From a virus (taxonomy: Duplodnaviria; Caudoviricetes): a DNA stretch of 64,000 nucleotides. Below the pieces are notes generated by a model, which searched no databases, had not been told where the DNA came from, and worked only from the letters and a program-made list of their open reading frames with translations. Positions 1-64,000 of the stretch are shown one piece after another. Position 1 is the first letter of the stretch, and each line of letters begins with the position of its first letter. The position numbers and the translations under genes were made by a program. The DNA lies in IMG/VR virus record IMGVR_UViG_2934390892_000001, positions 23,046 through 87,045 of that record; one strand, written 5' to 3'.

Positions 1-8
1 GAGAGGCG

Positions 9-692
9 ATGACCATCCAGGCGATCGACACGACGTACAAAGGCTGCCGCTTCCGCTCCCGGCTCGAGGCCCGCTGGGCGGTGTTCTTCGACACGCTCGG
101 CGTCCGCTGGGAGTACGAACCTCAGGGCTACCTGGTGGGGCCGAAGCGCCGCCCGTACCTGCCCGACTTCTACCTGACCGAGCTGCGCTGGTGGGTCGAG
201 GTGAAAGGCCCACTAGAGCGGCTCGACATCCCGCTCCTCCTCGACGCCGTCGACCCGGTCCACGGTTTAGGCCGCGAGGACGCCTTCTGCATGACCAACA
301 TGCTGGTGCTCGGCGACATCCCCACCGGCGAGGTCCCGAACGGGCACCTGTCGATCCGGCGTTCCCGCGCCATTGGCGTCCCGCTCCGCGGCCAGCCGAC
401 CAGCGTCGGCGGCGGATGCGGCGGCGACTGCGCGTTCACGGGGCCGCTGTTCGGCTTCCACTTCTTCGCCCCCGCCTGCGGCATCCTGCCCGACGTCGAC
501 GACGACAGCTTCCGCCGCATGCTGTGCCAGCACGGCGCCCTCCTCGCCCCGGCCTGCCGAGCATCCACCAAGCTGCCCACCGGTGATGTGACCGAGCCGA
601 TCCCGCTGACCGGTGCGCCGTACGCCGAGTACCTCGAATACGCCTACGTGGCCGCCCGTTCTGCCCGTTTCGAGCATGGCGAGTCGGGATGA
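9..692 (+). CDS. Phage PD-(D/E)XK-type nuclease-like protein
   Basis: N-terminal YKGCRFRSRLEARWAVFFD...WEYEPQG...YLPDFYL...WVEVKG (PD...ExK motif). Confidence 0.7.
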   Translation: MTIQAIDTTYKGCRFRSRLEARWAVFFDTLGVRWEYEPQGYLVGPKRRPYLPDFYLTELRWWVEVKGPLERLDIPLLLDAVDPVHGLGREDAFCMTNMLVLGDIPTGEVPNGHLSIRRSRAIGVPLRGQPTSVGGGCGGDCAFTGPLFGFHFFAPACGILPDVDDDSFRRMLCQHGALLAPACRASTKLPTGDVTEPIPLTGAPYAEYLEYAYVAARSARFEHGESG

Positions 693-931
693 CTGCCCGC
701 CCTGCCCCGTACGCCGCTCTCGCCGGCCTCCTGGTCGACCTCCCGACCCTGCTGCGAGAGGCGCGTGAGGACCGCGAGCTGAGCCTTCGGTCGGCGGCAG
801 AGCAGATCGGCTACTCGCGGTCGACGCTGGGCCGTATCGAAGCCGGTGAGGTTTGCCGTGTGGACATTGCGGCTGCTGTCCTGCGGTGGCTCGGCACCCC
901 TGCCTCATCCGACTCGAAGGAGACCTTGTGA
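689..931 (+). CDS. XRE-family HTH protein
   Basis: LREAREDRELSLRSAAEQIGYSRSTLGRIEAG; ATGA overlap with the upstream gene. Confidence 0.85.
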   Translation: MTARPAPYAALAGLLVDLPTLLREAREDRELSLRSAAEQIGYSRSTLGRIEAGEVCRVDIAAAVLRWLGTPASSDSKETL

Positions 932-1220
932 GCTACGCCTGGCCATCGCGAGAGGAGTGGGCGGCCCGCGCCGAGTACTCCGTCCGCACCGCCTGTCTGC
1001 CGCTGGAGCGCGTGCCGCACTGTCGCCGAACGCAACTCCGATGAGGGCTGGGCCAAGGAGCTGGAACGCCGGGCGCGCATCGACGGCGGCGACCACGTGA
1101 TCGTCCATGCACCGCCAGACCGTCCACAACCTGTGCAAACGCCTGGGGATGGCGGCGCATCAGCCGTTAACCGGACAGACACGACAACGCAAGATCGCAA
1201 CGAGAAGGAGATCCCGACCC

Positions 1221-1610
1221 ATGGCTGACACCAAGACCGAGACCGCCACGCAGAACGTCATGAGCAACGCCGACTGGAAGGCCGAAGGCCGCCGCCGCTT
1301 CGGCGAAGACATCAAGCAATGGCAGTTCCAGTGCGCCTCCTGCGGCAACATCGCCACCCCTGCCAGCTTCGAGGAGCTCGGCGCGGATGGGCGTCGGGCG
1401 CCGTTCGACTGCATCGGCCGCGTCCACGTGGAGCTCGGCGGCCTTCCGAACCTCAAAATCGACGGCAACAGCAAGCCGTGCAACTGGACAACTGGGGGCA
1501 TGTTCCGGCTCAGCAACCTCTGGCAGGTCGAGTCCGTCAACGGCACTACCTCGCTGAGCTTCCCGTTCGCCGATGCTCCCGCCAGGGTGGAGGTGGTGTC
1601 CCGTGGCTAG
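1221..1610 (+). CDS. Phage Zn-binding protein (VVA0879-like)
   Basis: RBS AAGGAG; WKAEGRRRFGED..W.FQCASCG...CIGR...CNW. Confidence 0.65.
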   Translation: MADTKTETATQNVMSNADWKAEGRRRFGEDIKQWQFQCASCGNIATPASFEELGADGRRAPFDCIGRVHVELGGLPNLKIDGNSKPCNWTTGGMFRLSNLWQVESVNGTTSLSFPFADAPARVEVVSRG

Positions 1611-2025
1611 GCCGAGTGCCAAACAGGTGATCGCCAGCGTTCTCGGGCGGGTGGACGATCCCAAAGCGCTAGACCTCTCAGGTGCTGTGCTCAAGGCGCT
1701 CACCGTCCACCGGTTCTTCGTCGGACTACAGGCGTGGAAGGACCGGACCAAGGCTCAACTCGCCGCCGAAACGCGTGCCCGAGCTCAGGCCGACGCTGCA
1801 ATCGCGCGGGTCCATGACGCCCACCCCGAGCACGAAGGCCGCTGCGTGCGCTGCGTGCAGTGGTGCACCTGCATGGACGACGCCGCCGCTACCGACCCCG
1901 AGTTGCGCGACCTCGAAGCTCTCGGCCTCCGCTGGACGGAGTGCCCCCACGGCAACGAGCCGTACCCGTGCCCGACCGTCCGGGCCCTCGACGGCATAGA
2001 CCTGTTGGAGACCGAGCGTGGCTGA
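1603..2025 (+). CDS. Hypothetical phage protein with Cys/His motifs
   Basis: GTG after GGAGGTGG; H..CVRC...YPCPTVRAL C-terminus common in actinophage early genes. Confidence 0.6.
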   Translation: MARPSAKQVIASVLGRVDDPKALDLSGAVLKALTVHRFFVGLQAWKDRTKAQLAAETRARAQADAAIARVHDAHPEHEGRCVRCVQWCTCMDDAAATDPELRDLEALGLRWTECPHGNEPYPCPTVRALDGIDLLETERG

Positions 2026-2332
2026 CACCACTGAGAAGACCGCGTCGGGCTGCTCGGTCCAGTTGCTGGACCTGGTCAACCAGCCGTACTGCCACGAGCC
2101 TGTCACGGTCACGTACGTGAGCGGCTGCGTGGGCGAGCACCTTGACGAGGACCGGTTCTGCGAGCGGCACGCCGGTCTGGTGCATGACGGGGACTTGCTC
2201 TGCGTCGAGTGCTGGCGTTCCGGCGCCCGCGTGCCTGTGGTCGTGCTTGCTGAGGTGTTGCCTTCGGGCGAGCGGGTCCGCGTGGCGCGGGTCATCAACG
2301 GAACCTTGCCGCAGGAGGTGTCCGTCTCGTGA
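2018..2332 (+). CDS. Hypothetical Cys-rich protein
   Basis: Overlapping ORF with CVGEH, FCERH and CVEC motifs. Confidence 0.55.
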   Translation: MADTTEKTASGCSVQLLDLVNQPYCHEPVTVTYVSGCVGEHLDEDRFCERHAGLVHDGDLLCVECWRSGARVPVVVLAEVLPSGERVRVARVINGTLPQEVSVS

Positions 2333-2619
2333 CCGCGGGCGAGTATCAGAAATCCAGCTTCTGCAACGGGGCGAGCTCCTGCGTGGAGGTCTGCCACCTC
2401 CCGAACGGCAACGTGGCGCTCCGGGACGGCAAGGAGCAGGACGGCCCTGTCTTGGTCTTCACGCCGAGGGAGTGGGCTGCCTTTGTGGCCGGTGTCTGTG
2501 ACGGCGAGTTCGACTTGGCTTCTCTCGCATCCGGCACGCACGGGTCGGACGGAGAAGCCCCGGGAAGGCCGCCAGCAAAGCCGCTCGCGGGATTTGGGGC
2601 GGATTCCGCACCCGTCTGA
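2329..2619 (+). CDS. DUF397-family protein
   Basis: KSSFC..CVEV...VALRDGK..GPVLVFTPREWAAFVAGV..GEFD signature. Confidence 0.9.
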   Translation: MTAGEYQKSSFCNGASSCVEVCHLPNGNVALRDGKEQDGPVLVFTPREWAAFVAGVCDGEFDLASLASGTHGSDGEAPGRPPAKPLAGFGADSAPV

Positions 2620-2740
2620 GGGTGCCGCTCTGTGAACGTCTCAGAGGGCCCCTACAGCCCCGTGAACAGAACTCAAGATCGAATTCAGCTGTGGATCAAG
2701 CTACTCGTGATCCATGTTCGAGAGAGGAATCGAACGACTC

Positions 2741-3088
2741 ATGACCTACTTCACCGGCAACCTGACCCGCGAAGAGGACGAAGTCCGCGCTGAACTCGCC
2801 CGGCAGGACGCCAAATGGGGCGAACAGAACCACCAGGACGGCACCGGCGGACCCGCGTTCACTGCCTGGGCCTCCGCCGCGCGGCGCATGTGCCAGCGAG
2901 CCGCCGCCGACGACAGCGTGACGTGGCAGCTCATCCTCGACGAGGAGGTCGCCGAAGCGTTCGCCGAAGACGACCCGGACAAGCTCCTCGCCGAGCTGGT
3001 CCAGGTGGAGGCGGTCGCCCGTCAGTGGCGGATGACGATCCGCCGGCGTCTCGCCGCTCAGCAGTCCGGAGAGGCGGCAACCCGATGA
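2741..3088 (+). CDS. MazG-like all-alpha phage protein
   Basis: EL.RQDAKWGEQNH.DGTG...ILDEEVAEAFAE...ELVQVEAVA (EExxE / ELxQ pattern). Confidence 0.6.
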   Translation: MTYFTGNLTREEDEVRAELARQDAKWGEQNHQDGTGGPAFTAWASAARRMCQRAAADDSVTWQLILDEEVAEAFAEDDPDKLLAELVQVEAVARQWRMTIRRRLAAQQSGEAATR

Positions 3089-4053
3089 CCGAGCGCGCCC
3101 GACTCGCACTCATCGTGATCGGCCCCGAACGGCGGGATCGTCTGATCTCCCGCTACGCCGACGGCCTGGTACTGACGCACGGCATGAGCATGAACGCGGC
3201 CCGCCGCTACGCCACCGAACTGGTGGACGACGCCGACCCGGGCGCGGTCCTGTCGATCGGCCAGACCTGGTCGCAACGCGACGGCCGCTCGCTGCCCGGC
3301 GGCGAACTGATCCTTTCCGTCCGCGAGAAGTCGTACACGGTCGCGGGGTTCACCGACGACGGCATGGTGGAGGTCGGCGACGGCAGTCTTCATCTCGGCG
3401 CCCACCTGTTCGCCGGCATGTGGCTGACGGGCTGGCCGGACACCTACACGCTCGCTGACGACGAAGCGCAGGCGCCGCAGGCCGCTCTCCCCGAGCCCGG
3501 CGAGGGTGACGAGACGCCCGCCGGCGAAGACCGGTTCGATCCGCGAAGCCTGTGGGTCATGGCCCACCGATCCGACGAGAACGGCCTGCCGCTCGGCGAA
3601 GGACTCCCACTCCTCACCGCCCACTACCGGGCCGTGAACTGGAAGAAGCCCGAGTACGAGCCCAGCTACGGCAACGCCCTCGACGTCCCCGCCTACCTGG
3701 ACGAGTACCTCGCCGACTACCGGGCAGGCTGGCCCGACTTCCGCGCCCAGTTCAAGCCCGGCGAATGGCTGGACTACTTCAACGGCCTCGGCGGCTGCGA
3801 GACGGACATCGCCGTCGCCGCCTACCTCGGGCGGTGGCTGTGGCAGCGGGTCCGCTCCGACGTCGTCCACGAGTACGGCGGCACTGTGGACGGGTTCGAC
3901 GTCATGTTCCCGTGGGCGCCGTACTACGCCGACGCCGTGTTGGAGGCAGCCCCGTACGCCGACCCTGAGTGGGAGATCCCGTCCGATCACCGGCTGGCCC
4001 AGTGTGACGGCCAGCGCAGCCTGTTCGAGCAGCCTGAGGAGGCGTCCCGATGA
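3085..4053 (+). CDS. Hypothetical phage protein, apparently two domains with an acidic linker
   Basis: ATGA overlap, GC3-rich frame. Confidence 0.65.
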   Translation: MTERARLALIVIGPERRDRLISRYADGLVLTHGMSMNAARRYATELVDDADPGAVLSIGQTWSQRDGRSLPGGELILSVREKSYTVAGFTDDGMVEVGDGSLHLGAHLFAGMWLTGWPDTYTLADDEAQAPQAALPEPGEGDETPAGEDRFDPRSLWVMAHRSDENGLPLGEGLPLLTAHYRAVNWKKPEYEPSYGNALDVPAYLDEYLADYRAGWPDFRAQFKPGEWLDYFNGLGGCETDIAVAAYLGRWLWQRVRSDVVHEYGGTVDGFDVMFPWAPYYADAVLEAAPYADPEWEIPSDHRLAQCDGQRSLFEQPEEASR

Positions 4054-4454
4054 CCGCCCCGATGCTGTTCAAGCTCGTCAGGGATCACGACGTCAGTGGC
4101 GTGTCCGGCGTGGGTGAGGTCGCTGACGGGGTGATCTGGCCGGACGGCACCGTGTCGGTCCGCTGGCGTGGAGAGCGTCCGTCGGTCGTCCACTGGGTCA
4201 ACCTCGACGACGTCAAAGCGATCCACGGCCACAGCGGAGCAACGAGGGTCGTGCTGCCATCCTCCGAGCGCGAGCGGCTTGGCCGGATCGCTGACGCGCA
4301 TGCGAAAGACGACGGCGGAGCGGGCACCACGTCCGGGATGTGTCAGGAGTGCGGCTGGGCTCACCCGTGCCCCACGTTCGTGTGGGCGACCACCGAACGG
4401 GACGCGAACGCGACCTGGGATCCCCGCGACGACGAGGCTGAGGAGGCGTCGTGA
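4050..4454 (+). CDS. Hypothetical phage protein
   Basis: F.L.RDHDVSGVSGVGEVADGV.WPDG.V..RW...HGHSG.T.V motif, then CQECG..PCPT. Confidence 0.75.
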   Translation: MTAPMLFKLVRDHDVSGVSGVGEVADGVIWPDGTVSVRWRGERPSVVHWVNLDDVKAIHGHSGATRVVLPSSERERLGRIADAHAKDDGGAGTTSGMCQECGWAHPCPTFVWATTERDANATWDPRDDEAEEAS

Positions 4455-4795
4455 TCGTCGAACCCTTGGTCGTGCTGATCCTCCACTGCTCCCGCTGCAA
4501 CACCCCGTGGACCGACCCGGACACCGAGTCCCCGGTGTGGTGGGCCGACGTCGACCAGATCGCGGCCATGTTCAAGCAGGCAGTCGGCGCCGACTTCTAC
4601 GGCTGGCGCCGCGCCGGCGACCTGTACCTGTGCGAGGACTGCCACATCGTCGAGGGCGGCGAGGTGGTGGAGAAGGCGCCGCTCCGGCCCGTCGAGCAGG
4701 CAGCGGTCCTCCGAGCGCAGACCACCTACGCGCGGCGCATCGGCGAGGTGGCCGCGTACGAGCTGGCGCCGAGTCTGACAGGGGAGTCCCGGTGA
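4451..4795 (+). CDS. Hypothetical Zn-finger protein
   Basis: CSRC...GW...LCEDC; GTGA overlap. Confidence 0.65.
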   Translation: MIVEPLVVLILHCSRCNTPWTDPDTESPVWWADVDQIAAMFKQAVGADFYGWRRAGDLYLCEDCHIVEGGEVVEKAPLRPVEQAAVLRAQTTYARRIGEVAAYELAPSLTGESR

Positions 4796-4977
4796 GCATC
4801 CGTCACGTCGCCTTCGACTGCGACACCCCCGGCTGCTGGGCGCACTGCCAGATCAACGCCAGGCACGTGGACTCCGCCTTCGCGATCGCGGTCGAGCGGT
4901 ACGGCTGGAGCGAGCGTGACGGCCAGCAGTACTGCGGTCCATGCACGCGAGGTGAGCGGCCGGGGGAGTCCCGGTGA
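4792..4977 (+). CDS. Small Zn-finger protein
   Basis: CDTPGC...GW...YCGPC; GTGA overlaps at both ends. Confidence 0.65.
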   Translation: MSIRHVAFDCDTPGCWAHCQINARHVDSAFAIAVERYGWSERDGQQYCGPCTRGERPGESR

Positions 4978-5198
4978 CCTTGCAGGACGACCTCCGCTCG
5001 CTCCTCGTTGGCGAGCTCCGTTCGGCGCGCCTATCGCAGGCTGAGGCGGCCCGCCGGTTGGGCCTCTCGGCGAAGCACATAAACCAGATGCTCACCGGGC
5101 GGGCCCCGCTCAGCGTGGAGTGGGCCGATCAGATCGCCGACCTGTGCGGCAGGGAGCTGCTGGCCGCCAGTCGCCCGGTGGCGGGGGAGTCCCGGTGA
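4974..5198 (+). CDS. XRE-family HTH protein
   Basis: LSQAEAARRLGLSAKHINQMLTGRAPLS. Confidence 0.85.
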   Translation: MTLQDDLRSLLVGELRSARLSQAEAARRLGLSAKHINQMLTGRAPLSVEWADQIADLCGRELLAASRPVAGESR

Positions 5199-5202
5199 AG
5201 GG

Positions 5203-5451
5203 CTACTCGGGGTCGGGCTGCTCGCGGGTCCTTGGGCCACGAGAAAGCGGCTCGACACCCCGTGCTCGGAGCTCTTTCCGGATGGTGACGGCGGTCGTGA
5301 AGGAGCGGGGGGCGATGCTGTCGGCAGATTCGAGCCCTGCCCGGACCCTCTCGGCGCACAGGTCGAAGAACTCTGCTTTGGCCTGGTCTAGGGCGGCTTG
5401 AAGCTTCTGGCAGCGCTTGCTGGATGCGGCGATCGAATCGGCAGGGCTCAT
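5203..5451 (-). CDS. Small coiled-coil plus HTH-like regulator, leaderless
   Basis: TACTAT -10 hexamer 7 nt before the ATG; resembles 61869-62156. Confidence 0.6.
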   Translation of the reverse strand: MSPADSIAASSKRCQKLQAALDQAKAEFFDLCAERVRAGLESADSIAPRSFTTAVTIRKELRARGVEPLSRGPRTREQPDPE

Positions 5452-5556
5452 GCGAAAGATAGTACCGAAAGAGGCTTGCGAAACCTAGCGTCGTAGGCCA
5501 TAGTCGTAAGTAGATTTCGAAACCAAAGATCGAAACTCGGCAGCGAGGAGACGAGC
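5452..5556. promoter_or_regulatory. Divergent promoter region with 13-bp-phased CG(A/T)AA repeats
   Basis: Rightward TTGCGA(5476)-N17-CATAGT(5499); leftward TACTAT; CG at 5453, 5466, 5479, 5492, 5505, 5518, 5531 and 5544. Confidence 0.7.
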
Positions 5557-5820
5557 ATGACCGCCGTCCGCGAGATCGACCTCGGCACCCTCAACCGCGA
5601 CCGCCAGGGCCGCTTCACCAAGGTCTTCACCCTGCAGTACGACACCCACGTCAAGGGGAGCGTCGCGGTCGTCAAGCTGGTCCGCCACCTGCCCGCCTCC
5701 GGCGTCGAGACCATCGGCAAGGTGCTCATGAAGGTGTCCGAGGACGTCGCCTGGAACATCGAGGTCCTCGACAGCGACGGCAACGACTGCACGTTCGACT
5801 TCGAGTGCTTCCAGGGCTGA
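5557..5820 (+). CDS. Hypothetical protein
   Basis: GAGGAG RBS, strong codon bias. Confidence 0.75.
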   Translation: MTAVREIDLGTLNRDRQGRFTKVFTLQYDTHVKGSVAVVKLVRHLPASGVETIGKVLMKVSEDVAWNIEVLDSDGNDCTFDFECFQG

Positions 5821-5826
5821 CCGGAC

Positions 5827-6129
5827 ATGGCTATCAACTGGGGCGACCTGCCCTCGGCGCCCGAGAACGACACCGCCGAACAGCGCGACGCACGGATGGC
5901 GGAAGGTCGCCCGTGCCTACGCTGCCCCAAGAAGGCAACGACCGCGTACGTGATCCAGACCAGGTCTGGCCCGCGCTGGATCGACCTGTGCAAGGCCGAC
6001 AGCGACGCCATGGTGCGCTGGCTGCACCGGGAGATCGTCGTGGTCGAACTGCCCACATCGGCCAACCCTGAGCCGCAGCCGCCCGCCTCGCCGATGGACG
6101 CCCTGGCCGAGTTCCTCTCCACCCGCTGA
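5827..6129 (+). CDS. Hypothetical Zn-binding protein
   Basis: CLRC...RWIDLC. Confidence 0.65.
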   Translation: MAINWGDLPSAPENDTAEQRDARMAEGRPCLRCPKKATTAYVIQTRSGPRWIDLCKADSDAMVRWLHREIVVVELPTSANPEPQPPASPMDALAEFLSTR

Positions 6130-6202
6130 CCTTCTCCGGCTCCGGGAGACCGGGGCCACCTTCCTTTCCTAAAGACCACCCCTCCCGCCCGACGTAGGAG
6201 AA

Positions 6203-6499
6203 GTGACGATGCTCATGGCCACCGAGACCTGTGCTCGACCTGAGCCGCACGAGAGATCGCGAATCTGGCATGCCCGTGCTGGCGACTTGCTGGAGCAGGC
6301 GCTCGGGCAGTTCCGAGATGGCGAGGATGCCATCCCCGCCGTGGGGGCGGCTCTCGCCGCCTTGCGGATTGCGGTGGGGGAGCTGGCCGAGGACGCGCTG
6401 GACTTCATGTTCCCGGAGGCGGATCGCTGCATCTGCCCGCCTGACCTCCGCCGTCGCGGCGGGTTTTGCGGGGGTTGCCCCGCTCACGCCTCGGCCTAG
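6203..6499 (+). CDS. Hypothetical protein with C-terminal CxC...CxxH
   Basis: AGGAG RBS; CICPP...GGCPAH. Confidence 0.6.
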   Translation: MTMLMATETCARPEPHERSRIWHARAGDLLEQALGQFRDGEDAIPAVGAALAALRIAVGELAEDALDFMFPEADRCICPPDLRRRGGFCGGCPAHASA

Positions 6500-6573
6500 C
6501 GCCACCTGACCTTTCCCGGCCCCGGAACCCCTCTGGGGCCACACCCAAACCCTAACGATCAAGGAGCCCCGAG

Positions 6574-6855
6574 ATGCGGACGACCCTCACTCCCGAAAAG
6601 CTCGCCGAACTCGCGGCACAGGGCAGGGCCGAAGCGGCGAGAAGCCCTTTCGTGGACCCTTGTGCAGCCGTCCAGTCGAAGAAGCTCTTACGTGAGCGCG
6701 GCGAGGAATGGGCGGCGAGCGTCCTCATGCGAGACCTGTCCCGCCGCTCGATCGCACTCCCGCACCTGCCATGGCTCGAGGACGGCGAGATAGAGACGCT
6801 GATCCTCGCTGACCGTGCCGAATGGGAGCTGTTTGAGCACGCCGCGACCGCCTGA
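6574..6855 (+). CDS. Hypothetical protein
   Basis: AAGGAG RBS. Confidence 0.7.
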   Translation: MRTTLTPEKLAELAAQGRAEAARSPFVDPCAAVQSKKLLRERGEEWAASVLMRDLSRRSIALPHLPWLEDGEIETLILADRAEWELFEHAATA

Positions 6856-6911
6856 CCCCTCTGGTCCGGCTGCTTCCTGCCGGGCCAACCCTCAACCCCC
6901 TGGAGACCGAC

Positions 6912-7130
6912 ATGCACACCGACACCGAGGACCTCGCCGCGATCGACTTCGACGACCTACTCGACACCTACCTCGCGCACCCCAAGCTCTGCCCGTGCAC
7001 CCGATGCGCCGAGATGGATCGGCGACTGGGCGAGATGTGCGTCCACCCAGGCTGCCGCAAGCTCAGCGAGCCGGGGAGTTGGCGGTGCGGTGACCATCCG
7101 TCCACGACTCGCCTGCATGTCGCGAACTGA
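6912..7130 (+). CDS. Small Cys/His-rich protein
   Basis: GGAG RBS; CPCTRC, CVHPGC, CGDH. Confidence 0.6.
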   Translation: MHTDTEDLAAIDFDDLLDTYLAHPKLCPCTRCAEMDRRLGEMCVHPGCRKLSEPGSWRCGDHPSTTRLHVAN

Positions 7131-7192
7131 CCTTCTCCTGTCTCCCGGCTCCTGCCGGGGAGACGCCCAATCCTCACGGAACGGAGATCAAC

Positions 7193-7384
7193 ATGCCTGA
7201 CACCCAGTTCTACGGCTCGCTCGACGGTCGCGGCGATGAGGAGATGGGCGTCCACCGCGACGGAGACGACCTCACCCTCGTCGTCGGCGGGCACCGCGTC
7301 AGGTTCGACGACATCGACGACGCGCTGTTCCTCGCTGACCAGTTGCATGCCGCTCACGCAGACGCCCTTCGCCGCCTGCCCTGA
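7193..7384 (+). CDS. Hypothetical protein
   Basis: GGAG RBS, codon bias. Confidence 0.6.
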   Translation: MPDTQFYGSLDGRGDEEMGVHRDGDDLTLVVGGHRVRFDDIDDALFLADQLHAAHADALRRLP

Positions 7385-7473
7385 CCTTCGGCTCTCTCCT
7401 CCCGGCTTGGACGGGCAGCCTCAGAGGCAGGAGGGAGCACCAGACCCAAGACCATCAACGACAAGGGAGACCC

Positions 7474-7707
7474 GTGGAGCGCACGCCCAGCACAGACAAC
7501 CAGGCGGCAATCGCGGCTCGGTTCGCCATGACCGGTAGAGACGACCCGACGATCGCCCGAGTCCTGGAGTGCTCAGTCAGCCACGTCCGCGCCCTCCGGA
7601 AGGAGTACGGCATCGACCCGGGGGAGACGCGGTGGCTGTCGAACACCAGCCCGTTGAACACCCGCTACGAGACGCCTGTGGACTCCTCCCTCCCCGAGAA
7701 GGGCTGA
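7474..7707 (+). CDS. Small HTH-like protein
   Basis: DPTIARVLECSVSHVRALRKEYGI. Confidence 0.6.
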   Translation: MERTPSTDNQAAIAARFAMTGRDDPTIARVLECSVSHVRALRKEYGIDPGETRWLSNTSPLNTRYETPVDSSLPEKG

Positions 7708-7710
7708 CCG

Positions 7711-8064
7711 ATGGCCAAGATCGACGCACCGCCCGTGACAGTCGGCAGCGTGTGGGCGTGCAACTCCGCCCGGGAGTGGGGCCGCTCAGTGGAAGTGATC
7801 GCCATCCGGGACGACTACGCGGTGGTGAAGACGCTCACCAACTCCCACGAGGTGCAACGGGGACTGGACGCCAACGAGAGGTGCGAGCGGGCAGATGCGA
7901 TGAGGCCGTTCCCGAACGTCTTCGACCGGGTCGGTATGACTGGCCGCATCCGGCTGCACCGGATGCGGCCCACCGCCAACGGCTACCGGTATGTGACGGA
8001 TGCCGCCGTGGTGACGAACGACGCTCTCGCAGCGCTGTTCGCCGCTGAGCCCGAGGAGGGCTGA
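7711..8064 (+). CDS. Hypothetical phage protein
   Basis: VGSVW...GRSVEV...RI...RMRPTANGY.YV motif. Confidence 0.65.
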   Translation: MAKIDAPPVTVGSVWACNSAREWGRSVEVIAIRDDYAVVKTLTNSHEVQRGLDANERCERADAMRPFPNVFDRVGMTGRIRLHRMRPTANGYRYVTDAAVVTNDALAALFAAEPEEG

Positions 8065-8067
8065 CCC

Positions 8068-8301
8068 GTGACGACCACGATCGACGACCTCGCGGGCCGC
8101 ATGTGGAGCGACGAATCCGACACCGTAGCCGAACTCCAGCCGGACGGCTCCTGGACGGTCACCGGCAGGCCCGGCCGCTACAACCGCAACCAGGCCATCA
8201 CCGCCATGGTTCTCGCCGAGTCCTACGCGGCAGGGACGCCGGCCGATGACCCGTTCGTGCAGGGATGGGAAGCCGAACTGAAGGAGCCCCGTCATGGCTG
8301 A
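8068..8301 (+). CDS. Hypothetical protein
   Basis: GGAGG RBS; NRNQAITAMVLAE. Confidence 0.65.
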   Translation: MTTTIDDLAGRMWSDESDTVAELQPDGSWTVTGRPGRYNRNQAITAMVLAESYAAGTPADDPFVQGWEAELKEPRHG

Positions 8302-8836
8302 CCAAGAGCCGAAGCGCATCCAGCGCAAGAGGACGGGCGGGTGGAAGATGCCCGAGGGCGCGGTGTACGTAGGCCGCCCGAGCAAGTGGGGCAACCCCTT
8401 CGGCTACCGCACATACTCCGGTCTCGCCCGCGTGCCAGCAGTCCTCGACCCGACCGCCGAGTGGGAGTACGAGGGGCGGATCAGCGGCGATGGCACGCGC
8501 CACGACTACCACCACCCGGACGGCACCGTCACCATCTGCCACGTTCGGTACATGACCAGGGCCGAGATCGTCGAGACGTTCCGGCTGGCCCTGCTTGAAC
8601 GGGACACGCCCTCCATGCGGGCGGCGTTCCCGAGCGGGAGAGGCAAATGGCTCGGCAGGTGGGTCGGCAAGCATCCCAATCGGCGCCGCGCGTACATCAC
8701 CGTTGAGGACGTCCGCCGCGAACTCGCGGGTAGGGACCTCGCCTGCTGGTGTCCACTCATGGATGAGCACGGCAACCACGTTCCGTGTCACGCAGACGTC
8801 CTGCTGGAGATCGCGAACGGAGAGCCCGATGCCTGA
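8294..8836 (+). CDS. DUF4326-family protein
   Basis: PKRIQRKRT.GWKMPEGAVYVGRPSKWGNPF...LAGRDLACWCP...CHADVLLEIAN. Confidence 0.9.
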   Translation: MADQEPKRIQRKRTGGWKMPEGAVYVGRPSKWGNPFGYRTYSGLARVPAVLDPTAEWEYEGRISGDGTRHDYHHPDGTVTICHVRYMTRAEIVETFRLALLERDTPSMRAAFPSGRGKWLGRWVGKHPNRRRAYITVEDVRRELAGRDLACWCPLMDEHGNHVPCHADVLLEIANGEPDA

Positions 8837-9347
8837 CCCCATCCCAGCGGAAGCTGTACAGGCCGTTGAGGCGGTGTTGGCCGCACTGCCGGAGCTTGTC
8901 CGTGAGGTCCGGCGCGCTCGCGGACTGTCGCTGCGGGCCGCAGGCGACCAGGCCGGATGCGGCTTCAACACCCTGTCCCGCGTCGAGCGGGGCATGGACT
9001 GCTCACTCTCCAGCACCCTCGCAATCTTGCGGTGGATCACCCGCAACCAGGAGAAAACCATGCCCGACCAGCCCAACCCCTACCGCGAACGGGCCTACCT
9101 CGTCGCGCATCTGGCGGCCCAGTACTTCTCGGCGATCACCTACAACGATCCGAATGAACCGGACTGGCCCGTCATCTACATCGAGACTCCGGCGGGTCAA
9201 CTGTCGTGGCATCTGAGCCCGGACGACCTCGACCTGTTCGACCATGTGCTCAGGGTCACCCCGGACTCGATCACGTGGGACGGCCATAGCACGGAGGAGA
9301 AGTACCAGCGGCTCGCCAAACTCACGGCCAAGGCGACCGATGCCTGA
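8829..9347 (+). CDS. XRE HTH fused in frame to a second phage protein (internal RBS and ATG at 9060)
   Basis: HTH paralogous to 689-931; CAGGAG-N6-ATG at 9060 begins YRERAYLVAHLA...GQLSWH...WDGHSTEEKY. Confidence 0.75.
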   Translation: MPDPIPAEAVQAVEAVLAALPELVREVRRARGLSLRAAGDQAGCGFNTLSRVERGMDCSLSSTLAILRWITRNQEKTMPDQPNPYRERAYLVAHLAAQYFSAITYNDPNEPDWPVIYIETPAGQLSWHLSPDDLDLFDHVLRVTPDSITWDGHSTEEKYQRLAKLTAKATDA

Positions 9348-9810
9348 CCTTCCCGAGGAAGCCCGCCAGTCCGCCTTTGAGACTTCCTTTGAGGGAACCG
9401 ACACGGTGTCGGTTCCCTCAAAGGACGCCATCCATCAGGAAGCCGTACAGGCCGCAGTCGAGGCGCTGGGCGCCCATCCGTGGAACAGCTACCCGCACGC
9501 CGCCCACCGTGAGCACAACTTCGACTCGGCGTGCATGGTGTGCAGAGCCGACTTGGAGCCGATCGCTCGCGTCATCCTGGAGGCTGCTGCTCCTGCCATC
9601 ACCGCCCAGGTACTGCGGGGCCTCCTCGCCGCCGCCAAGTCGTGCACGATATGCGGCGAGATCCACCAGCGGCGCCCTGCCACACGCGACGACGGGATCT
9701 CCTACATGTCGTGGGGTCACCCAGAGGACGGCCACGCCTACTTCCAGGCGTCACAGGAGGCTGCCGCATGGCTCGCCCGCCAGATAGGAGAAGCCCGTGA
9801 CACCCGCTGA
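9340..9810 (+). CDS. Hypothetical phage protein containing a 41-bp palindrome
   Basis: ATGCCTGA overlap; CMVC and CTICG motifs. Confidence 0.6.
   Translation: MPDLPEEARQSAFETSFEGTDTVSVPSKDAIHQEAVQAAVEALGAHPWNSYPHAAHREHNFDSACMVCRADLEPIARVILEAAAPAITAQVLRGLLAAAKSCTICGEIHQRRPATRDDGISYMSWGHPEDGHAYFQASQEAAAWLARQIGEARDTR
9385..9425. repeat. Perfect 20-bp inverted repeat with a 1-nt centre
   Basis: TCCTTTGAGGGAACCGACAC-G-GTGTCGGTTCCCTCAAAGGA. Confidence 0.95.
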
Positions 9811-10075
9811 GCTGATCGAGACGGCGCTCCGCGAGCAGATGCGCGTGTGCGCTGGTGTCCCCATGTCCGGGAGTGAGGCAGAGGACGCGGCCAGGATCGC
9901 CGTAGACGCCCTCGCGGGAGCGGGCAAGGTGGTCGTCCCTGCCGCGTACATCCCCGTCGCCTTGACGAGTCCAGTCGAACTCACCAGCGCGCAGGACTTG
10001 CGTGACCACATCCACGCCAGAGACGAGCTGCTCGCCGCTGCTCGCGCCGTCCTTGCCCGAGGAGGTTGCCCATGA
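9797..10075 (+). CDS. Hypothetical protein
   Basis: AGGAG RBS, GTG start. Confidence 0.6.
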   Translation: MTPAELIETALREQMRVCAGVPMSGSEAEDAARIAVDALAGAGKVVVPAAYIPVALTSPVELTSAQDLRDHIHARDELLAAARAVLARGGCP

Positions 10076-10368
10076 CTCCCGTTGAGTTGATCGCCCTGTC
10101 CGGCTGTAGCCGACCCGAGGCCGGGCGAGCCTGCTCGATCTGCATCGGCGCTGCCGAGGCGCACGTGCACGCCGTCGAGAGTGCAGGACTGGTCGTCGTC
10201 TCCGCCGAGTTGCTCGACGCCCTCACCGACCCGGACGAGTGCTGGTTCGACCATCACGGCGGCTGCCAAGCCCATGGCTACCTGTCGCTGGAACCTGGCG
10301 AGCGCTGCCCCCAGGCCGAAGCTCGGGAACTGCTCGCCGCCCTACCCGAGAGGACCGAGAATGTCTGA
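10072..10368 (+). CDS. Hypothetical protein
   Basis: DPDECWFDHHGGCQAHG...CP motif seen in actinophage early genes. Confidence 0.65.
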   Translation: MTPVELIALSGCSRPEAGRACSICIGAAEAHVHAVESAGLVVVSAELLDALTDPDECWFDHHGGCQAHGYLSLEPGERCPQAEARELLAALPERTENV

Positions 10369-10630
10369 CCACGTGACCGTCACTGTGGATGAGACGGAGG
10401 GCAGCGCGTTTGCCCGCATTCGCCGCATCGCCGTGGGTGCCGCTAACGGCTGGACGCTCGGACCCAACGGCCCCTACCGCAAGCCAGGCATGGCGGGGGC
10501 CGACATTGCACACGGACAGGTCCGTGCGGCACTACTCCACCTACTGGAACTCGGTCTCATCACCATCGACGAACAGCGCCTCAACGAGATGCGCATGTAC
10601 CAGCCCTGGAGGGATGAAGACCGTGGCTGA
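10361..10630 (+). CDS. Hypothetical protein
   Basis: GAGG RBS, ATGTCTGA overlap. Confidence 0.6.
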   Translation: MSDHVTVTVDETEGSAFARIRRIAVGAANGWTLGPNGPYRKPGMAGADIAHGQVRAALLHLLELGLITIDEQRLNEMRMYQPWRDEDRG

Positions 10631-10997
10631 AGACCTCCGCCAGCGCTACGCCGAAGCGCTTCGTACCGCAGCCGACTACGCGATCGTGGGGGAGGCGTCA
10701 GCCACGTCGAAGATGCTGGACGCCGTCATGGCCGTACGAGATGAGGAACTGGAACGGCTCCGCCTCATCGCCAAGGTCAACTACGGGCTGTACCGCTCCG
10801 CCCACGAAGAGGCGGAGATTGCCGCAGCCACCATCGCCCGAGTCCGTCGCCTCAGGGACGTGTACGAGCAGAACGCCCGCACCATAGAGGGTGTGGCAGG
10901 GCGGAACTTCTTCGAGCTGTTCGTTGAGGAGTTGGATGCGGTCCTCGACCCTCCATCCGGCCTGCCGACCGAGAAGGAGACTGGGCGCCATGCCGGA
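10623..10997 (+). CDS. Hypothetical coiled-coil protein; expected stop absent, so the frame stays open to 12035
   Basis: DLRQRYAEAL...DAVMAVRDEELERLR motif; end coordinate is inferred from ATGCCGGA standing where ATGCCTGA occurs at other junctions. Confidence 0.45.
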
Positions 10998-11108
10998 CAC
11001 TGGCGGAGTCCTGGACGCCATCGACTCGGCTGTACGCGACTACAGCGTGAGCTCAGACGCGAATGCGTCGCCCGGATCCGCAATGGGAATGGGCCCGGAG
11101 GAAGCCCA

Positions 11109-12035
11109 GTGAGCCAATTCCATGCACGAATTTGCAAGATCGAGGGGTGCCCGGAAACCATCAGGGCCAAGGGGTTTTGCCCGTTCCACTATCAGCGGCA
11201 CCTCAGCGGTGTTGCCATGGACGCCCGACGAGTCATCTCGCGCGACGGCCCGTGCCTGGTCGACGGATGCGAGCGTCCACGGAGGTCGCGCGGTCTCTGC
11301 GGACCCCACTACAACCGGGGAATCACCCGCACCGAGTGTCCCGCCTGCGGTGGCACCATGAAAAGGACCAGCGGCGTCTGCGACCCATGTCGCCGCGCTG
11401 CCATAGCGGCACAGTTGCCCACTGAGAAGACATGCCGCCAGTGCGAACGCACGCTGTCGATGGATGCGTTCGGGCTCAGGAAGGCAGCCGAAGGCGCTGC
11501 GAAGTGGAGATCGCGGTGCAGGGAGTGCGAGGCTGCCGACATCCGGCTGCGCCCAAAGAATGCCCACCGTGACCGATCGAAGGAGCGGCTCTCCACCCCG
11601 TATCTCGGCCTGCGGGCCTACGCCAAGAAGCTCGGCATTCCATGGGTCGAGGTCGTTGAGAGGTACCCGGCCGACAACAGATGCGAGGTGTGCCGACGCA
11701 CTCCCGAAGAAGCCAACCCCGGCGGCCGGTACGTGCGACTCTCGCTCGATCATTGCCATGAGACGGGCGCCCTTCGAGGTTTCCTGTGCGGCCCGTGCAA
11801 CAGCGGCATTGGCTACCTCGGCGATGCACCTGAGCGTCTGAAGACTGCACTGGCCTACCTGCTCAAGGAGTCGCCTCAGCACCCCCCAGAAGCCCCCTCC
11901 CTCTCCCCCCACCGTGCTCTCGGACTCGGCCCGGATTGCGCTTCTAAGCTCGGCCTCACCCCGCGCCGGCCGCTCCGCATCACCGGAGTCCCCGCGGGGT
12001 GGGACTGTGCCGGGCAAACCGACCTACTGGAGTGA
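11109..12035 (+). CDS. Endonuclease VII-type HNH nuclease with N-terminal Zn-finger repeats and a DUF6011-like tail
   Basis: CxIxGC...KGFCxxHY twice, KTCRQC...CREC, CEVC...LSLDHCHETGALRGFLCGPCNSGIG. Confidence 0.85.
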   Translation: MSQFHARICKIEGCPETIRAKGFCPFHYQRHLSGVAMDARRVISRDGPCLVDGCERPRRSRGLCGPHYNRGITRTECPACGGTMKRTSGVCDPCRRAAIAAQLPTEKTCRQCERTLSMDAFGLRKAAEGAAKWRSRCRECEAADIRLRPKNAHRDRSKERLSTPYLGLRAYAKKLGIPWVEVVERYPADNRCEVCRRTPEEANPGGRYVRLSLDHCHETGALRGFLCGPCNSGIGYLGDAPERLKTALAYLLKESPQHPPEAPSLSPHRALGLGPDCASKLGLTPRRPLRITGVPAGWDCAGQTDLLE

Positions 12036-12038
12036 CCG

Positions 12039-12242
12039 ATGGATGAGATGCTCGCCTTCCTCCGGTGCCGTCTGGCTGAGGAGGCGCAGACGGAACGGGC
12101 GGCGCCCAAGCGCCGGCTATTCACCCGCATCACCGCTTCCGATGACCTGATTCGAGAAGACGAGACCCACGGCCGCCTCCTCCGTCACCTTGCGGCCGAG
12201 TACGCCAATCACCGGGCCTACCGCGAGGAGTGGCGCCCATGA
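12039..12242 (+). CDS. Short DUF6221-like protein
   Basis: AFLR.RLAEE...LRHLAAEYANH.AYREEWRP. Confidence 0.75.
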   Translation: MDEMLAFLRCRLAEEAQTERAAPKRRLFTRITASDDLIREDETHGRLLRHLAAEYANHRAYREEWRP

Positions 12243-12329
12243 ACGCCGACCAGACCGACGTGGACCGCAAGGCACCGGAAGCGGCGTTTGCCCAGTGAGA
12301 CTGACTCTTCGCACCTACAGTGATGGCTC

Positions 12330-12899
12330 GTGACCGAAGCGCTCCTCGTCGCCTACGTCGGCGTCGGAGGCACCCTCACCGCGACGATCGTCACCTTCGT
12401 CGGCACCGGCCTTCAGCAGTGGCGGCGAAACCGGGCAGACGACCGCAAGGCAAGAGAGCAGGCCATCTCCGAGATACTCACCGCCGCGGTGATGCTGGCT
12501 ACCAGCGTGCAGGCGTACCGAACCGCGTGGGTGGACCATTCGTGGCTACGCACCGGGGGTATGCGCCTGCTCACGATTTTCCCGCTCGGGCAGCGGACCC
12601 CAGGCTGGCAGGGTCGCATCGCCGAAGTCGCGCGAGTTGGCGAGCAAGACAAGCGCGCCCTGGTGGCCGACTACCACCAGGTGCTCATGCCGAAAATGGA
12701 ACGAACTGTACGGGCGCTCAGCGACGTCAGCCTGTGGCGTGACCGCAGATCGCGGCGCATCGTAGAGCGCGCCCGCAACCTCGCGGAGGTAGCCGGCGAA
12801 CTCGTCGAAGCTACCGGGGCCAAAGACCATCGCTACCGGCAGAAGCGGTCCGCGTTCGAGCGGTCCCTGGAAGAGTTCCGCGCTGCGGTTGATCGCTGA
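12330..12899 (+). CDS. Membrane-anchored hypothetical protein (moron-like)
   Basis: N-terminal hydrophobic helix; TACAGT -10-like hexamer just upstream. Confidence 0.65.
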   Translation: MTEALLVAYVGVGGTLTATIVTFVGTGLQQWRRNRADDRKAREQAISEILTAAVMLATSVQAYRTAWVDHSWLRTGGMRLLTIFPLGQRTPGWQGRIAEVARVGEQDKRALVADYHQVLMPKMERTVRALSDVSLWRDRRSRRIVERARNLAEVAGELVEATGAKDHRYRQKRSAFERSLEEFRAAVDR

Positions 12900-13228
12900 C
12901 CTGCGGCGGTTCTGCGATAATGGGCGAATCGTGTCCGAATCCCTTGCTCTCATCTCCCGCCATCCCCGCCTGTCCGGTGTCGAGCTACACCGTGGCCCGC
13001 GCTCGGGTGAGTCATACCTGCTCGCGGTCGGCGTCTGCCTCTCCGGCGACCAGCTCGTCGATCTGGGGGAGTGGCTGGCTGAACGAGGCCGGGAACACAC
13101 GAGCCCGCCCGAGCGCTAGAAACGCGAAAGCGGCCTCCCGCCCGCCAGCGAGAGACCGCCCACAACCCCTCCAGACCCCACAGCCACTCAGTAGGTCTTC
13201 CCAAAGCGTACTTCCGGGGGAGACCGAA

Positions 13229-13915
13229 ATGTCCCAACGCACGTACGAGCACCTCGCCGCTCTACGAGACGCCCTCCAATACCTCAACGACGCGCTGGTG
13301 CCAGGCACCCCGCGACGGTGGGCGGAACGTGACCTCACCGCGGAGCAGCGGGCCAGCATGGACCGGCGTGCGGTCGAGGAGCGGGAAGCCAAGCTCGTCA
13401 ACCTGGCCAGCGGAATCAAAGCGCTGGGCGACGGTAGGGCGCCGCTGAGGCTGGATGTGCTGGACATCATGGCGGACATCGCCGTGTCGCTCCCCGACCT
13501 GGAAGAGGCCGTGTGCGAGCAGCTCGGCCTCACCCCGCTTGAAAGGGCGACCACCGCAGAGCGCATCCTGCGCTTGGTCAACCTGCTCGACCGGATCGAC
13601 CTGTACGAGGACCTCGCCGAACACGTCCACGCCGAGGCGCTCCGGTTGCGCTGGCAGGTGGCAAAGGCGATCGGCGACGTGGAGCAGATCCGCAAGCTGA
13701 AGTTCCGCTGCCACATCTGCGACGCCAACTCGATGCGGGCATTCCCCGAACGGGAGCTGATCATCTGCGTCAACGGCGACTGCCGGTGCAACGCCGACGA
13801 CTGCCCTTGCCAGTGGGAACGGCCCGTCCGGCACCGGTGGACATTCAACGAGTGGCCGTGGCTGGCCACCCTGCTGGACGAGGGGATCGGCGACGCCGAG
13901 GGTGTGGCGTCGTGA
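13229..13915 (+). CDS. Putative late-gene regulator with Zn ribbon
   Basis: APLRLDVLD...RCHICD...IC.N.DC; last early gene before the structural block. Confidence 0.6.
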   Translation: MSQRTYEHLAALRDALQYLNDALVPGTPRRWAERDLTAEQRASMDRRAVEEREAKLVNLASGIKALGDGRAPLRLDVLDIMADIAVSLPDLEEAVCEQLGLTPLERATTAERILRLVNLLDRIDLYEDLAEHVHAEALRLRWQVAKAIGDVEQIRKLKFRCHICDANSMRAFPERELIICVNGDCRCNADDCPCQWERPVRHRWTFNEWPWLATLLDEGIGDAEGVAS

Positions 13916-14142
13916 ACGGCCTCCAGGCCGGCGGAGACATCTTCGACGAGGAGTTGTTCACCGCCGAAGAGGCCGCTGCGGAGGTCGGGATGAAGCCGCA
14001 GACCATCTACGTGTGGGTGAGCCGCGGCCACCTCCGCCCGGCTGGGACGCGCGGCAAGTACAAACTGTTCCGGCTCGCAGACGTGTTCAGGGCGGAGGCG
14101 ACACGCGACCGAAAGAGGCGCAAACGAGCGGTCGCGTGCTAG
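13912..14142 (+). CDS. MerR/HTH_17-like DNA-binding protein
   Basis: TAEEAAAEVGMKPQTIYVWVSRGHL...FRLADV. Confidence 0.85.
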   Translation: MNGLQAGGDIFDEELFTAEEAAAEVGMKPQTIYVWVSRGHLRPAGTRGKYKLFRLADVFRAEATRDRKRRKRAVAC

Positions 14143-14177
14143 ATTGCCCACTGAGAGATCAAATGGTGCGCGTGAGC

Positions 14178-14217
14178 CATGCCTGAAAGCCCGGCCAATG
14201 GTCGGGGTTTTCGCATG
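14178..14217. terminator. Hairpin at the early/late boundary
   Basis: GAAAGCCCGGCC-AAT-GGTCGGGGTTTTC. Confidence 0.6.
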
Positions 14218-14532
14218 TCAGGGCTCCTCTGCGGCGCCTGAGATCCCGGGTTCCCTCGCGTCGGGCCGCGGCCGTACCGATCCCTTCCGGTATCCGTACC
14301 AGCCCGTGTACTCCCTCGTCGGATAGCCGCGCCACGAGATCTGGCATTCGAGGCCGAGCACGCCCTGATGCCAAGCTTCCAGCACGGCCGGCCGCCAGGT
14401 GCCGTCGTCGCACAACACTTCGATCATCTTGCGGACGAACCGCTGCGGTCCCGCCTCGTCGAGCGTCGCCGACCGCAGCATCGGGCGCGGGTCTTGATGC
14501 CACATCGTGCACATGCCGCGTCCTGGAACCAT
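14218..14532 (-). CDS. Small hypothetical protein, probably leaderless and LexA-controlled
   Basis: GAGAAT-N6-ATG; EV..DGTWRPAVLEAW; start uncertain. Confidence 0.5.
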   Translation of the reverse strand: MVPGRGMCTMWHQDPRPMLRSATLDEAGPQRFVRKMIEVLCDDGTWRPAVLEAWHQGVLGLECQISWRGYPTREYTGWYGYRKGSVRPRPDAREPGISGAAEEP

Positions 14533-14542
14533 CCCACCATTC

Positions 14543-14558
14543 TCGTACAACCGTTCGA
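14543..14558. promoter_or_regulatory. LexA (SOS) box-like site
   Basis: TCGTAC-AACC-GTTCGA, one mismatch to the actinobacterial TCGAAC-N4-GTTCGA. Confidence 0.6.
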
Positions 14559-14580
14559 CTGATCGCCAGGAGTGTGCCCC

Positions 14581-15159
14581 ATGCCCGCCGTCGAGCTCGC
14601 ACGCGCCACCACTCACTGGCTGATCGACAGGTTCGACGCCGACCAGACCGCGTGGGTACAGCGCCGCTCCCGCCTGGCCGCCCCTTGCGCAGCTGACTTC
14701 GCCCGCTTTGGCGTCCTGCCGTACGAGACGACCGAAGTCCACGGAAACCTGGTCACCACCGCAGGGCTCTCCCGCCTGACCTCGCTTCTGATCGCAGGCG
14801 GCGGGCAGGCCATCACCAACACCAGCGCCCGGATCGGCGTCGGAAACGCCACCAGCCCCGCCGCCGCGGTCGGCGACACCAACCTGTCCGCCTCCGCCGG
14901 CTCCGCCAACCGCTGGTTCCAGATCATGGACGCCTCCTACCCGCAGGTCAGCGCGGGCGTACTCACGCTGAAGGCGACCCTCGGCACTGCCGACGGCAAT
15001 TTTGCTTGGAATGAGTTCGGGATCGACATCGGCACCCCCACCGTCGCCAGCGGCGCCACCGTCAACGCCACCTTGTTCAACCACAAGACGTCGATCGCCC
15101 AGGGCACGAAGGTGGCTGGCCAAACCTGGGCAGCTACAGCAACCTGCACATTCTCCTAA
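14581..15159 (+). CDS. Virion structural protein (fibre subunit-like, module A)
   Basis: NLVTTAG...IGVGN...GDTNL...NFAWNEFGI...LFNHK...GTK; beta-rich composition. Confidence 0.6.
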   Translation: MPAVELARATTHWLIDRFDADQTAWVQRRSRLAAPCAADFARFGVLPYETTEVHGNLVTTAGLSRLTSLLIAGGGQAITNTSARIGVGNATSPAAAVGDTNLSASAGSANRWFQIMDASYPQVSAGVLTLKATLGTADGNFAWNEFGIDIGTPTVASGATVNATLFNHKTSIAQGTKVAGQTWAATATCTFS

Positions 15160-15195
15160 ATGATCACGGACGCTGCCCGCGCCCGGAGGTAGCCG

Positions 15196-16392
15196 ATGCC
15201 ACCCGTACGCGGCACATCTCAAGCGAGCCAAGGCGGCGCCGGCGCATCGTTTGCGTGTAACAAGCCCTCAGGCACCGTGTCCGGCGACCTGCTGCTCGCC
15301 TGGCACTCCGCGGACATTGGCGCCCTCGCAAGCATGTCCATCACCGCGAGCGGCACCGCATGGAGCACGCTGACCACCGCTGGCGTGGACGGGACCAACC
15401 CCGGGAAGCTGTACTGGAAGATAGCGGGTGGCAGCGAGCCGGCGTCCTACACCTTCAACCAGGACTCCGGCGCCGACGCCGCCGCGACGATGATCGCTGT
15501 CCAGGACGGCAGCACGAGCACACCGGTCTTCGCCACTGGTACGGGCGGCACAGGAACCAGTATCCAAACCCCGTCCACAACTCCCGGCGGAACGACTGAT
15601 CTCGATGTGAGGTTCGTTTCCGCGTCGGGCGCTCTCGGCACGTCCGAGTCGCTCACACCCCCTGCCACATACACCGAGTTCGCCGACATCGGCTCCCGCC
15701 AGTTCGTCTACGTGTCTGGCGCGTACAAGGTCCTGTCGTCGGGGTCCGCGACCGGGACGCAAAACTTCACGATCACGACGTCGCCGACAAGCCGCCGCGG
15801 CGTCACGGTGACCATCACGTCCGGGTCAACCGGGAAAGACCTGACCGAGACCGGCTCGTCTGCAGACGACGTCACTGTCACGGCAGATACAACCCTGGCC
15901 GAAACCGGATCCCTATCCGACACCCTTCAAGCCTCGGTGGACGCCAGTCTCGCCGAGGCCGTCACTGCCGCAGATGATCTGACCGTCCAAGCGTCCGCCG
16001 TCCTCACCGACACCATTGTCGGCGCCGACGATGTGGGCGGCGGCGTCCCGATCGACCTCACTGACGCCGCGACCGCAGTCGACGACCTGACCACCCTGGT
16101 GACGCCGATCCTGGACGATCCGGTCGCAGCCGTCGACGCGCTGGCCGTCGTCGCTACAGCCGGGCTGGATGACAGCGTCTCGGCAGCCGACGCCCTTTTG
16201 GCAGCGGAGATCTTCCCGAAGTCGCTGAGCGAAACCGTGTCGGCAGCCGACGGGCTTGCCGTCCTCGTGCTGCAGGACATCACCGTCACCCCCGGTACGC
16301 CACACCGCGGGTGGGGATCCCGTCAGCCGGAGAGCTCCTGGTCGGCAAACTCCTCGCGTCGTGGTTGGTCCGCCCGCCCGCCCACCACCTGA
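15196..16392 (+). CDS. Fibre/adhesin-like protein: beta domain, eight ~18-aa acidic repeats, Trp-spaced tail
   Basis: KPSGTVSGDLLLA head; L(T/A/D)(E/D)xxxxxD repeats; terminal W-x8-W-x8-W. Confidence 0.65.
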   Translation: MPPVRGTSQASQGGAGASFACNKPSGTVSGDLLLAWHSADIGALASMSITASGTAWSTLTTAGVDGTNPGKLYWKIAGGSEPASYTFNQDSGADAAATMIAVQDGSTSTPVFATGTGGTGTSIQTPSTTPGGTTDLDVRFVSASGALGTSESLTPPATYTEFADIGSRQFVYVSGAYKVLSSGSATGTQNFTITTSPTSRRGVTVTITSGSTGKDLTETGSSADDVTVTADTTLAETGSLSDTLQASVDASLAEAVTAADDLTVQASAVLTDTIVGADDVGGGVPIDLTDAATAVDDLTTLVTPILDDPVAAVDALAVVATAGLDDSVSAADALLAAEIFPKSLSETVSAADGLAVLVLQDITVTPGTPHRGWGSRQPESSWSANSSRRGWSARPPTT

Positions 16393-16408
16393 CCCGGGGG
16401 AGGCGCGG

Positions 16409-16699
16409 ATGACGGCACTGAAGATCCCCAGCCTGTCGGTTGAGTACGTGAAGGTGCCCGTCACCGGGCCGTCCAACCTCACCTCGCTCACGGTGCAGAT
16501 GGCGATCGTCCCCGCCGGCCAAGACCCCACCAGCCCCGACTGGCAGTCCGCGCAGTGGATCGGCACAGACGCCGCCGTCCTCATCGGGCCAGCCACCGCG
16601 CTCGTGCTGGCGAAGGGCGTCACGTACGGGATCTGGGTGAAGATCACCGCCGCCCCCGAGGTCCCTGTCCTCGGACCGTACGGCCTCCACATCACCTGA
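16409..16699 (+). CDS. Small Ig-like adaptor protein (module A)
   Basis: PSLSVEYVKVPV...DWQSAQW...LIGP; paralog of 19273-19557. Confidence 0.65.
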   Translation: MTALKIPSLSVEYVKVPVTGPSNLTSLTVQMAIVPAGQDPTSPDWQSAQWIGTDAAVLIGPATALVLAKGVTYGIWVKITAAPEVPVLGPYGLHIT

Positions 16700-16729
16700 G
16701 CCGATCTGCACGAAAGGAAGGCGCGCCCG

Positions 16730-17140
16730 ATGACGCTCCGCATCTCCAACGCCGCCCGCAGCGCCCTCGCCGACGCCCTCCGAATCCTGCCCGACGCCGG
16801 GTCCGGCGCGGGAAAGATCCGGGTGTACACCGCCTCCCAGCCGGCTGGACCCGACACCGCTGTGGGCGCGCAGACGTTGCTCGCCGAGTTCACATTGGCG
16901 GACCCCTCGTTCGGTGCCGCCTCGAATGGTGTGATCACGATGGCCAGCACGCCGCGCACCACGACTGGGCTCGCAGCCGGGACGGCAGCCTGGTTCCGGA
17001 TGCTCGACTCCAACAACGTGGCCATCGCCGACGGCGCAGTGAGCACGTCCGGCGCGGAACTGAATCTCAACACCACCACGATCTCGGTCGGGGTGAACGT
17101 CGAGATCACTTCCGGCACCATCACCATGCCGGCGACGTAG
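16730..17140 (+). CDS. Virion structural protein (fibre subunit-like, module B)
   Basis: KIRVYT..QP..D...LLAEF.L...AGTA.WFR...DG.V...L.L.TT.I; AAGGAAGG RBS. Confidence 0.65.
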   Translation: MTLRISNAARSALADALRILPDAGSGAGKIRVYTASQPAGPDTAVGAQTLLAEFTLADPSFGAASNGVITMASTPRTTTGLAAGTAAWFRMLDSNNVAIADGAVSTSGAELNLNTTTISVGVNVEITSGTITMPAT

Positions 17141-17143
17141 CCG

Positions 17144-17404
17144 ATGGTTGCGCTGGATGAGACGAACCGGGCCAGAGCGTGGGCGCAGTGGATGCGCGAC
17201 AACCCTGAAGCCTGCGGATTTACGAAAGCCGACCTACGTGCCGCGTTGGACGCGACTGACTCGTGGATCGACGGCAACAGCGCGGCATTCAACGCCGCGT
17301 TGCCGCAGCCGTTCCGCGGAGCCGCTACCCCGGCACAGAAGACGCTCCTGTTCTGCTACGTGGCGATGCGCCGCCACGGCCTGCTGAAGGCCGAGGAGGA
17401 CTGA
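17144..17404 (+). CDS. Hypothetical protein
   Basis: TKADLRAALDATDSWID...FNAALPQP. Confidence 0.65.
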   Translation: MVALDETNRARAWAQWMRDNPEACGFTKADLRAALDATDSWIDGNSAAFNAALPQPFRGAATPAQKTLLFCYVAMRRHGLLKAEED

Positions 17405-17907
17405 TGGCGACCGTCCGGCAGCCGATCAGCCCTGAAGAGGCTCAGGTCGCAACGTCCGCGTTCCCGCAGTACATCAAGACCAACGGCACGAACTTTCCCG
17501 TCACCGGCTTGGCTTACGACGCTGCCAGCACGGAGAGCGCCTACTTCAAGCGTCGCCTCGCCGGTTACGGCAGCGGCAACATCACCCTGAACGTCACCTG
17601 GTACGCCGACACTGCTTCGTCCGGGGTTGTGCGCTGGTCCGCTGCGGTGGCGTGCATCACGCCCAACGCGGACAGCCAGGACGTAGAGACGAAGGCCTTC
17701 GCCACCTCGACAGACACCGACGACACCCACCTCGGCACGACCGGGCAGCGCGTCCACGGCCACGACATCGTCATCACCAACACCGACTCGGCCGCCGCAG
17801 GAGACCTGGTGTGGATCCGGCTGCAGCGGCTCGGAGGCCACGCCAACGACACCCTCGCAGGAGACGCGATCGTCCTGGACGCCGAACTGTCCTACAGCGA
17901 CACGTAG
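17404..17907 (+). CDS. Beta-sandwich structural protein
   Basis: GAGGAGG RBS; AAGDLVWIRLQR...DTLAGDA. Confidence 0.65.
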   Translation: MATVRQPISPEEAQVATSAFPQYIKTNGTNFPVTGLAYDAASTESAYFKRRLAGYGSGNITLNVTWYADTASSGVVRWSAAVACITPNADSQDVETKAFATSTDTDDTHLGTTGQRVHGHDIVITNTDSAAAGDLVWIRLQRLGGHANDTLAGDAIVLDAELSYSDT

Positions 17908-17919
17908 GAGGAGGCTGCG

Positions 17920-19269
17920 GTGGCCGTCAGGTTCAGCGCCTCCGGACAGCACTACACCGCCACCGCGGGACTGCCCGGCAACGTGTACACATTCACCGCA
18001 TGGGTGTGGTCTGCGGCGGTCGGCAGCCGGTACAGGGTCGTCTACTGGTTCCGGCAAACCAGCGGAGATCACTTCTCCGGGGTCGGCGTCCGAGACAACC
18101 CCGTCGACCTCCAGATGATGGAGGACGTCTCCTACTGGTTCTCTGGCGTCGGGCCACTCGCCGCATCAGCGCAAACCTGGTACCAGGTCGCCGCCGTCGT
18201 CAACGGAGCCAACGCCACCTTCTACCGATCAGCCGCAGGAGACCCGCTCGCCTCCGTGTCGGTGTCGAACTTCGCGCCCCCCGCAACACCCAACCAGTTG
18301 TGGCTCGGGACGGATGCTTTTGGCGGCTGGTGGGATGGCAGGATTGCCGCCGTCAAGGTGTGGGATGCAGCCCTGTCTCAAGCTGACGTGGAAGCAGAGC
18401 TCAGTCAGCAGCAGCCGAAACGCACCACCAATCTGATCCGCTGGCACCCGTTCGTCTCTGCGGAGCCGACCGACTACTCCGGTCTGGGCAACGACCTCAC
18501 GGGCGGCACCGGCGCGACGACCGAGGATGGTCCGCCCATCCCGTGGGGTTCCGCCGCCCCGATGCTCCTCTTGCCCGCTGCGGGTGGAGCCCCGGCCAAC
18601 GGAACCCTGTCGGCATCCCTGCCGCCGCTCTCGGCGACCATCAACGCCGCGGTCACCGTCAGCGGAACACTCGCTGGAACACTGCCCAGCCTCACAGCCG
18701 CCGCCACAGGTGCTTCCACGGCAGCGGGATCGCTCACCGCCATGCTGCCTCCGCTGACGATGGTGTCATCCGGTGCCGCCACCGCGTCGGGCGTTCTCAC
18801 CTCATCGCTTCCCGCCCTCACCGCCGACGTCTCAGCCAGCGTCGAAGTCGCGGGCCAGCTCGACGCGGCACTTCCCGCGCTGACCGGCGACCTGCAAGCG
18901 TCAGCCAAGAGCACAGGGATGCTCGCCGCTGGCCTGCCCGCGCTATCGGCCGTCCTTTCTGGCGCGGCTGGGGTTTCTGGCACCGCCGGTCTCTCGCTAC
19001 CGGGCTTGACCGCGAGCCTGGCCGGCGACGCCCGAGTGGCTGGGGACGCCACAGCTGTCCTACCCGCCCTATCCTGCACGCTGACCGGGCAGATCGTGAC
19101 ACCGCAAGGCGGACTGGCGGCCACCCTGCCATCCCTCGCCGCGGCTCTCGCCGGAACGTCCGACGGCGTCACACCCGTCGGCGTTCAAGTCTTGGTCGGC
19201 CCTCCACAGCTCGGCTGGCCTGTGGGGGTCGCCCGTTCGACCTGGCCCGTTGGGGGCCCCACGCTCTAG
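17920..19269 (+). CDS. LamG/ConA-like domain fibre protein with nine ~21-aa repeats and a Trp-spaced tail
   Basis: YTFTAWV...TWYQVAAV...WDGRIAAVKVWDAALS; G.L...LP.L repeats. Confidence 0.75.
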   Translation: MAVRFSASGQHYTATAGLPGNVYTFTAWVWSAAVGSRYRVVYWFRQTSGDHFSGVGVRDNPVDLQMMEDVSYWFSGVGPLAASAQTWYQVAAVVNGANATFYRSAAGDPLASVSVSNFAPPATPNQLWLGTDAFGGWWDGRIAAVKVWDAALSQADVEAELSQQQPKRTTNLIRWHPFVSAEPTDYSGLGNDLTGGTGATTEDGPPIPWGSAAPMLLLPAAGGAPANGTLSASLPPLSATINAAVTVSGTLAGTLPSLTAAATGASTAAGSLTAMLPPLTMVSSGAATASGVLTSSLPALTADVSASVEVAGQLDAALPALTGDLQASAKSTGMLAAGLPALSAVLSGAAGVSGTAGLSLPGLTASLAGDARVAGDATAVLPALSCTLTGQIVTPQGGLAATLPSLAAALAGTSDGVTPVGVQVLVGPPQLGWPVGVARSTWPVGGPTL

Positions 19270-19272
19270 GGG

Positions 19273-19557
19273 GTGACTGTGGCAACCGTCCCGGCCAGCA
19301 GCACCGAGTACCTGCACATCCCTGTCGCGGACGGCTCGGCCAGCATCGCGGGCGAGATCGCTGTCATCGACTCTTGCGCCGAACCCGTCGAAAGCGACTG
19401 GAAAGCAGCGGCCTGGGATGCCGGCTCCTACAAGCTGCTGATCGGCCCCGGAGGGGTTCTGACGCTCACCCAAGGCACGTACACGGCGTGGATACGCCTT
19501 GAGGCCCCACCTGAGAGCGTCGTTCGCCGCAGCGGCGCCGTCCGAGTTGGCCCCTAA
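19273..19557 (+). CDS. Small Ig-like adaptor protein (module B)
   Basis: PASSTEYLHIPV...DWKAAAW...LIGP. Confidence 0.65.
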   Translation: MTVATVPASSTEYLHIPVADGSASIAGEIAVIDSCAEPVESDWKAAAWDAGSYKLLIGPGGVLTLTQGTYTAWIRLEAPPESVVRRSGAVRVGP

Positions 19558-19613
19558 CCCGAAGCACGCCGCGTCTACGTCCATGCCTGATCCATGCGAT
19601 TCGAGGGGGATGA

Positions 19614-20297
19614 ATGAGCGATCTCCTGGTGATCGTCCCGAGCCGCGGACGTCCTCACAACATCGCCGACCTTTACGTCGCATGGAGCGAGACCACCCAC
19701 AGGGACGCCCACCCGCTGGTCGCGGTCGACGACGATGACCCGTCGCTGCCCGAATACCAGCGTGTGTGTTCGCTGACGGGCGTTGAACTGGAGGTCGGAC
19801 CGAGGCTGCGCCTCACGGGCACGCTCAACAAGGTCGCCAGCGAGCGAGCCCCACACCACAAGGCGATCGCGTTCATGGGCGACGATCACCGGCCTCGCAC
19901 GATCGGCTGGGACTCCCACATCATGGCGGCGCTCGACGGTCTTGGTACAGGCATCGTCTACGGCAACGACCTCTTGCAGGGCGAGAGGATGGCCACCGCC
20001 GTAGCGATGACTTCGAACATCGTGTCCACGCTCGGCTACATGGCCCCACCGCAGATGGTGCACCTCTGCCTCGACCTTTGCTGGGTGGACTGGGGTAAGG
20101 CGATCGACCGGCTCGCCTACCTGCCGGACACGGTCATCGAGCACATGCACCCAGCCGTCGGCAAAGCTCAAAGTGACCGTGGCTACGAAGAGGCCAACAG
20201 CCCCGAGCAAACAGCCGCCGACCACGCTGCCTACCAGGCGTACCGGCACGGGCCCGCGTTCGAGGCGGACGTGGAGAAGCTGAGGGCGCTGCTGTGA
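19614..20297 (+). CDS. GT-A fold (GT2-like) glycosyltransferase
   Basis: LVIVPSRGRP...VDDDD...FMGDDH.PRT.GWD...IEHMH. Confidence 0.8.
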   Translation: MSDLLVIVPSRGRPHNIADLYVAWSETTHRDAHPLVAVDDDDPSLPEYQRVCSLTGVELEVGPRLRLTGTLNKVASERAPHHKAIAFMGDDHRPRTIGWDSHIMAALDGLGTGIVYGNDLLQGERMATAVAMTSNIVSTLGYMAPPQMVHLCLDLCWVDWGKAIDRLAYLPDTVIEHMHPAVGKAQSDRGYEEANSPEQTAADHAAYQAYRHGPAFEADVEKLRALL

Positions 20298-21163
20298 AAG
20301 TCCTCATCACCGGCTCGTCAGGGTTCGTCGGCCGGCACTTCGTCCACGCCTTGGACGGCCACGACCTTCACCTGGTCGACGTGGTCACGGGAACGGACGT
20401 CCGTGACTTCTTCCGGCTCAACCACACCCGGTTCGACCTCGTCATCCACCTCGCCGCAGTCGTCGGGGGCCGAGCCCAGATCGAAGGCGCTCCGCTGTCG
20501 CTTGCCGTGGACCTGGCGATCGACGCCGACATGTTCACGTGGGCGCTGAGGACCCGACCACGACGGATCGTCTACTTCTCGTCGTCGGCCGCGTACCCGA
20601 TCGACCTGCAAAACGACTACGCCCGCCCCCGTGCGATGCGCGAGCAGGATCTGAAGCTGTCGGGCAACATCGGCAACCCGGACATGACGTACGGCTGGGC
20701 GAAACTCTCCGGAGAGCAGCTCGCCCACCACGCCGAGAACGAGGGCCTGCGCGTCCACGTGTTCCGGCCGTTCTCCGGCTACGGCGAAGACCAAGACCTC
20801 GCCTACCCGTTCCCGGCGTTCATCCGCCGCGCCGCCACCAGGCAGGACCCGTTCACCATCTGGGGCGACGGCAACCAGGTCCGCGACTGGATCCACATCT
20901 CGGACATCGTGGCCGCCACGCTGACCGCCATCGAGGAGGACGTGCCCGGACCGGTCAACCTGTGCACCGGCCGGGACACCTCCTTCAACGAGCTCGCCCG
21001 CCTCGTGTGCCAGCAAGCCGGGTACGAGCCGACGCTGAAGCACGTCCTGGACGCACCCCAAGGCGTCGCCTACAGGGTCGGAGACCCGGCCAAGCTGAAC
21101 GCCTTCTATACGCCGAAGGTCGAGTTGGAAGAAGGCATCAGACGCGCTCTCAAGGCCGCCTGA
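20294..21163 (+). CDS. NAD-dependent nucleotide-sugar epimerase/dehydratase
   Basis: TGSSGFVG Rossmann motif, SSSAAY, YGWAK (YxxxK), GDGNQVRDWIH. Confidence 0.92.
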   Translation: MKVLITGSSGFVGRHFVHALDGHDLHLVDVVTGTDVRDFFRLNHTRFDLVIHLAAVVGGRAQIEGAPLSLAVDLAIDADMFTWALRTRPRRIVYFSSSAAYPIDLQNDYARPRAMREQDLKLSGNIGNPDMTYGWAKLSGEQLAHHAENEGLRVHVFRPFSGYGEDQDLAYPFPAFIRRAATRQDPFTIWGDGNQVRDWIHISDIVAATLTAIEEDVPGPVNLCTGRDTSFNELARLVCQQAGYEPTLKHVLDAPQGVAYRVGDPAKLNAFYTPKVELEEGIRRALKAA

Positions 21164-21201
21164 CAGCCAAGGATCCTCCAGGTAGCTCCTGGAGGTCAGA
21201 G

Positions 21202-21231
21202 AGCCCCGGCTTCCTCATGAGTCGGGGCTCT
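21202..21231. terminator. Hairpin after the epimerase
   Basis: GAGCCCCGGC...GTCGGGGCTC. Confidence 0.55.
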
Positions 21232-21253
21232 CGCCACACCATGAGGAGAACCG

Positions 21254-21619
21254 ATGCACCGAGAAGAAGCGATCGTGGAGTTCTTTCGCGCACGCCTGAC
21301 CGATGAAGAGCAGCACGTTGAGCGGATCAAGAGCTACGGCGGGTGCTGCGCTGGGTGCTTCTGCGGGTGCTCCGGACTGGCCGCCATAGAGGCCGTGATC
21401 GAGGCGGATCGGGCGCTGCTTGAGCGCTACGACTACTGCGTGAGGATGGGCGGATGTCCCGGCAACGAAGATCTCGACGCAGCGCTGAATGAGTACGAGA
21501 TGCACACATTCCCGCTCCGCATCGCCCGCTTCTCCGACCACCCTGTCTACGCAACCCTGGCCTTGGACGGCCGCTGGATCGAAGCGAACTATGTCGCGGC
21601 GAGAGATGCGAGTGCCTGA
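21254..21619 (+). CDS. DUF6221-like protein
   Basis: EFFRARLTDEE...IEADRALLERY...RFSDHP.Y. Confidence 0.65.
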   Translation: MHREEAIVEFFRARLTDEEQHVERIKSYGGCCAGCFCGCSGLAAIEAVIEADRALLERYDYCVRMGGCPGNEDLDAALNEYEMHTFPLRIARFSDHPVYATLALDGRWIEANYVAARDASA

Positions 21620-21819
21620 TGCGCATCCAGATCCTTCTGCCCCCACCCGTCGAAGTACCGTCGGCCAACCTGGCGAGAGCCGTACACGCCGCCTGTCACC
21701 CAAGCCCTCCACTAAACACGCAGCCAGACCCCGAGATGGACCGCGTGGCAGCCGAGCTCAAGGACGTACTCCCTGAGCTTGTCCGCTACTGGACTGGCAC
21801 CCTCGATGAGGTGGTCTGA
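21619..21819 (+). CDS. Hypothetical protein
   Basis: TGATG overlap; begins MRIQILLP. Confidence 0.45.
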   Translation: MRIQILLPPPVEVPSANLARAVHAACHPSPPLNTQPDPEMDRVAAELKDVLPELVRYWTGTLDEVV

Positions 21820-21820
21820 G

Positions 21821-22030
21821 GTGCGCATTCAGATCCTTCCTCTCCCGTCCGTCGTCAGACGAGTCCTCGGAGTGGCCCTGATCGCGCTCCCCGTCGTTGT
21901 ATTCCTGAAGTCCATGGTCATCAACAGGGGCTGGGCGTACGTCATCACGGTGCTCGCCATCACAGCCCTTTCAGTCGGCTGCATCGTAGGTGGCAATTAC
22001 CTTCTGGCATCTACGAAGAAGAGCCGATAG
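21821..22030 (+). CDS. Small two-TM membrane protein
   Basis: GAGGTGG RBS; begins MRIQILPLP; two hydrophobic helices. Confidence 0.55.
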   Translation: MRIQILPLPSVVRRVLGVALIALPVVVFLKSMVINRGWAYVITVLAITALSVGCIVGGNYLLASTKKSR

Positions 22031-22051
22031 AGGAGACCTCGGGGAACGCAC

Positions 22052-22159
22052 ATGGCCTGCCTCCCCTTCACGCACAAGTGGGTCACGGTCGAACGGATCG
22101 GCAAGGTAATCCACCAGCGTTGCTCCAAGTGCGGCAACACCCGCGTACGCGTCCAGTAG
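22052..22159 (+). CDS. 35-aa Zn-ribbon protein (not in the ORF track)
   Basis: MACLPFTHKW...QRCSKCGNTR. Confidence 0.5.
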   Translation: MACLPFTHKWVTVERIGKVIHQRCSKCGNTRVRVQ

Positions 22160-22179
22160 CCCACCCAGGGGGTGCTCTC

Positions 22180-22485
22180 ATGGCAGCCCCTTCCTGGCGG
22201 ACCACTCCGAAGCCTCAAGGGTGGGGGGCTATCAGACAGCGCATCCTCAAACGGGACAATCACGCCTGCCAGATGCCTACCCCCCTGGGGGTGTGCGGGG
22301 CCTGGGCTAACGAGGTGGACCACATCACCCCCGCCTCGCTGGGGGGGTCTGATGAGCCGGCGAATCTCAGGTCCCTGTGTGGCCCCCACCACAAGGTGAA
22401 GAGCTCACGCGAGGGCGGCCAGGCGTCGGCAGCCAAGCGGATCCCACGCAACAGGCCGGCTGAACAACACCCCGGACTCCGCTGA
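22180..22485 (+). CDS. Packaging-associated HNH endonuclease
   Basis: W..IRQRILKRDNHACQ...EVDHI...NLRSLC..HHKVKS. Confidence 0.9.
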   Translation: MAAPSWRTTPKPQGWGAIRQRILKRDNHACQMPTPLGVCGAWANEVDHITPASLGGSDEPANLRSLCGPHHKVKSSREGGQASAAKRIPRNRPAEQHPGLR

Positions 22486-22581
22486 CCACACCACGAAACC
22501 GAGCACAGAGCGTCGCAAAGGTCTCCGATCCGCCGGGCTTTATGCCTACCCACAGTGATAACCGCAGGACGGGAGACGGCC

Positions 22582-22725
22582 ATGGACATCGTCATCCTTC
22601 TCGCAGCCCTAGCCTTCCTCGCTGCCACCATCTGGTCAGCCATCCAGAAGGCATGGCCACTCGCACTCCTCGGCCTCGGCGCCTTCCTCCTCGTACTCCA
22701 CGCGAGCGGACTCATCACCACGTGA
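22582..22725 (+). CDS. 47-aa membrane protein (not in the ORF track)
   Basis: GGGAG RBS; MDIVILLAALAFLAATIWSAIQKAWPLALLGLGAFLLVL. Confidence 0.55.
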   Translation: MDIVILLAALAFLAATIWSAIQKAWPLALLGLGAFLLVLHASGLITT

Positions 22726-22880
22726 GCCTGCACATCGTCCCGGTCGGCGACCTGATCGAGCACGCCACCACAAGCGAATGTCCGTGCAAACCGCGAGACC
22801 AGTCAGTGAAACGGGACGACGGCAGCGTCCGACGGCTCGTCGTGCATCACAGGATCGACGGCAGAGAACAGAACGAGTGA
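22722..22880 (+). CDS. Small His/Cys phage protein
   Basis: HIVPVGDLIEH...CPC.P...VVHH..DGRE. Confidence 0.65.
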   Translation: MSLHIVPVGDLIEHATTSECPCKPRDQSVKRDDGSVRRLVVHHRIDGREQNE

Positions 22881-23086
22881 CCAGCGCGCCCCGCACCACG
22901 CCGCGACCATGAGACGCAAATGCGACAAGCCGGACGAACTCCATACATGTAGGGTCAGACGGTTTCCGCAGGTCAGAGCCACAAGGTGGGGTATGCCCCC
23001 TTTGTCCGTTTCTTCCCCGCCCGGTCCGGCATAGCACCTCCGGCTCTGTACGGGTTGTCAAGCCCACCAAGCACGTCGAGTCAGAT

Positions 23087-23193
23087 GCGGCGACATGCTG
23101 CGCCTGGCTAGCTGTTCACCCCTTCAGGTGATCGCTTTCGACCATCCAATCAAGTCCCCGACATGGGGGCTTGTCGTCGTCCCGACATGGGAG
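23087..23193 (+). promoter_or_regulatory. Three GACAT-loop hairpins in the terS leader
   Basis: GCGGC-GACAT-GCTGC; CAAGTCCCC-GACAT-GGGGGCTTG; TCCC-GACAT-GGGA covering the RBS. Confidence 0.75.
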
Positions 23194-23200
23194 AACTGAG

Positions 23201-23638
23201 ATGGCGCGATCCACGGGCCCTGTCCCGAAGCGCAGTTCTGAACGCCGCCGGCGCAACAAGCCGGAAGGCGTCGAAGTAATGTCCGTCCCTGTCCCCGAGC
23301 AACAGCCGGTGGTGCGCCCGCTCGCCGACGAGTCCTGGCATCAGATTGCTCGCGACTGGTACGACTCGCTGGCCGAGTCCGGGCAGGCCGTGTTCTATGA
23401 GCCGTCGGACTGGGCGACCGCGCGCTATGTGGCCGAGGCCATGTCGCGCGGGCTGCAGGCGTCGAGGTTCTCGGCGCAACTGTTCGCCGCGGTGTCGTCG
23501 GCGATGACCGAGCTCCTCACGACGGAAGGCGCTCGTCGGCGTGCCCGCCTTGAAATTGAGCGGGGCAAGCCTGGCGAGAGTGAGAAGCCGGCCGGTGTGA
23601 CGGCGCTCGATGACTATCGCACCGCCCTCGGGGGCTGA
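23201..23638 (+). CDS. terS: Terminase small subunit
   Basis: GPVPKRS.ERRRRNKP...WH.IA..WY.SL.ESGQA.FYEPSDW...LL.TEG.RRR.R.E. Confidence 0.9.
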   Translation: MARSTGPVPKRSSERRRRNKPEGVEVMSVPVPEQQPVVRPLADESWHQIARDWYDSLAESGQAVFYEPSDWATARYVAEAMSRGLQASRFSAQLFAAVSSAMTELLTTEGARRRARLEIERGKPGESEKPAGVTALDDYRTALGG

Positions 23639-25370
23639 CGGGCTCGCGGTTGATCTCGACGCTCTTGAGCCGGTCCGGATCGGGCCGACGTGGGAGCGGG
23701 ACCCTGACCATCCGAGTGGGTGGCGGCTGCCGGAGTTGACACTCGGCTGGGACATCGTGATGTGGCAGGCTGACAACCTGCAGCATTCGACGGGTCAGCC
23801 GTGGCGATACACGCCTGAGCAGTTGCGGTTCGTCTTGTGGTGGTACGCGGTGACGCCGGAGCTGCGGTGGGTGTACCGGGATGGCGTCCTGCAACGCCTC
23901 AAAGGCTGGGGCAAAGATCCGGTAGCCGCGACTCTTTCGGGTACTGAGTTTGTGGGTCCGTGCCGGCCTGACAGGTCTGGCCGCACTGTGCGGGATCCGT
24001 GGGGGAACGAGCATCCAGCCGGTGTCCCGCATCCGGAGGCGTGGGTTCAGATCGCCGCCGTGTCGAAGGATCAGACCCGGAACACGATGACCCTGTTCCC
24101 GTCGCTCTTCACAAAAGCGGCGATCAAGCGGTACTCCATCGACCTCGGCAAAGAGATCATCTACGCGCACAAGGGCGCCAAACGCATCGAGGCCGTCACG
24201 TCCTCGCCGCGGGCGCTTGAGGGCGGCCGGCCAACGTTCACACTGCGGAACGAGCCCCATCACTGGCTCTCCAACAATGAGGGCCACGAGATGGACGCGG
24301 TCATCGACCGGAACGCCGTCAAGTCCTCTGACGGCATGTCCCGGCCGCTGTCCATCACGAATGCCTACGAGCCTGGCGAAGACTCCGTCGCCGAGCGGGC
24401 CCGAGACGCCTACGAACTGATCCTGGCTGGCAAGTCGTTAGCGACCGGGATCTTGTACGACTCGCTTGAGGCGCCGCCGGAAGCGCCGCTGTCAGCAGAG
24501 GCCGCCCCGAAGGTGGTCGAGCTGATCCGTGGCGACTCCACATGGCTGGATGTGCCGCGCATCGTGCAGGCCATCCTCGACCCGCGTAACCCTCCTAGCA
24601 GGTCGAGGCGGTTCTGGTACAACCAGATCGTCGCAGCGGAGGACGCGTGGATCGCGCCCTACCAGTGGGATGCGCTGGCCAAAGCGGACCGGCTCGTCGA
24701 GGACGGCGAAGTCGTCACGATGTTCTTCGACGGCTCCAAGTCGGACGACGCCACAGTCCTGGTGGGGTGTTGCGTCTCTGACGGGCACGTGTTCCTCATC
24801 GACCACTGGCAGCGTCCTGCCGGGCTGGACTCGAAACTGCCGTGGGTGGTGCCTCGCGAGCAGGTGGACGCCGCTGTGGATCGGGCGTTCGACCGATGGC
24901 GGGTGTGCGCGTTCTCTGCGGACCCCGGGTCTGGCGAGGACGAGTCGGGGGAGCGGTTCTGGGACGGCTTCATCGACGGATGGGGCATCCGCCACGGCGA
25001 CGCCCTGGTCATCAAGGCCACGGTGACGGCCGGTAGTCATCACCCGGTGATGTGGGACATGCGTGCCACGGTCCGGCAGCAGGAGTTCACCGAAGCCACG
25101 GAACGCTGCTTCTCCGACATCACTAGCACGCTCACGCTGACCCATGACGGCAACCGGGTTCTTCGTCAGCATGCCGTGAACGCGCGCCGCCGGCCGAACC
25201 GGTGGGGTGTCGCGATCGGCAAGGAGCACCGCGAATCCCCCCGGAAGATCGACGCCGTGGTGGGTGTGATCGGCGCCCGGATGATCCGCAGAAAGCTGCT
25301 GGCGTCGCCGGAGTGGAAGAAGCAGGCAACCAAGAAGCCGCGGACGGGCCGCGTTTACGGATTCGCTTAG
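23610..25370 (+). CDS. terL: Terminase large subunit
   Basis: RLKGWGKDP Walker A, QIAAVSKDQT, LEGGRPTF..NE.HHW, FDGSKSDDAT, KIDA. Confidence 0.95.
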   Translation: MTIAPPSGADGLAVDLDALEPVRIGPTWERDPDHPSGWRLPELTLGWDIVMWQADNLQHSTGQPWRYTPEQLRFVLWWYAVTPELRWVYRDGVLQRLKGWGKDPVAATLSGTEFVGPCRPDRSGRTVRDPWGNEHPAGVPHPEAWVQIAAVSKDQTRNTMTLFPSLFTKAAIKRYSIDLGKEIIYAHKGAKRIEAVTSSPRALEGGRPTFTLRNEPHHWLSNNEGHEMDAVIDRNAVKSSDGMSRPLSITNAYEPGEDSVAERARDAYELILAGKSLATGILYDSLEAPPEAPLSAEAAPKVVELIRGDSTWLDVPRIVQAILDPRNPPSRSRRFWYNQIVAAEDAWIAPYQWDALAKADRLVEDGEVVTMFFDGSKSDDATVLVGCCVSDGHVFLIDHWQRPAGLDSKLPWVVPREQVDAAVDRAFDRWRVCAFSADPGSGEDESGERFWDGFIDGWGIRHGDALVIKATVTAGSHHPVMWDMRATVRQQEFTEATERCFSDITSTLTLTHDGNRVLRQHAVNARRRPNRWGVAIGKEHRESPRKIDAVVGVIGARMIRRKLLASPEWKKQATKKPRTGRVYGFA

Positions 25371-25378
25371 GAGATCTG

Positions 25379-26782
25379 GTGGCGCTCACGCAGGAACAGG
25401 CTGAAGCCACCGTCCGGACGCTCCTTGAACTGCGTAGGCCGGAGCAGGACCGTCTGCAGTGGATCGCCGCCTACGTGCGGGGCGATCACAGCAGCGTGTA
25501 CGTGCCGCGTAGCGCGCGGGATGAGTACAAGTGGCTGCTGCAGCGAGCCAAGGTCAACATGTTGCGGCTGGTCGTGACGGTCGTCGCGCAGAACCTGTAC
25601 GTGGACGGCTACCGGGCTACCGGGGTCGACGAGAACGCGGACCCGTGGAAGATCTGGCAGGCGAATCGGATGGACGCCCGCCAGCACGGGATTCACCGGG
25701 CGGCGCTGAAGTACGGGATCTCGTATGCGACGGTGCTGCCCGGCGAGCCGGTCCCTGTGATCACTCCGATGTCGCCGCGGCGTATGACGGCGTTCTACAG
25801 CGACCCGGTCAACGACGAGTGGCCACTGTTCGCGGTCGAGGTGACCAGCGAGAAGGCCAAGGGCGACGACGGGCGGCTGGTGACGCGGAAACTCGTCCGG
25901 CTGTACGACGAGCAGAGCACCTACCGGTTCGTGAGTGACGCTGAAGGGCGCCGCCTTGAGGCGGGCAGGGTCGACGACCACGAGATGGGCGTCTGCCCGG
26001 TGGTGCGTTACCTCAACGAGGTCGACCTGGATGAGGACGAGGCTGTTGCGGGTGAGGTCGAGCCGTTGATCCATCTCCAGGATCAGATCAACTCGACCAC
26101 GTTCAACCTGCTGATGGCGCAGCAGTACGCGGCTTTCAGGCAACGCTGGGTGACCGGCATGGCGCCGGAGCTGGACTCCGAGGGCCGCCCGATCGAGCCG
26201 TTCCGGGCGGGCGTGGACAGGCTGTTCATGGCCGTGGACTCGGACACTAAGTTCGGCGAGTTCGGCGAGACCTCTCTTGAGGGCTATCTGAAGTCCCGCG
26301 AGGAGTCGATCCGTGAAATGGCGACCATTTCGCAGACGCCGCCCTACTACCTGCTCGGTCAGATGGCCAACCTGTCCGCCGAGTCGCTGGTGGCGGCCCG
26401 AGACGGCCTCGACCGCAAGGTGGAGGAACGCAAGAGCTCGTTCGGCGAGTCTCACGAGCAGATACTGCGGCTGGCGGGCCTGGCGAGCGGCAACAAGGAC
26501 GCCTGGCAGGACGAAGCGGCGCAGGTCGTGTGGCGCGACACCTCCAGCCGGGCGCTCGCCGCCACCGTGGATGCGCTCGGCAAGCTGTCGCAGATGCTCG
26601 GGGTGCCGCAGCAGGAGCTGTGGGAGAAGATCCCGGGCGTCACTCAGACGGACGTAGCCAGGTGGAAGATCACCGCTGGGCAGGCGGACGCGTTCGCTCA
26701 ACTGAACCAGATGCTCGAACGGCAGATGGACCCCGCCGACGCTCGCGAGCCGGAGTTGGCGGATGGCCAGCCCGCAGGCTGA
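25379..26782 (+). CDS. Portal protein
   Basis: W.IWQANRMDARQ..IHRAAL.YG, CPVVRY.N, AFRQRWVTG; follows terL. Confidence 0.92.
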   Translation: MALTQEQAEATVRTLLELRRPEQDRLQWIAAYVRGDHSSVYVPRSARDEYKWLLQRAKVNMLRLVVTVVAQNLYVDGYRATGVDENADPWKIWQANRMDARQHGIHRAALKYGISYATVLPGEPVPVITPMSPRRMTAFYSDPVNDEWPLFAVEVTSEKAKGDDGRLVTRKLVRLYDEQSTYRFVSDAEGRRLEAGRVDDHEMGVCPVVRYLNEVDLDEDEAVAGEVEPLIHLQDQINSTTFNLLMAQQYAAFRQRWVTGMAPELDSEGRPIEPFRAGVDRLFMAVDSDTKFGEFGETSLEGYLKSREESIREMATISQTPPYYLLGQMANLSAESLVAARDGLDRKVEERKSSFGESHEQILRLAGLASGNKDAWQDEAAQVVWRDTSSRALAATVDALGKLSQMLGVPQQELWEKIPGVTQTDVARWKITAGQADAFAQLNQMLERQMDPADAREPELADGQPAG

Positions 26783-27500
26783 GCGCCTCGCCGAGCAGCA
26801 CCGCGTCCAGCAGGTCACGCTCCGCGCTGGCGTGAGCCGCGACGTGGTTGCTCTGCTGCGGGACCTGTTCGACGTCGACAACGCTGACCGCACCTGGCCG
26901 GCCATCCGGTCGATGCTTGCGGCCATGGCCCAGCAGCAACACGGCACGTCGGCCACGTTGGCGAACACCTACTACGGGCAGGCCCGCATCGAGGCTGGCG
27001 CGGACGGCTCGTTCCTTCCGATCACCCCGGCTGCTCTGGCCGAGGAACTGCTGAAAGTCGTGCTGGACGCGACCGGGATCGCCGCGTTCAAGCGGGCCAT
27101 CTCCCTCGGTAAAACCCCTGCGGAGGCGCTGCAGATCGCTGGCGTCACCCTGTCCGGGGCGGTGTCGAGGCTGGTCTTGTCCGGCGGCCGGGACGCGATC
27201 CTCGGCAACGTGCGCGAGGACCGGCAGGCGGTCGGCTGGGCGCGGTTGACGGACGCCCACCCGTGCGCCTTCTGCGCGATGCTCGCCTCACGCGGGCCGG
27301 TCTACCGGTCCAAGCAGACGGCCAAATTCGAGGCCCACGACCACTGCGCGTGCATGCCTGTCGCCGCCTGGTCCCGAGATGAGGCGTGGCTGCAGCACAG
27401 CCGCGACCTGTACGAGCAGTGGCAGGACGTCACTCAAGGGCACAGCGGCGCGGATGCCCGCCGAGTCTGGCGCCGCCACTGGGACGACCGCGCAACCTGA
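26763..27500 (+). CDS. MuF-like minor head protein
   Basis: WARL....CAFCAMLASRGPVY...HDHCAC. Confidence 0.8.
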   Translation: MASPQAERLAEQHRVQQVTLRAGVSRDVVALLRDLFDVDNADRTWPAIRSMLAAMAQQQHGTSATLANTYYGQARIEAGADGSFLPITPAALAEELLKVVLDATGIAAFKRAISLGKTPAEALQIAGVTLSGAVSRLVLSGGRDAILGNVREDRQAVGWARLTDAHPCAFCAMLASRGPVYRSKQTAKFEAHDHCACMPVAAWSRDEAWLQHSRDLYEQWQDVTQGHSGADARRVWRRHWDDRAT

Positions 27501-27511
27501 TCTTCCTTTCC

Positions 27512-27591
27512 GGGCTGGAGCCGACATGGCGTCCGGCCCTCACGCATGCCCCCAACCCCTGCCGACATGGCGGGCTGTCCCGACATGGGAG
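27512..27591 (+). promoter_or_regulatory. Three GACAT-loop hairpins in the scaffold leader
   Basis: Loops at 27523, 27564 and 27582; the last stem contains the GGGAG RBS. Confidence 0.75.
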
Positions 27592-27598
27592 TTACCGA

Positions 27599-28153
27599 AT
27601 GTCCGAAGCGACACCAGAAACCGACGTCGAGCAGCTGCTTGCCGAGGTCGGTTCCACGCCGGACCCGTCCACGTCCGATCCTCAGGCGCAGGAGCCCGAC
27701 ACGGGCGCCGCGTCGAAGGACTGGCAGGCCGAGGCCGCCAAATGGAAAAACCTGGCCAGAAAGCACGAGACCACGGCCAAGACCAACGCCGACGCTGCGA
27801 AGCGCCTCACCGAGATCGAGGACGCGCAGAAGAGCGAACAGCAGCGCCTCCAGGACCGTGCCACGGCCGCCGAGCAGCGGGCCCTCCAGCTTCAGTCGGC
27901 CAACGCCCGGCTGCTGGCCGCCACAACGCACGGCATCCCGGCGGACCTGATCGACCTGCTCGGCGACGGCGACGAGGAACTGATCAACGAGCGGGCTCGC
28001 CTGCTCGCGGAGAAGCTCGCCAGCGCAGTGCCAGCGCCAGTTCCAGCGAACCCATCGTCGACGCGGCCTGTGGAGTCGCTCAAGCCCGGCGCCGCACCGG
28101 CGGCGAACGAGCCAAATCCGGACGCATGGATCCGGCGTCTGGCGGGCCGCTAA
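27599..28153 (+). CDS. Capsid scaffolding protein
   Basis: DWQAEAAKWK..ARKHE..AK.N coiled coil before the capsid gene. Confidence 0.85.
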   Translation: MSEATPETDVEQLLAEVGSTPDPSTSDPQAQEPDTGAASKDWQAEAAKWKNLARKHETTAKTNADAAKRLTEIEDAQKSEQQRLQDRATAAEQRALQLQSANARLLAATTHGIPADLIDLLGDGDEELINERARLLAEKLASAVPAPVPANPSSTRPVESLKPGAAPAANEPNPDAWIRRLAGR

Positions 28154-28227
28154 CCACCCATCTCGCAGCAACCGGATTCCTTGCACGGGGCCCGGGGCCG
28201 CTGCACACCTGAAAGTGAGGTTGCCCC

Positions 28228-29172
28228 GTGCCCTACAACTCCATCATTTCCAGGGACTCCAGCAACGACCCGCTGGTCCCGACGCCGGTGTCGGCGCAGA
28301 TCATCCAGGAGATGCCGACGCGCTCGGTGATGCTGCAGCGCGCCCGGCAGGTCCGCATGTCCACCAAGACGCAGCGGCAGCCGGTCCTCGACGTCCTGCC
28401 GACGGCCTACTTCGTCAACGGCGACACCGGGCTCAAGCAGACCAGCGCCCAGGACTGGAAGAACGTCGAGCTCGTGGTGGAAGAGCTGGCCGTGATCGTG
28501 CCGATCCCGGAGGCGTACCTGGACGACGCCCAGGTGCCGATCTGGGATGAGGTCCGGCCGCGCATCGTGGAGGCGTTCGGCGTCGCGATCGACGCCGCCA
28601 CGCTGTTCGGCGTGTCGAAGCCGTCCACCTGGGGCAACCCGATCTACCAGTCCGCTGTTGCTGCGGGCAATGTCGTCACCGCGACCACCGACCTGGCGCT
28701 GAACGTCTCGCAACTCGGCGAGATGCTGGCCAAGGACGGCTTCCCGGTGGATGCGTTCGCTTCCCGTCCTGGCCTGAACTGGAAGCTGGTCGGTCAGCGT
28801 AATGCCGATGGTCTGCCGATCTACCAGCCGGACCTGCAGGGCCGTCCTGGCGGAACCCTGTACGGCTACCCGCTGAACGAGGTCGCCAACGGCGCCTGGA
28901 ACGCCACCGAGGCGGAGCTGATTGCGGGCGACTGGTCGAAGGCCATCATCGGTCTGCGCCAGGACATCACGTTCAAGATGTTCACCGAGGGAGTCATCAC
29001 CGACAACACTGGCGCCGTCCAGCTCAACCTCATGCAGCAGGACGCCGTCGCGTTGAGGGCCGTGATGCGGCTGGCTTACGCCACCGCAAACCCGATCACC
29101 GCGCTCAACGCCAACTCGGCGACTCGCTACCCGTTCGGCGTGCTCCGCGCCGCTTCGTACACCTACTCCTGA
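28228..29172 (+). CDS. Major capsid protein (HK97 fold)
   Basis: LVP....QIIQ...EELAVIVPIPE...L.GYP...GDWS...GLRQDIT...QQD.VALR. Confidence 0.92.
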   Translation: MPYNSIISRDSSNDPLVPTPVSAQIIQEMPTRSVMLQRARQVRMSTKTQRQPVLDVLPTAYFVNGDTGLKQTSAQDWKNVELVVEELAVIVPIPEAYLDDAQVPIWDEVRPRIVEAFGVAIDAATLFGVSKPSTWGNPIYQSAVAAGNVVTATTDLALNVSQLGEMLAKDGFPVDAFASRPGLNWKLVGQRNADGLPIYQPDLQGRPGGTLYGYPLNEVANGAWNATEAELIAGDWSKAIIGLRQDITFKMFTEGVITDNTGAVQLNLMQQDAVALRAVMRLAYATANPITALNANSATRYPFGVLRAASYTYS

Positions 29173-29180
29173 TCCCGCGC

Positions 29181-29208
29181 GCCCCGCCGGGGAGAGCCCT
29201 GGCGGGGC
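29181..29208 (+). terminator. Hairpin after the capsid gene
   Basis: GCCCCGCCGGGG-AGAG-CCCTGGCGGGGC. Confidence 0.6.
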
Positions 29209-29223
29209 ATCTTGGAGGCCCTC

Positions 29224-30222
29224 GTGCGTGTCCTGGCCATGCTTCACCTGTATCCGCCGACCGGGAACGCCGGCGCCGAGTGGGCGGTGCACACGCTGCT
29301 CGCCGCGCTCGTCCATGCGGGCCACGAGGTGGACGTGCTGCTCATCGAAGAGTCCGCGATCGGTGAGCCGTACACGCTGGACGGGGTGCGAGTGCACCCC
29401 AGGCGCGGCAAGGGCGACCCGTTCGAGTGGCTGCTGTCCGACCATCCGCCGCACGTGATCGTCACCCATCTGATGAACACGCCGCGGGCGACGGTGCTCG
29501 GCGAGATGTACAACATCCCGGTCGTGCACGTGCTCCACAACGACCACGACAACGAACGCTCCTGGCTGCAGCGAGGCCCGGCGCTGGTCGTCTACAACTC
29601 CGACTGGGTGCGGGAAAGCTGTCTGTCCTGGTGGGACGACACCCGGTTGGGGCCGCCACCGAACGGTGTCGTGGTGCGCCCGCCGGTGATCCCCTCGCAC
29701 TACGAAACAACCCCTGGTGACCGCGTCACGCTGATCAACATGTGCGCCAAGAAGGGCTCCGACCTGTTCTGGGAGGTCGCCCGGCGCATGCCGGACGTCC
29801 GATTCCTCGCCGTCAAGGGCGCCTACGGTCAGCAGATCATCGAGGACCTGCCCAACGTCGACGTTCAGGCGTGCGTCCCCGGCGACCAGATGCGGGACAC
29901 GGTGTACGCCCGAACCAAGATCCTGCTGGTCCCGTCCGAGTACGAATCGTGGGGGCGCGTCGCGGTCGAAGCCATGGTGTCCGGCATCCCGGTCATCGCA
30001 CACCCCACGCCCGGCCTGCAGGAGTCGCTCGGCAACGCTGGGCTGTTCGCGGACCGGGACAACCCGGACGCGTGGGTGACGGAAATCCGCCGGCTCCGCA
30101 AGCTCCCTGTGTGGAAGGCCGCCTCCAAGCGGGCCAAGGTCCGCGCCGCCGAGCTCGACCCAACCCCTGACCTTCAGACGTGGGTGGAAGCTGTCGAGGC
30201 GACCGCCCGCGTGATTGCGTGA
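29224..30222 (+). CDS. GT-B fold (GT4-like) glycosyltransferase
   Basis: YPP..NAGAE...GHEVDV...PSEYESWGRVAVEAMVSGIPVIA (ExxGxxxxEA). Confidence 0.9.
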   Translation: MRVLAMLHLYPPTGNAGAEWAVHTLLAALVHAGHEVDVLLIEESAIGEPYTLDGVRVHPRRGKGDPFEWLLSDHPPHVIVTHLMNTPRATVLGEMYNIPVVHVLHNDHDNERSWLQRGPALVVYNSDWVRESCLSWWDDTRLGPPPNGVVVRPPVIPSHYETTPGDRVTLINMCAKKGSDLFWEVARRMPDVRFLAVKGAYGQQIIEDLPNVDVQACVPGDQMRDTVYARTKILLVPSEYESWGRVAVEAMVSGIPVIAHPTPGLQESLGNAGLFADRDNPDAWVTEIRRLRKLPVWKAASKRAKVRAAELDPTPDLQTWVEAVEATARVIA

Positions 30223-30232
30223 GGAGGCAACC

Positions 30233-30862
30233 GTGACCGCTCTGGCGTGCGTCTCCGACGTGGAAACCCGTCTCGGGCGGACCTTCACAGGAGACGAAGC
30301 CGGGCGGGTAGCGGTCCTGCTCAACGATGCGTCCGCCCTGATCCAGTCCTACACGCGGCAGAGCTTCAGCCCTCCCACGTCGGACACAATCCTGCTGCGC
30401 GAGTCCGCCGGCGTGGTGCGACTGCCGAAACGGCCCGTCACCGCGGTCACGTCCGTCGTCCTGGTAGGCATCAACGGCATCCCCGACATCACCGTGGTCG
30501 GATGGGGCTGGGACGGCCTGGACGTGGTCGACGTGTCTGGCTGGGACAGCGTCATGGTCAATCTCCCCGAAGCAGTGCAAGACCGGTCCTGGCTGCCCGC
30601 CACGTACCGGGTCACCTACACGCACGGCTACACCGCGGTTCCCGCCGGCATCGTGGCGCTGGTGTGCGCCATGGTGGGCCGCACCATGGCCGCACCGTCC
30701 GCAGTGTCCGGGGTGACGTCGGAAACGATCGGCTCCTACTCATACCGGACCGCCGAGCCGGGCATGGGCGTCACCGTGGCCCTGACCGCCGCCGACAAGG
30801 CGTTCCTGGACGACGCGGGGTACCGGCCCAAAGCGGCCACAACGCAGGTACGGCTCCGATGA
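30233..30862 (+). CDS. Head-tail adaptor
   Basis: LA.VSDVETRLGR...LL.DASALI...VTYTHGY...SETIGSYSY. Confidence 0.8.
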   Translation: MTALACVSDVETRLGRTFTGDEAGRVAVLLNDASALIQSYTRQSFSPPTSDTILLRESAGVVRLPKRPVTAVTSVVLVGINGIPDITVVGWGWDGLDVVDVSGWDSVMVNLPEAVQDRSWLPATYRVTYTHGYTAVPAGIVALVCAMVGRTMAAPSAVSGVTSETIGSYSYRTAEPGMGVTVALTAADKAFLDDAGYRPKAATTQVRLR

Positions 30863-31197
30863 TCCCGCCCAGATTGCTGCCGCTCACCGTCACCAAGGTG
30901 CGGCCGGCGCAGACCACGGACCGGTACGGCAGCCCCGTCTACGACTACGGGGCCGCAGCCTCCCGCACGTCCATCGCGGCGTGGATCGACCAAGACTCAG
31001 CCTCCGAGGACACCCCGAACGGGCGTGACCTGATCATCGGCGGCTGGAAGCTCATCACCAACCACACCGACCTCGACCCGCTCGACCGCATCGAATGGGC
31101 CGACAGCGTCTACGAACTCGACGGCCCCGCCTGGCCCGTCTACACCCCGGCCGGGCTTCACCACCTGGAAGCCAAGCTGCGCAGAGTGGAGGGCTGA
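30859..31197 (+). CDS. Head-tail stopper / head closure protein
   Basis: DRYG.P..D...DRIEW...YELDG...HHLEA.LRRVEG. Confidence 0.8.
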   Translation: MIPPRLLPLTVTKVRPAQTTDRYGSPVYDYGAAASRTSIAAWIDQDSASEDTPNGRDLIIGGWKLITNHTDLDPLDRIEWADSVYELDGPAWPVYTPAGLHHLEAKLRRVEG

Positions 31198-31475
31198 TGG
31201 CGAACGTCCGCGTGATTCTCAACCGCTCCGGCATGCGGGAGATGCTCCGCTCCAAGGAAGTGGAGCGAGACCTGCTGCGCCGCGGCAAGCAGGTCGCCGC
31301 CACCGCCGAGGCGATCGGCCATCCGCCGCACGAGGGCGACGTCGACTACTACGCCGTAGCATCCAGGGGCTCGACGAGAGCGCGGTGCGTCATCGTCGCC
31401 GACCACCCTGGCGCTCTCGGCCAGGAGCAGGAGTACCGCACGCTCGGCACGGCGATCGACGCCGCGAGGCTCTAA
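31197..31475 (+). CDS. Neck / tail completion protein
   Basis: LNRSGMREMLRS.EV; synteny. Confidence 0.7.
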   Translation: MANVRVILNRSGMREMLRSKEVERDLLRRGKQVAATAEAIGHPPHEGDVDYYAVASRGSTRARCVIVADHPGALGQEQEYRTLGTAIDAARL

Positions 31476-31846
31476 TGATCTCCTATCCGGACGCCGAAGA
31501 CCTGCTCATCGGCTACCTGCAGCCGATCGTCGGCGTGCCCGTCAGCATCCGCGTGCCCCGCGAGCGCCCCGCGGCCTGGCTGCAGGTCCGGCGCAGCGGC
31601 GGCGTTGACGACGTTGTCCGCGACAAGCCCCGCCTGGACGTGTTCGCGTGGGCGCACGACGACGGAGCCACCCGCGACTTGCTGACGACAGCCCGATCCG
31701 CCATCCACGCCCTCGCTGGCACGACCCTGCTCGGGCCCGCCTGCTACGGCGTGGAGGAGTTCCTCGGCCCGACCCGGGCTGACGACCGCGAAACCGGCAC
31801 ACCACGCATGTGGATGACCGTGCAGCTCAGCCTGCGCACCAGCTAG
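31475..31846 (+). CDS. Tail terminator protein
   Basis: PDAE.LLI.YL...VP.ERP...VRR.GG...RLDV.AWA. Confidence 0.8.
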   Translation: MISYPDAEDLLIGYLQPIVGVPVSIRVPRERPAAWLQVRRSGGVDDVVRDKPRLDVFAWAHDDGATRDLLTTARSAIHALAGTTLLGPACYGVEEFLGPTRADDRETGTPRMWMTVQLSLRTS

Positions 31847-31914
31847 ACCCGCGCATCCATCCCCTGATCCGGCCATCCGCGCCGGTGTTTCTGCTGCTCA
31901 CCGAAGGGTTGATC

Positions 31915-32466
31915 ATGACGCTTGACGCACAGAAGGTGCGCGTTGCCGTCACAGGCGCGGTTTACGCTGGCCCGACCTCCTCCACCGCTCCCACGTCGGC
32001 CGTCTCGACCGTCCCGGCCGGGTACAACGACCTCGGCTACATCTCCGAAGACGGTGTCACTGAGGCTTATGACGAGGATGTCCAGGACATTCAGGCGTGG
32101 CAGGGCGGCGCGATCGTCCGCACGCTGATCTCTTCATCGAAGGCGTCGCTGTCCTTCACGATGATCGAGTCGAAGGCCAGCACCCTGGAGCTGTACCACA
32201 AGGGCTCCACAATGGAGGCCGTCAGCGGTGGCTACAAGATCGACGTGAAGCTGCCAAACGTCGTCCGCAAGAAGTTCATCCTCGATGTCCTGGATGGCTC
32301 CACGCATCTGCGTATCTACGTGCCGGACGGCGAGGTTACCGAACGCGGCGAGATCACCTACGTCAACGACGAGACCATCTCGTACAACGTGACGATCACC
32401 TGCTACCCGGTCAACGACGTCGTGCTGACCAAGTTCAGCGACGACGCCTACTGGGGCTACAGCTAG
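31915..32466 (+). CDS. Major tail protein
   Basis: VRVAVTGAVY.GP...LGYISEDGVT...AWQGG..VR...GEVTERGEI.Y. Confidence 0.9.
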   Translation: MTLDAQKVRVAVTGAVYAGPTSSTAPTSAVSTVPAGYNDLGYISEDGVTEAYDEDVQDIQAWQGGAIVRTLISSSKASLSFTMIESKASTLELYHKGSTMEAVSGGYKIDVKLPNVVRKKFILDVLDGSTHLRIYVPDGEVTERGEITYVNDETISYNVTITCYPVNDVVLTKFSDDAYWGYS

Positions 32467-32485
32467 CCCCCGTCTTTCTAGAGCC

Positions 32486-32567
32486 CCGGGGTGGGCGCGA
32501 ATCGCGCGGGTCCGCGCCCACCCCGGTATCACCCATGCACCCGCGCGCCATCACGAAGGACCCGCGC
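32486..32567 (+). promoter_or_regulatory. 14-bp hairpin whose loop is complementary to the RBS-adjacent GGACCCGCGC
   Basis: Arms 32486-32499 and 32513-32526; GCGCGGGTCC(32504) pairs with 32558-32567. Confidence 0.6.
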
Positions 32568-32568
32568 T

Positions 32569-32820
32569 ATGGAAGCACCTCGCGGTGCCGTCATCGAGAT
32601 CGTCGAGAAGCGGCACAGCAAATCATCACCGCCCGGCGGGGACGTCATCATCCCCAACGAGATCCGCATCAACGGACAGCCGGTGTTGGCGCCGAAGGAT
32701 CACCCGGTAAAAGTCCACGAAATCGCAATCCAGGGCGACGATGTCGTGCTCGTCACGCTGACGCTGTTCGCGCGTCGAGTCCTCATCGCCCCTGAAGAGC
32801 CTGAGGAGACCCGCGCATGA
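32569..32820 (+). CDS. Small hypothetical protein between the major tail and chaperone genes
   Basis: GAAGGA RBS; IIPNEIRINGQP...VTLTLFARRV. Confidence 0.7.
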   Translation: MEAPRGAVIEIVEKRHSKSSPPGGDVIIPNEIRINGQPVLAPKDHPVKVHEIAIQGDDVVLVTLTLFARRVLIAPEEPEETRA

Positions 32821-33140
32821 CCACGAGAACCCCCCGCGCTGTCAAGGCGACGAAGCCGACCACGGCGTTCGACCTGGATGCCGTCGAAGCCGAGGCGGCA
32901 GGCGAACGGTTCGAGTTCATCTTCGGCGGACGTACCTACAGCCTCCCGCACCTGCACGACATCGACCGGAGCCTGCTCAACGCCGCCGACCAGGGCGACG
33001 TGGCAGCCATGATCGAGGCGTTTCGGTCGGGCCTGGGCGACGACTACGAAGAGTTCAACCGTGCGCCGATGAAGCTGCGCTCCCTCAACGCCTTGTTCGC
33101 CGCGTGGACGGAGCACTCCGGCCTGAAGCCGGGGGAATAG
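32817..33140 (+). CDS. Tail assembly chaperone (G)
   Basis: Position; ends GLKPGE at the slippery GGGGGAA. Confidence 0.85.
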   Translation: MTTRTPRAVKATKPTTAFDLDAVEAEAAGERFEFIFGGRTYSLPHLHDIDRSLLNAADQGDVAAMIEAFRSGLGDDYEEFNRAPMKLRSLNALFAAWTEHSGLKPGE

Positions 33141-33532
33141 CAGGCCTCCACGCGCTCCTAGCAGAGCACGGGGAGGCGATCGAGTGGGATCTGTCCCACT
33201 ATCACCATCGCGAACTCGGAGAGCTGTTCACCGGCACGCTGACGTGGCGCAAACTCCGCAGCTTCCTGTCCCACCTGCCGCGAGAGTCGGCGCTGGCCCG
33301 GAAGTTGCTCGGCGAGGACGCTCCGTGGGGCCTGAATGAGCAGCTCCTGGCGATGACCATCGACGTGCTGCGGCAAGGCAACTGGCAGCGCGGCGGCGGC
33401 AAGGGCGCCAAACCCAAGCCCCTGCCGAGGCCTGGCGCGCCCAGGGGTTCGGAGACGCGGCACGGACGCACCGACCGCGACCCCGATCAGGTCATCGCCT
33501 ATCTGGACCGGTTCCGACCGCAATCCGCCTGA
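33131..33532 (+). CDS. Tail assembly chaperone frameshift extension (GT, -1 frame)
   Basis: GGGGGAA at 33131-33137; -1 frame reads AIEWDL...LTWRKL...LPRES...PKPLPRPG. Confidence 0.85.
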   Translation, partial: GGIAGLHALLAEHGEAIEWDLSHYHHRELGELFTGTLTWRKLRSFLSHLPRESALARKLLGEDAPWGLNEQLLAMTIDVLRQGNWQRGGGKGAKPKPLPRPGAPRGSETRHGRTDRDPDQVIAYLDRFRPQSA

Positions 33533-33556
33533 CTCAACCACGCTCGGGGGTGAGGC

Positions 33557-36500
33557 ATGGCGGCCGAGGTCGGCTCCGCGTACGTCACGATCCTGCCCAG
33601 CGCCCGTGGTTTCCGCAGGGCGCTGGAGAAGGAACTCGACACCCCGATCCGAGACTCGGGACAGAAGGCAGGCAAGTCCCTCGGCGACGCCATCTCCAAG
33701 GAAGGCGGACCGGCCGGAGACCGGTTCGGCAAGAACTTCACCCGATCGCTGATCCCCAGCCTGAACGGCGCCACGGCGGCGGTCGGCAGGTTCGGCGTCA
33801 CTATGACGGCGGCGCTGCTGCCGAGCCTTGGCCAGGTCACGGCGGGCATCGCGAAAATCGGTGCCGGGGCGGGGGCGTTCTCGCTCCTCGCCGCTGGCGC
33901 CGGTACGGCGGCCGTACAGGTGGCAGGGCTCGTGGCGGCTCTCGCTCCTGCTGCTGGGGCGTTGGCGGCGCTCCCCGGTGCGGGCCTGCTGGCGGCGGGC
34001 GCTCTCGGCACGCTCAAGCTTGCGCTTTCGGGTGTTGCTGAGGGCTTCGCCGCGGCAATCTCGGGCGACTTCGACAAGTTCATGGAGGGCACCAAGGGCC
34101 TGTCCGCCGCCGCGGGCGAGGTCGCCTACGAGCTTTTCCAGATGGCGCCGGCCTTCCAGGGCGTCAAGGAAGCCGTCCAGAACGCCGTCTTCGGCCCGCT
34201 GGTCGGGCAGATGTGGTCGCTGCTGCCCGCCATCAACGCGGTCACGGCGGGCATGGTCGGCGTGGCCACGCAGTTCGGCAACGCCGCCCTGCAGATCGTC
34301 GACTTCGTCCGCTCCGCGGAGACGATCGCAGCCGTCCAGTCCGTCTTCGAGTCGTTGCGCACGTCGATCGCGGCGATGCTGCCCGCGCTACGGCCGCTGC
34401 TGGACGGGTTCCGGGATCTCGGCGTCGTCGGCGCGCAGTGGCTGTCCGGTCTCACGCCCGGCATCGCTGACGCCGTCGCGCGTTTCGGCGAGTTCCTTTC
34501 CAGCGCCGCCGCCTCCGGCAAGGCGCTGGCGTGGATGGACGGCGCGCTCGTCGTCTTCAAGCAGCTCGGCGCCATCCTCCAAGATCTCGGCGGGATTGTC
34601 TCCGGCGTCTTCGGCGCCATGGCATCCGCTGGCACGGGCGCGCTCGGCGTGCTGGGCCAGCTGCTGGACGCGGCGAACGCATGGGTGAACTCCGCCAGCG
34701 GCCAGCAGGCGCTGGTGGCCATCTTCCAGTCGCTGGCCCAAGCCGGCAAGGCGCTGGTGCCGGTCATCACCGCGATCGCGACCGGGATAGGTGCGCTGGC
34801 GCCGTTCGTCGCCGACCTGGCGACCGCGTTCGGGCCGATCCTCACCACGGCGATCCAGGCGATCGTGCCTGCCCTGGCCGCGATCGCGCCCAGCATCGTC
34901 ACCGTCATCAACGGGCTCGGCGGCGCCGTGCAGGCGCTCGCTCCTGCCCTGCTGCCGCTCGGGCAGACGATTTCCGGCCTGTTCCAGACGGTCGCGCCGG
35001 TGTTCGCCCAGATCGGTCAGGCCGCCGCAGCACTGCTGCCCGGCATCCAGGCCGTCGTCCAGGGCGTCGGCGGGGCTATCGCCGCGCTCGGGCCGGCGCT
35101 GGTTCCGATCGCGCAGGGCATCTCTGCCGCCTTCGGCGCGGTCGGCCCGGTCGTCGCCCAGTTCGGTCAGGTGCTCGGCGGTGTCGTGACCGCCGTCGCC
35201 CCTCTGCTGCCCGTCGTCGGGGAGCTGGCGGCGACGGTCGGTGGCACCTTCCTGTCCGCGGTGTCCGCCCTGACGCCGATGCTGGGCCCGCTCGTTTCCG
35301 CGGTCGGCCAGGTGGCTGTCGTCATGTCGCCGCTGATCGCCCAGGTGGGTCAGCTCGCCGCCATGCTGCTGTCCGGGCTGCTAGCCGCAATCACCCCGTT
35401 GTTGCCTGCCCTTTCGCAGGTTGCCGCTGCCCTGAGCGGAGCCCTGCTCGGTGCGGTCGGGCAGATCGGCGCCGCGTTGCTGCCGCTCGTGCCCATCGTC
35501 GCGAACCTGGCCGCCACACTCGGCACCACCCTGGCGGGCGCGATCTCCACGCTGGCGCCGCTCGTCACGCCGATCGTGGCCGCGGTCGGCCAGTTCGTCG
35601 CCGCGGTCACGCCGCTGCTCGGGCAGGTCCTCCAGCTCGCGTCTGCAATCCTGTCGGCGCTGTTGCCTGCCTTGACTCCGCTGATCGGGACGTTCCAGCA
35701 GGTCGTCACCGTGCTCGGCGGGGCCCTGATCCAGGGGTTCACCACACTGGTGAACGCGATCGCGCCTCTGCTGCCGGTCCTCGCCCAGCTGGTGCAGACG
35801 CTGGTAGGGGCGCTTCTGCCAGCGATCACGCCGCTGATTCCGATCGTCGCGCAGATCGCGGCGACGCTCGGCGGCGCGTTCGTTCAGGCGATCAGCATCA
35901 TCGTGCAGGCTGTCACGCCACTCATCCAGGTGCTCGGACAGGCCTACCAGCTCATCGGCCAGCAGCTGCTGGCGGCGGTCCAGTCGATCGTCCCGTACGT
36001 CTCCCAGTTCGCTCAGGCGATCGCCGGGCTGGCGCCGATCCTGGGTCAACTGGTCACCGCCGCGCTGCCCATCATGGTGCAACTGATCCAGATGTTGGCG
36101 CCGATCGTGGGCCAACTGGTGACGGCGTTCGGAACGTTGTTGCAGGCGCTCGCGCCTCTGCTGCCGATCGTGGTGCAGATCGCCGGAGTGATCGGGCAGA
36201 CGCTGCTGTCGGTCATCTCCAGCCTGCTGCAGGCGGTCACACCGCTGCTGGGTCCGCTCGGCGAGTTGGCGGTGACGATCGGGCAGGTCCTGCTGAAAGC
36301 GGTTCAGGCGGTCGCACCATTCGTGGTGGCGCTGGCGAAGTCGATCGCCCAGCTCGTGCCGGTGTTCGTGCCGTTGATTGAGCTTGCGACGCAGATCGCA
36401 GCCCAACTGGGCGGCATCCTCGTGCAGGCCATCACGACCCTGGTCACGGCACTGACACCGGTCCTGCCGGTGATCGTCGAACTGGCGTCGCAGATCGGCA

Positions 36501-38089
36501 CGGCCCTCGTGACGGCGCTGCAGGCGGTCGCGCCCGCACTGCTGTCCATCGTGCAGGCGGTCGTCGGCTTGCTGCCGTCGTTGACGCCTTTGATCGGGCT
36601 GGTTGCTCAACTACTGCAGGCGATCGTCCCGCTCGTCGTCCAGTTCCTGCCCATCTTCGTGACGCTGATCCAAACGCTCGCGCCGGTCGTGGTCGCCCTC
36701 GCCGGCGTGGTCGGGCAGCTGCTGGCCGCGCTCATGCCTGTAGCGGCGATCCTCATCGACCTGGCGCTCAAGATCCTCACACCCTTGATCGGGATCGTGC
36801 TTCAGGTAGTCCAGGCGCTCATGCCGCTCATCCAGGCGGTCCTGCCGGTCCTGGTCACGCTGATTCAAGCCGTGGCGCCGATCCTCGGGCTGGTAGCCAA
36901 CGTGTTCGGGCAGCTACTGCAGGCGGTCAGCCCGCTGATCGACGTGCTGCTGCAACTCGTGATGGCCGTCCTCACACCGCTGCTGCCGCTGATCGACGCG
37001 ATAGCGCCGCTGTTGACCACCATCATCGGCCTGTTCGCGCAGCTCGTGACGGCGGTCATGCCGCTGATCGAAGTCCTGCTCAACCTCATCGTCTCGGTCC
37101 TCACCCCGCTGATCGACATCATCGCGACCGTCATCTCGTGGCTCGTCGACAAGCTGGCCGTCGCGATCCAATGGGTGGCCGACATCATCAAGGTCGCCGT
37201 CCAGGCCATCGTGGACGTCTTCCAGTGGCTGTATGACCTGCTCGTCGGACACAGCATCATCCCCGACCTGATCCAGGGCATCCGCGACTGGTTCCAAAAG
37301 GGCGTCGACTGGGTGCGCGGCATCATCCAGTGGTTCGGCGAATTGCCCGGCCTGATCGGCGGCTGGCTCGGCACCGTGCTGGCCAAGGTCAGCGAGATCT
37401 GGAACAACATCCGCGAAGCCGTCTCCCAGCACATCAACCAAGTCCGGGAGACGATCTCCAACGTTGCCAACCAGATCAGCCAGCGATGGAACGAGTTCTG
37501 GGGCAACGTCGGCACCACCCTGTCCAACGCCTGGAACAACATCCGGAACGCCGTCAGCAACGGCATCAACGACGTCCTCAACTGGTTCCGCAACCTGCCC
37601 GGCCAGATCGTCGGCGTCCTCGGCAACCTGGGCGGCCTGCTCCAAGGCGTCGGCCATGACCTGATCATCGGGTTGTGGAACGGCATGGTGGCGATGTTCG
37701 ACTGGTTCAAGAACGCCATCTGGGGCTTCTTTTCCGCGATCATGCCGCAGTGGGTCAAAGACGCGCTCGGCATCGCCAGCCCATCGAAGGTCTTCATGGA
37801 GATGGGCCGAGAACTGCCCGCCGGTATGGCGATCGGCATCGAGAAGGCTTCCGGCTTGGTGGAGTCCGCCGTTCAAGGGCTGGCGGGCACCGCGACCATC
37901 GCCGCCACCACGGACGTGTCCGTCGCGTCGCCGAACGCGGGCGGTATCACGGTGGCCGGCGACCTGGTGCTGCCCGTGGACGGGCTCATCCTCGACCTGC
38001 GCAAGCCCGACCAGGCCGTCCGTCAGTTCCTGGAGCAGGTACGTGAAGGGCTCCGCGGCCTGGAGAAGGAGGCGGCGTGGGCGAACTGA
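33557..38089 (+). CDS. Tape measure protein
   Basis: 1510 aa, EVGSAYVTILPS start, amphipathic Pro-spaced repeats, LGIASPSKVF. Confidence 0.95.
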   Translation: MAAEVGSAYVTILPSARGFRRALEKELDTPIRDSGQKAGKSLGDAISKEGGPAGDRFGKNFTRSLIPSLNGATAAVGRFGVTMTAALLPSLGQVTAGIAKIGAGAGAFSLLAAGAGTAAVQVAGLVAALAPAAGALAALPGAGLLAAGALGTLKLALSGVAEGFAAAISGDFDKFMEGTKGLSAAAGEVAYELFQMAPAFQGVKEAVQNAVFGPLVGQMWSLLPAINAVTAGMVGVATQFGNAALQIVDFVRSAETIAAVQSVFESLRTSIAAMLPALRPLLDGFRDLGVVGAQWLSGLTPGIADAVARFGEFLSSAAASGKALAWMDGALVVFKQLGAILQDLGGIVSGVFGAMASAGTGALGVLGQLLDAANAWVNSASGQQALVAIFQSLAQAGKALVPVITAIATGIGALAPFVADLATAFGPILTTAIQAIVPALAAIAPSIVTVINGLGGAVQALAPALLPLGQTISGLFQTVAPVFAQIGQAAAALLPGIQAVVQGVGGAIAALGPALVPIAQGISAAFGAVGPVVAQFGQVLGGVVTAVAPLLPVVGELAATVGGTFLSAVSALTPMLGPLVSAVGQVAVVMSPLIAQVGQLAAMLLSGLLAAITPLLPALSQVAAALSGALLGAVGQIGAALLPLVPIVANLAATLGTTLAGAISTLAPLVTPIVAAVGQFVAAVTPLLGQVLQLASAILSALLPALTPLIGTFQQVVTVLGGALIQGFTTLVNAIAPLLPVLAQLVQTLVGALLPAITPLIPIVAQIAATLGGAFVQAISIIVQAVTPLIQVLGQAYQLIGQQLLAAVQSIVPYVSQFAQAIAGLAPILGQLVTAALPIMVQLIQMLAPIVGQLVTAFGTLLQALAPLLPIVVQIAGVIGQTLLSVISSLLQAVTPLLGPLGELAVTIGQVLLKAVQAVAPFVVALAKSIAQLVPVFVPLIELATQIAAQLGGILVQAITTLVTALTPVLPVIVELASQIGTALVTALQAVAPALLSIVQAVVGLLPSLTPLIGLVAQLLQAIVPLVVQFLPIFVTLIQTLAPVVVALAGVVGQLLAALMPVAAILIDLALKILTPLIGIVLQVVQALMPLIQAVLPVLVTLIQAVAPILGLVANVFGQLLQAVSPLIDVLLQLVMAVLTPLLPLIDAIAPLLTTIIGLFAQLVTAVMPLIEVLLNLIVSVLTPLIDIIATVISWLVDKLAVAIQWVADIIKVAVQAIVDVFQWLYDLLVGHSIIPDLIQGIRDWFQKGVDWVRGIIQWFGELPGLIGGWLGTVLAKVSEIWNNIREAVSQHINQVRETISNVANQISQRWNEFWGNVGTTLSNAWNNIRNAVSNGINDVLNWFRNLPGQIVGVLGNLGGLLQGVGHDLIIGLWNGMVAMFDWFKNAIWGFFSAIMPQWVKDALGIASPSKVFMEMGRELPAGMAIGIEKASGLVESAVQGLAGTATIAATTDVSVASPNAGGITVAGDLVLPVDGLILDLRKPDQAVRQFLEQVREGLRGLEKEAAWAN

Positions 38090-39255
38090 GCATCGGCCGG
38101 TACACGGTCCGCGAGACGTGGAGCGTCTCCGAGACAGGCGCCGGCGTCCTGCAGGTGGCCGGCCGTGAGGTGATGCCGCCGCTGACCCGAGCCGAGGTGG
38201 TGTACCGGTATGAGAGCGCGCTCGGGTCGCAACGTCTGCTGGTGCCGGTCGTGTGGGAGGACAAGCCCGAGAGAAGCGGCTACTACACGGTGACGTCGGC
38301 GTCCGGCGACATCATGGACCGGGCCGCTGAGGGCGTGGTGACCGCCGAGTGGAAGATGAGCCTCGCCCGGTACGGCAGCGACACCGACGTGGATCTGGAG
38401 AGCAGGCTCACGGGCGCGGTGCGGGCGAACGACTTCTCGCTGTCGGGGGAGCGCTGGCACGCTCCGCCGATTGGCCATTACGCCTACTACACCGGTTCGA
38501 CAATCCCGTCCACGATGACGCGGACCGGCTCTGACGGGGCGATGACCGTCTACCGGGGAGTCCCCGCCAACACCTCCCCGAGGTGGGGTTGCGCCGTCGG
38601 CGACTACCTGAACGGGCGGGTGCGGATCCTGTCGGTCGGCTACGAACGCGTCGGTGTCGGGCAGGCGGTGGACGCCGACGACTGGGAGATGAACAACGCC
38701 CTGGTCAGGGTTCGTCCGCTGCTGTCCGGCGGCACGCTGGAGATCTCAGCGTTCACGGGCGGGGCGTGGCGTACGAAGGCGTGGTGGGCCGACATCGGCG
38801 GGACGCAGATCGCCCGGTTCGAGGCGGCCACAATCCTCCGGAACGACCCGGAGATGTGCGTGCTGCGACTAACGGAGCATCGCTCTACGGTCGGCCGGGC
38901 GGTGCTGGACCTCACGCTCAGGCGAGGATCGCGCACGGTTGAGGGCTACCTCCAGCGAGGTGACTCGGGGACGCTCAGCGTCTACCTGGCGACCGCCGAG
39001 AGCATGACCGACAGCACCTCGTACGTGGTGAAGACGACCAACGACGCCGACGGCAACCGCGCCATCGCAGGCAGCGCGCGGAACTTCGATCCACACGCGT
39101 CGGGCGGTCTGACCAAGACGTCCACCACATGGCTGGACTTCTACATCGGCGTGGTCGCAGCGGGCGGATCGGCCGTCTCGGGGGATCAAGCCACCAACCT
39201 CAGGGATCAGTACATCGCCTGCATGCCGGAGACCACGATGGCGGTGAAGCGGTGA
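38077..39255 (+). CDS. Minor tail protein (distal tail-like)
   Basis: Directly follows the tape measure gene. Confidence 0.7.
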   Translation: MGELSIGRYTVRETWSVSETGAGVLQVAGREVMPPLTRAEVVYRYESALGSQRLLVPVVWEDKPERSGYYTVTSASGDIMDRAAEGVVTAEWKMSLARYGSDTDVDLESRLTGAVRANDFSLSGERWHAPPIGHYAYYTGSTIPSTMTRTGSDGAMTVYRGVPANTSPRWGCAVGDYLNGRVRILSVGYERVGVGQAVDADDWEMNNALVRVRPLLSGGTLEISAFTGGAWRTKAWWADIGGTQIARFEAATILRNDPEMCVLRLTEHRSTVGRAVLDLTLRRGSRTVEGYLQRGDSGTLSVYLATAESMTDSTSYVVKTTNDADGNRAIAGSARNFDPHASGGLTKTSTTWLDFYIGVVAAGGSAVSGDQATNLRDQYIACMPETTMAVKR

Positions 39256-42068
39256 CCGTCAACGAACAGCTGATGGGGCTCGGGTCGTGGGGCATCACCC
39301 TGGACGAGCGGACCCCACGCGAGATCCTTGACCGGCTGGCCTACTTCGGCCACGTCGCGATCGTCCCCGGCAGGGTGAACCCGGCGGAGTACAACGATGC
39401 CCTGCTGGCCATGGCCCGGTACGTGGGTGTGGTCACGAAGCGGGAGTTCGACGACGTCAAGCGCATCGGCGGCCAGGGCATGGCGCTCTGGCTGGGCGAC
39501 TCCGACGACAAGGGCGAGGTGTTCGAGTCGCCGGTGAACATCACCGGGCAGACGTTCCCGAGCGCCATCAGCATCCTGCTCGGCTCCAGCACTGCAGTGG
39601 TCGCAGGCACCTTGTACTCGGCGGCGGGTGCGTACTCCGGCCAGCACGTGTGGCAGTCCCGCGGCAAGGCGATCGACTACGTCTGCCAGACCATGAACTG
39701 CGAGTGGAGGGTGAACGGTAACGCCACCCTCGACGCCGGCCCGATCGCGAACCTGTTTGTCACCTCTCCGACGTGTGTGGTGGTCCGTAAGGACGCGGGC
39801 AAGGATTTGATGCTGACCGGCCTGACCGGCGACATGACCTTGTCGCGGGACGTGGAGGACTTCACGACGCGTGTGGTGCTGCTGGCGGAGGGCGAGGGCG
39901 AGTCAACTGCCACGGGCAGCGCGAACATCATCTCCAACCCTTACCTGGACATCAGGGGGAACCCGATCAAGAGGGTGCGGCTGGTCAGCGAGTCGGCCAC
40001 CTCGACGGGAAACGCGGACACTCGCGCCCAGTTGCAGCTCAACCGCTTCACGGGGACTCGGAACGCGCTGAAACTGTCGGCGCAGAACTTCGAGTTCGAC
40101 GGGTCGTTCAAGACTGGCGACTACGTGTGGGTGTACGACCCGGACGCGGGTCTGTTCGACACGAGCCAGGAGATCACGTTCAGGGGCCAGCGGATCAACC
40201 CGATCAAGTTGCGGGTAGTCGAGACGTCATGGCCGGTCACGGATCAGATGACGGTCGCCTACCGGCACCAGGACGGTTCGTGGATCAACCTGACCGACTT
40301 CTTCGACCCTGAGGAGGGGTCGACGTCGATCGGTGTGGGGGAGCTGTCCCGGTCCTTGACGAACGCGGGGACTGAGCCTGTCGGGCCGAGACCGATCCCC
40401 GACACGACGGTGCCGGGCACCGTCACCTGGGATCTCCCATTCACTACGGGCGTCTACCTGGACGCGCTGGGGTTCACCAAAGCTCGGATCCTGGTGTCGT
40501 GGCTGTTGCCGCTGAACGTCGACGGCTCCACCGTCTTGGACGGCTCGCACTACGAGATCCGGTACGGGATCAGCCCTGCGACTGACTGGCAGATCGAGTT
40601 CGCGCCGTGGGGGACATTCCAGGCCAACATCCTGGACCTGTCGCCCGGCGTGGACTACGACTTCCAGATCCGAGCCGTGGATTTGGCCGGGAACCAGGGC
40701 GCCTGGTCTGCGACGGAGACGGCGACAGCGAACCCGGACACGATTCCACCGAGCACGCCCGCCGCGCCCACCGTGGCCGCGTCGCTGATCGCCATCCAGA
40801 TCACCCACCAGTTGGGCAAGGCGAGTGGCGGCACGTTCAACCTCGAACTCGACCTCGACCACCTTGAAGTGCATGTCGGCGCAACGTCGGGGTTCACGCC
40901 CGACAGCACGACGCTTCGCGGCAAGGTGGCTGCGAACGCCGGGATGATGCAGGCGAACATCGCCGCTGTCGGCACGGTTCCCGAGTCGAATACGTCCTTG
41001 CGCCAGGTGAAGGTGATCGCGGTCGATCAGGCCGGGAACCGGTCGTCGGCGTCGGCCGCCGCCTCGGTGACCGCGCTGCTGATCGATGACGCGCACATCA
41101 CCGACTTGACCGTCTCCAAGGTCACGGCGGGCACCATCTCGGCGAACTGGCTGATCGGAGCCAGCATCAGGACCGCAAGCAGCGGCCAGAGGGTCGAGCT
41201 AAACACGTCCGGGCTGCAGATGTTCAACTCGGCGAACACGCTGCTGGTCAGCTTGGCGCCGACCGGGGTGTTCTTTCTCCGGTCCGCTACGACCGGGGCG
41301 CGCATCGACATCTCCACCGTCACCGGACTGGAGCTCTACAACAGCGGCGGCACCCGCACCGTGTCGCTGGATGTGGACGGAACCTTCGAGTTGCGCAGCG
41401 CCGCATCTGGCGCGCGCATCCAGTTGGATGGCACAGGCTTCCAGGCATTCAACGGCAGCGGCGTCCAGACCGTCAACATCACATCGAGCGGTACTGCGAC
41501 CATTATCGGCGAAATCCGTTCCGCTGACACCGGTCGTCGGGCTGTGTTCAACCCGAGTGGGGCGGGCAACCCCGAGATTCGCTTCTACCCACAGACCGGC
41601 ACCAAGTACGCCTACGTAACCTCACCCCTGTCGGTGGACCAGTCCGAACTCGATATCGGCATGTCGGTTGCCGGAGGGAATGGACGCCGTGGCGCGCTGT
41701 ATCTCGGGTCTGGGTTTTGCATGCTCGAAAACGACGGCGGCACGGGGAAGACGGCGGCCATCGCTTTGGTCTCCGGCAACGACGCCCAAAGCGGCGTTAT
41801 CCTGCGTGGTTACATGAGGAGCGATCAGTACGACGACGCTTCCTTCACGGCGGGTTCGCCCCTCGTGTCGGGCACTAGCGGCACGATCACATATCCGCTG
41901 ATCCACGCCTATCAGATGTACCCGGTTGCGACGCCTCGCGCAGGGAACGCGGTGCCGTTCAGCGTGAACGGTTGGGGCGACAACTATTTCACCTGGCTCA
42001 ACGGCGGTCCCGGATTCTCGGGCTCGGACAGGATCACCTACTGGTCGGTAAGGCTGTGGAACCCGTGA
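39252..42068 (+). CDS. Tail tip / central fibre protein with a fibronectin III-like domain and beta repeats
   Basis: LSPGVDYDFQIRAVDLAGNQGAWS; repeated RSA.SG.R..L...G....NS.G. Confidence 0.8.
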   Translation: MTVNEQLMGLGSWGITLDERTPREILDRLAYFGHVAIVPGRVNPAEYNDALLAMARYVGVVTKREFDDVKRIGGQGMALWLGDSDDKGEVFESPVNITGQTFPSAISILLGSSTAVVAGTLYSAAGAYSGQHVWQSRGKAIDYVCQTMNCEWRVNGNATLDAGPIANLFVTSPTCVVVRKDAGKDLMLTGLTGDMTLSRDVEDFTTRVVLLAEGEGESTATGSANIISNPYLDIRGNPIKRVRLVSESATSTGNADTRAQLQLNRFTGTRNALKLSAQNFEFDGSFKTGDYVWVYDPDAGLFDTSQEITFRGQRINPIKLRVVETSWPVTDQMTVAYRHQDGSWINLTDFFDPEEGSTSIGVGELSRSLTNAGTEPVGPRPIPDTTVPGTVTWDLPFTTGVYLDALGFTKARILVSWLLPLNVDGSTVLDGSHYEIRYGISPATDWQIEFAPWGTFQANILDLSPGVDYDFQIRAVDLAGNQGAWSATETATANPDTIPPSTPAAPTVAASLIAIQITHQLGKASGGTFNLELDLDHLEVHVGATSGFTPDSTTLRGKVAANAGMMQANIAAVGTVPESNTSLRQVKVIAVDQAGNRSSASAAASVTALLIDDAHITDLTVSKVTAGTISANWLIGASIRTASSGQRVELNTSGLQMFNSANTLLVSLAPTGVFFLRSATTGARIDISTVTGLELYNSGGTRTVSLDVDGTFELRSAASGARIQLDGTGFQAFNGSGVQTVNITSSGTATIIGEIRSADTGRRAVFNPSGAGNPEIRFYPQTGTKYAYVTSPLSVDQSELDIGMSVAGGNGRRGALYLGSGFCMLENDGGTGKTAAIALVSGNDAQSGVILRGYMRSDQYDDASFTAGSPLVSGTSGTITYPLIHAYQMYPVATPRAGNAVPFSVNGWGDNYFTWLNGGPGFSGSDRITYWSVRLWNP

Positions 42069-42586
42069 GCGACTGGAAGATCCTCGACGTCCTTGAAGAC
42101 CTTGGGGCGGGGGACGGGGAGCGACTGCTGATCACCTATTCGGTGCCGACGAAGCACGCCCCGGACGGGGTGTACTCGTATTCGTTCCCGAAGGACAGCT
42201 TCAACGTGTACGCCGCCGTCTACGGCTACGACATCAGCGACGAGCGGGATAGGCAAGACCTGTTCGACCACGTCGTCCACCAGGCGTACCTGAACACGAT
42301 CCTGGCCGAGCAGGACGCCGATGATGAGTTCCTCAAGCACCCGATGAAGGTTGGCCGGGCGCGCGCTAAGCAGGTGGCTAAGGATCGGCTGACAGAGCAC
42401 CGCGCCGTCCTGCCCGTGGCCGCGCCAGCCGACGAGGCGAGGGCCGGTAGGGCGCGGCTTGGCCTCAAAGCGAACCTGTCGGCGGATGTGATGCAGCATC
42501 TGCGAAGCCACATGGACACGGCGTTGAGCGCATCCCGGATCCGCGACGTGAAAGACGTAGTAGAAGGGAGACGTCGTGTCGTCTGA
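42065..42586 (+). CDS. Hypothetical tail-associated protein
   Basis: GTGA overlap with the tail tip gene. Confidence 0.65.
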   Translation: MSDWKILDVLEDLGAGDGERLLITYSVPTKHAPDGVYSYSFPKDSFNVYAAVYGYDISDERDRQDLFDHVVHQAYLNTILAEQDADDEFLKHPMKVGRARAKQVAKDRLTEHRAVLPVAAPADEARAGRARLGLKANLSADVMQHLRSHMDTALSASRIRDVKDVVEGRRRVV

Positions 42587-42755
42587 TCAGCCCATCTCAC
42601 TGCCTGCTGACGCGGTGCTTGCGGTGGTCGAGGGCCAGCGGAACTCGGCACACACCGAACTGGCCAAGGCGCAGGTGCTTATCAATCAACTCGCGGCCGA
42701 GCGAGACGAGGCGCGTGCCGAGGTCGAGCGGGTGCGCGGTGCACCTGACGCTTAA
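42576..42755 (+). CDS. 59-aa coiled-coil protein (not in the ORF track)
   Basis: AAGGGAG RBS; ELAKAQVLINQLAAERDEARAEVERV. Confidence 0.55.
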   Translation: MSSDQPISLPADAVLAVVEGQRNSAHTELAKAQVLINQLAAERDEARAEVERVRGAPDA

Positions 42756-43426
42756 GGCTTGTCGGCCGTCACCTGGCACACGGCGTACGCGCCGGTCGCC
42801 TTCGACTCGCGGATGACCTTGCCGTCCACCTTGATCCGGCACTCGATGACGCCCTTGTCGCCCGCGTTCTGCACCCACAGGTAGAGGCGCGGCTGGTCGC
42901 CGTCGAAGGCCAGTTCCTTGCTGTACGGAAGCGCCACACCCGACTCCTGCTTGATGGTGAAGTCCTGGCTCCAGGTGATGTTCATCGCCGAGGTGGCGCC
43001 GTCCGTGCCGATCGCTTCGAGCGTCACCTTGTGCCCGCCCTGCTGCTGCGCGCCGGTCGCCTCGCCGGGCTGCGGTGACACGCCGAGACGCGTCCGCACC
43101 ACCGCAGGCTGTGAGGGCGACGCCGCCGTGTACAGGACCGACGAGATCGCGCCGGTGAAGCTGAGCACCCAGAACAGCAGCCACGTGCCGGTCAGGAACC
43201 AACCGAGGATCGTCCCCGCCAGAGCTATGCCGCGCCCGTCCGTGCCGTCCCTCCGGATCTGGCCGAGCGACACGTGCCCGAACACGACGGCCAGGATCGA
43301 CGTGAACCCGCACGTCAGGAAGCCGGTAAGGCCGAGCACCAGAGCGGCAACAGCTAAGCCGTTCGTGCGGCGTTCGGGAGCCGGCGGCGCGTACGGGAAC
43401 TGGCCAGGCTGCTGCGGGTAACCCAT
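42752..43426 (-). CDS. DUF4190 membrane protein with an MmpS-like C-terminal domain
   Basis: TNGLAVAALVLG...VFGHVSLGQIRR...GRGIALAG.ILG; IECRIKVDG...VC. Confidence 0.8.
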   Translation of the reverse strand: MGYPQQPGQFPYAPPAPERRTNGLAVAALVLGLTGFLTCGFTSILAVVFGHVSLGQIRRDGTDGRGIALAGTILGWFLTGTWLLFWVLSFTGAISSVLYTAASPSQPAVVRTRLGVSPQPGEATGAQQQGGHKVTLEAIGTDGATSAMNITWSQDFTIKQESGVALPYSKELAFDGDQPRLYLWVQNAGDKGVIECRIKVDGKVIRESKATGAYAVCQVTADKP

Positions 43427-43602
43427 GACGGCGACTCCAGATCTGGGACTCGTGAGACGCCTACTGGCCGCCCCCTCGTTCACTACACGGAATGTCCGCA
43501 AATGGACGCCTTGCGTTACATCAGCAGGCCCCTTGATCGTGCCGCCCGTTCTGTTGAGAGTGCAGTCGGGCGGCACACCCTCTTTCCCCCGCTAGGAGTG
43601 AC

Positions 43603-44569
<967 letters not shown>

Positions 44570-44571
44570 TC

Positions 44572-44736
44572 GTGAGCGAGAAGACCGAAGCGGAGCTGAC
44601 CTCCGAGGGCGTGGATACCCGCGGGTGGGGGTCTACCGAGGACGACGAGGAAGAGGTCCTAGCCTCGCTCGGCTACGTCCTCAACCCGCAGACCGGCATC
44701 TACGAGGGTGACGGGCATCCGGAGGCGGAACTGTGA
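44572..44736 (+). CDS. Small acidic protein
   Basis: GGAGG RBS; GTGA overlap with the endolysin. Confidence 0.5.
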   Translation: MSEKTEAELTSEGVDTRGWGSTEDDEEEVLASLGYVLNPQTGIYEGDGHPEAEL

Positions 44737-45512
44737 CCGCCGCGGCGATGCTGGCGCAGACGCGCAAGGTGCTCGGGTGGGGGGAGCCGAACGCCATCCA
44801 CGCCTGGTACGCCGGCCGCAACGGCGCCGAGTTCCGTCCCGGTTCGACGCCGTGGTGCGAGATGACGGTGACGTGGGCGGCCTTCCACTCTGGCAACTAC
44901 GAAGCTGTATGCCCGAACGGCGACAGGGCCTACACGGTGTACGGGGCTGAGGACGGCCGCAATCTGGGCCGCTGGTACGCGGGCACTGCGGAGAACATCC
45001 GCAAGCATGCCAAGCCGGGGGCGATCATCTACTTCGACTGGGATGGCAGCGACACCATCTCCCGCGTCGACCACGTCGGCGTGGTCGAACGCAACCTGGG
45101 CGACGGCCGGGTGCAGACCATCGAAGGCAACTCCGACGACATGGGTAAGCGGCGAGTCCGCGGCCCGAGCGTCGTCGCCGGCTTCTGGAACCCGCCCTAC
45201 GGAAAGACGAACGAGGAGGACGACGTGAGCGCCAAGGAGCTGTGGCAGCACGAACTGGCGGTGCCGTTCGGCAGCAAGGAGAACCCGGAGTGGCAGGCCG
45301 GGAACGTGCTGGTCAACTCGGCGAAGTGGCTGTACGAGATGCGCGCCCGGATGGCGTCGATGGAGGCGAAGCTGGACGCGCAGAACGCCACCATCAAGAC
45401 GCTCGCCGACGCGCTCGCGGCGCAGAACGCCAACCTGGACGTGGACGCGCTGATCGAGCAGATCCGGACAGCGCTGGACAACGTGTCCGTCCACCTCGAA
45501 GTCGGCAAGTAA
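44733..45512 (+). CDS. Endolysin (CHAP-type amidase/peptidase)
   Basis: PWC.M.V.W...PG.IIYFDW....DHVGVVE...TIEGNS. Confidence 0.88.
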   Translation: MTAAAMLAQTRKVLGWGEPNAIHAWYAGRNGAEFRPGSTPWCEMTVTWAAFHSGNYEAVCPNGDRAYTVYGAEDGRNLGRWYAGTAENIRKHAKPGAIIYFDWDGSDTISRVDHVGVVERNLGDGRVQTIEGNSDDMGKRRVRGPSVVAGFWNPPYGKTNEEDDVSAKELWQHELAVPFGSKENPEWQAGNVLVNSAKWLYEMRARMASMEAKLDAQNATIKTLADALAAQNANLDVDALIEQIRTALDNVSVHLEVGK

Positions 45513-45744
45513 CCGGCCTGCGTGGACGGCCTCTGGCTGCGCTACTGGCCGTACCAATCCTTCCTGCCGCGGCATCCCGAGCCTGCGGAGGAGCGACAGC
45601 CCGAAGACGGGCGCACGCCCGGCCTCATCGACGAGGCCAACTGATCAGCGAACTCTTTCCTGTCTGGAAGTAGTTCGCCGCCGAGCGCTTCACCCCGACG
45701 TGAGGCGCTCTTCTCATGTCACCTCCTCAAGGAGCATCCTCGAA

Positions 45745-46299
45745 ATGCGCATCTCCAAGAGCGCTTCCCTCTTCGCTGGCGTCCTGATCGCCGCGAGCCT
45801 GTCCACCAGCCCAGCATCGGCGGTCACCACGGTTGACGTGCCAGGCGATGTCCTGCGGATCGTCGAGGTCGGCACCGACGCCATGGGCGCGGACAGCTAC
45901 GCGAACCGTAACCGCGAGTTCGTGAAGTTCCAGAACGTGTCCAATGCCCCGGTCGATGTCGCCGGCGTCCTGGTCGAGGACAACTGGGCTCACGCCAGAA
46001 CGGTGGGGGGCGACGCCCACACCTGCAACACGTACAAGATCGTGGACCTGCCTTCCAACGCCACCACCATGGTCCAGCCCAACGAGTACGTGACCGTGTT
46101 CAACGGCTCCCGGTGGGGTGGTAACCGCAAGGTCGGCAGCGAGTACCAGCTGTTCGCCAACAGCGACACCGACTGCGGCACGTTCGGCCAGTTCTACAAC
46201 AACGACGCCGACACCGCCTGGGTGACCAAGGCCAACGGCGCCGACGTCTACTCCAGCAAGTCGTGGGACTGGAACGGCGGCTACACCGTCAAGCCTTGA
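45745..46299 (+). CDS. Secreted lamin-tail-domain-like protein
   Basis: Signal peptide ending PASA; NREFVKFQNVSNAPVDVAG...YNNDADTA. Confidence 0.7.
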   Translation: MRISKSASLFAGVLIAASLSTSPASAVTTVDVPGDVLRIVEVGTDAMGADSYANRNREFVKFQNVSNAPVDVAGVLVEDNWAHARTVGGDAHTCNTYKIVDLPSNATTMVQPNEYVTVFNGSRWGGNRKVGSEYQLFANSDTDCGTFGQFYNNDADTAWVTKANGADVYSSKSWDWNGGYTVKP

Positions 46300-46351
46300 C
46301 ACCAGCTCAAGCTTCCCGCCGCAGGTGCGGGCTTGTCCCTGAGGAGGGGCT

Positions 46352-46732
46352 ATGAAGATCTTCGGTCGTGAACCGGCGGTCATCCTTCACGCGCTTCAGG
46401 CGGTGCTGGCGTTCCTCGTCACCCTGCCCGCGCTCAACCAGCTCGGCCTGACGGAGGAGGTGTCCGGCTGGGTCATGACTCTGGCCGCTGGCGCCGTCGC
46501 TCTGCTGGTCGCCATGGCTACCCGTCCGCTCGTCGTGTCGGCGCTTACCGGCGCCGTGCAGACGCTCCTGACCGGGTTCGTGGCGTTCGGGCTGCCGCTG
46601 TCCGAGCAGTCGTCGGGCGCGCTGATCGCGGCGCTGAACGTCGTCCTGATGCTGCTGATGCCGCTCGGCCTCACACCCGCTGCTGACCCTGCTCCGGGGT
46701 TCGTGCGTGCGGAGCGGCAGATCGTCCGCTGA
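46352..46732 (+). CDS. Holin
   Basis: MKIFGREPA start, four hydrophobic segments. Confidence 0.8.
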   Translation: MKIFGREPAVILHALQAVLAFLVTLPALNQLGLTEEVSGWVMTLAAGAVALLVAMATRPLVVSALTGAVQTLLTGFVAFGLPLSEQSSGALIAALNVVLMLLMPLGLTPAADPAPGFVRAERQIVR

Positions 46733-46733
46733 G

Positions 46734-46755
46734 TGTCAGCCTGGCTCGCTAGGCT
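46734..46755 (+). promoter_or_regulatory. PafBC/RecA-ND-type DNA-damage promoter motif
   Basis: TGTCAG-N10-TAGGCT versus consensus TGTCRG-N10-TAnnnT. Confidence 0.65.
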
Positions 46756-46760
46756 GACTT

Positions 46761-46928
46761 GCCCGCCTCTGCCACAGGACGCTGTGGCACCCGCTCACGC
46801 GGTACAGCGGCGGGGGCGCTCTCGTCGTCTAGTGGCCCAGGACGCCGCCAGGAGTAGGGATCGAGTCCCGCCCGTGAGGGCAGGTGGCCTCCCTGGCGGA
46901 GACGCCGGTTCGGATCCGGTCGAGAGCG
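46761..46928 (+). ncRNA. tRNA-Glu-like structured RNA (core 46818-46928) lacking an anticodon loop, with a structured 5' leader
   Basis: Acceptor GCTCTCG/CGAGAGC, D arm GTCT-AGTGGCCCA-GGAC, anticodon stem CCGCC/GGCGG enclosing 45 nt, T arm GCCGG-TTCGGAT-CCGGT; no encoded CCA. Confidence 0.8.
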
Positions 46929-46934
46929 CGTACG

Positions 46935-64000: not shown

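Follow-up and report, generated by a model that had tools for sequence, protein, structure and literature searches.

Tailed phages make hundreds of copies of the scaffold and capsid proteins against a few copies of terminase and portal from a single late transcript, and, to our knowledge, the means by which actinobacteriophages set these virion protein ratios are largely unknown. The classical translational operators, that is, the coat protein/replicase operator of the RNA phages and the sites of T4 RegA, are single hairpins bound by known RNA-binding repressors, where a small hairpin holds part of the initiation region, the loop bases matter, the stem sequence is free, and the structure is weak alone and repressive when clamped by the protein. 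For a scaffolding protein, Wyckoff and Casjens are said to have found in 1985 that the P22 gene is autoregulated, with scaffold synthesis controlled post-transcriptionally by the free scaffold protein, and we know of no RNA element defined for it. In parallel, the lambdoid nut sites combine boxA with a boxB hairpin, whose GNRA-like loop of five bases, on a short GC stem, is recognized by a peptide, and work in transcription antitermination after early promoters, and long phage transcripts such as that of T7 carry conserved structured elements in their intergenic gaps as RNase III sites; RNase III needs long duplexes, and RNase E prefers single strands. In actinobacteriophages, one report (PMC3203893) describes the Cluster A stoperators, which are directly oriented repeats in short intergenic gaps, and the Cluster K Start-Associated Sequences (SAS), a 13-mer, GGGATAGGAGCCC, lying 3–7 bp before start codons and present in 11–19 copies at non-structural genes only, besides the ESAS arms, for which, according to its authors, RNA pairing is not supported.

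The locus described here is a leader module of two or three hairpins that is repeated directly before terS, which opens the packaging block, and directly before the scaffold gene, which opens the shell block and is followed by the capsid gene. In this actinobacterial (pro)phage of siphovirus type, the hairpins are best explained as elements of the late polycistronic mRNA. In the window, meaning the whole stretch of 64,000 nucleotides that was analysed, the features are the following:

23086..23102, plus strand: terS-leader hairpin A, 6-bp stem (one G-U), GACAU loop closed by C-G, -7.6 kcal/mol folded alone
23151..23173, plus strand: terS-leader hairpin B, 9-bp stem, GACAU loop, core CCGACAUGG, -14.8 kcal/mol folded alone
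23180..23192, plus strand: terS-leader hairpin C, UCCC-GACAU-GGGA, -5.1 kcal/mol; 42.5 bits with covariance model R1
23201..23638, plus strand: terS, small terminase subunit (PF25673 Terminase_7 at 2.8e-48), arginine-rich N-terminus
26763..27500, plus strand: VG15/MuF-like minor head protein gene (PF25310 at 1.2e-34), directly 5' of the scaffold leader
27512..27539, plus strand: scaffold-leader hairpin H1, stem of 11 pairs interrupted by one bulge, GACAU loop, -16.7 kcal/mol folded alone
27558..27574, plus strand: scaffold-leader hairpin H2, 6-bp stem that covaries across relatives, GACAU loop, -10.0 kcal/mol
27578..27590, plus strand: scaffold-leader hairpin H3, UCCC-GACAU-GGGA, -5.1 kcal/mol; 49.5 bits with R1 over 27553–27600
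27599..28153, plus strand: head scaffolding protein gene (phrog_9857 at 1.8e-18, DUF4355, scaffold PHROGs)
28165..28231, plus strand: conserved structured leader of the major capsid gene, distinct from the module, outer helix GCAGC/GCUGC

The six GACAT loops lie where the first-pass annotation had located them (23092, 23160, 23184, 27523, 27564 and 27582, all on the plus strand), each closed by C-G, with 6, 9, 4, 3, 6 and 4 contiguous flanking pairs, respectively; the hairpin at 27523, H1, has 3 contiguous pairs, or 11 once a single bulge is allowed. Its naming of terS and of the scaffold gene also holds (PF25673 at 2.8e-48; DUF4355 and scaffold PHROGs), as does its observation that TCCC-GACAT-GGGA comes last in both leaders, with GGGAG and, after a 7-nt spacer, the ATG. 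At terS, the 3' arm of hairpin C is GGGA, the beginning of the GGGAG ribosome-binding site (RBS; 23189–23193, ATG at 23201), and H3 overlaps that of the scaffold gene (27587–27591, ATG at 27599), so the initiation region is partly inside a hairpin at both genes, as in operators of the coat-protein or RegA type. The stems had been described as different yet paired, which is right for the upstream hairpins, but the two RBS hairpins have identical stems; similarly, the last hairpin does hold the RBS in its 3' arm, but calling it a gate is too strong for 3–4 pairs at -5.1 kcal/mol having no covariation. Thermodynamically, neither leader as a whole stands out for DNA of 67% GC (z-scores of -0.73 for the scaffold and -2.30 for the terS leader), and the minimum-energy fold of the 113-nt scaffold leader keeps H1 and forms competing pairs instead of H2 and H3.

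The motif is confined to these two sites. The exact 9-mer CCGACATGG occurs five times in the window against 0.92 ± 1.08 expected (100 shuffles, none of which reached 5), with all five copies on the plus strand and in the two leaders only, and the sixth hairpin shares the GACAT loop. The whole 87,045-bp contig contains the same five copies and none in reverse complement, and a chance origin of these repeats is excluded. After the two leaders, the next-best R1 score in the 64 kb is 17.9 bits, inside a repeat ORF, and the two motif sites of the 87 kb are both located before virion-assembly genes. Searching Rfam 15 by cmscan (window positions 22400–28400, both strands, permissive filters) gave no match at E ≤ 10, no published description of the hairpin module was found in a literature search, and a look through RNA runs gave none containing this stretch. 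The SAS consensus GGGATAGGAGCCC, with at most 2 deviations, gave one 2-mismatch match, at 34784, against 1.86 expected, and in neither leader. With SAS and ESAS (PMC3203893), the likeness is that of a short conserved asymmetric actinobacteriophage motif lying over the RBS in a single orientation, a few bases before the start codon, often with an upstream inverted repeat and with a host or phage factor suspected to bind; in contrast to SAS, the leader motif has another sequence, occupies two sites per genome, both at virion genes, instead of 11–19 copies at non-structural genes, and has upstream arms that covary as RNA stems.

Conservation in related (pro)phages is extensive. The RBS-overlapping hairpin together with at least one upstream CC-GNNAN-GG hairpin is present in 51 of 63 distinct scaffold leaders; among 32 distinct terS leaders, 20 have the RBS-proximal hairpin, 18 have this hairpin plus an upstream one, and 18 have a hairpin at the position of hairpin B. 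The leader hairpins are kept down to approximately 50% portal identity, and the motif is shared by phages of Nonomuraea, Microtetraspora, Streptomyces and Aeromicrobium. Over 85 non-redundant loci, CCGNCANGG was found 152 times in sense vs. 8 in antisense between VG15 and the scaffold gene, and 43 vs. 6 times upstream of terS. In all 50 RBS-proximal scaffold copies, the motif starts 17–24 nt 5' of the start codon. One or two further hairpins, with variable stems and a constant CC-GNCAY-GG top, follow 18–24 nt further upstream. The RBS-proximal loop is identical between both leaders in 11/11 loci having both (7 GACAU, 2 GACAC and 2 GGAAC). The RBS-hairpin pattern matched 23 times in 301 Streptomycetaceae genomes vs. 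2 with a reversed control; seven of these matches are double-hairpin phage leaders, before scaffolds 31–37% identical to that of the window and before a terS-like gene, so that the motif reaches beyond the query family. Each of the other 16 is a lone copy in front of a host gene, and these genes are unrelated, so no host regulon is seen in these genomes.

The upstream, or distal, stems are complementary in cis. Folding with their own vs. swapped flanks gave means of -16.5 vs. -12.4 ± 0.32 kcal/mol for the scaffold distal stems (z = -13, n = 105) and -17.3 vs. -10.5 ± 0.76 kcal/mol for those of terS (z = -8.9, n = 25). In an unfitted MAFFT alignment, 4/6 distal pairs change on both sides (33 cells), and the covariation score was 0.149 vs. 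0.058 ± 0.010 in shuffles (0/500 reach it) and at most 0.073 in slid registers, although these shuffle statistics are taken over related sequences and are inflated by their non-independence. G-U pairs are also present among the distal stems of relatives. In the main group, loop positions C3 and A4 are fixed while the stems turn over, and in the same leaders the hairpin located just 3' of the VG15 stop has unconstrained loops. The RBS hairpin, in contrast to the upstream ones, has an invariant stem without covariation, and its fourth pair (U-A) is found in only 35/57 sequences; its pairing is a predicted one, and the stem, since it never varies, is uninformative for the comparison of loop with stem. 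The test set beforehand, a conserved loop with covarying stems in relatives, therefore came out positive. The hairpins being real and recurring in dozens of related actinobacterial phages, they probably represent an RNA signal, so far undescribed, that sets the amounts of these virus-assembly proteins.

With a conserved loop on covarying stems, and with the last hairpin taking up the RBS in its 3' arm, it is reasonable to read the leaders as targets of a loop-specific trans-acting factor. We tentatively propose, at somewhat below an even chance, that the hairpins may be RNA operators read by such a factor, which would control the translation of terS and of the scaffold gene; we infer their action as RNA, the bound factor and the direction of its effect. 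A sequence-specific factor, most probably a protein and perhaps one whose oligomers span neighbouring hairpins, would recognize the loop tops and clamp the weak RBS hairpin, thus making initiation of translation less frequent; in front of the scaffold gene, the terminator-like H1 would be stabilized as well, and the output of terS and that of scaffold, with capsid, would thereby be tied to one signal. The upstream hairpins keep their loop identity over variable stem sequences, as translational operators do, and the likeness to the coat protein and RegA operators extends to a small hairpin, weak alone, holding part of the initiation region. The difference is that two or three hairpins stand here in tandem, at two genes of a double-stranded DNA phage, and that the factor is only putative.

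An alternative that we consider unlikely is that the elements are RNA processing or stability signals for a host ribonuclease, the loops being cleavage sites of actinobacterial RNase E, or the hairpins being protective 5' or 3' caps after cuts in the pyrimidine-rich linker. The late transcript would then be cut into terS-to-VG15 and scaffold–capsid pieces with different lifetimes, and a cut in the last loop would free the RBS. In a mycobacterial study (PMC10641625), purified RNase E cuts RN/CNU, 5' of the cytidine, and GACAU matches this motif at every letter. Such an enzyme, conserved across Actinomycetes, would explain the presence of the motif in phages of several host genera with no common phage regulator. 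The elements also occupy those intergenic gaps that alone are long in this operon, C3 is constant in the main group, and a T-rich tail and then a conserved CATGCCC come after H1. The tally of 155 loops (63 GACAU, 42 GACAC, 9 GGCAU and others) contains 77 that spell RNCNU (GACAU, GGCAU, GUCAU and GCCAU). However, in about half of the loops the fifth base is C, G or A, and the distant dialect (GGAAC, GCGAC) is without the central C. The invariant A4 is outside the RNase E motif. As a single-stranded substrate, a loop of 5 nt over a GC stem is poor, and in the same study cleaved positions and predicted loops did not coincide (PMC10641625). Processing also leaves unexplained why both leaders of one genome share the U or C identity of their loop.

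Also unlikely, to a similar degree, is a purely structural control having no dedicated partner, in which H1 would be a leaky intrinsic terminator or a 3' stabilizer, the other hairpins would hold the untranslated gap in a folded state, as protection from Rho or nucleases for instance, the RBS hairpin would tune initiation, and a C-closed GNNA-type loop would be kept because it folds best. H1 does look like a terminator in about half of the relatives, which the first-pass annotation missed: the 8 nt after its stem have a mean of 3.3 T, vs. 1.18 after H2 and 1.19 in the background, and 19/43 copies have at least 4 T. The loops follow GNNA with one base added, some copies have only the GNCA tetraloop, as in GCC-GACA-GGC, and those of the distant group are GNRA plus C, so part of the loop conservation could reflect folding and not recognition. 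Similarly, Muddy, ReT1v-1 and the locus L027 keep a single GCC-GACG-GGC hairpin just 5' of the scaffold RBS, and the capsid gene, next along, has its own conserved structure (28183–28191 complementary to the start-codon region 28223–28231), for which no protein is needed. Stability alone, however, predicts drift among stable loops, and in the main group C3 and A4 are instead fixed while the loops of the neighbouring hairpin are free. In the window itself, the tail of H1, TCACGCAT, has 2 T in 8 nt and no T tract, and a terminator scan of the window gave nothing at H1; besides, an unregulated terminator before the most-needed proteins is hard to square with stoichiometry.

Much less probable is a boxB-like antitermination or anti-pausing role, in which the GNRA-like pentaloops would be the binding site of an arginine-rich peptide, that of the TerS N-terminus or one of an N-like protein not yet seen, and the peptide would load onto RNA polymerase so that it passes H1 and later signals. 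Pentaloop hairpins of this kind are bound by the N proteins of lambdoid phages, the predicted fold of these short GC stems with five-base loops is compatible with a GNRA-like one, H1 is terminator-like in relatives, and the TerS N-terminus includes KRSSERRRRNK. Nevertheless, unlike the nut sites in location and copy number, and probably also in function and the companion boxA, these hairpins lie on start codons inside a late operon and not after early promoters, two or three in tandem, and Terminase_7 TerS had no match in 17 Streptomyces loci (L004–L019 and L022), most of which keep the scaffold-leader hairpins. The least probable reading, double-stranded DNA sites serving as TerS recognition repeats by cos or as stoperator-like repressor sites blocking late transcription in the lysogen, has in its favour a probable genome end 5' of terS with the terS-leader copies between that end and the gene, many viral contigs that start at a conserved sequence 54–374 nt upstream of terS, and repeats directly oriented in short intergenic gaps, as with the Cluster A stoperators (PMC3203893), but it is opposed by the same motif before the scaffold gene, 4.4 kb from cos, also in phages that lack the terS copies and have another TerS, by a conserved centre with variable complementary arms, which is the reverse of a dimeric operator, by G-U pairs, which are A-C mismatches on the opposite strand, by the fixed register to the RBS, and by flanks complementary in cis, G-U included, well beyond the swapped controls, where such DNA sites need no flank complementarity.

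Returning to the RNA operators, TerS is unlikely as a universal partner of the hairpins, given the Streptomyces loci that have scaffold hairpins without a Terminase_7 match, and three others (L067, L069 and L072) that have Terminase_7 TerS and hairpins before the scaffold gene only. The scaffold protein is a candidate partner favoured only by linkage, the leader being exchanged as one cassette with the part of the scaffold gene that encodes the N-terminal two thirds. Comparison of 660 contig ORFs with 5 hairpin-bearing prophages made no dedicated regulator gene stand out, and those ORFs common to 5/5 or 4/5 prophages all belong to the virion block, HNH or glycosylation genes. A more far-reaching version, which we consider doubtful, would be an undescribed small post-transcriptional regulon of the head module in a wide group of actinobacterial siphoviruses, where a head-assembly protein would bind the GNCAY loop tops and clamp the RBS hairpins and H1, stopping terS and scaffold–capsid expression when assembly lags, and forming, with the capsid start-codon element, an RNA-level circuit for virion protein ratios. 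Its simplest binder would be the unassembled scaffold, by means of the N-terminal part co-inherited with the leader; P22 autoregulation is a precedent from a phage unrelated to this module, and RNA binding by the scaffold is here putative.

A conserved, covarying and strand-specific hairpin module placed exactly at the entry points of the packaging and shell blocks, together with the capsid start-codon structure, points to RNA-level control of virion stoichiometry. The module can also be put forward as a candidate RNA family, is a practical marker of true terS and scaffold starts in high-GC prophages, and is a possible parallel to the still unexplained Cluster K SAS. The VG15/MuF-like protein encoded just before the scaffold leader has a C-terminal Cys/His cluster.

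The hairpin leaders sit within a head and packaging block of the standard siphovirus type, in a virus record of 87,045 bp and 67% G+C of which the window is a part, and every gene of this block lies on the + strand.

Genes of the head and packaging block (window coordinates)
22078-22485, + strand, HNH endonuclease (PHROG and Pfam HNH matches)
22542-22880, + strand, small ORF (phrog_2864)
23201-23638, + strand, terS (PF25673, 2.8e-48)
23610-25370, + strand, terL (phrog_9)
25367-26782, + strand, portal, SPP1-type
26763-27500, + strand, VG15 or MuF-like protein (PF25310)
27599-28153, + strand, scaffold (DUF4355 and scaffold PHROGs)
28228-29172, + strand, major capsid protein (Phage_capsid)
downstream of the capsid gene, + strand, glycosyltransferase, adaptor, neck, tail terminator and tail tube (Pfam and PHROG matches)

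These genes abut or overlap save at three gaps, which measure 320 nt ahead of terS, 98 nt ahead of the scaffold gene and 74 nt ahead of the capsid gene, and a promoter reading of the leaders was dropped, given that a scan of 22400-28400 detected no sigma-70-like site. A look-up of public RNA data for 22900-28300 found no run containing this stretch. The first-pass annotation had placed six GACAT loops closed by C-G in the terS and scaffold leaders, and these were confirmed at 23092, 23160, 23184, 27523, 27564 and 27582, with 6, 9, 4, 3, 6 and 4 flanking pairs, respectively, the fourth reaching 11 pairs if one bulge is allowed; each of them, folded alone, takes the drawn structure at -5.1 to -16.7 kcal/mol. 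It is also the case, as had been stated, that TCCC-GACAT-GGGA closes both leaders and that GGGAG stands exactly 7 nt 5' of the ATG. The core CCGACATGG occurs in five copies, against 0.92 +/- 1.08 in shuffled sequence, all of them on the + strand and within the terS and scaffold gaps, and no copy was found outside these two gaps on either strand of the 87-kb contig. In the window, the two-hairpin covariance model R1 matched only the two leaders (49.5 and 42.5 bits), the next best match reaching 17.9. That third match (44292) was rejected as lying inside a Gly-X-Y repeat ORF; this collagen-like ORF (44230-44400), the sole weak extra match, is probably a tail fibre. Two clusters of CGACATG were likewise set aside, the one at window -8991 to -8560 being coding sequence without consistent hairpins, and the other, at -4486 to -4195, a repeat region in which no leader-type hairpin formed. 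As a side observation, contig 18450-18950 (window -4595 to -4095) is a non-coding-looking stretch in which CGACATGCC is repeated three times alongside many CCAAGCC-like repeats, a possible origin or attachment region.

These leaders form a family that, judging from the related sequences, extends beyond one genome. Relatives were found by means of the portal protein (22 bacterial-genome loci, spanning Nonomuraea, Microtetraspora, Actinophytocola, Aeromicrobium and many Streptomyces, plus 80 viral contigs), and the module genes were mapped in them by tblastn. An RBS-proximal CC-GNNAN-GG hairpin (RBS, ribosome-binding site) with at least one upstream copy was found in 51 of 63 distinct scaffold leaders, and among the 32 distinct terS leaders of the window's TerS family, 20 had the RBS-proximal copy and 18 had both copies. 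The usual scaffold leader begins with a free-loop hairpin directly 3' of the VG15 stop codon, followed by H1, whose GC stem is long and whose loop is the conserved one, then by a pyrimidine- or T-rich tail and CATGCCC, then by H2, and lastly by H3, (U)CCC-GACAY-GGGAG, placed 5-9 nt before the start codon; the terS leader carries a hairpin 22-24 nt 5' of an H3-type hairpin identical to that of the scaffold leader. R1 also recovers leaders outside its training set at other loci. Among 301 Streptomycetaceae genomes, the H3 pattern gave 23 matches vs. 2 with the reversed control, and seven of these are double-hairpin leaders, before four scaffold genes, one terS-like gene and two short ORFs; three of the four scaffolds are 31-37% identical to that of the window, and the fourth, that of relative locus L005 itself, is 53% identical. 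The remaining 16 matches are single copies with unrelated host genes downstream. The only recurrent host context is CCCGACATGGGAG, a single copy just 5' of the ATG of a family-3 glycoside-hydrolase-like ORF in three species (L107, L108 and L109), probably reflecting either orthologous conservation or chance. An R1 scan of 151 Actinomycetes genomes gave zero matches, even in genome G001 with its known copy, and is therefore uninformative, and the bare 9-mer was discarded as too common a marker for host genomes, each of which has 480-772 copies when both strands are counted, about 1.7-3.4 times as many as for the reversed control. The motif is absent from the named phages Muddy, ReT1v-1 and Attoomi. 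A single GCC-GACG-GGC hairpin lies directly 5' of the scaffold RBS in three distant relatives, Muddy (L103, about 5985-6005), ReT1v-1 (L104, about 4415-4430) and L027, and it may be an ancestral single-hairpin form.

Several comparisons support selection for a folded RNA of the sense strand. Across 85 non-redundant loci (756,941 bases), CCGNCANGG was counted between VG15 and the scaffold gene 152 times in sense vs. 8 in antisense, and upstream of terS 43 vs. 6. By means of a flank-swap control, in which the 3' arms were exchanged among copies and the constrained folding energies compared, the upstream hairpins of the scaffold leader averaged -16.5 vs. -12.4 +/- 0.32 kcal/mol when swapped (z = -13, n = 105), and those of the terS leader -17.3 vs. 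-10.5 +/- 0.76 kcal/mol (z = -8.9, n = 25), so that the arms vary between copies yet complement their own partner. In a MAFFT alignment fitted to no structure, with 500 shuffles and slid registers as controls, the upstream helix changed on both sides at 4 of 6 pairs (33 cells), included G-U pairs, and scored 0.149 for covariation vs. 0.058 +/- 0.010 in the shuffles, none of which reached it, the slid registers giving at most 0.073. The claim that stems differ yet stay paired, to be checked by covariation in relatives, is thus borne out for the upstream hairpins by both approaches; the RBS hairpin is an exception, its three C-G pairs being invariant and its fourth pair being present, as U-A, in no more than 35 of the 57 sequences, and its pairing is therefore no more than plausible. 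RNAalifold on plain MAFFT alignments recovered only the invariant hairpin tops because bulges shift the stems.

The loop itself is constrained. In 155 distinct copies 5' of scaffold genes, it reads GACAU (63), GACAC (42), GGCAU (9) or GACAG (6), with GUCAU, GGCAC, GACAA and others being rarer, so that in the main group, G1, C3 and A4 are fixed, position 2 is free and a pyrimidine prevails at position 5; in some copies of H2, the loop is a plain tetraloop, GCC-GACA-GGC. A distant group, with a portal identity of about 51-55%, carries GGAAC, GCGAC and GCAAC, that is, GNRA plus C, and the general rule is a C-G-closed GNNA plus one extra 3' base, although RNAalifold favours a G1-Y5 pair leaving a triloop as an alternative to the GNNA-type fold. 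The loops of the post-stop hairpin in the same leaders are unconstrained, and in all 11 double-motif loci (7 GACAU, 2 GACAC and 2 GGAAC), the RBS-proximal loops of both leaders are identical, U vs. C included. These free post-stop loops and matched GACAY and GGAAC dialects argue that more than foldability is selected in the loop. Pairing of the loop with 16S rRNA gave only chance-level matches, of at most 8 nt and including a G-U, and the GGAAC dialect had no match at all. Pairing of GACAU with an AUGUC scaffold start, which appears in the MFE structure, was rejected because terS and many scaffold genes start with AUGG.

We tentatively propose, as the favoured reading but a possible rather than a probable one, that these are operator-type RNA hairpins whose factor-bound tops jointly set the expression of two gene blocks. 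A putative factor would recognise the CC-GNCAY-GG tops and clamp the weak RBS hairpin, and in the scaffold leader, the terminator-like H1 would be clamped as well, so that translation, and perhaps read-through, of both blocks would be set together. Functionally, this would liken the module to the translational operator hairpins of phage repressors, and it recalls the scaffold of P22, which is reportedly autoregulated post-transcriptionally. As to H1, its copies in relatives resemble an intrinsic terminator, with a mean of 3.3 T in the 8 nt 3' of the stem and at least 4 T in 19 of 43 copies, the corresponding means being 1.18 after H2 and 1.19 in the background; in the window itself, H1 is followed by only 2 T, and a simple terminator scan found no match there.

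It is unlikely that the hairpins are instead host RNase processing or stabilisation signals: GACAU does spell the mycobacterial RNase E motif RN|CNU, as given in PMC10641625, but this motif fits only 77 of the 155 loops. Control by structure only, with no partner, under which foldability would suffice, we consider improbable to the same degree. BoxB-like antitermination would be a very improbable account of the leaders. That the motifs act as duplex DNA, bound by TerS or a repressor, is the least credible reading, given that the arms covary, that G-U pairs occur and that copies also lie 4.4 kb from cos.

Returning to the proposed operator hairpins, the first-pass annotation had suggested the scaffold or TerS as a possible loop-binding protein, and the distribution of TerS speaks against the latter: TerS of the window's family had no match in any of the 17 loci from Streptomyces genomes, the majority of which retain the hairpins of the scaffold leader, and it is present in three loci where the terS-leader hairpins are absent. 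TerS is therefore a poor candidate for a common partner, even though its N-terminus is arginine-rich. When all 660 contig ORFs were compared with five hairpin-bearing prophage regions, all five shared HNH, TerL, portal, VG15, scaffold, capsid, glycosyltransferase, adaptor and tail tube, two further glycosylation genes were common to four of the five, and no separate shared regulator was found. Portal, VG15 and capsid of a lineage lacking H2 and H3 (L004, L008, L033 and L049) are 93-96%, 89-91% and 96-97% identical, respectively, to those of the hairpin-bearing L048 and L011, and the two groups diverge over a single block of about 500 bp that runs from just after the VG15 stop to two thirds into the scaffold gene. 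The exchanged cassette thus takes in the entire scaffold leader as well as the part of the scaffold gene that encodes the N-terminal two thirds of the protein, and its hairpin-less version retains an H1-like hairpin, the T tract and CATGCCC, with a plain strong RBS. From these boundaries, the leader travels with the N-terminal part of the scaffold, an association that indicates linkage and is not proof of interaction. VG15 has a Cys/His cluster, which is equally present in the hairpin-less lineage.

The scaffold-capsid gap (28154-28231, and the same region in L001-L090) holds a third conserved structured leader. Its outer helix, GCAGC/GCUGC, shows no variation in 32-33 of the 34 sequences aligned, and GCACGGGGC (28183-28191) complements the capsid start region (28223-28231, with GTG at 28228). 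A segment further upstream pairs across the capsid start codon, by 7 or more Watson-Crick bp, in 45 of 49 distinct leaders, with shuffled upstream sequence giving a mean fraction of 0.03 and a maximum of 0.12, and there are compensatory variants, one of them following an ATG start. This duplex may couple capsid translation to scaffold translation, and the structure adds support for an overall picture in which the head operon is controlled at the RNA level.

Rfam 15, with which the first-pass annotation had suggested comparing the leaders, holds no match to them, even at E <= 10, and no published description of the motif was found in a literature search that covered main texts and included structured-RNA and Streptomyces phage intergenic stem-loops. 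Among the papers listed as containing the exact 9-mer, it occurs in unrelated contexts such as primers, and the text of the 224-motif paper, PMC5737381, has no passage on terminase, capsid or Streptomyces. The closest described element, going by PMC3203893, is the Start-Associated Sequence (SAS) of Cluster K mycobacteriophages, which is also conserved and RBS-overlapping, with function unassigned there, but which differs in sequence, copy number and gene class, and whose upstream repeats, unlike the module's upstream arms, do not pair as RNA. The SAS consensus is absent at the leaders in the window. Given the lack of an Rfam or literature match and these differences from SAS, we rate the module as an apparently new family of RNA motifs, unusual in its tandem layout at two sites.

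Some minor observations concern the surrounding block. Many viral contigs (L023, L060, L062-L067, L087 and L089) start 54-374 nt 5' of terS, adjoining a conserved sequence, ..CTGTACGGGTTGT.. (window about 22990-23060), and a cos end, as in an HNH-assisted cos phage, is the probable explanation; all three hairpins of the terS leader are located between this putative cos end and terS. A GT4 glycosyltransferase gene (29212-30222) lies immediately 3' of the capsid gene, and a glycosyltransferase-like gene and an NAD-dependent sugar epimerase gene (19614-20297 and 20294-21163) lie 5' of HNH. These virion-block glycosylation genes are kept in four to five of the five related prophages, and their presence suggests that the virions are glycosylated.
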